From Octopus vulgaris (taxonomy: Eukaryota): a stretch of DNA of 64,000 nt. The position numbers were made by a program, and so were the translations under genes. The notes beneath the pieces were generated by a model, which worked only from the letters and a program-made list of their open reading frames with translations, ran no database searches and had not been told where the DNA came from. Shown here one piece after another: positions 1-64,000 of the stretch; the first letter of the stretch is position 1, and every line of letters begins with the position of its first letter. Where the stretch lies: the NCBI GenBank assembly GCA_951406725.2, contig OX597837.1, forward strand, positions 8,680,001-8,744,000, written 5' to 3'.

Positions 1-268
1 TTCATTACTTTAGACAAATTCGTTCATCACTATTTTGGCGTTGCAGTATAAATTTCGCTGATACAATTCAACAATAATATATTGTCTCACACTCACATCA
101 TCCGAGGAATTTTAGATATATAGTGGAAAAACAGACATCATAAAACAACAAAAAATCGATATAACACGAGATCATTTAGGGAAACGCAATACACACATAC
201 AAAGAAACAAACCCAAAAACTCCACACACACATACACATATTTATATATATATATATGCACATATGTA

Positions 269-324
<56 letters not shown>

Positions 325-584
325 TGTGCACATATATAAGTGTATGTATATGTATATATATAGTTATAGTAATATACATACATACACACATATATGCATA
401 CATACAAACGAACCCGTACATATTTATATTTATGTATGTATATATGTATATGTGTGTGTGTGTGTATACATATGTGTTTGTGTGTGAATACATATGTATA
501 TAAATATGCGTATGTAGATATATATATTCATATATATATATACATATACAGTTATATTTATACACACACAGTGACATAGACACA

Positions 585-659
<75 letters not shown>

Positions 660-781
660 CTGACATAACAGCTACATCTATGGAAAATCTAATTCTTCGG
701 AAAAATTATTCCGGTGTAAAAGCTACAAGTACAAAACAGTGATACATGCTATGGTCTGCTATTCTTCTTATATACACACAC

Positions 782-830
<49 letters not shown>

Positions 831-1172
831 TATATGTTTCTGTTTATGTATGTACGTATTTTAGGAAAAAGAGGTTCTCTCCGAATTCAATCAAGGAGAT
901 TGATTGCATAAAGAAAATGGCGAACCTCGCTACAGAAAGCAATAATGTTGGGCATTATATAATGGCTCATACCTATTACCTGTACGTCAATTTACATTTT
1001 ACATCTAGTACTGGGTGCCTGCCATAGCCATGAATGATAATGCATATGTATGTATGTACGTATTTATATATATCTATATATATATATATATATATATGAT
1101 TAGATATATGCATATGTGTATACATTTATATGTATGCATACATATATATATATGTATATATATATAGGTATG

Positions 1173-1216
<44 letters not shown>

Positions 1217-1266
1217 CATAAGTGTATGTGCGTGTATTAACTTACACGAGTTTATGGAGACGTACT

Positions 1267-1307
<41 letters not shown>

Positions 1308-1363
1308 CTTTTTATCTATCTATGAACCATTATTTCTTTCTATCTATCTATCTCCATATCTAT

Positions 1364-1364
<1 letters not shown>

Positions 1365-1394
<30 letters not shown>

Positions 1395-1395
1395 G

Positions 1396-1477
<82 letters not shown>
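1365..1477. repeat. (TATC)n microsatellite, representative of many (also 7441-7641, 21237-21316, 37592-37697, 42145-42450, 59722-59930)
   Basis: Directly visible tandem TATC units. Confidence 0.97.
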
Positions 1478-1478
<1 letters not shown>

Positions 1479-1552
1479 GTATGTATGTATTTATATGTAT
1501 ACGGTGTATCTATATACAAATATAACTGTACATATAATAATGGAAATATATT

Positions 1553-1588
<36 letters not shown>

Positions 1589-2465
1589 TATATATACACA
1601 CATATATATGCATATATGTATGTACGCACGCACACACACACACACAGACAGACACACATATATATATATATGTGTGTGTGTATGTATGTGTGTGTGTGTG
1701 TGTGTGTCTGTGTGTGTCTGTGTTGTATCCATATTTATTGCTGTACATACTCTTATTGTTCGCCTCGGTTATTTGATAATAACTCAAGCAAAACTCTCTC
1801 AGCCTAATACAATATACCGGTACAGACGTACTTACATCTTCCCTTCATTGCTACCAACTCTCTTTACGTCTCTGTATATTATCAGATTCTATAATAGGTC
1901 TGTTCTGATGTAGCTGTCACGCTCTTGCAATTTCCTTTAAAGACTTTACAATGATACATACAAATATATATAACATGTTTGATATGTTATGCGTGCTAAT
2001 GCACATACCCATACAACCAAACACACACAGACACACACATCTATGAAGATGAGGCTTGGAAAAACGATCATAGATGTAAGCAATACATTTACATGCGATC
2101 TGATGTTTATATTTACAGTTTGTATATACAGCTGTTTCTGATATTTAGATGAGGAACGTTTAGATCCAGTAAATATATATGTAAGTTCTGTAACTTCACA
2201 TGGACATGTGTTCCTTGTGTATATAATTTTCTGCCTGTGTATTAATCCTTCGTTGGAAACTGTTCTTTATTTGTACCAACTTCTCTCCTTCAGGAGTAGG
2301 AAAACCCGATGATGTTATTGCACATTTAGAATCCGATTTGTCCATGCAGTGAACTTGTGTCTATCTGTTGTACACTTGCAATAGTATACACATATACACA
2401 CACACATAAACACACACACACTCAAACATTAACTGTTTTGCCGTTTGAAAATCGTCATGAACACG

Positions 2466-2528
2466 CTAGATGTCGAGTTGGCAGAACAGTTGGCATCCCG
2501 GGCAAAAGAAAATTGCTTTGCCATATTT
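2466..2528 (+). mobile_element. 5' head of a tRNA-derived SINE (Meta-domain-like family), separated from its body at 2991
   Basis: gatgtcgagttggcagaacagttggcatcccgggcaaaa...tgctttgccatattt matches the head of the copy at 21319 (ggcggcgagctggcagaaacgtgagcacgccgggcgaaat). Confidence 0.65.
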
Positions 2529-2641
2529 TTAGGTACAGGCGTGGATGTGTGGTAAACAAGCTTTCTGCCCAACCATATGGTTCGGGGCTGATTCCAACAG
2601 TGTGGATTCAACACTTTGGGCAAGTATTTTCTTCTATATCC
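2529..2641 (+). mobile_element. 5' part of a CORE-type tRNA-derived SINE
   Basis: ggtacaggcgtggatgtgtggtaa...ccaaccatatggttcgggg...tttgggcaagtattttcttcta matches the heads at 19200 and 29045 (minus); CORE-like TTGGGCAAGT motif. Confidence 0.7.
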
Positions 2642-2990
2642 ACTTGAAAAGGAAGGTGTCGCTGGAGAAGAGATGCCTGTCGGAGAGTGTGTTTTAAAAA
2701 AAATGGAAGCATTTTGCACGAACGCTGTGCGTGCAAGGAACCATGTGAATAAGGCGGGAAAAAAGAACAAAAAAAGGTACCAGAGATAGATCGGGGCTTG
2801 TGGCGTCGGAGCGTGGCCTGATCATCGCTTCATTTGTATTTTTTGTATTGTTAATTTCATTCGAGTTTCTTTTTGATATTGTATTTAAATTTTTAAAGTC
2901 ACATTATATGTAAAATCATATCGCTTTACTGATACCATCAGTTGTTCTGTCCATTTCTATATTTGGCCCCCGGTGGGCAATAAAGAAATT
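2641..2990 (+). mobile_element. Tx1/L1-clade LINE 3' end (ORF2 C-terminus pseudogene plus 3' UTR)
   Basis: Translates HLKRKVSLEKRCLSESVF*KKWKHFARTLCVQGTM*, similar to HLRRKVRVERQVLSSECFKKRW at ~18050-18120; ends gtgggcAATAAAgaaatt. Confidence 0.65.
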
Positions 2991-3160
2991 GGTATTTCGT
3001 CTGTCTTTACTTTCTGAGTTCAAATTCCACGGAGATTGACTTTGCCTTTCCAGCTTTGGAGGTCGATAAATCAAGTACCAGTTGCGTACAGGGGTCGATC
3101 TAATTGACTGGCCCCTTCCCCCAAAATGTTAGGCCTTGTGCCTAGATTAGAAAAGAATGT
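2991..3160 (+). mobile_element. Body and tail of a Meta-domain-like SINE
   Basis: ggtatttcgtc...ttctgagttcaaattcc (B-box-like)...gactttgcctttc...gtcgataaatcaagtaccag...cttgtgcctagattagaaaagaat; matches 21728-21897 and 44004-44157. Confidence 0.85.
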
Positions 3161-3767
3161 TTAGTTCTTGTTTAATTTTTATCAACTCTAATAGAAGCAC
3201 TTTATGTCGATAAATTTCCATCGAGATCATCACCTCTCATTTTAAAATCGTATTCAGTGAATATATAATCAAAACTTCCTTCAAAATCGTGAACACCTCA
3301 TCTTCCTTGCATACCTATTTGTACATACTCCTGCAATATATACCACTGGCTCTTCTATACGGCCCTTGGTCTGAACAGCCACCTCGGAAACGGGTACCCA
3401 TCGCACCCGTCAGACTAATGAGGCTCGATCACTCGCTACAGGTTAACTACTCAAATACGAATTAAAGCTGACGACGAATGAACTGTATTTGATGGATGAG
3501 ATAAGAGACACTTGGGTATATCAGACGCACCCCAGTTTCAGTAATGCATATTCAGGGAAATGATTTTTGCGCATTAATGATTTTGGGAGGTCCAAATTAG
3601 AGGACCGGAGTGATTTATTTTGTAATTTTCTTGCAAAAGTAAGGGAATCTTACGAGCCATCAAATACGACGTTCCTTTGTTCCTAAGACTTCAAGATATA
3701 ATTTTAAGAACGCTAGGTAGCTATTTCTAGCCGGCCTAGAAGCAAACCTATGTTCTATATCTATTGT

Positions 3768-3981
3768 GTTTTACTTGTTTCAATCACTAGACTACGACCA
3801 TGCTGGGACAATACCTTAGTCGAACATATCATGCCAAGCGCTTCTTTAATTGAAGCCCAGTACTTATTTTATCGAGCGTTTTTCTCGAATCGCTACGTTA
3901 TGAGGACGTAACCACGACAAGTAGTGGTGTTTATAGTGGATCAAACATAGACACAAGACACACATACTCTCTCTCACATAC

Positions 3982-4012
<31 letters not shown>

Positions 4013-4182
4013 TATATATATGACAGGGTTCTTTCTGTTCCAGTCTACCAAATTCACTCACAAGTTTTTGCTCGACCCGAAGCTACAATAAAATCCACTT
4101 GCTCAAGATATCAGGCAGTGTGACCAAACCTGGAATCATGTGGTTCAGAATTAAACTCCTTACCACAGCAGGCTACGACTTG
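3768..4182 (-). mobile_element. Full-length diverged CORE-type SINE
   Basis: Matches the 28718-29047 family along its length (ttttacttgtttc...accatgctgg...gtacttattttatcg...ctaccaaattcactcacaag...ccttaccaca). Confidence 0.8.
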
Positions 4183-4756
4183 AGTGTGATGTATTTGGTA
4201 TATCGATATATCGAGCAGGACCAAGGGCCTCTTAAAGAGGGTCTCGATCGCTGACTACTCTCCACTTGCTGTTCACCTCATTAATATACTCCCGCATACG
4301 ACCACTGCATGTAAATCTACAAGTTTCATTTAGAGAGATTTAACTGCTGCTTCTAGCAGTATCAATCCACTGTTGCCTCCTTTCGGTCTTGTTGTGCATT
4401 TACAAGAACAACATTCAGTATATCCAAGCGTTATATTTAATACTGCGTCTTCCTACAAAAGGCTGATTCGGTTATTGTTTGCAGAGGATAGAGCTACGGC
4501 GAAGTCACTCCTTTGTCGTTGGCTCTGCGTCGATGTGTAGCTGTCGTAGTGGTAATAGTTACATTATGAGATCAAAGGTATTGAAATAGACTATTCCAAT
4601 ACTCATTCCAAACAGATATTTCTAATGAATCTGCCATGTTATTCTTGCTGTTATATATTTGTAATTCAGTCACAAACTGGCATTCGACGTTGTGTATATG
4701 AATACGTACTCGCTCGAGATGAACATGTATGTATGTATGTACGCATGCATTCATTC

Positions 4757-4801
<45 letters not shown>

Positions 4802-4840
4802 ATGAAAAATAAAAAATTGCAATACAAATGTTACACACAT

Positions 4841-4914
<74 letters not shown>

Positions 4915-5031
4915 TGTGGATGGATATATATACATGTAGGATTGTAGGTGTAAATTATAAATGCTTGTGTGCCTTTGTGTTTGTCTCTGTATTCATTGAT
5001 ATATAAATGTATATCAATATAGATGTGTGTG

Positions 5032-5062
<31 letters not shown>

Positions 5063-5830
5063 GTATATATATAAATATAAATATATATATGTATATGTTT
5101 ATATATATATGCATACATATATATAAACATGTGTATATATATATTTATATATATATATATACTATATATATATATGTATATATATATACATCTATATATA
5201 TAAATATAAATATATATATATTTGTATATGTTTATATATGTATGTATATATATATATATATACCTATGTGTATATATATATTTTTTTATATATATACTTT
5301 ATATATATGTATATATATACCGTATATATATATGTATATATGTATATATATGATTATATAGAGTGAGATAGATGTATAAGTGTGTGTGTGTGTGTGCACG
5401 CGCGCATGTGTGTATGCGCATATGCGTGTGTATGTATGTATATATATATATCAACAGGTGCACGAATGTAGCTATACCTAAGTACATTTATGCATACATA
5501 ATTCAACTCCCCCATCATGGGTTGCCATCCGCACTGGCAGAGGGATTCAAACACGCAAACGTAGTGGCATAAACAGACGTATAATGTATACATATACATA
5601 TACACAAACACACATACATCTATATATATGTCGTTGTTATTATTATTATTATTATTGTTATTATAATTGTTATTATTATATAATAATAATTATTATTGTA
5701 TACACACATATGTGCACGTTTACACTTATACATAGATATCCATTTGCATGTTATATATATATACATATGTGTGTCTGTGTCTGTGTATATATTATCTATA
5801 TTTATTCTCTTTCTCCCATTACACATACAC

Positions 5831-5867
<37 letters not shown>

Positions 5868-5899
5868 TACATATATACATACATATACATACATACACA

Positions 5900-5947
<48 letters not shown>

Positions 5948-7439
5948 ACATACACGTGTGCCTGTGTTTGTGTAAGTATATACCCCTACGTGCGTATTAA
6001 TAACGCGTTTCCTCTGAATAATCTATAATCGTGTGAAGCCTTTGCATGTTAGACATTTTCTAACATAATATCCCAGGTGTGTATAATAAACAATATATAA
6101 TAATCTTCAACATAATCGTGACGTATATAGCCATAAAAGCGAATTATTTATTAAGAGGCTATATTAATACTACTCATTCAAAGTTTGTTATTTTATACTT
6201 TCGTGTAAAGCTAGCAGGCGATATTTCACCGAAAAGCTTTATTATAAATGTATGTTCCACATAGGAAATTTGGAATAGATCTGTTGTTTGCCTTATGATT
6301 TGTGTTCTTCCTTCTTTGAGTAATCATATTAAACCATTGCCAGTCTATTATACTATTCCCACTCTTTCTCTTTCACCCGCCACCGTTTTCGTAGCGTCTA
6401 TTTTCGAAATGTTCTACCTTTCAATTATTCAATTATTCTGCTATTTACACGATTCCATTCTTTCCACCTTTGCCGATATTCCACGATCGTACCATTGTAC
6501 CATTGTGCCATTCTTTCATTAACCATTCCACCTCCACATCGGTTTTCTCTTCGAGAATTCCTATGCCCATACCATTGTGATCATCGTCAATGTTTTCCTC
6601 TTGTTTCATATTTGCCTACATCTTTACTTTCTCCCATCAACCAATCAACAAGTTCAGCATCTCAGAGCTCAGGTATCCCACCATTCTACTCTCCCAGCAT
6701 ATATATATACCATTCTCACACGCAAGGTCATTAATTATTACGTCCATCATTCCACTACTCTGATTATTCTCAGAATCCCAAATTCCACCGATTTACGATT
6801 TACATTTATCCTCTCGATCCCATAAGCAAGCTAATTCATTATAACCATTATTTCTGCTAACCACACCCTCTATCATTTTCCTCCATACCTATACTCCCAT
6901 AATTTCCTACCAATACTACAGTTCCTCAACGCACTCCAACACCAATCTCTTCAGTTCCTCAACGCTCTTACGACACCCATAAATCTCAGAGTTCCCACCA
7001 TTTTCACTATTTTCAATTTCCTTTCATTCATCATTCGCACAAATCTCGTAATAATCTTTAATCTTGTATTTCTTTCCCCCTTTGGAGGTTTGCCACCCAG
7101 TTCAAATATAAGAAGTATTGTACCCTGCAAAGTGTTTGTACTCAGTTTTGTTGTGGAACATAAAAAATTGCCGCTCATTGAGAAAATTCTTGATCAGCAA
7201 AGTCAACTCAGATTGCATTTTAATGGACTGATCGATGCCCTCCTAATTCCATAATACCGTTAGCACAAATCGGAACGAAGGAATTCGTGATACATCCATC
7301 AGTTCAACAGAAAACACATTACATTTTTAGCCTTCTGAGAAAAACCTCAGTGAATAACTTTCAAAGGTTCAAATACAACTCATACAAGTGTTAAGTACTT
7401 ATTACGATTTTAAAATATTTCTATTTACGCCATGCAGTT

Positions 7440-7603
<164 letters not shown>

Positions 7604-7608
7604 AATCA

Positions 7609-7679
<71 letters not shown>

Positions 7680-7682
<3 letters not shown>

Positions 7683-7872
7683 ACCTCGTGAGTACCGCTG
7701 GCGATTTTTTCCCTCTGTCTTCCCTTCTCTGGATCTTTCCTTCTCCTATGTTTCCGACGAAGAGCTCTGCTCGAAACGTTGAACCCTCTTTCTTTCCTTC
7801 TTTCCTGAGCGTCCAATAATACCTTATTTATTCCACATCCTCGCGTTGTTGTGTTTTTTGTTTTTTTGTGTT
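7680..7872 (+). mobile_element. TA-flanked non-autonomous Penelope-like repeat with a degenerate minimal hammerhead motif
   Basis: ttt-CCGACGA-a-GAGC-tct-GCTC-GAAA-CG-TT-gaa at ~7751-7783; ttcctgagcgt shared with the copies at 37397, 53598 and 63186; (TA)n on both sides. Confidence 0.55.
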
Positions 7873-7887
7873 TTCTTGTTTGGATTA

Positions 7888-7924
<37 letters not shown>

Positions 7925-8020
7925 GTCTGTCTGTATGTCTATCTATCTGTCTATCCTTCTATCTATCTATCTTTCTATCTATGTATCTATCTATCTATCG
8001 ATGGATCTATCTATCTTTTG

Positions 8021-8068
<48 letters not shown>

Positions 8069-8116
8069 ACTATCTATCTACCTATCTATCTACCTATCTA
8101 TCTATCTATCTATCTG

Positions 8117-8153
<37 letters not shown>

Positions 8154-8164
8154 GTATATCTGTA

Positions 8165-8360
8165 CCCTTGTGCTTACGTTTGTTCCCCGCACCAATCGGC
8201 CCCCAGTAAAATGGGGGCTCAGGAAAAGAGAACGATAGAATAATTACCAAACTTGCAAATGTGTTCCAGATTGGATTTATTCAACTGAAACTGTTCAAAA
8301 CGATGCTCTAGCATGGTCACAGTCCAATGACGGCAGAACGTAAAATGTTAAAAATAAAAT
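8165..8360 (+). mobile_element. Diverged 3' half of a CORE-type SINE
   Basis: aaaagagaacgatagaataa...gatgctctagcatggtcacagtccaatgac resembles the family tail. Confidence 0.6.
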
Positions 8361-9419
8361 TATATGTTGTCCGATATATATGTCATGACTTCGCTCCCTT
8401 TCACCACATATCTGGGAGGCCATTAAGGGATGCCTTGGGGCAACAACACAATAGAAGCAGTTCTGCATAAAGTCCATCGTCTCTGTAGAAGCAAGATTAA
8501 ACCGTAAGTGATGCTGCGCTACAATACGTAAACAAGTAATAATAAAAGCCATTAGATTATCGAGTTTGACCAAAAGGAAAGGGAAATTTGAATATGTGCG
8601 TTGACTCGAATTCTGTGTGATCTCTTACTCTGCATTGTATTCTCAGAAATAGTGAAGGAGTATTACGCCAGGCGATATGGGAGCTGAAGAACAGGTGAGG
8701 TAACTTCTCGGAAACGCATACATTACATGCAGGCACACTCAAATATATATTGTTTTATTTCATATTATAGTATATCAGGCTTGCTCTATATGCATATACA
8801 TATACATATAAGTCTTAGTTGTGAGTGTATATATATACATATAAATAAATATATATACATATAAATATATATATAAATATATATATACATATACATATAT
8901 ATATGTATATATATGTCAATATATATAAATAAATATATATATATATGTGCATATACATATGTATACATATTGTATATATACATACATATATACATATACA
9001 TACTATATAATACATAGATGTATACATATAGAGAGTAATACATACATAATACAAATATATATATTTTCACACACACACATACACACATATATATATATAT
9101 ATATAAATATATATACAGACGCACGTTAATATATTAAAACATAAATACATAGGAGTGTTTAAATACGTGTGTATTCTACTGCGTACGTATGAGTCTGTAT
9201 GAGAGAGAGACAGAAAGAGACAGAGGGACAGAGAGAGAAAAAGACAGACAGACAGAAACAGAGAGAGTGCTAATGTGCGGCCGTGTGTGCAACTGTGAAT
9301 GCATGGTTGCACATTTGAACGCTTTCACGGTACCTCCATTATAGAAATGAATATTCTGTTAAATTTAGCACGTTAGCCACTTTGTAATACATATATATTA
9401 CCATAAAAGCCAAGCAGCG

Positions 9420-9493
<74 letters not shown>

Positions 9494-9719
9494 GTATATA
9501 TATATGTATATATATATACTTTTGTCTATATATGTATATATATATGTATGCATATACGCAAAGAGAGAAAGAGAATGATAGAGACACTGATAAATATATG
9601 TGTGTGTGTATACATATATACTTATACGTTTGTGTATTATGTGTATACGCTCACAAACATGCACATGTATATATACATATATAGACATACAAACTTGTAC
9701 GTATATATCTATATCTATG

Positions 9720-9765
<46 letters not shown>

Positions 9766-10207
9766 GACATATATATAATATATATGTGTGAGTGTGTTTG
9801 AGTGAGTATCTAGGTGAACGTGTGTGTGAGAGTGCTGTGTGTGTGTACACAGAGATTGGTTATATCGTTAGGGAACAGGAGTGCCCAGAATATGACATGC
9901 AAATCTGAGCAATATCCGTCCGATTAATTTAGTGTGAAAACCTTCATTGTAATGCATCGCTCCAGCATAGATAACTGCTCCAGCGTAGATAATCCTATCA
10001 ATTATTGTAATTGTTTAATAAGCATGTCATGACGTCATGTGATTTCATGCAACAGATTGCAAACTTTTCAATATATTTTGATAATAATATGTATATATGC
10101 ATATAAATATCAATTTGTGCATATGTGCATACATATATATATGGATATATGTAATATGTATATATGTATATGCATACATACATGTGTCTATGTGTGTGTC
10201 TGTGTGT

Positions 10208-10660
10208 ATGTTATTATTAAGTTTATTTCAAGATTTCTTGGCAATAGAGAATGAACCGGTTTCTAAACTAGATCAAAGGCTCCCTCATTTGTATTTCAAC
10301 ATCAACAGCAAGGAATTCTTGTTTGTATATATGTATGTATGCATGTATGTCCTATGTATGTATACTTATGCATATAGTAGCATATCTACACATGCTCATA
10401 TATATTTAAATGATAAATTTCTGGAAAGTTTTACAGATTTTTACAGTTCTAGTGATGGATTGGAAATTTAGCATTCGAATTAGCTTACTCCTTTCTGGTT
10501 TTGAGAAGCCTAATTTCTCAAGATTGGTATTTAAGCAATGTGTTACATATCCCAACGCCCCACTAATTACTGGTACAAATTTGAACTTGTAATTTTGATA
10601 GAGTAACTGCAGATTTCTCAATAGTTCAGCGTACGTGATCTATTTATCACTGATCTCCAG
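10208..10660 (-). mobile_element. Dong/R4-like (RLE) non-LTR retrotransposon 3' end: C-terminal endonuclease region plus 3' UTR and TAA tail
   Basis: Minus-strand YAELLRNLQLLYQNYKFKFVPVISGALGYV...QSITRTVKICKTF fits the Y..L...P++.GALG pattern of R4/Dong C-termini; ends aataaacttaataataa. Confidence 0.75.
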
Positions 10661-11382
10661 TAAAATTAAAAACGTTTACCATCTAATTTAGTTCCTAGAC
10701 CAAGGCTTTCCTATTTGGAAATGTGTTCTAATGTGCACGATATTTTTAAGTAAATAATAATATTTAAAAATAATAAATAGTATTGGGGTAATAAGAATTA
10801 TAGAAATTATTATTACCAGTGGCCTAGCACAAAAAATAGTCAATAGACTATTATTCACATTAAAATATCGTGTACATTAGAACACATTTTGTTTTTTGTG
10901 ATAGGCCACTGGTAATAATAATTCCTATAACTCTTATTACCCTAATATTATTTATTATGATTAAATATTTTTTTCGAAATTTTTACCGGCATTCTCTCTG
11001 TCGCCGGAAATAAACTGCATCGACGCGGTTCTTTTGAAAAAGTAGGATATACAGGCAACTGGTTCACTGGCGAATCTAGTTGTGTGTATATTGACGAAAC
11101 TAGCCTCAGTGAATATTTGTTTACGGGAATGAGTTAGAAGCCATGGTCTAGGAATTAAATTAGATGGTAAACGTTTTTAATTTTCAATCCTTTCGAGAAT
11201 TTATCCATAATTAGTGGTTTGAATTACTGCTCTTTCTAGCACAAGGCTTTCCTATTTGGAAGCCACTTAATATGTTCTAATATACACGATAATTTTATGT
11301 GAATAATATATAGTCTATTGACTATTTTTTGTGCTAGGCCACTGGTAATAATTTTTATAATTCTTATTACCCTAATATTATA
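10661..11382. repeat. Rearranged repeat mosaic with nested direct and inverted copies
   Basis: 10662-10702 is inverted at 11144-11184 (41 bp, 1 mismatch); 10701-10759 recurs at 11242; 10781-10889 is the reverse complement of ~11270-11378; 10893-10950 recurs at ~11325-11380. Confidence 0.85.
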
Positions 11383-11390
11383 TATATATA

Positions 11391-11758
11391 CTAGCAGTAT
11401 CGCCCGGCGTTGCTCAGGTTTGTAAGGGAAATAACTATAAAGCATTTTTAGAGAGTTATAGCCAAAAAATAGCCAAAAAAATGGGAAAAAAATGATGGTA
11501 AATTTTTTTTGAGAGTTAAAAAAGGTGGAGTTGCGTCCCCTAGACGGTCTGTGGTTTGGGTTTCTGATTCTCGACCCCATGTCGAATTTATCGATTTTTT
11601 TCAGAACTGGGGGAACTTTTCAAAATTTTCGCTGCGTTAGTTTTGAATTATGACATTGGGCTATGTGTGTGTCAAGTTTCATCAGAATCGGTTGAAAGCC
11701 GTGGTCAGAGTGAGGGTACGAGAAAACAGACACACAGAAAACGCACAGACAAACTGCC

Positions 11759-11768
<10 letters not shown>
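11391..11768 (-). mobile_element. Non-autonomous Helitron
   Basis: Minus-strand 3' end ...cctgagc-aac-gccgggc-gatactg-CTAG|T (subterminal hairpin, CTAG, followed by T); 5' end tatatataaacggcagtttgtctgtg merges into (TA)n; no TSD. Confidence 0.75.
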
Positions 11769-11822
<54 letters not shown>

Positions 11823-12202
11823 GTATATGTGTGCACACATACACATACATTTTATCGTAGCCTCTGTGAACGTAGCAAAATTTGTTTATTCTAGACTATT
11901 GACCTCCCATTTTTTTGCTTTTATAAATGAAAAACCACACACATACACACAAACACACACACACACACGAACAAAACAAATATTAAACCTTATACTAACC
12001 ATTTTTATCGGCACTTATGGTTCACCTTGTAATGGTCTGAGAAATTCTTTACCAATATATACATGAAAAGAAAAGCAATTCTCAGTATTGATGCGATATA
12101 TCTCAAGTATATTCAATTACAAGAACAATGGAATCTTCTAGAGAAGCAAATGAAATGAAAGAATCGTTTAAGACACTGGTTAAAATTTTGATTTCACCTA
12201 TA

Positions 12203-12264
<62 letters not shown>

Positions 12265-12540
12265 GTTATTTTGTTCAGCGTTTCTTAAGAATTTTTGAAA
12301 TAATTTCTTCTTCGAACGTTCGAATTGTACGTTTAATGCCAGACATTAATTTAATAACGCCATTATACTTCAAACAGTTCATTACTAATAATTGATAATT
12401 AACCACAGTAATTGTATATACTTCTCTAATTACCTTAGATAAATATAATTACGATTATCATAATCATCGCATTCATCTGCGTCGTTGTCATCATCACTCT
12501 ATCACCTTCTTCGCCATTATTAGTATTTAAACCACCACTA

Positions 12541-13039
12541 TCATCATCATCATCATCATCTTCTTCTTTTGACACCTACTCTCTCCAAAATCTGCAACAA
12601 CAACACAACCATCATGAAAACAACCATTACCAGGGACTTCGATGTCCCTATCATCGTCTTTGTGTTTCTGCGTTGTCGTCATGATGATGATGATGACGAT
12701 GATGATGATGACGATGATGATGATGACGATAATGATGACGATGATGATGATGACGATGATGATGATGATTGATAATGAGGTTGATGAAGATGATGATGAT
12801 GATGATGTTGATTATTATCATCATCTTCATCGTCATCGTCTTCATCAGCATCACCATCATCATTTTCAACATCATCACTACCACTATCTCCATCAGTTTT
12901 GTTGTTGTTGCTGTTGTTCCTCCTCGTCCTCCTCCTCGTCCTCCTACTTCTCCTCTTCTTCTTCTTCTTCTTCTTCTTCTTCTTCTTCTTCTTTTTTTTA
13001 TTATTATTGTGATTATTATTATTATTATTATTATTATTA

Positions 13040-13094
<55 letters not shown>

Positions 13095-13130
13095 CATTAT
13101 TAATGGTAACAATGGCAACAATTATAATAA
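12541..13130. repeat. Compound trinucleotide microsatellite (CAT/GAT/GTT/CCT/CTT/ATT)
   Basis: Directly visible successive arrays. Confidence 0.95.
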
Positions 13131-13487
13131 TATACGTCACTGTTATCATTAGTGTGTATTTTTAAAAATAATATTTATAACTTTTATTGATATTTTAAAC
13201 AACATAATCATCATCATCATCTCTGTCATATATATAATTTATTTTATATAATTTTAAAAGTCATAATAATTATAACAAAACAACAATAACAGAAAAAATA
13301 AGTGGTCTTCTTCTTCTTCTTCTTCTTCTTCTCCTTCTTCTCCTTCACCATCTCCTCCTCCTTCATCTCCCACTCCTCCCCTTCTTCATCTCCTATCCAT
13401 CTCCCTCATCTTCCCCATCCTCCTGCTTTTCCTCTTTCTTCTTCTTCTCTTTAAATCCTCTTCCTTCTTCTCATTATTGTTATCTTC

Positions 13488-13535
<48 letters not shown>

Positions 13536-13537
<2 letters not shown>

Positions 13538-14071
13538 GCCATCAAGGTGACACTGGGGTAAAATATACGAAGCCCAATATACCCATCATGACTACCCGTC
13601 TGATAAAGGTACACCAGGCACATGCATCACAGCCATATGTACGTGACATTTTGATCTTATATCAAGATAAACAGCGCATGACCTTGCAGGTGGGGCCCAG
13701 TTAGAATTTTCTTCAGGTTGAGTAGCCCATCCCGCTCAAACGGTCTCTGAATAAGGGTTGTTTAAGGATGTTGAAAGAACCACCCATGTTTCCAGAGGCG
13801 AACTATTCAAACCCCAAAGAATCCCTCTCAACACATGGCTATGATGCTCCCCCACTACTTCTGCTCGTGATCAGAGATGCACATATCGTCAGCCACTAAG
13901 GGACATGCTCAACTGGTTAGGTCAAACAACTGACAAGCAAATCTGTGGTATTGAGCAGAATATTTGCTGTAGCCCATCTTTTATACCAAGACAAAACAAT
14001 GTACATGATAACACTTCCAATCAGTTAAGATCAGAAGCCATGAGAGCCACTGCCTGGTACTGCATCAGGGC

Positions 14072-14075
<4 letters not shown>
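13536..14075 (-). mobile_element. ~540-bp non-autonomous retroelement embedded in (TAA)n (probable Dong/R4-dependent element)
   Basis: Highly similar to 60136-60684 over its length; (TTA)n on both sides; no convincing ORF. Confidence 0.8.
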
Positions 14076-14162
<87 letters not shown>

Positions 14163-14317
14163 ATAGCAATTTGCATTATTATTGTAATCCTTATTATCAC
14201 CATCACTATAATTATTGGTTTTTATTCCTGTCATTATTATTATTATTGTTATTATTGTTATTATCATTATTATTATTATTATTATTATTATCATCATTAT
14301 TATTATTGTTATCATAA

Positions 14318-14348
<31 letters not shown>

Positions 14349-15982
14349 CATCATTGTTATTATTGTTGTTGTTGTTACCATTATAGTCCTTGTTATTATT
14401 ACCATATTCATCTTTGTCGTTTTGTTGATGTTATTGTTTGTCATTTAAGACATACATCAAGTACTTCCTTTCTTTGAACAAATAATACGTACATCTTGAC
14501 GGTGTTGCATAGAATTAATTCAAGTCTTTCAATTACGTTCGTGTTTAAAGCAAAAGCTCAATGTCAAAAGAAAGATGACTGAGAATTACAGAGACCAATA
14601 CAGGTGTATAGAATAACATACAACATAGATTCTTGGTTTATTAAAATTGTTTTCGCCTTTAGACGGCGGGTCGTAATTACCAAATGGCAATTAAAATTTA
14701 GCTCGAATTGAAGAAGGGTCATAATCTCAAGATTCAAGAGTCACGTCAAGATAACACACTAGTTCAGGAATGAATAATAGTCGGGGACGCATATCTCTGG
14801 CTCAGGAGTCGGCATCCACACGAACACGTTCTGACCTTCGCCCCGCTATACATAGAGCTTATATAAACAAATAGAATTATATTTATGCCGTAGGTAAGTT
14901 GCATTATTGAAGCAGAAATAGGCTAAAACACATAACTCAGAATCGTCAGTGGCACGTAATATCAAACCAGCAATATCCAACCTCATAAGCCACACACAAG
15001 AGCAGATAGCCTCAAACAACCGTATATATTGCAAGCACTAAATTAATGTTCTTTTCAATATGGATGAGGAAACGAGAGGTAATTGATCATTCAATCTTCG
15101 CTTCCAAAGAATCTTTCACCTATTCACAGAATATTATAAAAACGAGACTGAACGTATATCATTTAACGCATTTTGTATCATTTCATATATGAACAGAAAT
15201 AATATTGACAGTGTCGATACCCTTCTCATTACACAAAATATATTGGGAACATGAAAGAAGGGATTCATTTTTTTTCCCAACATATCAGTAGACTTTTTTT
15301 TCATAATCTTGAATCGGAGGATATTCTACGATGTTCTTCTAACATATATATATACACTCTTCATACGACTAAGTATTCAGACATTACATTTTATGCAAAC
15401 TATTATATTTATTATATATTTATTTTATTTTTACACTGTGCTATATAAAAACAAAATTATACCATGTAAAATTGTCTAGCAATAATATTCTTAAACTAAA
15501 TACCTACTGTATAAAGAAAACACGAGGAGTGTTTGGTTTCTTTATAGAATATGACATAGTTTAGTTTCAGCTCAGGGGTATCGATATCATGAAATTCCAT
15601 ACGCTTGCAGCTTTAGTATTGGCTTAAAATTTATTTTTTAGATAATATATTATACAAAATTAACTATATCGGTGCCACTTTCGTTCTCTCTTTCTAACTC
15701 CTTGTGTATTTATATCTTCTATATCTCTCCACATCGCTTTCTTTCTGTGTATTTCCTCAAAAAACCTAAACTCTTTTATCTTCCTCAGTCTATTCCTATC
15801 TTAACAATGTCAAATTTTCTTAAACATTACTTTCTTTATTCCACACTTAATAAAATACTCTTGAAATTTTATTTCATTCCACTGTTTATAATGACACTTT
15901 TTTCATTGTTTTCAAGAATCGATATTTTTCCTTCAGAAAAAATAACAAATATAGTCAGTAGAATTATAAAAAAACAGTCTTT

Positions 15983-16042
<60 letters not shown>

Positions 16043-16257
16043 AACCCGAACACACGCACACTAACACACGAAAACACACATAGACCTATGTCTATATTTA
16101 TCTATCTATCTATCTATTCATTTATTTATCTGTCTCTCTCTCTATATATATATATACATATATATACATATACACACATAAATATAAACATGTATATAGA
16201 TATAAAGATACATCTTTGCATGCGTACATACATGTGTATATATAGTATATATATATC

Positions 16258-16307
<50 letters not shown>

Positions 16308-16921
16308 TGTGTGTCTGTGTGTGGAGGTGTATATATGCATGTGTATGCGTGAGTATGTGTTTGCACGTATGTGTAAGATTAATATGAACGCATCAACAGC
16401 AAGAAAGACGAAAAGTGCTCCACGAATAATATTTTAAAATATCGTCTTTACTGTTGCTAATATTGTTATAAATAATTTTGTTAAAGAAAAAATAAGTTAA
16501 ATTAGATTCTATTATATTTTCATCAAAAGAAAATAAAATATCGGAAAATGTTGAGTAAAATATATAAATAAAAAAAAGAAAATTATCGCAAATTAAATTT
16601 AAGTGGGAAAATATTGTTTTCTGTTTAGTTGAATCAAATCGCTTTATTTACTTATTTATGTATTTATCTATGTATTTGTTTGTGTGTTTGTTATGTTGTT
16701 TGTTTATTTAATGACTTCACATTTATAAGTGTATGAGATCTTTGAAACAAAAATCTTAAATAGTTATATATATATATATAAACATATATATGTATGTGTA
16801 TATACATATATATATATATGAGTTCAAAGCAGTATATGTGTATACATATATACATACATACACACACCCACTCACATACACACACACATATATTTACGTG
16901 CATACACGTATATATGGGTAC

Positions 16922-16958
<37 letters not shown>

Positions 16959-17048
16959 GGTGTGTGTGTAAAAATGTATATATTCTGTGTGATGGAGTAT
17001 GTTCGTACGCATATATATATTATATATATATATATATGTATATATTTG

Positions 17049-17081
<33 letters not shown>

Positions 17082-17950
17082 GGAGAGAGAGAGGGAGAGA
17101 GAGATAAATAGATAGATAGATATACATACATACATGAACCTATGTGGGTGTACGTGTATACTCACATGACCACAAAGTTTCACATTAGCACACACACACG
17201 CATACATACACACACACACATAAGCACATATAACTAAACAACCAGAAAAAATCTATATTTAGACGGGAATCTATATATGCAAATGATTATCGACGTAGTA
17301 AGTTCTCATAATTTGCATAAGTGTGTACCTACGCCTTTCAATAAACGAATGAATGGAAGAATATGTGTGCGCACGAATGTGAGCGTGAGAGACAACGCCA
17401 GGGAAGAAAGAGACTGTGAGAGCCTGCGTTCATTACCTTTGTTTTACGTCTCTCACAATATATCATTAATTCATTGACAACAGTTTTATTCAATACAAGT
17501 GCGCCTAACATTTCAATAGTTACTGTTTACTGAATGTTCTCTGCTACTACTTTCAGTGTAATTCATTGATATATATATATATATTAATTTACCCGTGTGT
17601 TTGAGAAATGGCTGCGATTGTTTTGGTGTATCACTCCGCCATTTTAATCAACCAGTTTCTTGAGAACTATTTGGATACAAAAACATTACCACGTGGGTGT
17701 AAGAATACGTAGAAACACAATTGTACATATATTCATTTAAACATTTATATATGTGAAAATAGAGAATGTGGACAGCTTCAGAGAATGAGTTAAGCTCAAA
17801 ATATATAGCCTTATATTAATGTATGTGCCTACGTATACGAACACCCCACAAACACACACACACACACGTATCTATCTATCTGTCTATCTATCTATCTGTC
17901 TATCTGTCTATCTATCTATCTGTCTATCTGTCTATCTATCTATCTATATA

Positions 17951-18546
17951 CTTGTGGCTATGGCGAAAGAATGTATCTGGTGGACGCGCATGAAAGGATT
18001 AGAGACAAACACTTTCCTCTCTCGTCAATCTCTCATCAACTTCTCCAAGTATCACTTGAGGAGGAAAGTGAGAGTAGAGAGGCAAGTTTTGTCTAGTGAA
18101 TGTTTTAAAAAAAGATGGGTGAATGTAGCAAGGATGACACGTATGAATGACAAAGCCACCTTGGCTATGATTCTATGAACCATAAATTAATACAGAGAGT
18201 TGCTTATTTGCAAAAAAAAAAAAAAAATAAAAGAAAGAAATATAACATGTGACTTCATTGACCGAGGTTACCGTGGTCTTTTCCGTAGGCTTTTCTTTCC
18301 ACGGGTAAACCTCACCTGTCCTCCCCTTTACACTTCATATTGACATTTCTGTGATAACGATCCCAATTGATCAATTTTTTTCCTCTCCTTTTTTTTTAAC
18401 CCCCCCCCTTTTTTTGTCCTCTTTCTCTCCTTTTACGATCCCTTTTGATCGAACACCCCCCCCTTTTTTTTTACTTTCAAAAGAAAAGCTCTACCTTGTA
18501 ATTTGTTCTATCTGTGTGCAGCCCTGTGTGGCTAATAAAGAAACAT
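17951..18546 (+). mobile_element. 5'-truncated Tx1/L1-clade LINE inserted in (TATC)n
   Basis: Open frame LVAMAKECIWWTRMKGLETNTFLSRQSLINFSKYHLRRKVRVERQVLSSECFKKRWVNVARM...* (stop 18176-18178), AK..IW..R...F...W pattern of Tx1 ORF2 ends; 3' UTR ends ctAATAAAgaaacatatct; TATC arrays on both sides. Confidence 0.75.
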
Positions 18547-18555
18547 ATCTATCTG

Positions 18556-18602
<47 letters not shown>

Positions 18603-18609
18603 CCCTCTT

Positions 18610-18677
<68 letters not shown>

Positions 18678-18880
18678 TTTGCAGTTTTTATGTCTATGTA
18701 AACTTGTAAATTGAAACTCTATTTCTATTTAAATCTCTGTATATATTTGAGTATAAACATACTTAAATGCCAGTGTGTGTGTGTGTGTGCGTATACGTGT
18801 GTGTGTGCGTATACGTGTGTGTGTGTGTATAAGTGTGCGTGTGTATAAGTGTGTGTGCGCATATAAGTGTGTGTGTTGAA

Positions 18881-19029
18881 AAAAGTATTTTATATATCAG
18901 ACGCAAAGACCCCTCTTCAGAAGAAAAAGAACAGTCGGTGCAAAGTCCAGTTATGTAGGGTCAACGGATCCTACATAACTGGACTTTTCTCTGAAGACGG
19001 GCCTTTGTGCCTGAAATATAAAGGTTTTA
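18881..19029. repeat. Fold-back inverted repeat carrying a hammerhead-like core
   Basis: Perfect 18-bp inner arms 18942-18959/18970-18987; outer arms 18893-18921 vs 18990-19020; CTGAAGA-c-GGGC...GCCT-GAAA-TA-TA at 18991-19020. Confidence 0.75.
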
Positions 19030-19198
19030 TTCAACTTTACGCATGGCCAGAAGCTCTTTATTTTCTCTCTTTTTACATACTTCGATATTGCATTGCTTCA
19101 AGCGAATTACGATTGGGATTGCGTTTAAGAAAATTTCCTGCAAAAGGCTGCGTCTATAAGGAAGTTAAACGCACCTCAGGAAACACGTGTTGCGGAGT

Positions 19199-19336
19199 GT
19201 AGCTTGCCTACCAACCACATGGTTCCGGGTTCAGTCCCACTGCGTGGCATCTAGGGCAACTGTCTACTACTATAGCCTCGGGCCGACCAAAGCCTTGTGA
19301 GTGGATTTTGTAGACGGAAACTGAAAGAAGCCCATC

Positions 19337-19420
<84 letters not shown>

Positions 19421-19536
19421 ATGTTTGTGTGTCTGTGTTTGTCTCCCCAACATCGCTTGACAACCGATGCTGGTGTGTTTACGTCCCTGTAACTTAGCGG
19501 TTCGGCAAGAGAGACTGATAGAATAAGTACTAGGCT
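19199..19536 (+). mobile_element. CORE-type SINE, truncated at both ends, with internal (TA)n(TG)n
   Basis: tagcttgcctaccaaccacatggttccgggttcagtcccactgcgtggcatctagggcaac...gatagaataagtactaggct; flanked by ~43-bp direct repeats. Confidence 0.9.
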
Positions 19537-19760
19537 TATAAGGAAGTTAAACGCACTCAGGAAACACGGGTTGCAGAGTAATTTAGAAATGATTAATAAG
19601 AATTAAAATAAAATTCAATTGTATCTGGTGATGTATATTAGGATTTGATGAATTGCATGAGGACTTCTATCTGTAAATAACAAATATATATATATGTGGT
19701 GGTGCCCCAGCATTGCCGCGGCCTTCGGGCTAAAACATTTTTAAGGATTTTTAAGGATTT

Positions 19761-20018
19761 TAAACCCAATCTGTTTCTTAAACGAGCGACATATTCATAC
19801 GGCACAGAATGTTTTCACCTCAATAGACGTCTGTGATTGGTTGAAATTGCAGAAATTGAAGAAAAAAAACAACAAATACCTTACAAACTATAGAATTTTC
19901 TCAATAAAGCCAAGAGAAAAAGATGTTTTATAAACACATTCTACCAGTATATGAAGTTTAAAATTTTTTAGTTGCCTAGAAATTATGTTAAAAACTGCCG
20001 TTCAAAGCGAAAAGATCC
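19761..20018 (-). mobile_element. Partial copy of the MITE at 44167-44598 (one TIR retained)
   Basis: Reverse complement matches 44167-~44423; ends aaaactgccgttcaaagcgaaaagatcc. Confidence 0.9.
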
Positions 20019-20035
20019 AGATATTATTATTAAAG

Positions 20036-20089
<54 letters not shown>

Positions 20090-20207
20090 TGTTGTGTTTA
20101 GGAATGGTCATTTTGCCAGTTTAGCCAATAAAAACACGCGCACTATATATTTGGTGTTACTTTGCTTCAGTGTTATTTATTTTTTACATTAATCTTAATC
20201 TTATTTC

Positions 20208-20252
20208 GGCCAGAGTTCTTTCGTCACACTCCTGTGACCGCATCAGTGGTCC
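20208..20252 (-). ncRNA. Candidate minimal type I hammerhead ribozyme in a TA-flanked element (20089-20270)
   Basis: Minus strand ggacca-CTGATGC-g-GTCACA-ggag-TGTGAC-GAAA-GaaC-TC-tggcc; 6-bp stem II, stem I cca/tgg; A9 replaced by C. Confidence 0.5.
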
Positions 20253-20267
20253 TTTGTTTTCTTCTTA

Positions 20268-20342
<75 letters not shown>

Positions 20343-21065
20343 GGGTGTTGACGTTAATGACTAGTCCCTCCTCCAAAATTTCTGCCTATAATAGAAAGGA
20401 TTATAACTTGAAATAATACATAGATTTATTACATGTGCATTCTAAAACTATATGCCTTATAATGTATTTTAGCAAACTGTTACCGGTTATGAATGAGCAA
20501 TCAACGTATGTGCATAAAAATACGTAAACAATTGTTGAGAGGCTAATAGTTTTGAAGGCAATATTGCAACCGAGAAAAAATGTAGCTATGCAACGTATTT
20601 CTGGTTATTATATGCTTCCATAGTGTCATCTTTCTTATGAAAGTGTTATTGCATTATTTCCTCCGATTAAACTTCAAATGACAGCAGGCAGGTGGTCGAC
20701 TACCTTCACATGGCAAACATAAATATTCAGTTAAAATACCAGAATTCATAAAATACGCCAACCAACTAACCAGCCAACCAACCAACCGACCAACTATAGT
20801 CAACTATCTAGCTTTCCCCTCTCTCTCTCTCTCCCTCACCATCCCGCGCTCTCTCTCACTCACACACGCATGCACAGATATATATATACATATATACATA
20901 AGAAATGTATAAAGGACAATTGGACAATTACTTGTATAATGAGATTCATTAGCTGTTTTTGCATATGCAGTAATAGCTGAGTCGTAGCTTAGAAAACGAA
21001 AGTGCAATAGTATTTGGGAATGCCTTTATATATATCTAGCGTCAATATCTATCTATCTATCTTTC

Positions 21066-21234
21066 TTTCTTTTTCCCCTTTTACGATCCCTTTTGATCGA
21101 AAACCTACGCCACTTTTTTTTGTTTCTTCTGTTTTTTTGTTTTTTTTTGTTTGTTTTTTTCATCCCACAAAAGAAAAGCTCTACCTTGTAATTTGTCACA
21201 TCTGTGTGCAGCCTTGTGTGGCCAATAAAGAAAC
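21066..21234 (+). mobile_element. 3' UTR fragment of the same Tx1-like LINE as 17951-18546
   Basis: ccttttacgatcccttttgatcgaa...aaagaaaagctctaccttgtaatttgt...gtgtggccaataaagaaac nearly identical to 18429-18544; TATC on both sides. Confidence 0.85.
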
Positions 21235-21241
21235 TTATCTG

Positions 21242-21318
<77 letters not shown>

Positions 21319-21897
21319 AAGGCGGCGAGCTGGCAGAAACGTGAGCACGCCGGGCGAAATACTTACCGGTATTTCGTCTGCAGCTACGTTCTGAATTCAA
21401 ATTCCGCCGAGGTCGACTTTGCCTTTCATCCTTTCGGGGTCGATAAACTAAGCACCAGTTACGCATTGGGGTCGATATAATCGACTTACTCCGTTTGGCT
21501 GTCCTTGTTTGTCCTCTCTGTGTTTAGACCCTTGTAGGTAGTAAAGAAATAGGTATTTCTTTAAGTTCTGAGTTCAAATTCCGCTGAGGTCGACTTTGCC
21601 TTTCATCTTTTCGGGTTCGATAAATTTTTACCAGTTACGCCCTGGGGTCGATATAATTGACTCAGTTCGTTTGTCTGTCCTTGTTTGTCCTCTCTGTGTT
21701 TAGCCGCTTGTGGGTAGTAAAGAAATAGGTTTTTCTTCTATCTTTAGGTTCTGAGTTTAAATTTCCCCGAGGTTGACTTTGCCTTTTATCCTTTCGGAGT
21801 CGATAAATGAAGTACCAGTCGAGTTGTGGGATCGATGTAATCGGCTAGCACACCCTCTCCAAAAATTTCGGTTCTTGTGCCTACAGTAGAAAAGAAT
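21319..21897 (+). mobile_element. Meta-domain-like SINE with three tandem body units
   Basis: Head 21319-21367; units start at ggtatttc/ggtttttc (21368, 21552, 21728); units 1-2 end gtagtaaagaaata, unit 3 ends with the standard tail gtgcctacagtagaaaagaat. Confidence 0.9.
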
Positions 21898-21914
21898 ATC
21901 TATCTATATATAGT

Positions 21915-22375
21915 TTACCTTTTTTGTGCTTCAGTCATTTGGCTGCGGCCATACTGGAGCACCGCCTTTAGTCGAACAAATCGACCCCAGGACTTATTCT
22001 TTATAAGCCTAGTATTCTATCGATCTCTTTTACCGAGCTGCTAAGTTACGGGGACGTAATCACACCAACATTGGCTGTCAAGCGATGTTCGGGGGACAAA
22101 CTCACACACACGCACACGTCGAAGCAGCGACGTCAAATGGTGGGCGCCAATCTGCTGTGCCGAATCGTCTCCTGCCCATGGGGTGATAAATTATATCTAC
22201 TATCCTGTACGCCAAATGCTCTGTTCGACAGGCTTCCGCTCATTTTCCACCTAGAAATACACAACTTACAAGCTTTTTGTCATCGTGAAGCTAGATTAGA
22301 AGAAAAACCGTGTTTGCCGTGAAGATAGATCGAACACGAATCCACTCTGTAGAGAAGTGGAATTCGGAACCATGA
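21915..22375 (-). mobile_element. CORE-type SINE (good 3' half 21915-22110, diverged 5' half)
   Basis: ttcagtcatttggctgcggccatactggagcaccgcctttagtcg...gctaagttacggggacgtaa matches the family. Confidence 0.75.
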
Positions 22376-23074
22376 TTAGTTGAAAATTTTGTTGAGTCAA
22401 TATTCCACAATGAGTTCTTTGCTTTTTTTTTTTTTTGGTGGGGGGTTGTTTATTTTTTCTTTTTGGCTTGTTTTCTAAAACGCCATCTCATACATCAGAC
22501 CACACAATTAAACTTCTTTGAAATAGAAGACAGGATAAATGATTTAAATTTTCAACCCACCACCTAACAAAAAAAATAAATATATAAAAAGAAAGAAAAA
22601 TAATTAAAACAGTAAAATTTAAACATAGAAATATATAAAATATGAAAACGAAATGAAAATAGGAGATCTAACATTATTTTTTGTATTATATCCTCTTGTC
22701 AATTTAGATTTTCTATTTACTAAAAATAAGAGCTGTACACATTTCAACATAACCCGAAAGTACTAACACTTAATTTACGTCGCTATTGTACGTTATCAAA
22801 GCTAACTATGTCAATAGTTTAACTCTTGTAATCGTAGTTTAAGATCTTCAATACAACAATTATTTGCGGTAGAAGAAGAAAGGAAAAAAATAAATATCGA
22901 AAACAAAAGTGAATGAAAATTTGAAAAGCTATTAATTCGTAAAACTGAAGTGTGATTCTCGAAAATTTAGTTTTTTTCCCCCCCACTCAATGACTCGGTC
23001 TTGTACAACAACAAGAATACCAACAACAACATAAACAATAACACCTACTACTACAAATAACAATGATAACCAAG

Positions 23075-23117
<43 letters not shown>

Positions 23118-23142
23118 TAATAATAATAATAATAATAATAAT

Positions 23143-23360
23143 AATCCCTTCTACTATACGCACATGGTTGTTTTGTGGGGTGGGGCGAGGACTAGGCGAT
23201 CATATCGACCCCAGTGTTTCACTGGTACTTAATTTATCGGCCTCGAAAGGACGAAAGGCAAATTCAACCTCGGCCAAATTTGAACTCAGAAGGTAACAAC
23301 AGGGGAAATACCACTAGGCGTTTTACCCGGCGTGCTAACGATTCTGCCAGTGCGCCGACT
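23143..23360 (-). mobile_element. Meta-domain-like SINE between two (TAA)n arrays
   Basis: Reverse complement of the 21319 family: ctggtacttaatttatcg...aaaggcaaa...tttgaactcagaa...cccggcgtgctaacgattctgccag. Confidence 0.85.
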
Positions 23361-23379
23361 GAATAATAATAATAATAAC

Positions 23380-23436
<57 letters not shown>

Positions 23437-23437
<1 letters not shown>

Positions 23438-23760
23438 TGAATGAACGTGACACTGCCCCAAAAATTCGCAATTCTAAGGGAAACCTGAAAATAATTGGCA
23501 AAATCCGCCTTGCACTTAAGGATATAATTTCAGCTAATGATGTTGATATTAGAGAAATCAGCCACCTGTACTATGCATCCACGAAAATCTCATTGATTCT
23601 ATGTGGTGAAAAGATTACAAAACGACAACATTCCCACAAAATAGCCTGCTTGGCGAGAGCGTATAGAGTACCAAATTCAGCTACTTAGGTCCGACATAGA
23701 ATGTTTCAAAAACCTTAAGCTTAACAAGATTATCAAACTGACAAAAATCCGATAATTTAA
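23437..23760 (+). pseudogene. Dong/R4-like retrotransposon N-terminal ORF fragment (part 1)
   Basis: MNERDTAPKIRNSK...IREISHLYYASTKISLILCGEKI then, after a frameshift, PAWRERIEYQIQLLRSDIECFKNL; the P.W..R+E..I..LR.D+ pattern is typical of R4/Dong ORFs; starts directly after (TAA)n. Confidence 0.7.
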
Positions 23761-23785
23761 ATATATATATCTTTATATATATATA

Positions 23786-25042
23786 CGAGGGGCGTTCAAT
23801 AAGTAGTGCTCCTGACCCACTTGCAGTTGTTTGATCTAGCTGAAATTTTGCATGTGCACTTATTTATACCTCTATAGATTAAGTGGCGAATTACAACTCT
23901 GAACTAATTGTGGTTTCTGATTTACAGGTGTTTGAACTGAGTCAAGTGTGAAATGGAGCCTGTTGAGTGTCGAGCAGTGATCTGGTTTTTGTATTTGAAA
24001 GGACGCACACCACGGGAGGCTTTTGATGCAATAAAAGTAACTTATGGTGATGATGCCCAATCATATGACCTTGTAAAACGCTGGCATTGTGAATTCAAAC
24101 ATAGACGGAACTCTGTGGAAACAGCTCCCAGATCTGGTCGCCCACTTCTGCCGTTGATGAGACGTCTGTCCGTCAAGTTGAGGCTGCCATTTTGGAAGGT
24201 CAACGCATAACTATTCGCCAAATAGCCCATAAGGTCAAGATTAGTACCGGGTCTGTGGAAACTATCATTCATGACCATTTGCATATGCAAAAGGTGTCTG
24301 CCAGATGGATTTCCAGGTTGCTCACACCTTTCCAGAAGCAAGAACGCGTTGAGTGCTCGAGGATGAATTTGGAGATGTGCCAAGAAGATGAGTCAAAATT
24401 TTTCAAAAGACTGATCACACAGGATAAAACCTGGGTCCATCACTATGATCCATAGACCAAAGCCCAGTCAATGCAGTGAAAGCACCGTGACTCACCTCCT
24501 CCAAAGAAGGCAAGGGTGCAGCCCTCCGCTGACAAGGTTATGCTCACAGTCTTCTGGGACCAGGACGGAGTAGTGATGACAGATTTCCTGGCAAAGGGTA
24601 CCACAATTACAGGAGCCTATTATGCTTCACTTTTGAGGAAATTAAGAGAAGCTATCAAAATCAAGAGGCGGGGCAAGATCAGCAAAGGCATCCTCCTCCT
24701 GCAGGACAACGCTCCGATCCACAACTCGCGTGTCGCCAGGCGTGCAGCTATGAACTCCTCTCCTTGCACCCTCTGATTTTCACCTCTTCCCAGCCATGAA
24801 GTTGATTTTGAAAGGAAAGCGTTTCCCAGATGATGCAGCCTTGATTTCTGAAGTCACGTCGTGGCTGGAGGACCAAGCTGGGGTCTTCTACAAAAACGGT
24901 CTCCAGAGCTGTATCAAACGAGGGGAGAAATGCATAACTCTGGGTAGTTCCTATGTAGGAAAAGACTAATAACTGTGCCAAGTGTCGTTGCTCTACTGCT
25001 ATGGGAAGTGGGTCAGGGGTATTACTTATTGAACGCCCCTCG
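23786..25042 (+). mobile_element. Mariner (Tc1/mariner DD34D, irritans/Hsmar2-like) transposon, 1257 bp, defective
   Basis: TIRs cgaggggcgttcaataagta.../...tacttattgaacgcccctcg, TA TSD at 23784-85 and 25043-44. Confidence 0.97.
23953..24969 (+). pseudogene. Mariner transposase pseudogene
   Basis: MEPVECRAVI...RSGRP, WISRLLT, ITQDKTWVHHYDP, LLQDNAPIH, LAPSDFHLF; frameshift after SGRP, in-frame stops, and deletions of 13 and 21 bp removing the YSPD motif. Confidence 0.95.
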
Positions 25043-25049
25043 TATATAT

Positions 25050-25404
25050 AAGTTCAGCAAACAATTTAGATTCAAATGAATATGGTACTTAATTTAGATG
25101 CACCAGAATTTTTCATGGTATTACCCATAAAATATGCGGGGTGATTATAATCAAAAATAGGCTACAAGAATGGATCCGGTAATTTAGTACAATTGTTTCA
25201 TACTATAACATTTTATTAAAGCTGTAAATATTACAGCAGATTTAATATGCAGAGTAATCTTCAGCTAATTTTATATAGGTTTTCTAATAATATAAAGTTC
25301 TCAAATCAATTAGTAACATCCTAGAATAAAGCTGTAGATATGAATTTCAAGAACATGAAGTAGGATGCCAAACAGACCAAAATTAAGTTCACAACTAAAT
25401 ATAT

Positions 25405-25410
<6 letters not shown>
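25050..25410 (-). mobile_element. TA-flanked non-autonomous Penelope-like element
   Basis: First ~110 bp recur at 56692-56801; carries a hammerhead motif; (TA)n on both sides. Confidence 0.65.
25184..25268 (-). ncRNA. Type I hammerhead ribozyme motif with intact catalytic core
   Basis: Minus strand ttag-CTGAAGA-t.tact...(tattaaa/tttaata; gctgtaa/ttacagc)...agta.t-GAAA-CAATTG-TA-ctaa; stem I ttag/ctaa, palindromic helix III ACAATTGT, GUA cleavage triplet. Confidence 0.7.
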
Positions 25411-25464
<54 letters not shown>

Positions 25465-25469
<5 letters not shown>

Positions 25470-25912
25470 ACCATATTTGATATCGATACCACCATAGAAA
25501 CCATCAAGCAAAAGTCATGTGCTAACAGTACCTGCATAGCAAGGTAAGAAAAGCGCGTTAGATTCTTCAAGGACAACAACATGTTCAAAAATAACACAAG
25601 AAATTTCTACAGGAATATACGGAAAATACCAGTTACATTAAAGTGTGTCCCATCAAAAGAAAAATTGCAGGAATTTTGGAATAAGGTTTGGGCAGATGAC
25701 ACAATGAAAAGGCCCTTTGGATTGCTACCTGTCATGACTTACAGTTTCAATATCATTAACTGGTCCATTACTGAAATATGTAACCTTGACAGAAAAATAC
25801 GAAAATTATTGACAATGCATAGACATAGAACGACTTTATCTGCCAAGGAAAGAAGGTGGCCGTGGCCTTTTTACAACTGGAATTAACAATGACACCTTTC
25901 TCAAAAGCTCTG
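25465..25912 (+). pseudogene. Dong/R4-like retrotransposon ORF fragment (part 2), RT core deleted
   Basis: IETIKQK...AR*EKRVRFFKDNNMFKNNTRNFYRNI...PSKEKLQEFWNKVW...HNEKALWI joined to the post-RT segment LPVMTYSFNIINWSITEICNLDRKIRKLLTMH...IERLYLPRKEGGRGL. Confidence 0.85.
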
Positions 25913-25919
25913 AGGGGAG

Positions 25920-26290
25920 TCCATTACATAAGCCCCAGTGCTCAGCAGGTACATATTTCATCAACCTTGCAAGGATGAGAATTGAAGTGTACCTCGGCGG
26001 ATTTTGATCTCAGAAGTTGAAGGCGTGTTAATGATTCTAACAGCACGTCACCAGGTTTTGTTTCTTTTTATGAGAGGATGGGCAGGTTAATAACATTGAC
26101 CTCAGTGTTCCACTGGAATATCATTTCATCGGTTCCGAATGGATAAAAACCAAAGTTAGCCCGGCCGAGGTTAACTTTGTTTTTGAATAAAAATTAAAGT
26201 GCCGTAACAAATAAATTTGAATAAAGAGTGGTAACAAATGGCGCTAAGCATTTTTCCCGGCATGCAAAATATTCAGCCAGTTTGCCGTAT
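25920..26290 (-). mobile_element. Cluster of diverged Meta-domain-like SINE fragments
   Basis: ccccagtg...ggtac...cctcggcggattttgatctcagaa; tgacctcagtg; gctaagcatttttcccggcatgc. Confidence 0.55.
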
Positions 26291-26413
26291 TAATGATATG
26301 GGCATGTTTCAAATATATGCATTTTACACCAGAAGTCCCTCGCAGATTCATGCATATACATATCGAGTTAAAGCAGTGGAAAACTTAAATGTCTTATATG
26401 ATAAACTAATACG

Positions 26414-27042
26414 TAGAATTACTTGTTAATCGCAATTAAATTTCTTTAAATATCTGTGACTGCCTCTGTCTCTTCCTCCCCTCTCTCCTTCTCCAACATC
26501 CCTCCTTCCCCCCTCTCTCTATCTATTTATATATGTATATGTATGGACATATATAATATATATATGCTTCTTCAAAAATATTCGAAACCAGGATATTGGT
26601 TAACATGAAAGCCAGAAGAATAATACTAGGTATTTGGAAATATATCTTAATAGATTAAATATAATTGATAAATTAAATGCTTCTGTTCCACCAGGGAAGG
26701 GTTGGACGTTTCTAACTGGCCAATCACCCAACTGGAAAATGACAAAAACTCCCTTAACTCCTTCTAAATGTTAAGATCATAGCCAAGCACATTCTGTCAT
26801 TTTCGTCTGCAAAAAGCTATTCAAAAGCCGATATAGAGAAACATATAAGGTATATATATATACATGGAAATTATATGGATTTGTAAGGTAAAATTATAGG
26901 CTGTTGTTTTTAATTTGGTTAGTATTAACAATTTATACCCAATTTCTATTGTCGTGGTTTTCTGTAACACTTTTATTTGATAAACGTATATATAGAATTA
27001 CTGGTTAATACGTTTAATCGCAATTAAAATCCTTTAAATATA

Positions 27043-27082
<40 letters not shown>

Positions 27083-27181
27083 GCTCCCTCTCTCCGCCTA
27101 CATACTATATCCCACTCTCTATCTATTTATATATATGTGTATATGCTTATATATAATGTATATGCATCTTTAAAAATATTT
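26414..27181. repeat. Diverged local direct duplication (26414-26582 and 26992-27181)
   Basis: Both copies run tagaattact.gttaat...cgcaattaaa..ctttaaatat...(CT)n...ctctctatctatttatatat...aaaaatatt. Confidence 0.7.
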
Positions 27182-27534
27182 ATTTACTAGCACAGTTATT
27201 CATACATACCTACACACATGACCATATAATCCTATATTTACGTATATATATATGTGTGTGTTTGTATACACGTATACGTACGTATTTAAAGAGAGACGGA
27301 GAGGAAGAGAGACGGAGGGAGATAGATTGTGGGATAGACATAAATAGATATGTATATATGCGTATATACACACCAACATGTATATACATGTATGCGTATA
27401 CACGCTGATACTAACATAAATATAAACGTTTAAATAGAAAGACATATATAAAATTTAATTGTAAAATTTTATTCAAATTTTACAATAACTTTAATATGCA
27501 AACATTATACACACACCTACACATACACACACAA

Positions 27535-27583
<49 letters not shown>

Positions 27584-27600
27584 CACAATCATATATATAC

Positions 27601-27631
<31 letters not shown>

Positions 27632-28034
27632 TATATATGTGTATATATATATATATACATATATATATACATATACACAGTCATATATAAACGTATTAAT
27701 CAAGGCTATGCAAATAGGTACACAGTAGTAATTAGAAAAGCTAAGCAATAACTATAAATGCCACCCCCTCCTTAATTATAATGTGACTTAATTAAATTTC
27801 GTTTTATTGTTACAATGAAATATTAATTCAAAGAGAGAAGATAGAAAATGTTTACATGGAGATGTTGTTCGTTAATTATATACTTTCTCTTAATGAAATC
27901 CTTTTCAAAAGTAAAGATTTCATTATACCATTTATGCTCGTATATATACCTACATATATATATAAATATTCAGATACGTACATACATATATATATGTATA
28001 TATATTTATATATATGTATACATGTATATATATA

Positions 28035-28076
<42 letters not shown>

Positions 28077-28142
28077 CATATGTATGTACGTATCTGAATA
28101 TTTATATATGTATATATATATCTATGTAGAGAGAGAGAGAGA

Positions 28143-28193
<51 letters not shown>

Positions 28194-28717
28194 GCTTTGT
28201 TTGTTATCAGCTTGAAATCCGATGTGGAAAAACATCTTAGATATATGAAGAAAAATATACATATATACGTTCTTATATTCATGGATATGTGTGAGCGAGT
28301 TTGGATGTGTACGGGTGTGTATGTGTATATGTGTTTATCTATATCTCTCTATATATATGTACGTATGTGCATATACATGTGTGTGTTTGTGTGAGTGTAT
28401 GCGTTTGTTTATGTGTGCTTGTGTCTCTTTATTTTTTTGTATCTATCCACCTTCCTATCTATACTTCTACCTACACGCATACACGCACAGACGCCTGCGC
28501 GTATGAATCAGTAAGTAAAGTTAATTTTTTGTGCACTATTTTCTCTCTCTCTCTCTCTCTCTATCTCACTCTCTCTCTATCTATCTATCTCTATCTATCT
28601 CTCTATCTCTATCTATCTCTCTATCTCTCTATCTAACTGTCTGTCTATCTATCTATGTTTCTGTCTGTCTGTCTGTCTATCTCTCAATCCATCTGTCTGT
28701 CTGTCTGTCTCTCTATC

Positions 28718-29047
28718 TACTCTTTTACTCTCTTTTACTTGTTTCAGTCATTTGACTGCGGCCATGCTGGAGCACCGCCTTTACTCTTTATTCTTTGTAA
28801 GCCCAGTACTTATTCTATCGGTCTCTTTTGCCGAACCGCTAAGTAAGGGGGACATAAACACCCCAGCATCGGTTGTCAAGCAATGCTAGGGGAACAAACA
28901 CAGTATATATATACATATATACGACAGCTTCTTTCAGTTTCCGTCTACTAAATCCACTCATCTTGCCCAAGATTCCACGCCGTGGGACTGAACCCGGAAC
29001 CCTGTGGTTGTTTAGCAAGCTACTTACCACACAGCCACTCCTGCGTC
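28718..29047 (-). mobile_element. CORE-type SINE, near full length with internal deletions
   Basis: tactcttttactc...cagtcatttgactgcggccatgctggagcaccgcc...gtgggactgaacccggaacc...cttaccacacagccactcctgcg. Confidence 0.92.
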
Positions 29048-29082
29048 TATGTATCTAAATGTATTTGTATCTATATCTCTCT

Positions 29083-29137
<55 letters not shown>

Positions 29138-32100
29138 CGTGCGTGTATGCTTGTGTGCATGTGTGTGCATGCGTGTGTATCGCACTTGCCCCTTTCTCGT
29201 TACTCACGTACGTTTAATCGACCTTATATTCCCCCACGTGCTCCAACCGTACATTATTATCAATTCCCTTCCTAAAGCGTTTATTCCTTCCTTCTTATAT
29301 AAGAATGTGCTGTTTCATAGATTTGTGTGCTTCTAACCACATTATAGAATATCGAATGATGATGGCCACTACTTCACAATGTGCGACCACATGAGAAACA
29401 GTGTTTTGTATAAAAGTTGCCCAAGTGATGAATAATTACTGAATAATCAAATTAACGTTGTAGTATCACGTGGGGCTTTGCTAATTGTACGCAAATAACG
29501 TTAGGACATATACAGAGTATTTTATACTTGGTATTCCTACTTGTTTAATTCTTATTGTAAGAGACTCACAGCGTCGAACACCGGTTGTGTCATTAAGCAC
29601 TGTGAACATTAAAATATACAGCTTAGAGAATCTAAGTTTATATTATGTACGTTTATTTACGTCTCTCTGTCTCTTTCTCTCTTTATCTCCCTCTCTCCTT
29701 TTCATTCTTCCCTCGCTCTTCTTTCCCTCATGCTTCACTCTCTCTCCCTCTACCTCCCGATTTCTCTTTTCGCGCACATACAGCCCCAAATTTATACATT
29801 CACACATGCATACAATCTCATACACATACAAAGGCCAATATGAACAAATTCTAAGTGTTAATTTGAACGCAGCTTCCTTCCTGCGAAATATCAGAAATAG
29901 TAATTACGAATTAATTAATATATCTTCTATATAATTAAAACTAAAGAAGGCGGAAGGAGAAAAGTACCGAATCAAAATGGAGACAACTAAAAGAGGACAA
30001 TTTTTGATCAGTGAATTTGTTGTAAATGAGTTAATTGACCAATAATCTAAAATATAAACACTTCAAAGAGTTTTGTTATTCTTGGATAATTCCAATGATA
30101 TATCGGGATAAAGAAAATCCCTGCAGTCCCCTCGTCAATATGTAACCGACATTTTAGAATATATTTACTTGTCTGCCAAAACATTAAGTGAAATCAGGAA
30201 GGATATTAGCCATCAAATTTCATAACCGCTTCAAGTTCTATTTGAGTGTTTATTCTCTGTAGCAACAAGAATTATTTGAGAAAGACAGATATCAATCGCA
30301 TTAAATATTCCAACTTCCGCATCAGTGAGTTGCTTCAGACACATCTATTGAAAGACAAAGACGTTTATTAAGAAAGTACAACAAATACATCTATATATCT
30401 TCTAATAGCAGTAAAAGATGTCCCATGTCCTTGTAAATGGCTTTCGCATCGATCTATGTAATCTTATCTAATGAATAATTAAAAAAATATAGCGTTCGAA
30501 CATTCTGTACATATAATTAGCAATCAGTTCAACATCTTTGTTAAACGAGGATGCTTTGACAGCAAGATTTCATATATTTCTGAAGTGCATGGTTTACAAG
30601 GCGGAGTAGAAAGTTTATATTCCGACCATGCTAAAAAATGCCCTTGTTTTCAAACTTTACATTGTTATCTCGGAGTTTCTATATCAAGATGGTTAAACTC
30701 GTATCATTGTTTTTACCCGCTTCTGGATCTATGAAGATGGTGAATATAGCAGGTATAAACACTAATTCATGTACATAATTCGTTTCTGTATTGGATATAT
30801 TTTATATAATGATCGTCTGCTAATGCTCACAAAATACAATCATAAAACCTTAGAAATTTCCACGAAAAAATACAGTGATTTTGAAAGAGAGTTCTATCTT
30901 CAGATCGTGAATTAAATATGATATAACTTGATGTTACTTTTACAGCAAGCGACACATAATCGAATCATAATGTTCATTGATTTCTACCACCATTATATGG
31001 TAACACTTCTCCATGTACTGGAAACGAATTTTAATACTACTTGAAAACGTATAAATGCTTTCTCTATATTTCAGAGAAATGAAACGTTTGTATTTTCTTT
31101 TGAAATAAGCGATCGCCCTATCAGCGATCTTACAATAAGGTGTTATAGAGGGAGAAGATATTTGCTTTGCTTTGTAAATGCTATCTAAATAATGTGTTTT
31201 CATGGTTCTCGGCTTAAAAAATATTTTATTAATATATGGATGCGCAAATATACATTAATAAAGTTACGTAGATTTACAAGACGGTGACAGCAGGGTGTCT
31301 GTGGAACCGCAGCATTGGAATCTGATGAAATTAAGCAATGATTTCCAAAATTATTATAAATGAGAATTTTAGAAAATTTTTATGGAAAATCTTATAATAT
31401 TAATGAATTATGGGAAGGGTTACATTCAAGCAACATTATTGGAATTCTTATCGTCATCATTATATCTTTCGGCAGTGCATATTCTTTTATTATATCTCTT
31501 CGTATTCTAGCACCCGCGACTGAGATTTGTTCCAAAGTTACACACCAACGAACTCAGTCCGCTCAAATGCCTGGCAGGTCCTAAATTTTGTTTCTTCGCC
31601 AATAGCATCGATATAATTGAATAACATTCTCGTTATATTGCAGTGCGGGAGCTCACAAAATATATCCTATATTGCAGGGGATATTCAGCAGAATAGCAGT
31701 GGGAGACACGATTATACTGTATTGTGAAACAAAAGTAAATATGGAATAGTTTCAAAAGTTTTGCCTTTTTCCAGTGAACTGTGTCGAGATCACTTGAGGA
31801 AACTCTCATTTTCAATAGCCAAATGCTATCGAAGATAAGCAAATTTCAGAGCAGACATAAATCACGATGACAAATTTCGGCAATGGAAAGCACGTCAGTG
31901 CATCTATTTGAAAAATGTTATACCATTCACCACAGTTAATTGTACAAATGTATCGGATATCGCATCATCTTTAATGGCTTAAGAATGCAGCATAAATATG
32001 TATACTCCTAGAACGACAAAATGGCCACGGCTGGAATATATTTAATAATAATTCTATGTTAAATTAGAGCCGATCTGAAAGTTTAAAATACAACCACTCA

Positions 32101-32764
32101 TACAAAATGTCTCCTAACAAATTTGTTAATAAAATATTTGTTAATAAAATTCCACTCACGTCAACTTTATAAAATTTCAAGTATAAATTTTATATACATA
32201 TGTACGTTTACGTATGTAGCTGTGCATGCATGTATGAATGTACGTATGTACGTGTGTATGTGTGTGTGTGTGTGTGTGTGTAGGTGTTTGTAAATTTCAA
32301 TTTGTTTTCAGACGGAATAAATTAAATTCTCACCAAAAACATATTTATTTTTCTGCAGAACACGAAAAACAATATTTTTTGTTTTGTATATGTGGCGTTT
32401 GTTTGTTATTAATGTTTTTTTTTTTTTTACTGAAAATTTCTTCTCTTTTGAGAAAAGATTTATGGACAGCTCCGTCTTTGATAGGACTTTTGATCACTTG
32501 TCGAGCAAACGATATTTTTTACGTATTTAATATTGTGTGGTTTATATTTTGTACTTTTATATTATCGCATATTTAAAAAATTCTTTATGCTAGTCATCTC
32601 AACTAACTAGGAATGTTATCACCAATTACTAACACACACACACACACGCACACATATACACATATATATATATATACATACATATATACATTATATAGAT
32701 ATATCTGTATGTGTGTGCATAGGTATATATATATATGCATATATGTATATTTATTTTACATATA

Positions 32765-32800
<36 letters not shown>

Positions 32801-32871
32801 TATACATATACACATATGATTTCTCCAACCATCGATAATGATATTAATGACGATAATAATACATTATTATG

Positions 32872-32924
<53 letters not shown>

Positions 32925-33065
32925 TATTATTATTATTATTGCTGTTGTTGATGTTGTTGTTTTTGATATATATATACAGAAATACAAAAAACTAAACATA
33001 AAAAATAAACATACAGAAAAACAATATATATATATCAATAAGCACATTGCTCTCTATGAACACAG

Positions 33066-33122
<57 letters not shown>

Positions 33123-33818
33123 GTATATGTATGTGTATATGTGTGGTTGTGTGTTTGTGTGTATGTATGTGCATATAAACACAGAAATATATTTCAATTG
33201 AGCGTCAAAATGTCTAATTTATTAAACATTATTACCTAAAATTTGATTTCTAGTACTTTAAAATTTGACAAAGTACATAACCATGGCAACAAAATGGAAA
33301 TTGCCGCAAAAGACGCCCACATTTCCATCCACATACCCACTCATATACAACCCGTTTACACCCACATATACATGCCGCATGTAAACATACATTTATTTTT
33401 AAACTGCACAAAATTAATTGTCAAATACGAAAGCGAAAGAAAAATGAAAATATATATAAAAGAAAAACAAAAACAAAACATGAAATAAAAGATAATAAAT
33501 ATGAAGAAATCTAAATATAACATAGACAGCTGATTTATTTTGTGAGATATATCATATGAGTGGACGTACGATAGAAAGGTGTTAATAACTAAGTTCTGGC
33601 AAACGTATTATAGATGAGATGTGATCGTTATATTTTGTATAAATCATGGAGAAAAATATTTGTTAGCTAGAAAAAACAATTTTTCAAGTTAAGAAAAACA
33701 TAGAAGAGATATACCGAAAGGAAAATGTAGAAAACATGGCGAAGACATATGTAGACACACAGCCATGTTTTTATATCTATAACACTATATATATATATAT
33801 TTATATATATATACATTC

Positions 33819-33874
<56 letters not shown>

Positions 33875-34091
33875 GAATATATATAAGTGGTAACGCCAAG
33901 ACATATACATAGACACATGTGCACAAAATCACACTCACACATGGAATATATGTAAAGGTGCATATATAGATATGTGAATATTAATATTTTTATTTGTGTA
34001 TGAGTAAAACATATGTGGGTGTTATTTGTTGCTATTTAGATAAACATTTGTCTAGTAAAACATAAACGCAAACGCAATACAATTATGTATG

Positions 34092-34139
<48 letters not shown>

Positions 34140-34332
34140 TATTATTATTGTGAGTAAGTAGCTGAGTGCTTCTATCCGGTTATATGTATATGAGTCTATT
34201 TGAAAGAGCATATGTGCAATTGTAAACCTCATATATTATGTTGATATTTAAGAAAAATAATTTGCATCTGTATGAGTTTGTATTTGTATATGCATATTCA
34301 TATATATCATGTGCTTCTGTGTATTTGTGAGA

Positions 34333-34363
<31 letters not shown>

Positions 34364-34366
34364 AAA

Positions 34367-34397
<31 letters not shown>

Positions 34398-34529
34398 CAT
34401 ACATACATACATATATGTATAAGTATAGATATGTATATGTATTTATAATATATATATATAATATATACATATGTGTGTGTATAATATATATAAAATATAT
34501 ATATAATATATATACAATATATATATATG

Positions 34530-34586
<57 letters not shown>

Positions 34587-35452
34587 CAGACACATTCTAG
34601 CACAAAGACACAGTCATCTATATAAACGAACCTGCGTGTACATACAATAACATACACAATACACCCATAGACGGCGGCACAGTCAAACGTATGCTCATAC
34701 ACAGATGAGGATACACAAGGATAGACACATTAATTGGCGGTAGATTACAATTATTGATTATATTTAAACTCAATTGATATTTATAACAGTGAATAGCCGA
34801 ACGAAACAACAACAACCATAGCATCGGCAACATCACATCGACATCAACTTCGGTAAATTTTTGAATAAGAAAAACTATCAAGCATTCCAAATAACAAAAA
34901 AAAAACAACAACTGCTCCTACAACCATATCAACACCAAACCACAAACACTTCCAGTAACAACAACAACAATATCGACAACGATGGTGACGACCACGTCGA
35001 TAACAAATACTGTGGGGAGAACAACAACTAAAACAAGAACAATTTCAATAACGAACATTGGTTACAAATCATTGAAACGTGTTGAAATTAGACAAGGCTA
35101 TTTACATGAAAAAATATTTGATTTATTTCCCCTTTATAGCTCATCGTATCTTCTCTACCTCTTGTCCACCATTTTGATTCTTTCAGACAAGGTTGTATTT
35201 ATTTTCTTTTAGATTTTGTTTTGGTTTTATTTCGTAGTAATTTGGTCAATAAAACAATTTTAAAGTTTTTTTTTACATTTGCGTATACACACATACATGC
35301 GCCCGTGTATATACATATGTGTATCTGTGCCTCGGTGCGTTTGTATGTGTGTGTATGTGTATAGATATATTTATATATATACATGTATGTCTGCGTGTGC
35401 GCCTGTCTATGCAAACACCGAGGCATAGATATACAAAAGAAAAATATGGCCC

Positions 35453-35550
35453 TATACACATATGAACATATAAATATATATGCATATATATACACATACG
35501 TATATATGTATATAAATATATACATATATATATATATATATATTTATAGA

Positions 35551-35591
<41 letters not shown>

Positions 35592-35678
35592 GAACATATA
35601 AATATATATGCATATATATACACATACGTATATATGTATATAAATATATACATATATATATATATATATATTTATAGA

Positions 35679-35720
<42 letters not shown>
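35453..35720. repeat. 128-bp tandem duplication of interrupted (TA)n
   Basis: tatgaacatataaatatatatgcatatatatacacatacgt... at 35461 and 35589. Confidence 0.85.
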
Positions 35721-35726
<6 letters not shown>

Positions 35727-36370
35727 TATATAAATATATATATATACGTATACATCTATGAATATACATAAGTATAAATAAAAATGTGTGCATGCCCATA
35801 TGTATGCCTACTTCTACATATATTTATATATGCATATATACATATATTTGTATGTATATATATGTGTGTGGGGGGGGCATACATGCACGCACGCCTATAT
35901 GTGTGTGCGTCCGACTGTGTTCATGTGTGTGTTTGCCTGTGTTTTAGTTCCTCTAAAATACAAGATAAATAAATGAATAGCGAAATAGAAAATATGATAT
36001 AAATTAAAAGACAAAAAAAAAAAAAAGATTTTTAAACGAAACGAAATCGATAAATAAATACATAAATAACAAAAATTCTAAAAAGAAAAATAGAAATCTA
36101 AAACAGATATAAATAAAAGTGAATAATAAATAAAGATTTATTATCTTTTTAAACTAATATCAATTTACAACTAGTCGTAACCCTACCACTCTTTCTTTGC
36201 ATAGCTCTGTGTATGTGTAGGTACGCACACACATGCTTTCTGTCACACAGACACACACACACATTCACACATGCTTTCCTCCATACACACCCATATATAT
36301 ATATATATTTACATGAAAACATATGTTCACGTACATGCGTACATATATGTACACAAATATTTAAATATAT

Positions 36371-36423
<53 letters not shown>

Positions 36424-37260
36424 GTTTTTGAAGAACATATATGTGTGTGTATGTTTGTGCAAGTAATTAATGTACTGCTATGGGAATTCACTCTTCTATG
36501 TAACTATCTGAGCACATATTTCAATCTATACCAAAATAGTTGTATGTGCGTGTGTGTTTACAAGCATTTTATTAAGCATACACAAAAAATGTGTACAATA
36601 ATACATCTACATATGTACATACATACACACATGCATATATATGCGTACATACATGCGTATATACATATGTATATTTCTATATGCATATGTGTACGTATAT
36701 ATGCATATTTGTATGTAAATATGGTCTCATTTAAGAATCACATATAGCATGGATATTCCATATTAATGTTCAACGTTTCCATACTTGATGGGACTTCAAT
36801 TGAAAGCCAGTTTTGTAAACACTTCTCCAGAACCCAAATCTATCTCCGCTAGGAGCCACGAATAAATAGAAGATTCGTAACTCAGGTATGGAAACCGTTA
36901 GAAATATCAGCCAAACCCCGTTTACATCATTGTGTTTCATATTCTGTCAGATTGTAAATTTATGTAAAATTTATTTATTGGCCGACCTCGAAGAGAAAGG
37001 CGATACTTAATGACGAAGTTCGCGTTAATTGTCGAAAGTTACTGGGTCGTTTTCAGCATTTTTATATATTTAAAGTTTAAAATTAAGACATTTTAGAGAG
37101 AAATTCTACTTATCACTTCGTTAATCATAGGTTTGTTTGTCAATTGTTTTGGAAGAATCCTGAATACCCCCAGATGACTGAAGGTAGCCGAAACGGTTAC
37201 TAGAAATATGAACTCGGTGAAATGTTAATGGAATAGTTGCCTTATACATAGATGTGTATG

Positions 37261-37681
<421 letters not shown>

Positions 37682-37773
37682 TTATTTATCTATCTATCTG
37701 CACGTTTGTCTGTCTCTCTGTCTAACTATATGCGTTTATATATATATGTGTATACATATATGTATATACATAA

Positions 37774-37814
<41 letters not shown>

Positions 37815-37846
37815 TAAGATGCGATGATTTTACCAACTTCGTGCGA

Positions 37847-37910
<64 letters not shown>

Positions 37911-38239
37911 GCATCGTACCAAGTTTGTAAGTTATTGCATCTTATTCCTTTTCAAGACTTCTGGCTCCTCTACAAGGATGTTTTTCATTCTTACCATCAT
38001 CAATATGCATCACTCCGGAATGGGTTTTCGGTTCTTTCTACGGTGGAATAAAAAAGTCATTAAGACACGAATCAAAACATGGTCGTCCATAATGTTGCTC
38101 CAGTCTACATTTCAACCCTGAAAATATGAAATTATGGTAAGTTACAAAGAAAAGTACCAGCATCAAATAAAAATTTAAGACTCAAATTTTGCCTTCATTT
38201 TCAAAATCTGGATAAGCATACGTAAATATATACATGTAA

Positions 38240-38296
<57 letters not shown>

Positions 38297-39042
38297 CATA
38301 CACACATATATATATACATACATGTGTGTATATGTATACTATACATATATACATATACATACATATACACAACAACGTGAAGAAACATATTTGTATATAT
38401 GTATATATACACACACGCATATATATTCATATTTATGCACATATATGCACATACACACGAATATATACATACAAACAAACATATAAATATATATATATAT
38501 AAATAAAGTCGCTCGTACACACGTACATATATATATATATGTGTGTGTAGATATATATATTATATATAAGTGTATGTATATTTTATATATATATATATAT
38601 GTTTGGTATATATATATATATATATACATACACGTGTATTCTTATATGCATATATGTATGTATATATATGTGTGTATGTGTGTGAACGTGTGTATATTTG
38701 AATGCATTATAATATATTTCTGTATTCGCGTTATACCTTTTTATTTTCAAATTTTGCCAAATTTTAACGCACTGTTGTATGTCGAATATTTGACACTGGA
38801 AACCATTGGATCAGGAAGGAGTTCTTGCTTGGCAAATCAAGCGAATGTCGAAATTGGCACAATATCAGAAGATTCCGTTCTCAGACAACTTAATTATCTC
38901 TATGATATCCGCTACCATAACGCAGCACATATCTCCATATTGCTTCCGTATAAATGTGTATAATGGACACATATATACATAGTCATTTACATATACTACA
39001 TACATATACATACATACATAATACATACACAGAAACTCACAC

Positions 39043-39094
<52 letters not shown>

Positions 39095-39155
39095 GTATAT
39101 ATACATATTTAGATATATTTTATAAACACATATGTATATATATGAATACATGCAT

Positions 39156-39188
<33 letters not shown>

Positions 39189-39232
39189 CATATTTAGATA
39201 TATTTCATGTTTACATGTATATATATGCATAT

Positions 39233-39267
<35 letters not shown>

Positions 39268-39490
39268 GATGTGCCTGTAAAGAGAGAGCAAATGATATAG
39301 AGATATACCTACCTGGTGCATACATGCATACAGGCTCACATATATTCATATACACATACATACTTATATACATATTTACATATATGTATATATACATATA
39401 TATAAATATATATATTCATATATATATATATATATATATACAAACATATATAAATATATTTATATTCATATATATATATATATATATATA

Positions 39491-39524
<34 letters not shown>

Positions 39525-39684
39525 TATATATACATATATATGTGCGTATATATGTATATATATATGCATATATATGTATATTCATATACGTGCGTTTTTG
39601 TGTATGTATGAATATGAATACGTGTGATCATGTAAGGAAGCATGTATGGAAGTAAATGATATACACATTGAAATACACATACAG

Positions 39685-39719
<35 letters not shown>

Positions 39720-39814
39720 CTAATCACACACATATACATCATTTGACTAATATAGCGAGTATATATCGTGCGGCAGAGAAAAGCTAGATCTATTCAAACA
39801 TATATATACATATA

Positions 39815-39876
<62 letters not shown>

Positions 39877-40511
39877 TAGATACATACAAACATAAATACA
39901 TACATACATAATATATACATAGATTTAGAATATATAATCCGAACATAACAAACCGGTCCATACCATACCACGCTTGCATACCGATATCATAAAAAAAAGA
40001 ATCATTAACTCACCGCTGGATACAGCCGCATTTCTAGGAAATGTGCGTTAGTTAATCAACGCCGTTTTATCAGCTTCCTAACCACGCTCTGAAAGATTTT
40101 TACTAGATTTAGCAACTGAATTATCCATTTCTGACATAAAATCTGACAGCTGATGAATCTAACCATTTTCTGAATTTCGTGGATTTTAACCAAAGCCCAT
40201 TAGAAATTGACAGCCCTTCTGAAAACACCTGAAATGATATTGCGAGCGTTTTAAAAGAAATTACGGATCACTCTTTGCAGCTTTGCTGCCGGAGAACTTC
40301 GGATTCTTTATTCCCAGTATGGTGCTGTAGGGAATATCGCCTTTTAAATTGCAAAGCCAGCGAATAAATTTACGCACCTTTTTTCTTTAAATCTACGGAC
40401 ATGCTCTAAGATGAGGAACTTTTAACAGAAGGTGGAAGACCTGTAGCATTAATCCTTGGGCGATGACATGAGGATCCTAAGATTTTTTCTGGTTTTTCCC
40501 TAGTCAAAATA

Positions 40512-40765
40512 GTTGTAGGATTGCAGTTTCGATTCCCAGACCGGGCGTTGTGAGAGTTTATTGAGCGAAAACACCTAAAGCTCCACGAGACTCCTGCAGG
40601 GGGTGGTGGAGATCCCTGCTGTACTCTTTCGCCACAAATTTCTCTCACTCTTTCTTCTGTTGGCCTGCTCGCTTAGTCAGCGGGGTGGCGTCATTTGAAT
40701 GTTAAAACAATGCGAAGCGCATTTTGACAAGTGATGTGTAGCAACATCTGATAGCCTGGTCGATA
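40512..40765 (+). mobile_element. tRNA-derived SINE (third family), 5' end degraded
   Basis: B-box-like gtttcgattccc followed by agaccgggcg...gagcgaaaacacctaaagctccacg...tttcgccacaaatttctctcactct, shared with 59144-59454. Confidence 0.75.
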
Positions 40766-40782
40766 ATTCGCATCCTTTACAC

Positions 40783-40858
<76 letters not shown>

Positions 40859-41029
40859 GTATGTATATGTATGTATATGTACTCATATATGAGTATATGT
40901 AAATTAGACCACTGCTTCGCAAACTGATATGCCGTACCGGAAGTTATTTTCCAATGTGCCAGAGAGCGGTGATATTTCTTATTAATATTATTTTATACCG
41001 AAAACAAGGTTTGTTTCTTTCCTTCAAAT

Positions 41030-41088
41030 TCGCCGTGGTGCTCCAGCATGGCCGCAGTCAAACAACTGAAACAAGTAAAAGAATAAAA

Positions 41089-41093
<5 letters not shown>
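41030..41093 (+). mobile_element. 3' terminus of a CORE-type SINE
   Basis: ggtgctccagcatggccgcagtcaaacaactgaaacaagtaaaagaataaaagaata. Confidence 0.8.
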
Positions 41094-41126
<33 letters not shown>

Positions 41127-41300
41127 GTACATATATACATCTCTATAGACAAACACACGCGCGCAAACGAGCTCAGCATGCACGCACATACACACACAAT
41201 TGCACGCACAATCACACACGCGCGGACACAAACATACACATGCACTCACACACAAAATACACACACGTATATTCCTTCTTCCGGCTTTCATTTGCCAATC

Positions 41301-41356
<56 letters not shown>

Positions 41357-41359
41357 GTA

Positions 41360-41435
<76 letters not shown>

Positions 41436-41468
41436 TATACATATACATATATATATGTATATATATGG

Positions 41469-41535
<67 letters not shown>

Positions 41536-42071
41536 TATATATATGGTTTTGGTAGAAATGTAAAAAATATAACAATATCAACACGTACTCAAATGTAAAA
41601 CACTACATATAAATCATATTAGAAACCAATGAAATAATGAATGAATATGAAAAAATACAAATAGAAGATAATGATCAAATAATTGAATAATACGTAGTAT
41701 AAATATACAAATATAGTTCGGTAATGTGAGAAGATAACAAAAATATAAGGCAGAAAATATATAATACCGAAATAAATTATATAAATGTAAAAATAATTAA
41801 GTAAACATAATATATATGTATACCTATATTTATGTATGCGTATATATCCTTGCTAAGCGATGCAAATTCGCACATGTATACACACACATATATATACATA
41901 CATACACACAGACACACTTATGCAATTATATGAAATGGAACAAATATGAGTGAATAACCTCGATCTTGTAAATCAGGAATAAAATATGCTGTGCCATACT
42001 AAGACATCTGTGTATATACATGTGTATACACACATACATACAGCTATGCATATACATACATACATACTTAC

Positions 42072-42104
<33 letters not shown>

Positions 42105-42165
42105 TATATAAGTATATGCATGTATATGTATGTATATGAATATCTCTACCTACCTATCTATCTAT

Positions 42166-42220
<55 letters not shown>

Positions 42221-42281
42221 GTCTATCTCTCTACCTATCTATCTATCGATCGATTGATCTATCTGTCTGTCTATCTGTCTG

Positions 42282-42372
<91 letters not shown>

Positions 42373-42530
42373 CTCTATCTATCTATCTATGCTATCTGTC
42401 TATCCATCTGTCTATCTGTCTGTCTATCTGTCTGTCTACCTATCTATCTATCTGTCTGTTTGTATGTACGTACGTATGTATGTATGTATGTATATAAATA
42501 TATATATATATATACATGTATATATATATG

Positions 42531-42567
<37 letters not shown>

Positions 42568-43635
42568 GTAGGTATGTATGTATGTATGTATATCTACCTA
42601 TACAGTGAGATGGAGACTGACAAACAGACAAAATATGAAAGCGAAAAACACAGAAATTTATGCGATGTAAACCTAATGAACCAGAAAACAAGTGACGACG
42701 TACAATTAAATATATTGCATACTTTCCCCGAGGCGAGGCTGTACATGTGTAAGTCGAACGAGAGAAAATTAGAAAAAACTTAAAAACAGATATATATATA
42801 TATATAGCCTCAGCATCCACCACACACGTTTACTACAATTTTATTCTCTACGGGTAAATCATCTTCCAAGATTTCATTAGTGTTTCACATTTTCATTAAT
42901 GAGTAATACTCCAGATGAGTTGCTGAATAGAAAAAACCGAAAATGGATTTTTCACTAGTAGGAAGATGAATATTTTTTATTGTTACATTTTTAGTTTTCT
43001 AATTTGTTTTTTGTTTTTTTTTTCGTAATATTTTGTAAAGTTTATTTCCATCCGAGAGTTTCTGAGATCTCCATAGTAAGAAACTCCAGAGAAAGCTCAA
43101 CAGCTTCAGAACACCTCACCACCCTGTCGTTCAAGCGTTTCGGCTGTATACACCTTACATTCTAAGATGGATAGGATGTATTTAATACTTGACTTCCGTA
43201 TACCTCTCAGATCCCACATACTGTTCTATTGTCTGCCTTGGCATCTGTTCCTTCTTGGATGTTAATGTAACCCAAGGCCAAAGTCCCTTCTGTATTATAA
43301 ACAGTTAGGTCTTAGACTGTAGTTGACTATTAAGTTCCTGGCTTTGGGAAAAGGAAAATACAGGAGGATCAGTTAATTATGACTTCATTCAACATATTCC
43401 TCTCTCAAATTGACACACTTGTTGCAGAGGTCCTTCAGTTTCTCTAAGCTCTATTATTAATAATATTATTATTGTTCAATTAAATAGAGCCGCTTGAAAC
43501 AGTGGTACTGCATCACTTCTGGATATCCTGTTGCTTATTTTGATTTTATTCACCTTGGTGAACAGCACTAATTTTTGGTGCTTCAACTCAAGTACCTAAT
43601 TAATCTGAATCTCATATATATATACATATATATAT

Positions 43636-43725
<90 letters not shown>

Positions 43726-43838
43726 GTATATATACACACACACATTGGTTACTGCACAGTTATGCGATAATACACTTGGTGGTGCAACACAGTAGGATTG
43801 GATTTAAATCCACGTGACTGCAATGTAAGCATCTTAAC

Positions 43839-43877
<39 letters not shown>

Positions 43878-44003
43878 GTGTGTGTGAGTGTGTGTACGTA
43901 TTATCTTTCAATCAGAAAAGAATGAACGCCAAAGATGAGCACAATGAAAGTTCAACCTGCTGCGGGGTACGTCTACACCAGTAATGCAATATTTTCTGTT
44001 CGA

Positions 44004-44157
44004 AAGGCAGCGAGCTGCGAATTCCGCCGAGGTCGACATTCCCTTTCATCATTTGGCGGTTGATAATTCAAGTACCATTTGCATACAGGGGTCGATCTAA
44101 TCGACTAGGCCCCTCCCCCAAAATTTCGGACCTCGTGCCTAAAATAGAAAAGATTAT
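44004..44157 (+). mobile_element. Meta-domain-like SINE with internal deletion
   Basis: aaggcagcgagctg joined to aattccgccgaggtcgac...aagtacca...gtgcctaaaatagaaaagattat. Confidence 0.85.
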
Positions 44158-44166
44158 TCTCTGTTC

Positions 44167-44598
44167 GGATCTTTTCGGTTTGAACGGCAGTTTTTTATAT
44201 AATTTCTAGGTAACTAAAAAATTTTAAACTTCGTATACTAGTAGAATGTGTTTATAAAACAACTTTTCTCTTGGCTTTATTGAGAAAATTCTATAGTTTG
44301 TAAGATATTTGTTGTTTTTTTCTTCAATTTCTGCAATTTCAACCAATCAATGACTGTCTATTGAGGTGAAAACAATCTGTGCCGTATGAATATGTCCCTC
44401 GTTTAAGAAACAGATTGGGTTTATTTACATTTCTGAAGAAAAAAAAATACCCTTCCACCACCCCTAACCCTAACCCTAACTCTAACCCTAACCCTAAAAT
44501 AGATTGAAATGCAATAGATCGATACTAGGGTCATAATTATGAGTGACAATTTCATATGACACCGCTAGGAAAAACTGGCGTTCAAACAGAAAAGATCC
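44167..44598. mobile_element. 432-bp MITE with 28-bp TIRs and 8-bp TSD (Merlin-like or hAT-like)
   Basis: TIRs ggatcttttcggtttgaacggcagtttt / aaaactggcgttcaaacagaaaagatcc (2 mismatches); TSD ctctgttc at 44159-66 and 44599-606. Confidence 0.9.
44462..44497. repeat. Interstitial telomeric repeat (CCCTAA)6 inside the MITE
   Basis: Five CCCTAA and one CTCTAA. Confidence 0.9.
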
Positions 44599-45253
44599 CT
44601 CTGTTCGACGCTCGATCATGTCCACCAAACACTTCATTAAGTTTCTCGTAGTTAAAATACCTAGAATTGATTCAGCAAGTATAATCACTCGTCTTCTAAA
44701 CTTATAGAGAAGCCACCCACAGGTCTTCCTGATATTTCGGAAGTGGAAGGACAGCGTAAATATTGTAGTCCTACAAAGACTCTGTCATAATGAAAGAAAT
44801 GGCATAAAAGGACAGGATGATCAATGATGGAATGCCTTCGTCATTAAATTTACGAGATCGAGGTGAACTGGGGGCGCAACGACAACACAGTAGGAACGAA
44901 GTGAAGCCTTAATTTCAAATGATTGAATATATTGTACATCACCGAATATATGAATGCGAGCAAATAGTCACAAACAAAAGCCAATTCATATATAAACGTG
45001 GATATGTTCCTGCATTCCTGAATGTATATGCAATGCACTGGTATGTATATATGCATACAAACACACACAAATACGTAAACATATACATGCATACAAACAC
45101 AAACGCATGCACGTGTGTGAATGTATGTATTATATGAGTATGTAAGTATGTTTGCATCTATTTATACATATACATATATATATATACATATATGGAGATA
45201 GATAGATAGATAGTTATATAGAAATATAGATTTAGATATATAATGCATGTATG

Positions 45254-45298
<45 letters not shown>

Positions 45299-45973
45299 GT
45301 ATATATATTTATGCATGTATATTTATATATATATATCCTTGTGTGTATGTATATGTACTGAAATTTATATACCTATACATATATAGGAATGAGAACATTC
45401 AGAAACATATGCATGCGTATATATGTGTGGGGGTGTATTATTGTCTATGTAGGTGTGTGTGTGTGTGTGTTTCTGTTCATGGTTCTGTGTATTCAGGAAC
45501 AAATTCCGCAAGGACATTTTTCTCATTGGACTCTTTTCTATGTTTCTCAATACACCCCTTCTTTCTTTCTTTCTTTCTTTCTTTCTCTCCGTTCCTCTTT
45601 TCCTTCTCCCCCTTACACCACCTCAGCCATCCCAACCACCACCTCGTCCACCGCCAGCACCACACAGCAGCTTTTTCCGCCATTATTTTGTATGAACATC
45701 CTTTTCATTATCTGATATAATTCAGGAATAATCTAAAAAATTACAAACATACAAAAAAAAAAAAAATAAATAAAACAAAGCAAACAGACAAAACAAAGAA
45801 CAAAGCAAGGAAAAAAAACGTAAAGAAATCCAAAGAATATTTACAATAAAATATTTATTGACTTCCGAGTAAGTTGCCATATTTTTGTGTCTTTGAATAA
45901 AAGACAATCCGATCATTGTTTGTTTACTTCGGCACGAATTGTTTTAATTCAATTTAAAAATTTATAGTATTAC

Positions 45974-46055
<82 letters not shown>

Positions 46056-47779
46056 TCTGCCTTTCTTTTCATATGGATACTTGAATTAGTTCTCTGCTTA
46101 TATTTCCGCATACAACAACAGAAGAACCGCTACGAAACAGTGAGACCTAGAACAATAAAAGAACAACAGTTGCAACACCAATATCAACAATACTTACGAC
46201 AATAACACGTCACACATACGTACACACCCACACACAAAAAAAGATTTAAAAAAAACAGAAAATAATAATATTGTACAAATTGAATTGTAAAAGTTCCCTT
46301 CAATTTTCTATATCTTTCAAATTGCTATTTATTAACCCTTATTCAATATTTATTTGAATTTCTTAAACGGTGAATTCGATATTGCATAAAACTTCGTGTC
46401 ATTCATCATTAATATTTTTCTCTTTACTTAATATATTGTTCCACGTTGTGTAACTTAGAAAACTTTGGTGGTTTTGTTGGGCTTCAATTATTTTATTTTC
46501 TTTCTTTTTTTTTTTGATCGTATTAAATTTTTTGAATTGTTTTATTTTGTTCCAAAAATGGTATTTACGAATTACATGAACAGAATAAATATTGTATGAA
46601 TAGGCAAATGAAATATGAAGACAGTGGTTGATTGTCAGAATTATTTGTGTTTCGGATAAAATGTCTCACGGTAATTATGCATTTGTTTCCAGTTCATAAC
46701 ATTCTGGGTTCAAATCCTGTCGAAGTCAAACAAGTAGACAGTCCAGAAGAGTTGCAGGAGATTCCGAAGTTGTATGGAGGCCGTGGTTGAAGCCAATGGT
46801 GAGTTTATTGAATAGATTTACTCTTTACTCTTTATTTTTAACGTAATTTTAGTAAATATATCTTTTAAAATGTGATGTCAGTGTCATTTTCATTTTTGCG
46901 TAATTTAGACGGCAGTTCACTCACTGCACCCAGTATGTATGTATGTATGTACGTATGTATGTATGTATGTATGCATGTATGTATGTATCTATGTATGTAT
47001 GTATGTATGTATGTATGTATGTATGTATGTATGTATGTATGTATGCCTGTATGTATGTATGTATGTATGTATGTATGCATGCATATATGTATGTATGTAT
47101 GTATGAATGTAAGCATGAATGATTGTATGTATGTATGCATGCATGTATGTATGTAAGCATGTGTGTAGATATGTAGGTATGTATGTTTGTATGTATGTTT
47201 GCATGCATGCATGCATGTATGCATGTATGTATATATGTATGCACGTATGTATGTATGTATGTATGCCTGTATGTATGTACGTATGTATATATGTATGCAC
47301 GTATGTATGTATGTATACATGTATGTATGTATGTATGTATGTATGTATGCCTGTATGTATGTAGCTATGTATGTATGTATGCATGCATGTATGTATGTAG
47401 GTAGGTATGTATGTATGCATGTATGTGTGTATGTATGCATGTATGTATGCATGTATGCATGTATGTATGTATGTATGTATGTATGCATGTATGTATGCAT
47501 GTATGCATGTATGCATGTATGTATGTATGCATGTATGTATGCATGTATGTTTGTATGTATGTATGCATGCATGCATGTATGTATGTACGTATGTAATCAT
47601 GTATGTAGATATGAAGGTATGTATGTTTGTAAGTATGTATGTATGCATGTATGCATGTATGTATGCATGCATATATGTATGTATGTATGAATGTAAGCAT
47701 GTATGTATGCATGTATGTATACATGTATGTTTGCATGCATGTATGTATGTATGTAAGCATGTGTGTAGATATGTAGGTA

Positions 47780-49070
47780 CCAGGGACGTTTAATAAGTAA
47801 TGCCTCTGACCCACTTGCAGTTGTTTGATCTAGCTGAAAATTTGCATGTGCAATTATTTATATCTCTATAGAGTAAGTGGCAAATTACAGCTCTGAACTA
47901 ATTGTGGTGTCTGATTTACAGGTGTTTGAACCGAGTCAAGTGTGAAATGGAGCCTGTTGAGTGTCGAACAGTGATCTGGTTTTTGTATTTGAAATGACGC
48001 ACACCACGGGAGACTTTTGATGAAATGAAAGTAACTTATGGTGATGATGCCCCATCATATGACCTTGTAAAACGCTGGCATCGTGAATTCAAACATGGTC
48101 GGAACTCTGTGGAAACAGTTCCCAGATCTGGTCGCCCCCTTCTGCCATTGATGAGGCATCTGTCCGTCAAGTTGAGGCTGCCATTTTGGAAGATCGACGC
48201 ATAATTATTCGCCAAATAGCCCATGAGGTCAAGATTAGTACCGGATCTGTGGAAGCTATCATTCATGACCATTCGCATATGCAAAAGGTGTCTGCCAGAT
48301 GGATTCCCAGGTTGCTCACGCCTTTCCAGAAGCAAGAACGCGTCGAGTGCTCGAGGGTGAATTTGGAGATGTGGCAAGAAGATGAGTCAAAATTTTTCAA
48401 AAGACTGATTACAAAGGATGAAACCTGGGTCCATCACGATGATCCAGAGACCAAAGCCCAGTCAATGCAGTGAAAGCACCGTGACTCACCTCCTCCAAAG
48501 AAGGCAAGGGTGCAGCCTTCCGCTGACAAGGTTATGCTCACAGTCTTCTGGGACCAGGACGGAGTAGTGATGACAGATTTCCTGGCAAAGGGTACCACAT
48601 TTGCAGGAGCCTATTATGCTTCACTTTTGAGGAAATTAAGAGAAGTTATCAAAATCAAGAGGCGGGGCAAGATCAGCAAATGCATCCTCCTCCTGCAGGA
48701 CAACGCTCCGGTCCACAACTCGCTTGTCGCCAGATCAGAAGCACAGGCGTATGGCTATGAACTCCTCCCCATCTCCCCTACTTTCCTGACCTTGCACCCT
48801 CTGATTTTCACCTCTTCCCAATCATGAAGTTGTTTTTGAAAGGAAAGTGTTTCCCAGATGATGCAGCCTTGATTTCTGAAGTCACGTTGAGGTTGGAGGA
48901 CCAAGCTGGGTTCTTCTACAAAAACGGTCTCCAGAGCCGCATCAAACGATGGGAGAAATGCGTAACTCTGGGTGGTTCCTATGTAGAAAAATACTAATAA
49001 CTGTGCCAAGTTTCGTTGCTCAACTGCTATGGGAAGTGGGTCAGGGCCATTAGTGATTGAACGCCCCTCG
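47780..49070 (+). mobile_element. Mariner transposon, 1291 bp, defective, same family as 23786-25042
   Basis: TIRs ccagggacgtttaataagtaatg.../...cattagtgattgaacgcccctcg, TA TSD at 47778-79 and 49071-72. Confidence 0.97.
47947..48997 (+). pseudogene. Mariner transposase pseudogene
   Basis: WIPRLLT, ITKDETWVH, LLQDNAPVH, PYFPDLAPSDFHLF, RWEKCVTLGGSYVEKY*; stops and two frameshifts. Confidence 0.95.
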
Positions 49071-49160
49071 TAGGTATGTTTGTATGTATGTATGCATGCA
49101 TGCATGCATGTATGTATGCATGTATGTATGTATGTATGTATGTATGTACGTGTATGTATG

Positions 49161-49193
<33 letters not shown>

Positions 49194-49469
49194 GTATATA
49201 AAGAGATAGAGGCATAGACATATATTATGATTGTGGCCCGACAAAGAACTAATTTCTACAATAAATTTTATAATCTTTTTTGCTATAAACGTATTGCATT
49301 TCCATTGAGTTAGGGGAAAGCTTCGTTTAAATCAACCGTACTAAAGGTGATTGGTTACCCCAAAAACATTGTAGAAAGTACAAGTAGAAGATTGATACTT
49401 AAATTGAAGCTAGGTTCGTAAGAATAGGAATTCGTAAGAACACAAGCTCGCATACAAATATCTCATCAT

Positions 49470-49866
49470 CATAGCCGTCGGCGTCATCGATGTCGTCGTG
49501 GTCGTCGTCGTCGTTGTTGTCACTGACATCGTCTTCCATCATATCCCTCCTGCCTCTTCTTCTCCTTCTCCGTATTATTCTCTTCGACCGCGCGTCATCG
49601 TCATCATCGTCGTCTAAGTCGTCTTCGTCACCACCGATATCACCATCATCATCATGGTCACCATCGACATCGTCTCCGTCGTCTTCGTCGTCAATCATCA
49701 TCATCATCATCATCATCATACTCATCATCATTATCATCACCACAATCATCATTATCATCACCAGAATCATCACCATCGTCATCGTCATCATCATCATCAT
49801 CCTCATCATCACATCATCACCATATCACTATCATCATCATCATCATCAACATAATCATCACCATCG

Positions 49867-49905
<39 letters not shown>

Positions 49906-49948
49906 CCATCACTATCATCATCATCATCATCATCAACATAATCATCAC

Positions 49949-49998
<50 letters not shown>

Positions 49999-50270
49999 CA
50001 TCATCATCATCATCATCATCATCATTATCATCACCACCATCATCATTTTCATCATCATCATCATCATCACCAACACCACCACCACCACCAGCATCATCAT
50101 CGTCATCATCATTATCATCATCATCATCACCACCACCACCACCACCATCATCGTCATCATCATTATCATCATCATTGTCATCATCATTATCATCATCATC
50201 ATCACCACCACCACTACCACCATCATCATCACGATCATGATCATGATCATCATCATCATCGTCATCATCG
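49470..50270. repeat. (CAT/CGT/CAC)n degenerate trinucleotide array
   Basis: Directly visible. Confidence 0.95.
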
Positions 50271-50629
50271 ACAAAAAACCAACGCCAACACCGCTACCAC
50301 TAAGCTATTATTTATCAAGCTTCACTAGAGCTCCAGTCTCTAAACGTTATCTGCAGCCTGTTTGTTTATTTAGTCAATTAATTAAATTCCAAATGTTGCA
50401 GGACATTTATTACTAAAAGAAAAACAAACAAATAAATAAGTAACTACTAAATAAACAGTAAATACAAAAAAACTAAAATTTAAACAAAAATGTCGAAATA
50501 AATCACCCTACACCCTTCTCGTTCTTGCTGATCAATAAACCGAGGGAGTTATTAAACTTATAAGACGCTGCATAATTACTAGTTTTCCCTGAGTATTGAA
50601 CATGATTGCTTATTTCTACCAGAGAATCT

Positions 50630-51328
50630 GAGTAGGATGACCAGACATGTACTGACCTCAGAAGAACTTTTTCCTATCTTTATTAGGGTTTTTCAGATAT
50701 TTGGTTATTCAATGGGACTTCCTTGTTTAAGACGGTAGGCCGTGTTTGAGAGAAATTTTAGTACTATGTCTAGTTGCTGTTTGTATTATAAGGATATAAG
50801 GAAAATTATACGTTGTCTCGTGTCTTGCAATATCTACACAAGTGGAAGGGTTAGCACATTCCAACTTCCCAATCATTGGTAACGGAGTACTGTGTTATGG
50901 TATTTTTTATCTCGTTCCTCATGTCATTGTGGTTCTTTAGAGTTAGATATATCTTGACCTAACAAGCCTTTTAATTAGAGTAGGATGACCAGACACGTAC
51001 TGACCTGAGAAGAGTTTTTCCAGTCTTTATTTGAGTTTTTCAGATATTAGAGTTTTCAGATATCCAATGGGATTTCCTTGCTTAAGACGGTAGGCCGTGT
51101 TTGAAAGACATTTTAGTACTATTTCTAGCTGCTGTTTCCATTATAAGGATATCAGGAAAATTATACGTTGTCTCGTGTCTTGCAATATCTACAAAAATGG
51201 AAGGGTAACACATATCAACTTCCAAATCATAGGTAACGGAGTACTGTGTTATGGTATTTTTATCTCGTTCCTCATGTCATTATGGTTCTTTAGAGTTAGA
51301 TATATCTTGATCTGATAAGACTTTAATA
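50630..51328. repeat. Head-to-tail tandem duplication, period 348 bp
   Basis: gagtaggatgaccagaca...gagttagatatatcttga starts at 50630 and again at 50978. Confidence 0.92.
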
Positions 51329-52150
51329 ATTTTTTCTAATCTGTACGGATATCACGCGTTACATTTTTACATTATTCAATTCGATATCCCAGTTTAAGAT
51401 GGTGACTTGAGAGATATTGACTGCCATTTCCAGCAGTTTTGTCCAACATACGGAGACTTCTTCATTGTCTCATATTCTGAAACGTCTACACAAGACAAAC
51501 AGGTAGTGCATACCATCTTTGCAGCCGTCTGTAACGGAATGGCATACAGTGGCATATATTTCTTTTAAATGGCCTATGACCGTAAAGAAGGAAAAATCAA
51601 AATAGACATCTTTTGATCACAGAACTGCTTGGTTAGGCTTACCTGCGGCTAAATAGCAGCTACAGCTACAAAGATCACTTCGAAACTATTGGCCTTTGTC
51701 GCCTCAGTCTAGCAATATCTTCTAAAACTTAATCGGTTTTGTATATTGCAGAATGATATACTACAAGACATATGATATATATTTCGTATCATAATACTTA
51801 TTGGACAACTGTCACTGTAATATATATGCATATATATATATATACATACATATGCATATATATATATGTATGTATGTATGCATATGAATATTTATTTACG
51901 CGTCAAGGTGCAATATATAAAGAAAAGATAAAACACACCCAAACACATAAAACTATAAATTTTCTTCTCAATTATAATTTCTCAATTGTAATTCTAACAT
52001 AAAAAGCAATTAAAAACAGAAAATAGCGAAAATAAATTAATAAACAAAACAAAAGAGATTAATATGAATCACCAAATAATAAAAGTAGATCTTAAACAAA
52101 ACACACAACCATACATTGATTACACACACACACATATGTATATATATATA

Positions 52151-52210
<60 letters not shown>

Positions 52211-52460
52211 TATGTATGTATGTATGTATTTATATTTACACACACTGCCACAAGTACACACACATAGAACTTTCAGAGTATTAGGCATAAAAGTTCGGAT
52301 ATAAATGGAATATAATATTCTTTGTAAAGAATTATCTAATTTCGCTACTTCATATTAATTCGTTTCGATAGTCTTTGATGTTTAAGATGGTGGAATTAAA
52401 AGAAAAACATATCAACAACATCAACAAAATGCTAACAACAAATTAAAAAAGGAAAAGAAT

Positions 52461-52589
<129 letters not shown>

Positions 52590-53265
52590 TTGTCTCCGAA
52601 AATAGAAGAGTTTAAAGACGAAAGCATTACAAAGTAATTGATTGAGAACAAAAGAAAAAAAATATTTGCGTAAATGAAAAAAAAGACAAAATCACGCAAG
52701 TAAACAAAACTAACAGGAAGAAGGAGAAAATAGAAAGTTTTGGAAAGAATTTGGAAGAGGATTTTTGCGGAGAAACTTTTGAGGTGTGATCCTGTTGTTT
52801 TCTCTTTAAATTATCTCTCAGATTCGTTCGTTTAACACAATAGTGTACTAACATCAAAGACAATCAAATTACGAAAAAATAAATCGACGAAAAACTGCAC
52901 TTCTTTTTCTTTTCATTATTTTTATTATTGTTATTGTTGTTATTATTGTTGTTGTTGTCGTCGTCGTTTTACAAAGTATTTTACGAAGATTTTTTTTTAA
53001 AATTAATATTTTCTTTCTGTTTTCTTTCTTGGAGTTACTCATCGTGAATTATTGAGCTCAATTCGTTCCCATGACACACTCACACACACACGCAAACATA
53101 CGCACAGACATATGCGCGCGCAGGCAGGGGAAAAAGGAAAGACATATTTTAAACAACAAAGAAATAAATTAAGAATACACTCTGCCCGGTGTGATGCAAT
53201 TTCTGAGTTTTTAATCAGTGTCGCTTGCACTTTAAGGAAATCTGTAAAACGTGTTGCAATCTATA

Positions 53266-53311
<46 letters not shown>

Positions 53312-53319
<8 letters not shown>

Positions 53320-53485
53320 ATGTTACATTACTCGGTAGTCAAGATAAAACTCTGAGTTTCAGATGCCGAAGTGGAAATCCACAACACCATCTCTTCGACC
53401 GCAGAGATGGTGTTGTGGATTTCCACTTCGGCATCTGAAACTCAGAGTTTTATCTTGACTACCGAGTAATGTAACATATTGTATA
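53312..53485. repeat. Perfect palindrome, 83-bp arms with an 8-nt loop
   Basis: 53312-53394 is the exact reverse complement of 53403-53485; loop tcgaccgc. Confidence 0.97.
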
Positions 53486-53551
53486 GATAAATTTCCTCTA
53501 TTTACATAATATTGAGGTCTCTTTCTTTCTTTTGTTATCTTACCGTTTTAT

Positions 53552-53597
<46 letters not shown>

Positions 53598-53599
<2 letters not shown>

Positions 53600-53777
53600 C
53601 CATGATAGACCGTTAGTCACTACACACATTTCTGTCTCTCCTTGTTTCTTTCTGTGGAAGAGCGTAGGCTCAAAACGTAAAAGACTTTTTTCTATTCCTG
53701 AGCGTTATACTAATACAACTGGTTGTTTTGTACAGCATCTGTCTTCGTCTTTTGTTTTTTTCGTAAACTCTCCCTAT
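53598..53777 (+). mobile_element. TA-flanked Penelope-like repeat
   Basis: tttCTGTGGAagagcgtaggctcAAAACGTAaaagac...; matches the copies at 37397 and 63186. Confidence 0.8.
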
Positions 53778-54239
53778 ATATATATAAAGTATTAGTAACA
53801 AGCAACCAGTCATGAGATCCGTTTTGTCAAAGATTGTTAATGTTCTTATAATCTAGAAATATTCATAAAGTTTACAAATATTTTGAGTTTAAATGTGGCA
53901 TTTAATAGAATTAATGGAGGTAAATTATTTTTATCATTTGTAGTAGGTACAGAAGTAGTAGAACGAAGCACTGGTGAGGAAAAAATACATTTTATGTTGG
54001 TTCAAATGTTTTTATGACATATTTTAACTCTGAAAGACACGTGTCTTATTTATTTATTTATGTATTTATTTATTTATTTATTTAAGGCATTGTGTTTATT
54101 TATATTCAAGGCGGTCACACCATCTATGGATTTTACAATGCCAAATTGCTGGGCCATTTACGAAGGCTATCAAGATCAAATGCCCAGGAAAACTTAAGAA
54201 AAGTGTTTCGTTTCCTCAGAAATGTTTGCTAGAACATGT

Positions 54240-54550
54240 TCTAGCAAACATGTACTTAGTTTAATGGCTGTTTGCATGACTGTAACCAATCTGTTTGATG
54301 TCTCTCTCTATTCTCCTAATATGGCTGCATCTGTCTATCATCTGTTACTCAATTGGAAACTGTCTTGCAGTGATAATGGCGTTATATCTGTTGTTGATGA
54401 CATTTTCGACCAACAGGGTGAACGTTTCTACACAAATCGGATGCAAATACTACAACACAAATAGAAAAAAAGGGGTCTATGATGAAACACAAACTTCGTT
54501 TGTTCACGTTCCATGAGAGTAACTTGGTCAGGTTATAATCACCTCAGACA
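54240..54550 (+). pseudogene. Old mariner transposase C-terminal remnant (second family)
   Basis: LYSPNMAASVYHL resembles YSPDLAPSDYHL, then VISVVDDIFDQQGERFYTNRMQILQHK*. Confidence 0.7.
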
Positions 54551-54840
54551 ACAGTCATAATGGTTGATAGCACATTGAATCTCAAAGATTGTCCCGTCCT
54601 ACCAATAAATTCACAGTTTTTATTTCTTTATGGCTATATTCCATTGGAAATACTGTGACGAAGGGAGATAATTCGATACAACAAAACAGTGGTAACCCCG
54701 ACTAAATATCCTCCTTTCTTCTTCATTCGTCTCGTTTACCGCAATATGTAGCCATATTTTAACTGATAAGAAATGAACGGCCGTCAAGTTTGAACTATAT
54801 GGGATTGTAAACTGGCGATGAAACTTCAGCAACAATCTGG

Positions 54841-54980
54841 TATAACTTAACGAAATTTCGGGGTTAAAGTCTTGCTATAACTTAACGAAATTTCGGGGTT
54901 AAAGTATTGCTATAACTTAACGAAATTTGGGGGTTAAAGTCTTGCTATAACTTAACGAAATTTTGGGGTTAAAATCTTGC
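54841..54980. repeat. 35-bp minisatellite, 4 copies
   Basis: tataacttaacgaaatttcggggttaaagtcttgc x4 with few substitutions and no spacers. Confidence 0.95.
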
Positions 54981-55417
54981 TCACATATAACAAAATATAC
55001 ATATACATATTTATTTATCTACCTATATATATGTATATATACATATTTATTTATCTACCTATATATATGTATATATACATACAGATAATATTTTATGTGT
55101 ATATATATATATATGTATACGTAGATTTATGCATATGTATGATACATATATTATATTTGTACACGTATGTATGTGAATATATATATATAAATATATATAT
55201 ATGGACGTGTAAGAATGAGAGTCAACGTTTGCTTTCTCTCGCGAGAGGCAACTATATTCCAATAAATTTCGTATTCAATTAACGTACTCTAGTGAGAATC
55301 AATGACAAGAAACAGTAATAGTAACAACGACATTATTATCAGTAATAATAATAACAATTAGTATTAATGCTATTATCAATATTGTTGTTATTATTATTAT
55401 GATTATTATTATTATTA

Positions 55418-55467
<50 letters not shown>

Positions 55468-55644
55468 GTTGTTGTTGTTGTTATTATTATTATTATCATT
55501 ATTGTAGTCACTATTATAACTTGTAATTTCATTATTTAACCAATTCCCTGGATCTTATTAATTTTATGATAACCGACATAAAGATAACTGGAATAATATA
55601 ACATATAATATTAATGATAAAGATAATGACAACAATATTAAAAG

Positions 55645-55906
<262 letters not shown>

Positions 55907-56264
55907 TAGTGCGATGAATAATTAAAAAAAAGCTAACATTTTAAATGGAATCTTCGAGTTAGTTCTCATTGCATTTCATAAGGGAATACTCAGGCTGATA
56001 TTCATCATCGTAAATTTGTTAGTTCGGCGCCTAAGCATATAAAGTTTCAGATTTGGTGTTTTACTGCTCTTATGCTTTTTGAGTCATTTATTGAAGAATG
56101 CTGTTCACCACTTTACTGCAGACGTCAGTCAATTATCATCTTGTAATTTGTTTTTTGTTTTTTTTATTGCCTGTGTGTGTGTGTGTGACGAACTTGTGAA
56201 TTGTTAAGTACAGTAATCGATTTTCAAGACATTGTTACTGAATTCATTTAGGATCTCTCTCTCT

Positions 56265-56346
<82 letters not shown>

Positions 56347-56399
56347 AATATTAAATTTCTAAATATCTCATAGAGATATGTACGGTGGTGGAGCTGTAG

Positions 56400-56523
56400 A
56401 GTGGTTGTATACTGTCAACTTAACGTGACAGTCCTGTAAGGGAATTACAATACCGCTGTTTAGCCCTAGGAAGGTGGTGTAATTCCCTTACAGGACTGTC
56501 ACGTTAAGTTGACAGTATACAAC

Positions 56524-56527
<4 letters not shown>
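56400..56527. repeat. Perfect inverted repeat, 50-bp arms with a 28-nt spacer
   Basis: 56400-56449 is the exact reverse complement of 56478-56527. Confidence 0.95.
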
Positions 56528-56578
<51 letters not shown>

Positions 56579-56691
56579 ACGCATCTGTCACGTGCACGTG
56601 AGTATGAACATATAGGTATGTGTGTATGTATGCATGTATGTATTTCAATATATATATATATATGTACATATCTATGTTTATATATATATAT

Positions 56692-56801
56692 GAGTTCAGC
56701 AAAATTTAGATTCAGTTGAATATGGTACTTAAGTTAAAGGCACCAGAACTTAGTATGGTATTATCCATATAGTTCAAAATAGGGTGATTACAATCAAAAT
56801 A
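56692..56801 (-). mobile_element. Fragment of the 25050-25410 element family
   Basis: agttcagcaaaatttagattcagttgaatatggtacttaag...caccagaa...gggtgattacaatcaaaat. Confidence 0.75.
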
Positions 56802-56827
56802 AGAGAAAGAAAGTAAAGGGGGATAAA

Positions 56828-57018
56828 AAGAAGAAGAAGAAGAAGAAGAAGAAGAAGAAGAAGAAAAGAAGAAGAAGAAGAAGAAGAAGAAGAAGAAGAA
56901 GAAGAAGAAGAAGAAGAAGAAGAAGAAGACGAAGACGAAGAAGAAGAAGAAGAAGAAGAAGAAGAAGAAGAAGAAGAAGAAGAAGAAGAAGAAGAAGAAG
57001 AAGAAGAAGAAGAAGAAG
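56828..57018. repeat. (GAA)n microsatellite
   Basis: Directly visible. Confidence 0.97.
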
Positions 57019-57873
57019 GTGAAAGGAAAAATGGGGGACAAAAAACTTTGAGGACAATGAATGCGCTGGAATTAAACGCGTTAAAACATAATAGCACTAC
57101 TTGAAATTACAATGAATATGAAAGAACGTTAAATACAACAACAACAACAACGAAAACAATAATGATGTTGATAATAATGATGATGATGTTGATGGTGAAG
57201 TTGATGCATAAATACTGAAAGTGAAACGGTAAGTATCAAAATTTTATGAAATAAAAATGTAGTTAACAATAAGAATAAGCGTTATCGTATATAGGTTTGT
57301 ACCTATAGACACAAATACACGCACTAGTTTATCGACTTAAGATAGATGAGGTTCATAAAAAGTTTAAAATGTCGGCTGAAAATGGAAGTATTTCCGTTGA
57401 AAGATTCTACTTGAAACAGTTTCTTGCCGAGAGAAATTTTGATTTGAAATTATTAGCACTAAAAAAACTGTAGATTTTATATGATGAATGATATGGCGCA
57501 AATATATACTTCTCTGTTTATTTATTTAAGTACTTATTTAATTAATTAATTTATTTATTTATTTATTTATTTATTCCTTTCTAACAACGGTAGAACACGA
57601 GACAAAAGAATTCTGTTATTCGCTTTTAAATGCAGGTGTGTAATTCCGGCAACGAAAAAACAGATAGCACTTTGAAACACGTATGTGTAATTTGAAAAAA
57701 ACAGAAATAAAGAATAGAGGAAAAATCAGGAAAGAGAATGGTTTGAAAGCATTGTAACTATTTCTTTAGATTATTTGTAGAATTAAAATACAAATTTTGT
57801 TGCGTTAGACGAGATCCTTCTTTGCCGATAAAAAGAAAGTTTACGACAAATTACAGTCCAATAATATAACCAA

Positions 57874-58301
57874 ATGCAGATTGGTGAATGCAATTGTCTT
57901 CCAAATAGCAACATATGGATGCGAGACCTGGACACTAAAGAAAGCTGACCAGAAGAGAATTAATGCATTCGAGCTTTGGTGTTGGAGAAGACTTTTACGG
58001 ATTCCATGGACAGCGAGGCTCACCAATGGAGAAGTTCTTAAGCAGATCAGGCCGAAAATGTCGCTAGAAGGTAGGATCACTAAGCATAGATTGGCATATT
58101 TTGGTCATATTATGCGGAGAAAATCCCTGGAGAAGGACATTATGCTCGGAATGGTCAGTGGCAAGAGAGGAAGAGGCCGACAAAGAACACGCTGGCTTGA
58201 CACCATCAAGAGTGATACGGGAATGGACATAGCCAATCTGAAAGAAGCGGCCCAGGATAGAACTTACTCTGACTAGAGGACACTGATCTAACGATAGATA
58301 G
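57874..58301 (+). mobile_element. 5'-truncated RTE-clade (BovB-like) LINE with 11-bp TSD
   Basis: RLVNAIVFQIATYGCETWTLKKADQKRINAFELWCWRRLLRIPWTAR...YFGHIMRR.SLEKDIMLGMVSGKRGRGRQRTRWLD; gatagatag tail; TSD aatataaccaa at 57863-73 and 58302-12. Confidence 0.92.
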
Positions 58302-58330
58302 AATATAACCAACATATATTTATAATCTTG

Positions 58331-58427
58331 TTATCGATTTATTTAAACGCTAACTTATTTTATATTAGAACGAAACCATATCTTTTTTGCAGATTTTCCC
58401 ATCTAAAGATTTCTTCTTCTTCTTCTT

Positions 58428-58458
<31 letters not shown>

Positions 58459-58483
58459 TTATTATTATTATTATTATTATTAT

Positions 58484-58529
<46 letters not shown>

Positions 58530-58688
58530 TGTATTAGTAGTAGTAGTAGTAGTTGTAGTATTGTTATTATTTTGTTGTTGGTGTTGCTGTTGTTGTACTC
58601 TTTCGGATCCTTTTTGTTATATCTATGTTTTTTTATATCCGTTTGACATATTTCGTTTTATTGTTTGTTTCATTCCCTTTAAGTACAT
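58331..58688. repeat. Dispersed duplication, copy 1 (copy 2 at 62040-62469)
   Basis: Shared flanks ttatcgatttatttaaac...cccatctaa and gtactctttcggatcct...ttcattccctttaagtacat. Confidence 0.9.
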
Positions 58689-59143
58689 AACGAACACCGA
58701 TTCGATATCATGAGATATTTGCATAAACTAAAAGGCTAAAAGCATGGATAAATTTCTTAAAATCGCCAACAAAATTGAATACTGAATCCAAGTTTAGTGT
58801 ATTTGATCCTTAATGACCATTTAGACATATACTCGTAATAGCTTAATAGGTAGACATATTGCATTATGGGAAATCGTTGCTCACCTTCGAGGATCACGGT
58901 GGAACAGACTTTGTGCAGGAGATCGAATTGACACTAAGCATTTGGCCCGGTGAGCTCACGAATCTGTCAGCTCACCGCCCTAACAATACGTTGTATATTA
59001 GAAGTTTCTCACATTCTATCATCTATATAGCTACTTCTAATGGCTCTACAGAAGGAACTAGGAACCAGAGCCATAATTTGTGTTCTTGGATGTAGGAATT
59101 TGACTTTAATGTTCAGCATAATTCTGCCAAAGTACAGCTAAGT

Positions 59144-59454
59144 TTGTTTTTTGTTTGCTCCTTCTCGAGCCTCGACTGGCTCATAAGGGCCGGTTTCCCG
59201 GCTTCTCTGGCGTATAGGTTCCCCACCTGTACGAGACGCCGGTCCGTCGCAGGTGAGCTGCAAGATGCAGGAGTTAAGAGTGAGAGAAATTTGTGGCGAA
59301 AAAGTCAGCAGAAGTTCGCCATTACCTTCTGCCGGATTTGCGTGGAGCTTAGGTGTTTCGCTCGTAAACACACACATCGCCCGGTCTGAGATTCGAACCC
59401 ACGATTCCTCGACCGCGAGACCGCATCTCTAACCATAAGGCCATATGCCTCCAC
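59144..59454 (-). mobile_element. Full-length tRNA-derived SINE (third family) with 10-bp TSD
   Basis: Minus strand A-box tggccttatgg and B-box ggttcgaatct; tail gcaaacaaaaaacaa; TSD acagctaagt at 59134-43 and 59455-64. Confidence 0.9.
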
Positions 59455-59720
59455 ACAGCTAAGTATATTATCACGGCTCTTGCGTTGATATTTGCAATAT
59501 AATGAAGTTTAAAAGACCAGCGAATTGGAAAGTAATTTTCTATCCAGCCTGTTGAACTTTCGAATGAAACCGTCCTTCGGATAACGTCACATCTCTATAA
59601 TTAGCATACATAGTATTTTATCTGGGATAATTCAATAAGCTATGTGGTATATATTTTGTGCCTTAATGTATTTTGTACCTTAATATTTGTACACTTACTC
59701 GTTCATATACAAATCTACTA

Positions 59721-59853
<133 letters not shown>

Positions 59854-59883
59854 ATCTTTCTATCTATCTATCTATCTAACTAT

Positions 59884-59929
<46 letters not shown>

Positions 59930-59993
59930 GTCTGTCTGTCTGTCTGTCTATCTGTCTGTGACTGGCTGACTGACTGGCTATCTGTTATGTATA

Positions 59994-60060
<67 letters not shown>

Positions 60061-60064
60061 CATT

Positions 60065-60135
<71 letters not shown>

Positions 60136-60684
60136 GGAGAGAGCAGTGAATTCCATCAAAGTGAAACTTGGGTCAAATATACGAAGTCTAGTATACCCAT
60201 CATGACTACCCGTCTGATAAGGGGACACCAGGCACATGCATCACGACCACATATTTACGACATGGTGATCTCGTATCAAGATAAACAGCGCATGACCTTG
60301 CAGTTAGGGGCCCAATTAAAATTTTCATCAGATTGAATAGCCCATGCTGTCCAAAAGGTCCCCGAATAAGGTTTGTTTAAAAATAATGAACGAACCACCG
60401 ATGTTTCCAGAGGTGAATTATCCAAACCTCCAATAATTCCTTTCAACACACGCCTATGATGTTCCCCCACTACTTCTGCTTGTGATCAGAGATGCACATA
60501 TCGTCAGCCAACAAGTGACATGCTACCTGGTTAAGATGAAATAACTGACAAGCAAATATGTGGTGTTGAGTAGAATATTTGCTGTAGCCCATCTTTTATA
60601 CTAAGACAAAACAATGTACATGATAACACTTCCAGCCAGTTAGGATAAAAAGCCACGAGAGCCACTGCCTGGTACTGCATCAGG
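60136..60684 (-). mobile_element. Second copy of the ~540-bp TAA-associated non-autonomous retroelement
   Basis: Collinear with 13536-14075; (TTA/TCA)n array at its presumed 3' end. Confidence 0.85.
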
Positions 60685-61075
60685 AGTAGTCTTATCTTTT
60701 ACAGGTACTTTGACTACACTACAGAACGCAGATCTGTGTAATTTGAGTATGTGCAGTGGTTTGTTCTGGTGCTCTTATTTTCACTGTATTGAAAGTGCTT
60801 TAGGTAGGATGTGTGCGGATGTCTAGTAGTGCTACATTTTGTATGTTGTATATATTTGTCAGTCCTGATGACAATGTTATATATTGTCAGATGTCTGAAT
60901 ATCTGTTTTATCATAACTAACGCACCTACTATGATGGGAATTAATTCTGTTTTTAGGTTCCACGTTCGAGTTACCTCTATTTCCATAGCTTTATATTTTG
61001 AAAATTTTTCCGTTCCTCTCAGAGAAACATTGTCATCTGTTGATCTTGATAAATCGATTAGAAAGCGTTCTTTAC
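60684..61075 (-). mobile_element. Dong/R4-like LINE 3' end (RLE endonuclease remnant plus 3' UTR)
   Basis: FLIDLSRSTDDNVSLRGTEKFSKYKAMEIEVTRTWNLKTELIPIIVGALVMI fits the +ID...D.N....EK..KY..L....W....+P+++GALG motif. Confidence 0.85.
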
Positions 61076-61904
61076 TTGGTGATGCCCGGAAGCATAGATA
61101 CCTTCGCTCCAAAAGCAAAAAAAAAAAAAACAATATGCGATTTTCGATATGTGTGTTTGTGAAAAAATGTCTCCTATTTTGCACTTATTCAAAGTGGGAC
61201 TCACTTTTAATTCAGGAGGTTTACCCTTGGCTTTCTAGGAAGAATATACTTTAAGTTGGATCATCATCTTTTGGAGGTGCTGGTAAAATTATTCTAAAGA
61301 AACTTTTGTAAATATTCTTAACAGCATATAGATTTTAGGTTCTTTCTATTGAAAAAAAAAAAACGTTCTTTAGGATTCCTTAAAAAAAAACAGAATTCTT
61401 CTTCAATAGGGAGCTTTTAAATTTGCTATTAACCTATTGGAATTGAAGATTCTTATCGTTCTAAAACGTTCTGTCGAAAAGTGCATTATGTCTTTAATTG
61501 CTGTAGGATTTTTCTTCGATTAAAGAGCAAAATTTACATTCGCCATTATTTTGCAAGTGTGACCCTGAAAAATAAAAAGAGAGAAAAAAACAAGGAAGTA
61601 ACGCCAGCAAAAAATAGCAAAAATGAAACAAAAAATGAAAGGAAAAAAGAACGATACGCCCATCTTCTAAGTCTTTGTAGAAAACCAGCAGTTGTCTCTA
61701 TAAAGTGTAACAAATAAGGCATTTTAGATGGTATGGAAATTTAAGCGAAAATAGTTTCATCTGCTTTTTTTTCAATGACATTCCATATTTGTACTCCATC
61801 TTATACAGTTATACACGTATACAGTTATACATACACATACATACACAAGCACACACACACATATACACATGTATACACACATACATGTATAAATACATAC
61901 AAGC

Positions 61905-61937
<33 letters not shown>

Positions 61938-62039
61938 TATAAATATATACGTGTATGTATCTATGTATGTATGTATTTGTATATATCCGTGCGTATATAT
62001 ATTTCTACACACAAATAGGGGCACATATTTATATTCATG

Positions 62040-62143
62040 TTATCGATTTATTTAAACATTAACTTATTTTATATTAGAATGAAACCATATCTTTTTTGCC
62101 GATTCTCCCATCTAATGTTTTATTATTATTATTATTATTATTA

Positions 62144-62211
<68 letters not shown>

Positions 62212-62469
62212 TTTATTATTTTTATTATTATTATTATTATTATTAATATTATTATTATCATTATTATTACTATCATTATTATTATTATTATTATCATCAT
62301 TATTATTATTATTGTTATCATTATTATTATCATTGTTGTTATTATTATTTTGTTGTTGTTGGTGCTGTTGTTATTGTACTCTTTCGGATCCTCTTTTGTT
62401 ATATCTATATTTGTTTATATCCGTTTGACATATTTAGTTTTATTGTTTGTTTCATTCCCTTTAAGTACA
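62040..62469. repeat. Dispersed duplication, copy 2
   Basis: See 58331-58688. Confidence 0.9.
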
Positions 62470-62879
62470 TCGCATTAACGCCTCTTTCATTTTTCTTTCA
62501 CTATATTTTCTTCTTCTTCTTCTTCTTCTTCTTCTTCTTCTTCTTCTCCTCCTTCTTCTTCTTCATCTTCTTCATCTTCTTCATCTTCTTCTTCTTCTTC
62601 TTTTTTCTTCTTCTACTACTACTATTTTTCTTCTTCTTCTTCTTCTTCTTCTTCTACTACTACTACTACTACTACTACTACTTACTACTACTACTACTAC
62701 TTCTTCTTCTTCTACTTCTTCTATTTCTTCTTCTTCTTCTTCCACTTCTTCCACTCGTTTCTCTCCTTTAAAAATGGAACAACGCCTGAAGGAAAATCAT
62801 CTAGAAATCCTAAAAGGAGGCAGGAATATGGTTCTTCATTTTCTAACTTCGACTGCGATCGTACGATACACTGATATGT

Positions 62880-63100
62880 TTTATCTGTTTGTCATTTCAG
62901 CCATTAGACTGTGGCCATGCTGGGATACCGCCTTCACTCATTTTTAGTCGAATGCATAGACACCAGTACTTAATCTTGTAAAGCATGGTACTTATTCTAA
63001 CCGTCTCTGTTGCTGAGCTGCTATGTTATGAGAATGTAAACACACCAACACCGGTTATCAAGCTGCGATGGGGGACGGACACAGGCAACACAAACATGTA
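62880..63100 (-). mobile_element. 3' half of a CORE-type SINE
   Basis: ttcagccattagactgtggccatgctggga...ggtacttattcta...gtaaacacaccaacaccggtt. Confidence 0.8.
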
Positions 63101-63117
63101 AATGTATACATACATAC

Positions 63118-63185
<68 letters not shown>

Positions 63186-63187
<2 letters not shown>

Positions 63188-63335
63188 CTCTCCTTGTTTT
63201 CTGTGTCCTTTTCTGTAGAAGAGCGTAGGCTCGAAACGTAAAATACTTTTTCTATTCCTGAGCGTTATACTAGTACATCTGTTTGTTTTGTACACAACCC
63301 GTCTTCGTCTTTTGTTTTTTTCCGTAAACTCTTCA
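63186..63335 (+). mobile_element. TA-flanked Penelope-like repeat with a variant hammerhead motif
   Basis: tttt-CTGTAGA-a-GAGC-gtag-GCTC-GAAA-CG-TA-aaa at 63209-63243. Confidence 0.75.
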
Positions 63336-63351
63336 TATATATATATATATA

Positions 63352-63545
63352 TTGGGTTGGTGTATATTCATTGAGGCTTTTTTTCAACAAATTTTATTAA
63401 AAAAAAACAATAATTATATTTAACAAAAGCAACATTTAAAGGATTGTCTGACCGTCTGCCAAGCAAATGGGAAGTCGTAATTGAAGTAGATGGTGAATAT
63501 ACTCCGGAATAATCATTTAAAGATGTTTTTGTTACATGTTGTTAT
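63352..63545 (+). mobile_element. Deleted mariner derivative (third family)
   Basis: TA then TIR-like ttgggttggtgtatattcattgaggc; 63435-63512 encodes DRLPSKWEVVIEVDGEY, a typical mariner C-terminus. Confidence 0.65.
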
Positions 63546-64000
63546 TGCTTTACACACACGTGTGTGTGTGTGAAGTGCTCAGTCGACCTGCACTTAAATT
63601 TCACGTGCAGGTTGTTTCGATGAACCCTGGAACCCAGGTTGTCGTATCCGAGAGAGTGCCACTATAGACACCAGGATGGTTATTTATGAAAAGAAGCGTC
63701 ATACGCATCACTATGGTCTTTTTTATAGAGTTGTGTTCCTGTCAATAACTTGGGCATGACCCGGATAGTATTGATATTCCTATACCCTTTATATAAATAT
63801 ATCATTATTGAAGAAGGCGATACAAAACATATTTAAATAGTAGCATAAATATAAAATCGATAAAAAGCCCGAGAGGCGTTGAAGCGAATCGATCTTCTTA
63901 AAACGTTTCCCACAAATGCATCACCCATTCAATTCCACAGTTCAGTGTTTGCAGGAGAGCTTTTCTACTGCCGAGCCATTAAAATCGCTGGCGACCCGGA

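Follow-up and report, generated by a model that had tools for sequence, protein, structure and literature searches.

An Arrayed Octopus SINE with LINE-Type Tails That Probably Inserts into the Promoter of Its Own Family

Introduction

At positions 21319-21897 of a 64,000-nucleotide stretch of Octopus vulgaris DNA (contig OX597837.1; hereafter the window, 32% GC and microsatellite-rich), one SINE head is followed by three SINE bodies, and the locus raises the question of how such an element comes to be stacked upon itself. A preliminary description of the window proposed that a SINE subfamily took over the 3' tail of the LINE that targets this very SINE and now inserts into its own relatives. 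Target-specific SINEs have seldom been published, and in the one close case the target is another element. Our analysis indicates that the array is real, that its tailed form is abundant, and that it is probably self-targeting.

Results

Anatomy of the Array

Sequence comparison places the head, a tRNA-like promoter region with an A-box match at 21331-21341, at 21319-21367 (+), and bodies begin at 21368, 21552, and 21728, which bears out the proposed count of one head and three bodies. Homologous heads lie at 23360-23326 (-), 58979-58934 (-), 26287-26236 (-), and 2474-2528 (+). The head starts inside a TATC microsatellite (21236-21318, unstranded; from sequence and TRF), and a few TATC-like letters reappear downstream of unit 3. 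Directly behind the head stands GGTATTTC (21368-21375, +; located by motif and fold), which forms the 3' arm of a hairpin predicted for the head. The fold of 21319-21420 has z = -2.47, with 4 of 200 shuffles equally good, and this signal is absent in the 23 kb copy of the head region (z = 0.50).

Unit 1 (21368-21551, +) comprises a linker, a mutated B box (21395), the body, a subfamily-specific 3' body, and a LINE-type tail at 21505-21550. Unit 2 (21552-21727, +) begins with GGTATTTC and a short linker, followed by a B-box match at 21572, the body, and again a LINE-type tail. In unit 3 (21728-21897, +) the site reads GGTTTTTC, and the body ends in the ordinary tail, as had been described; this tail matches 3105-3162 and 44102-44160 (0 of 2000 shuffles as good in each comparison). 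Unit 3 is likely the remainder of the host SINE. Units 1 and 2 are 88% identical over 166 letters, unit 3 is 78-80% identical to either over ∼100 letters of body, and TRF reports 21388-21819 as 2.4 copies with a period of 176. The distance from GGTATTTC to the B box is 20 letters in unit 2, 7 short of the usual 27; the linker of unit 2 is close to the ordinary type, that of unit 1 is unlike it. Within the 64-kb window, a majority-unit query recovers 7 family bodies, and a unit 3 query adds one piece.

Both tail-to-site junctions (21543-21559 and 21719-21735, +) read GAAATA-GG-TATTTC, a short inverted repeat, and the unit 1 site pairs similarly with the head. The family copy at 44003-44157 (+) is without ∼65 letters from the head start to the B box, so that its A box and target site are missing. 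The LINE-type tails themselves have no stable fold (z from -1.5 to +1.2 in five sequences).

Three LINE Ends in the Window

Two of the three LINE ends in the window lie in TATC repeats (ending at 18543 and 21233) and one lies at the SINE site (2990). The last belongs to a 5'-truncated L1-group LINE (2641-2990, +) whose broken ORF2 C-terminus is 50% identical over 38 aa to the protein P0085 and is interrupted by a stop; its tail, 2942-2989, adjoins GGTATTTC of a SINE body. The LINE at 17948-18543 (+) is likewise 5'-truncated and of the L1 group, stands between TATC repeats, and consists of an ORF2 C-terminus (17948-18175) and a 3' end with the tail. At 21055-21233 (+; start approximate), the 3' untranslated end of a second L1-group LINE family is followed by TATC repeats and is 92% identical over 73 letters to 18478-18550. 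The elements at 17948-18543 and 21055-21233 (+), two 3' ends of one L1-group family, make that family a candidate for targeting TATC/GATA microsatellites, like Kibi and Koshi with another target.

The LINE end at 2990 sits inside a further copy of the SINE family. A degenerate head (2474-2528, +; local alignment to 21319-21376, 0 of 2000 shuffles) is followed by a 5' portion of a different repeat, which by eye looks like a SINE (2535-2640, +; 72% over 89 letters to 29043-28962), by the LINE, and then by the rest of the LINE-holding copy with GGTATTTC, body, and ordinary tail (2991-3158, +). The repeat piece at 2535-2640 is joined directly to the truncated LINE, possibly by a template switch during insertion. 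We estimate post hoc that the chance of one in three LINE ends falling at the SINE site is ∼1 in 5000, taking ∼8 family copies and 128,000 positions over both strands.

Origin of the SINE Tail

Units 1 and 2 had been said to end like the LINE at 2942-2989, and the alignments agree, with 36 of 48 and 37 of 48 columns matching and none of 2000 dinucleotide shuffles as good. When the SINE tails are compared with all three LINE ends, 0 of 2000 shuffles do as well in five of the six pairs and 3 of 2000 in the sixth; LINE-type tails compared with ordinary tails give no match (54 to 708 of 2000 shuffles as good, six pairs). Judged by this likeness, the SINE tail is LINE-derived, as in SINEs of the stringent type.

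The choice of donor is another matter. Local tail scores are 38 and 43 for the TATC-flanked LINE at 18.5 kb and 32 and 37 for the LINE at 2942-2989, and the unit 2 tail matches 18478-18544 in 40 of 51 columns. The TATC-flanked LINE is also ahead in ungapped alignment (35/47 vs 30/47 for the LINE at the SINE site), and gapped alignment gives 35/47 vs 37/49, both comparisons being between single decayed copies. Because the TATC-flanked LINE scores as well or better, the 2942-2989 LINE is no more than one candidate donor. Of the claim that the SINE took the tail of the LINE targeting it, the LINE-derived tail stands.

Five homologous tails occur in the window, three adjoining the SINE site (two SINE units and one LINE) and two adjoining TATC repeats. 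Exact GGTATTTC sites number four, two behind a LINE-type tail and two behind a head. Matches to AATAAAGAA at 57706, 40312, and 15840, which by eye are without an upstream tail, were excluded from the five. Weak tail-like matches at 34727-34699 and 53633-53656 and a B-box-like match at 46699-46727 were rejected as solitary copies, their ends being unlike the tail, and a fourth weak match (19423-19443) lies inside a TRF microsatellite.

The Candidate Partner LINE Family

Searched against 1.84 billion proteins, the frame at 17948-18175 (P0001) yields 81 relatives with E values of 0.001 or less. Its best long relative, P0003 (67%), shares a cluster with the 1111-aa P0085, which carries endonuclease, RT, and zf-RVT domains (PF03372, PF00078, and PF13966) and whose best solved relative is L1 ORF2p (E 1e-50; R2, 4e-22). 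By protein likeness traced through these relatives, the window itself holding C-terminal ends only, the partner LINEs belong to the L1 group. Among the close relatives of the protein family, the only named one is a protein of Argonauta hians (64% to P0003); there is also a short match to a protein of Octopus bimaculoides. A Tx1 label is plausible from the fixed targets in repeats; named Tx1 references number 0 among 45 protein matches. Against the preference by which such targets are defined, >20% of flanks in one repeat type (PMC4494074), the window offers three LINE ends, two in TATC repeats and one at the SINE site, a sample too small for a verdict. ZCCHC3-like domains, which may be a Tx1 mark, are present on the relative P0115, and a literature search on this mark returned no paper. 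The 76-aa ORF2 end gave no match in a word-index protein search or in Pfam, and its Atlas matches were all <0.9. A search for loci of the ORF2 relatives found none. Frames at 57809-58276 (+), 25548-25886 (+), and 60714-61184 (-) look by eye like decayed retrotransposon proteins, with no Pfam match above cut-off.

Position of the Site in the Promoter

The A- and B-box patterns used here are the consensus motifs of the Pol III internal promoter. The family has both boxes, is short and non-coding, and occurs in many dispersed copies, as expected of a tRNA-derived SINE. ARAGORN found no tRNA gene in the head and Rfam no match at gathering scores, thresholds that decayed heads often miss. The absence of an Rfam match also gives no sign of a U1/U2 snRNA-derived head; the head is of the A/B-box kind instead. 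No likeness to BivaMeta-SINE1 is seen by eye (supplement part 1 of PMC4824008).

Counted from GGTATTTC, the A box starts 37 letters upstream and the B-box position follows 27 letters downstream. A headless unit entering there would hence bring its own B box to the family spacing. The preliminary description had held that insertion between the boxes would rebuild a promoter with the host head. The site is indeed between the boxes, but the head need not be the host's, as the joints from a tail to a new head indicate (see below). The majority-letter unit contains no run of four T, and Pol III could therefore read through successive units. Here, the A-box match at 21331 is accompanied by a single intact B-box match in the array, that of unit 2 at 21572; at 21395 the majority letter would give unit 1 an intact B box. 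Unit 2 contains T4 and T5 runs. With the unit 1 B box mutated, the only intact one in unit 2, and these T runs, the locus is probably a dead product and not a source.

Local Duplication and Unit Ages

Local tandem duplication is one of the alternatives that the preliminary description had set against its own reading. Against the majority letters over 167 columns, units 1 and 2 carry 6 and 12 private differences, with 2 columns differing both ways and none shared (departures at 8/167 and 14/167, respectively; majority letters known from the best 40 of 179 variant rows). The contrast of 0 shared with 20 unshared differences argues against local duplication of an aged copy at this locus, the neighbors having no derived change in common. 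Duplication soon after insertion would likewise leave 0 shared differences. Unit 3 shows at least 12 majority differences among the best 40 of 179 rows. The differences (at least 12, 14, and 8) fit an age order of unit 3, 2, 1; we rejected this order as evidence, the numbers being too small and not comparable.

Abundance and Junctions in Sequencing Runs

Contigs from 4 of 24 runs (X1 and X4 from organism A, X5 from B, and X14 from E) were aligned to 21315-21930 at 80% likeness, and 224,822 to 381,808 contigs matched per run. Summed depth is no copy number, and ratios were used for this reason. Depth in the tail bins (21525-21545 and 21693-21713) relative to the body bins (21420-21440, 21588-21608, and 21777-21797) amounts to 43% in X1, 27% in X4, 38% in X5, and 4% in X14. 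The tailed form is thus a large subfamily in organisms A and B; in E it is less common or has diverged further. The subfamily has its own 3' body letters (bins 21462-21503); ordinary copies break off there, with loose ends behind 21460. A rough floor for X1 is some 30,000 tailed units, from a depth of 60 million at a single tail position, divided by the 31 words that overlap there and by a single-copy depth near 58. In X14 the relative depth of the tailed subfamily is ∼1/10 of that in organisms A and B, and the majority letter at 21520 is that of the LINE at 2.9 kb. The X14 state is possibly older and would then precede a lineage-specific burst.

A check proposed with the preliminary description was whether tailed units are nearly always followed by GGTATTTC. 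At 21731, where unit 3 has T, A makes up 95%, 97%, 95%, and 100% of the depth in the four runs, restoring GGTATTTC, and 21736 is mostly G, continuing the SINE linker. The depth at 21731 in X1, X4, and X5 (3.79, 2.91, and 2.79 million) falls to 0.30, 0.42, and 0.51 million nine letters on; from this 5- to 13-fold drop by 21740 we conclude that the depth at 21731 comes from the tail side. In X14, 0.11 million at 21731 is close to 0.08 million at 21740 and gives no direction.

We simulated 31-letter words from tails with or without the site continuation under eight aligner and divergence settings. At 21536 the simulated ratio is 0.03-0.06 when no tails continue into the site and 0.20-0.29 when all do; the observed values are 0.22, 0.32, 0.21, and 0.18. 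At 21731 the corresponding ranges are ≤0.006 and 0.06-0.33, with observed values of 0.09, 0.17, 0.10, and 0.10. The 21731 marker varies with aligner settings and permits a share as low as ∼1/4, and the steadier 21536 marker has half or more of the tails followed by the site in all eight settings. The share of tails running into GGTATTTC accordingly lies between about a quarter and all, which is a bracket from a crude simulation and not a measurement. The junction is thus common in all four runs, and "nearly always" becomes a range from 1/4 to all. Indirectly, the share exceeds the >20% flanked copies that mark a target-specific SINE, a figure that cannot separate targeting from co-amplification.

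Joints that lead from tail and site back to a body occur in at least 16, 11, 6, and 1 contigs in X1, X4, X5, and X14, and joints from a tail to a new head in at least 16, 14, and 19 contigs in X1, X4, and X5, with none among the joints listed in X14 (all from the best 15 of 3070 joints). The latter imply that headed copies also lie at or just behind the site. Two joint rows in X5 place the new head 14-16 letters behind the site start, the pattern expected of full-length insertion with a short duplication. A 5543-letter contig of low depth (36.7) contains body, tail, and GGTATT. Ordinary tails are also followed by heads (joint 21899 to 21318; at least 32, 20, 28, and 39 contigs), so ordinary copies form head-to-tail tandems too. 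The missing loose ends at the end of the tail were rejected as evidence, the left end of the head, at which there must be unrelated flanks, being equally absent among the best 24 of 3431 rows.

In pattern scans, the tail motif was found in 0 stretches of metagenome contigs, and the body motif in 0 genome contigs and 0 viral contigs. One metagenome contig, L001, contains the body motif with other flanks and another tail; its positions 1501-1540 repeat a 23-letter SINE core, likely a domain shared with SINEs of another animal.

Discussion

How the Array May Have Formed

The reading that we judge moderately probable is that the tailed SINE subfamily is moved by an L1/Tx1 LINE with a specific target site and enters its own family between the A and B boxes. 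The LINE enzyme, site-specific and probably of Tx1 type, would place the SINE at GGTATTTC; with every such event the array would gain a unit and the site would be regenerated. We envisage that Pol III transcribes head, body, and tail and, in units that contain no T4, can continue into the next unit. The ORF2 protein would then bind the tail, nick GGTATTTC of any family member, and copy the RNA in place. The head of the new copy could be resolved against the identical head upstream, or 5' truncation could remove it. The result would be a headless unit, joined without a seam, with its own B box spaced normally from the resident A box. If head resolution fails, a headed copy behind a short site duplication would be expected. 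At this locus, unit 3 would be the old host remainder, and units 2 and 1 later arrivals upstream of it.

A more ambitious version of the same idea is a SINE that feeds itself. The LINE would cut the SINE's own Pol III promoter, insertions would restore both the cut site and the A-B spacing, and read-through RNAs would carry the target behind the tail, so that arrays would grow by retrotransposition alone into a satellite-like repeat formed without DNA-level duplication, its units numbering in the tens of thousands in certain octopod lineages. This we offer tentatively, as a possibility that we think somewhat less apt to be right than wrong.

Several observations tell against self-targeting of either kind. 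Use of the site by a LINE is supported by one old copy in the window, and there is no clear target-site duplication: agreement between the flanks of unit 1 is limited to 8 letters, and between those at 2.5-3.0 kb to 5 of 8. The commonness of the junction, moreover, is also predicted if one founding insertion produced a dimeric or multimeric SINE that was then copied whole by the partner LINE of the ordinary tail, with no repeated targeting. Such an origin, which we hold to be unlikely, would account for the single head, for the ordinary tail standing last, and for a junction share near one; it agrees with a majority-letter unit without a T4 stop, and SINE dimers have precedents (PMC10702118). 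Had the last unit been co-amplified, however, its depth should match that of the inner ones, and in X1 the tail bins of unit 3 reach 0.04-0.23 million against 9-53 million for the LINE-type tail bins, an argument that is weakened by the poor alignment of ordinary tails in general to unit 3. The LINE end at the same site (2990) and the tail-to-head joints would also go unexplained.

Junctions would also be common if the founding insertion had been followed by multiplication of the 176-184-letter unit through unequal exchange or slippage, giving long arrays and short dispersed ones. Satellite units are often 150-180 letters long, and a minor form in squamates has both SINE ends with tandem units between them (PMC10702118). 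Summed depth cannot separate few long arrays from many short ones, early duplication leaves no shared differences, and shared changes could hide beyond the best 40 of 179 rows. We nevertheless consider a SINE-derived satellite improbable, given the 0 shared against 20 unshared differences between neighbors, the linker of unit 2 that is ordinary-like when that of unit 1 is not, and a unit boundary that falls exactly at the LINE 3' end, where a LINE proper ends at the same site. Very unlikely, in our estimate, is a loose preference, by which a tailed subfamily with its own head enters many kinds of site and a minority of copies land in relatives. The tail-to-head joints do reveal headed copies, the 21731 marker permits a share near 1/4 in some settings, the tail is equally close to the TATC-flanked LINE, and SINEU-1 and SINEU-2 have 23% and 13% of copies in their target (PMC4494074). 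On the other side, the 21536 marker gives half or more in 8 of 8 settings, and both tailed SINE units in the window adjoin the site.

Comparison with Known Systems

By analogy, the closest known system appears to be the SINEU families of crocodilians, SINEU-3 above all, with the LINE Tx1-Mar. SINEU-3 is Tx1-mobilized and site-specific and forms tandems by sequential insertion (Kojima 2015, PMC4494074), with 313 of 347 near-full copies flanking Mariner-N4_AMi (PMC4494074). As read here, the octopus SINE would, like SINEU, share its target with a site-specific LINE and form tandem copies around a duplicated site; for SINEU, the tandems are explained by sequential insertion and transcription from the target is proposed (PMC4494074). 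In R2, site-specific integration can become stronger when the element is co-transcribed with its target (Kojima 2015, PMC4494074). The SINEU target is another element, the DNA transposon Mariner-N4_AMi, whereas that of the octopus SINE would be its own family, between the A and B boxes. SINEU elements, as described in the cited parts of that work, have U1/U2 heads, oligo-T, and no Pol III promoter, in contrast to the tRNA-like head of the octopus SINE, which for want of an snRNA head is not a SINEU, and they are linked to Tx1-Mar by common target and heads, the octopus SINE to its LINE by a common 3' tail.

Site-specific Tx1-clade LINEs include Tx1 in Tx1D, Keno in U2 genes, and Kibi and Koshi in TC and TTC microsatellites (PMC4494074). 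The window LINEs, which may belong to this clade, would resemble them as endonuclease-RT LINEs with fixed targets in repeats: in the window, one family occurs in TATC repeats, and a further end lies in a SINE. The sections of the paper drawn on here name no SINE target for the clade (PMC4494074). R2 and R2/R1 SIDEs occupy 28S genes (Eickbush and Eickbush 2012, PMC3414825). A SIDE, like the octopus SINE as read here, is a short non-autonomous element that uses a LINE 3' end and inherits its target site, and it depends on the target for transcription (PMC3414825). SIDEs differ in being internally deleted LINEs with a ribozyme in the rRNA gene. Unlike the octopus element, they do not belong to the Pol III SINEs, and in the cited account their own promoter is not regenerated. 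SINE-derived satellites of squamates share the tandem SINE units, the SINE ends on the outside, and a similar unit length (Vassetzky et al. 2023, PMC10702118), but they are explained by DNA-level duplication, and the excerpted text describes no LINE tail at the unit boundary (PMC10702118).

Among octopus elements, the tRNA-derived SINEs OR1 and OR2 were reportedly described by Ohshima and Okada in 1994. They are likely from the same animal group and of the same element class as the present family, and they are cited elsewhere as CORE-SINEs (PMC4824008, PMC4758252). Our literature search, which covered mostly titles and the beginnings of abstracts, found no account of a SINE aimed at the promoter of its own family, or of the tailed octopus subfamily; the family may already be named in Repbase or SINEBase and its target noted there.

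Significance and Side Observations

If self-targeting is right, a change of tail is enough to give a SINE a new target that does no harm and renews itself, the promoter of its own family, and retrotransposition would be tied directly to the growth of tandem arrays. SINEs make up 11.6% of the O. vulgaris assembly (PMC13282606), and 893 of 900 recently active SINE families are unclassified (PMC13282606); the tailed subfamily could thus explain part of the SINE expansion. The many natural insertions would be usable to map the cut sites of a site-specific L1-group endonuclease.

Elsewhere in the window, 24042-25053 and 48036-49255 are two related copies with frames that by eye resemble mariner-type transposases, and six CCCTAA telomere-type units lie at 44462-44497 within another repeat.
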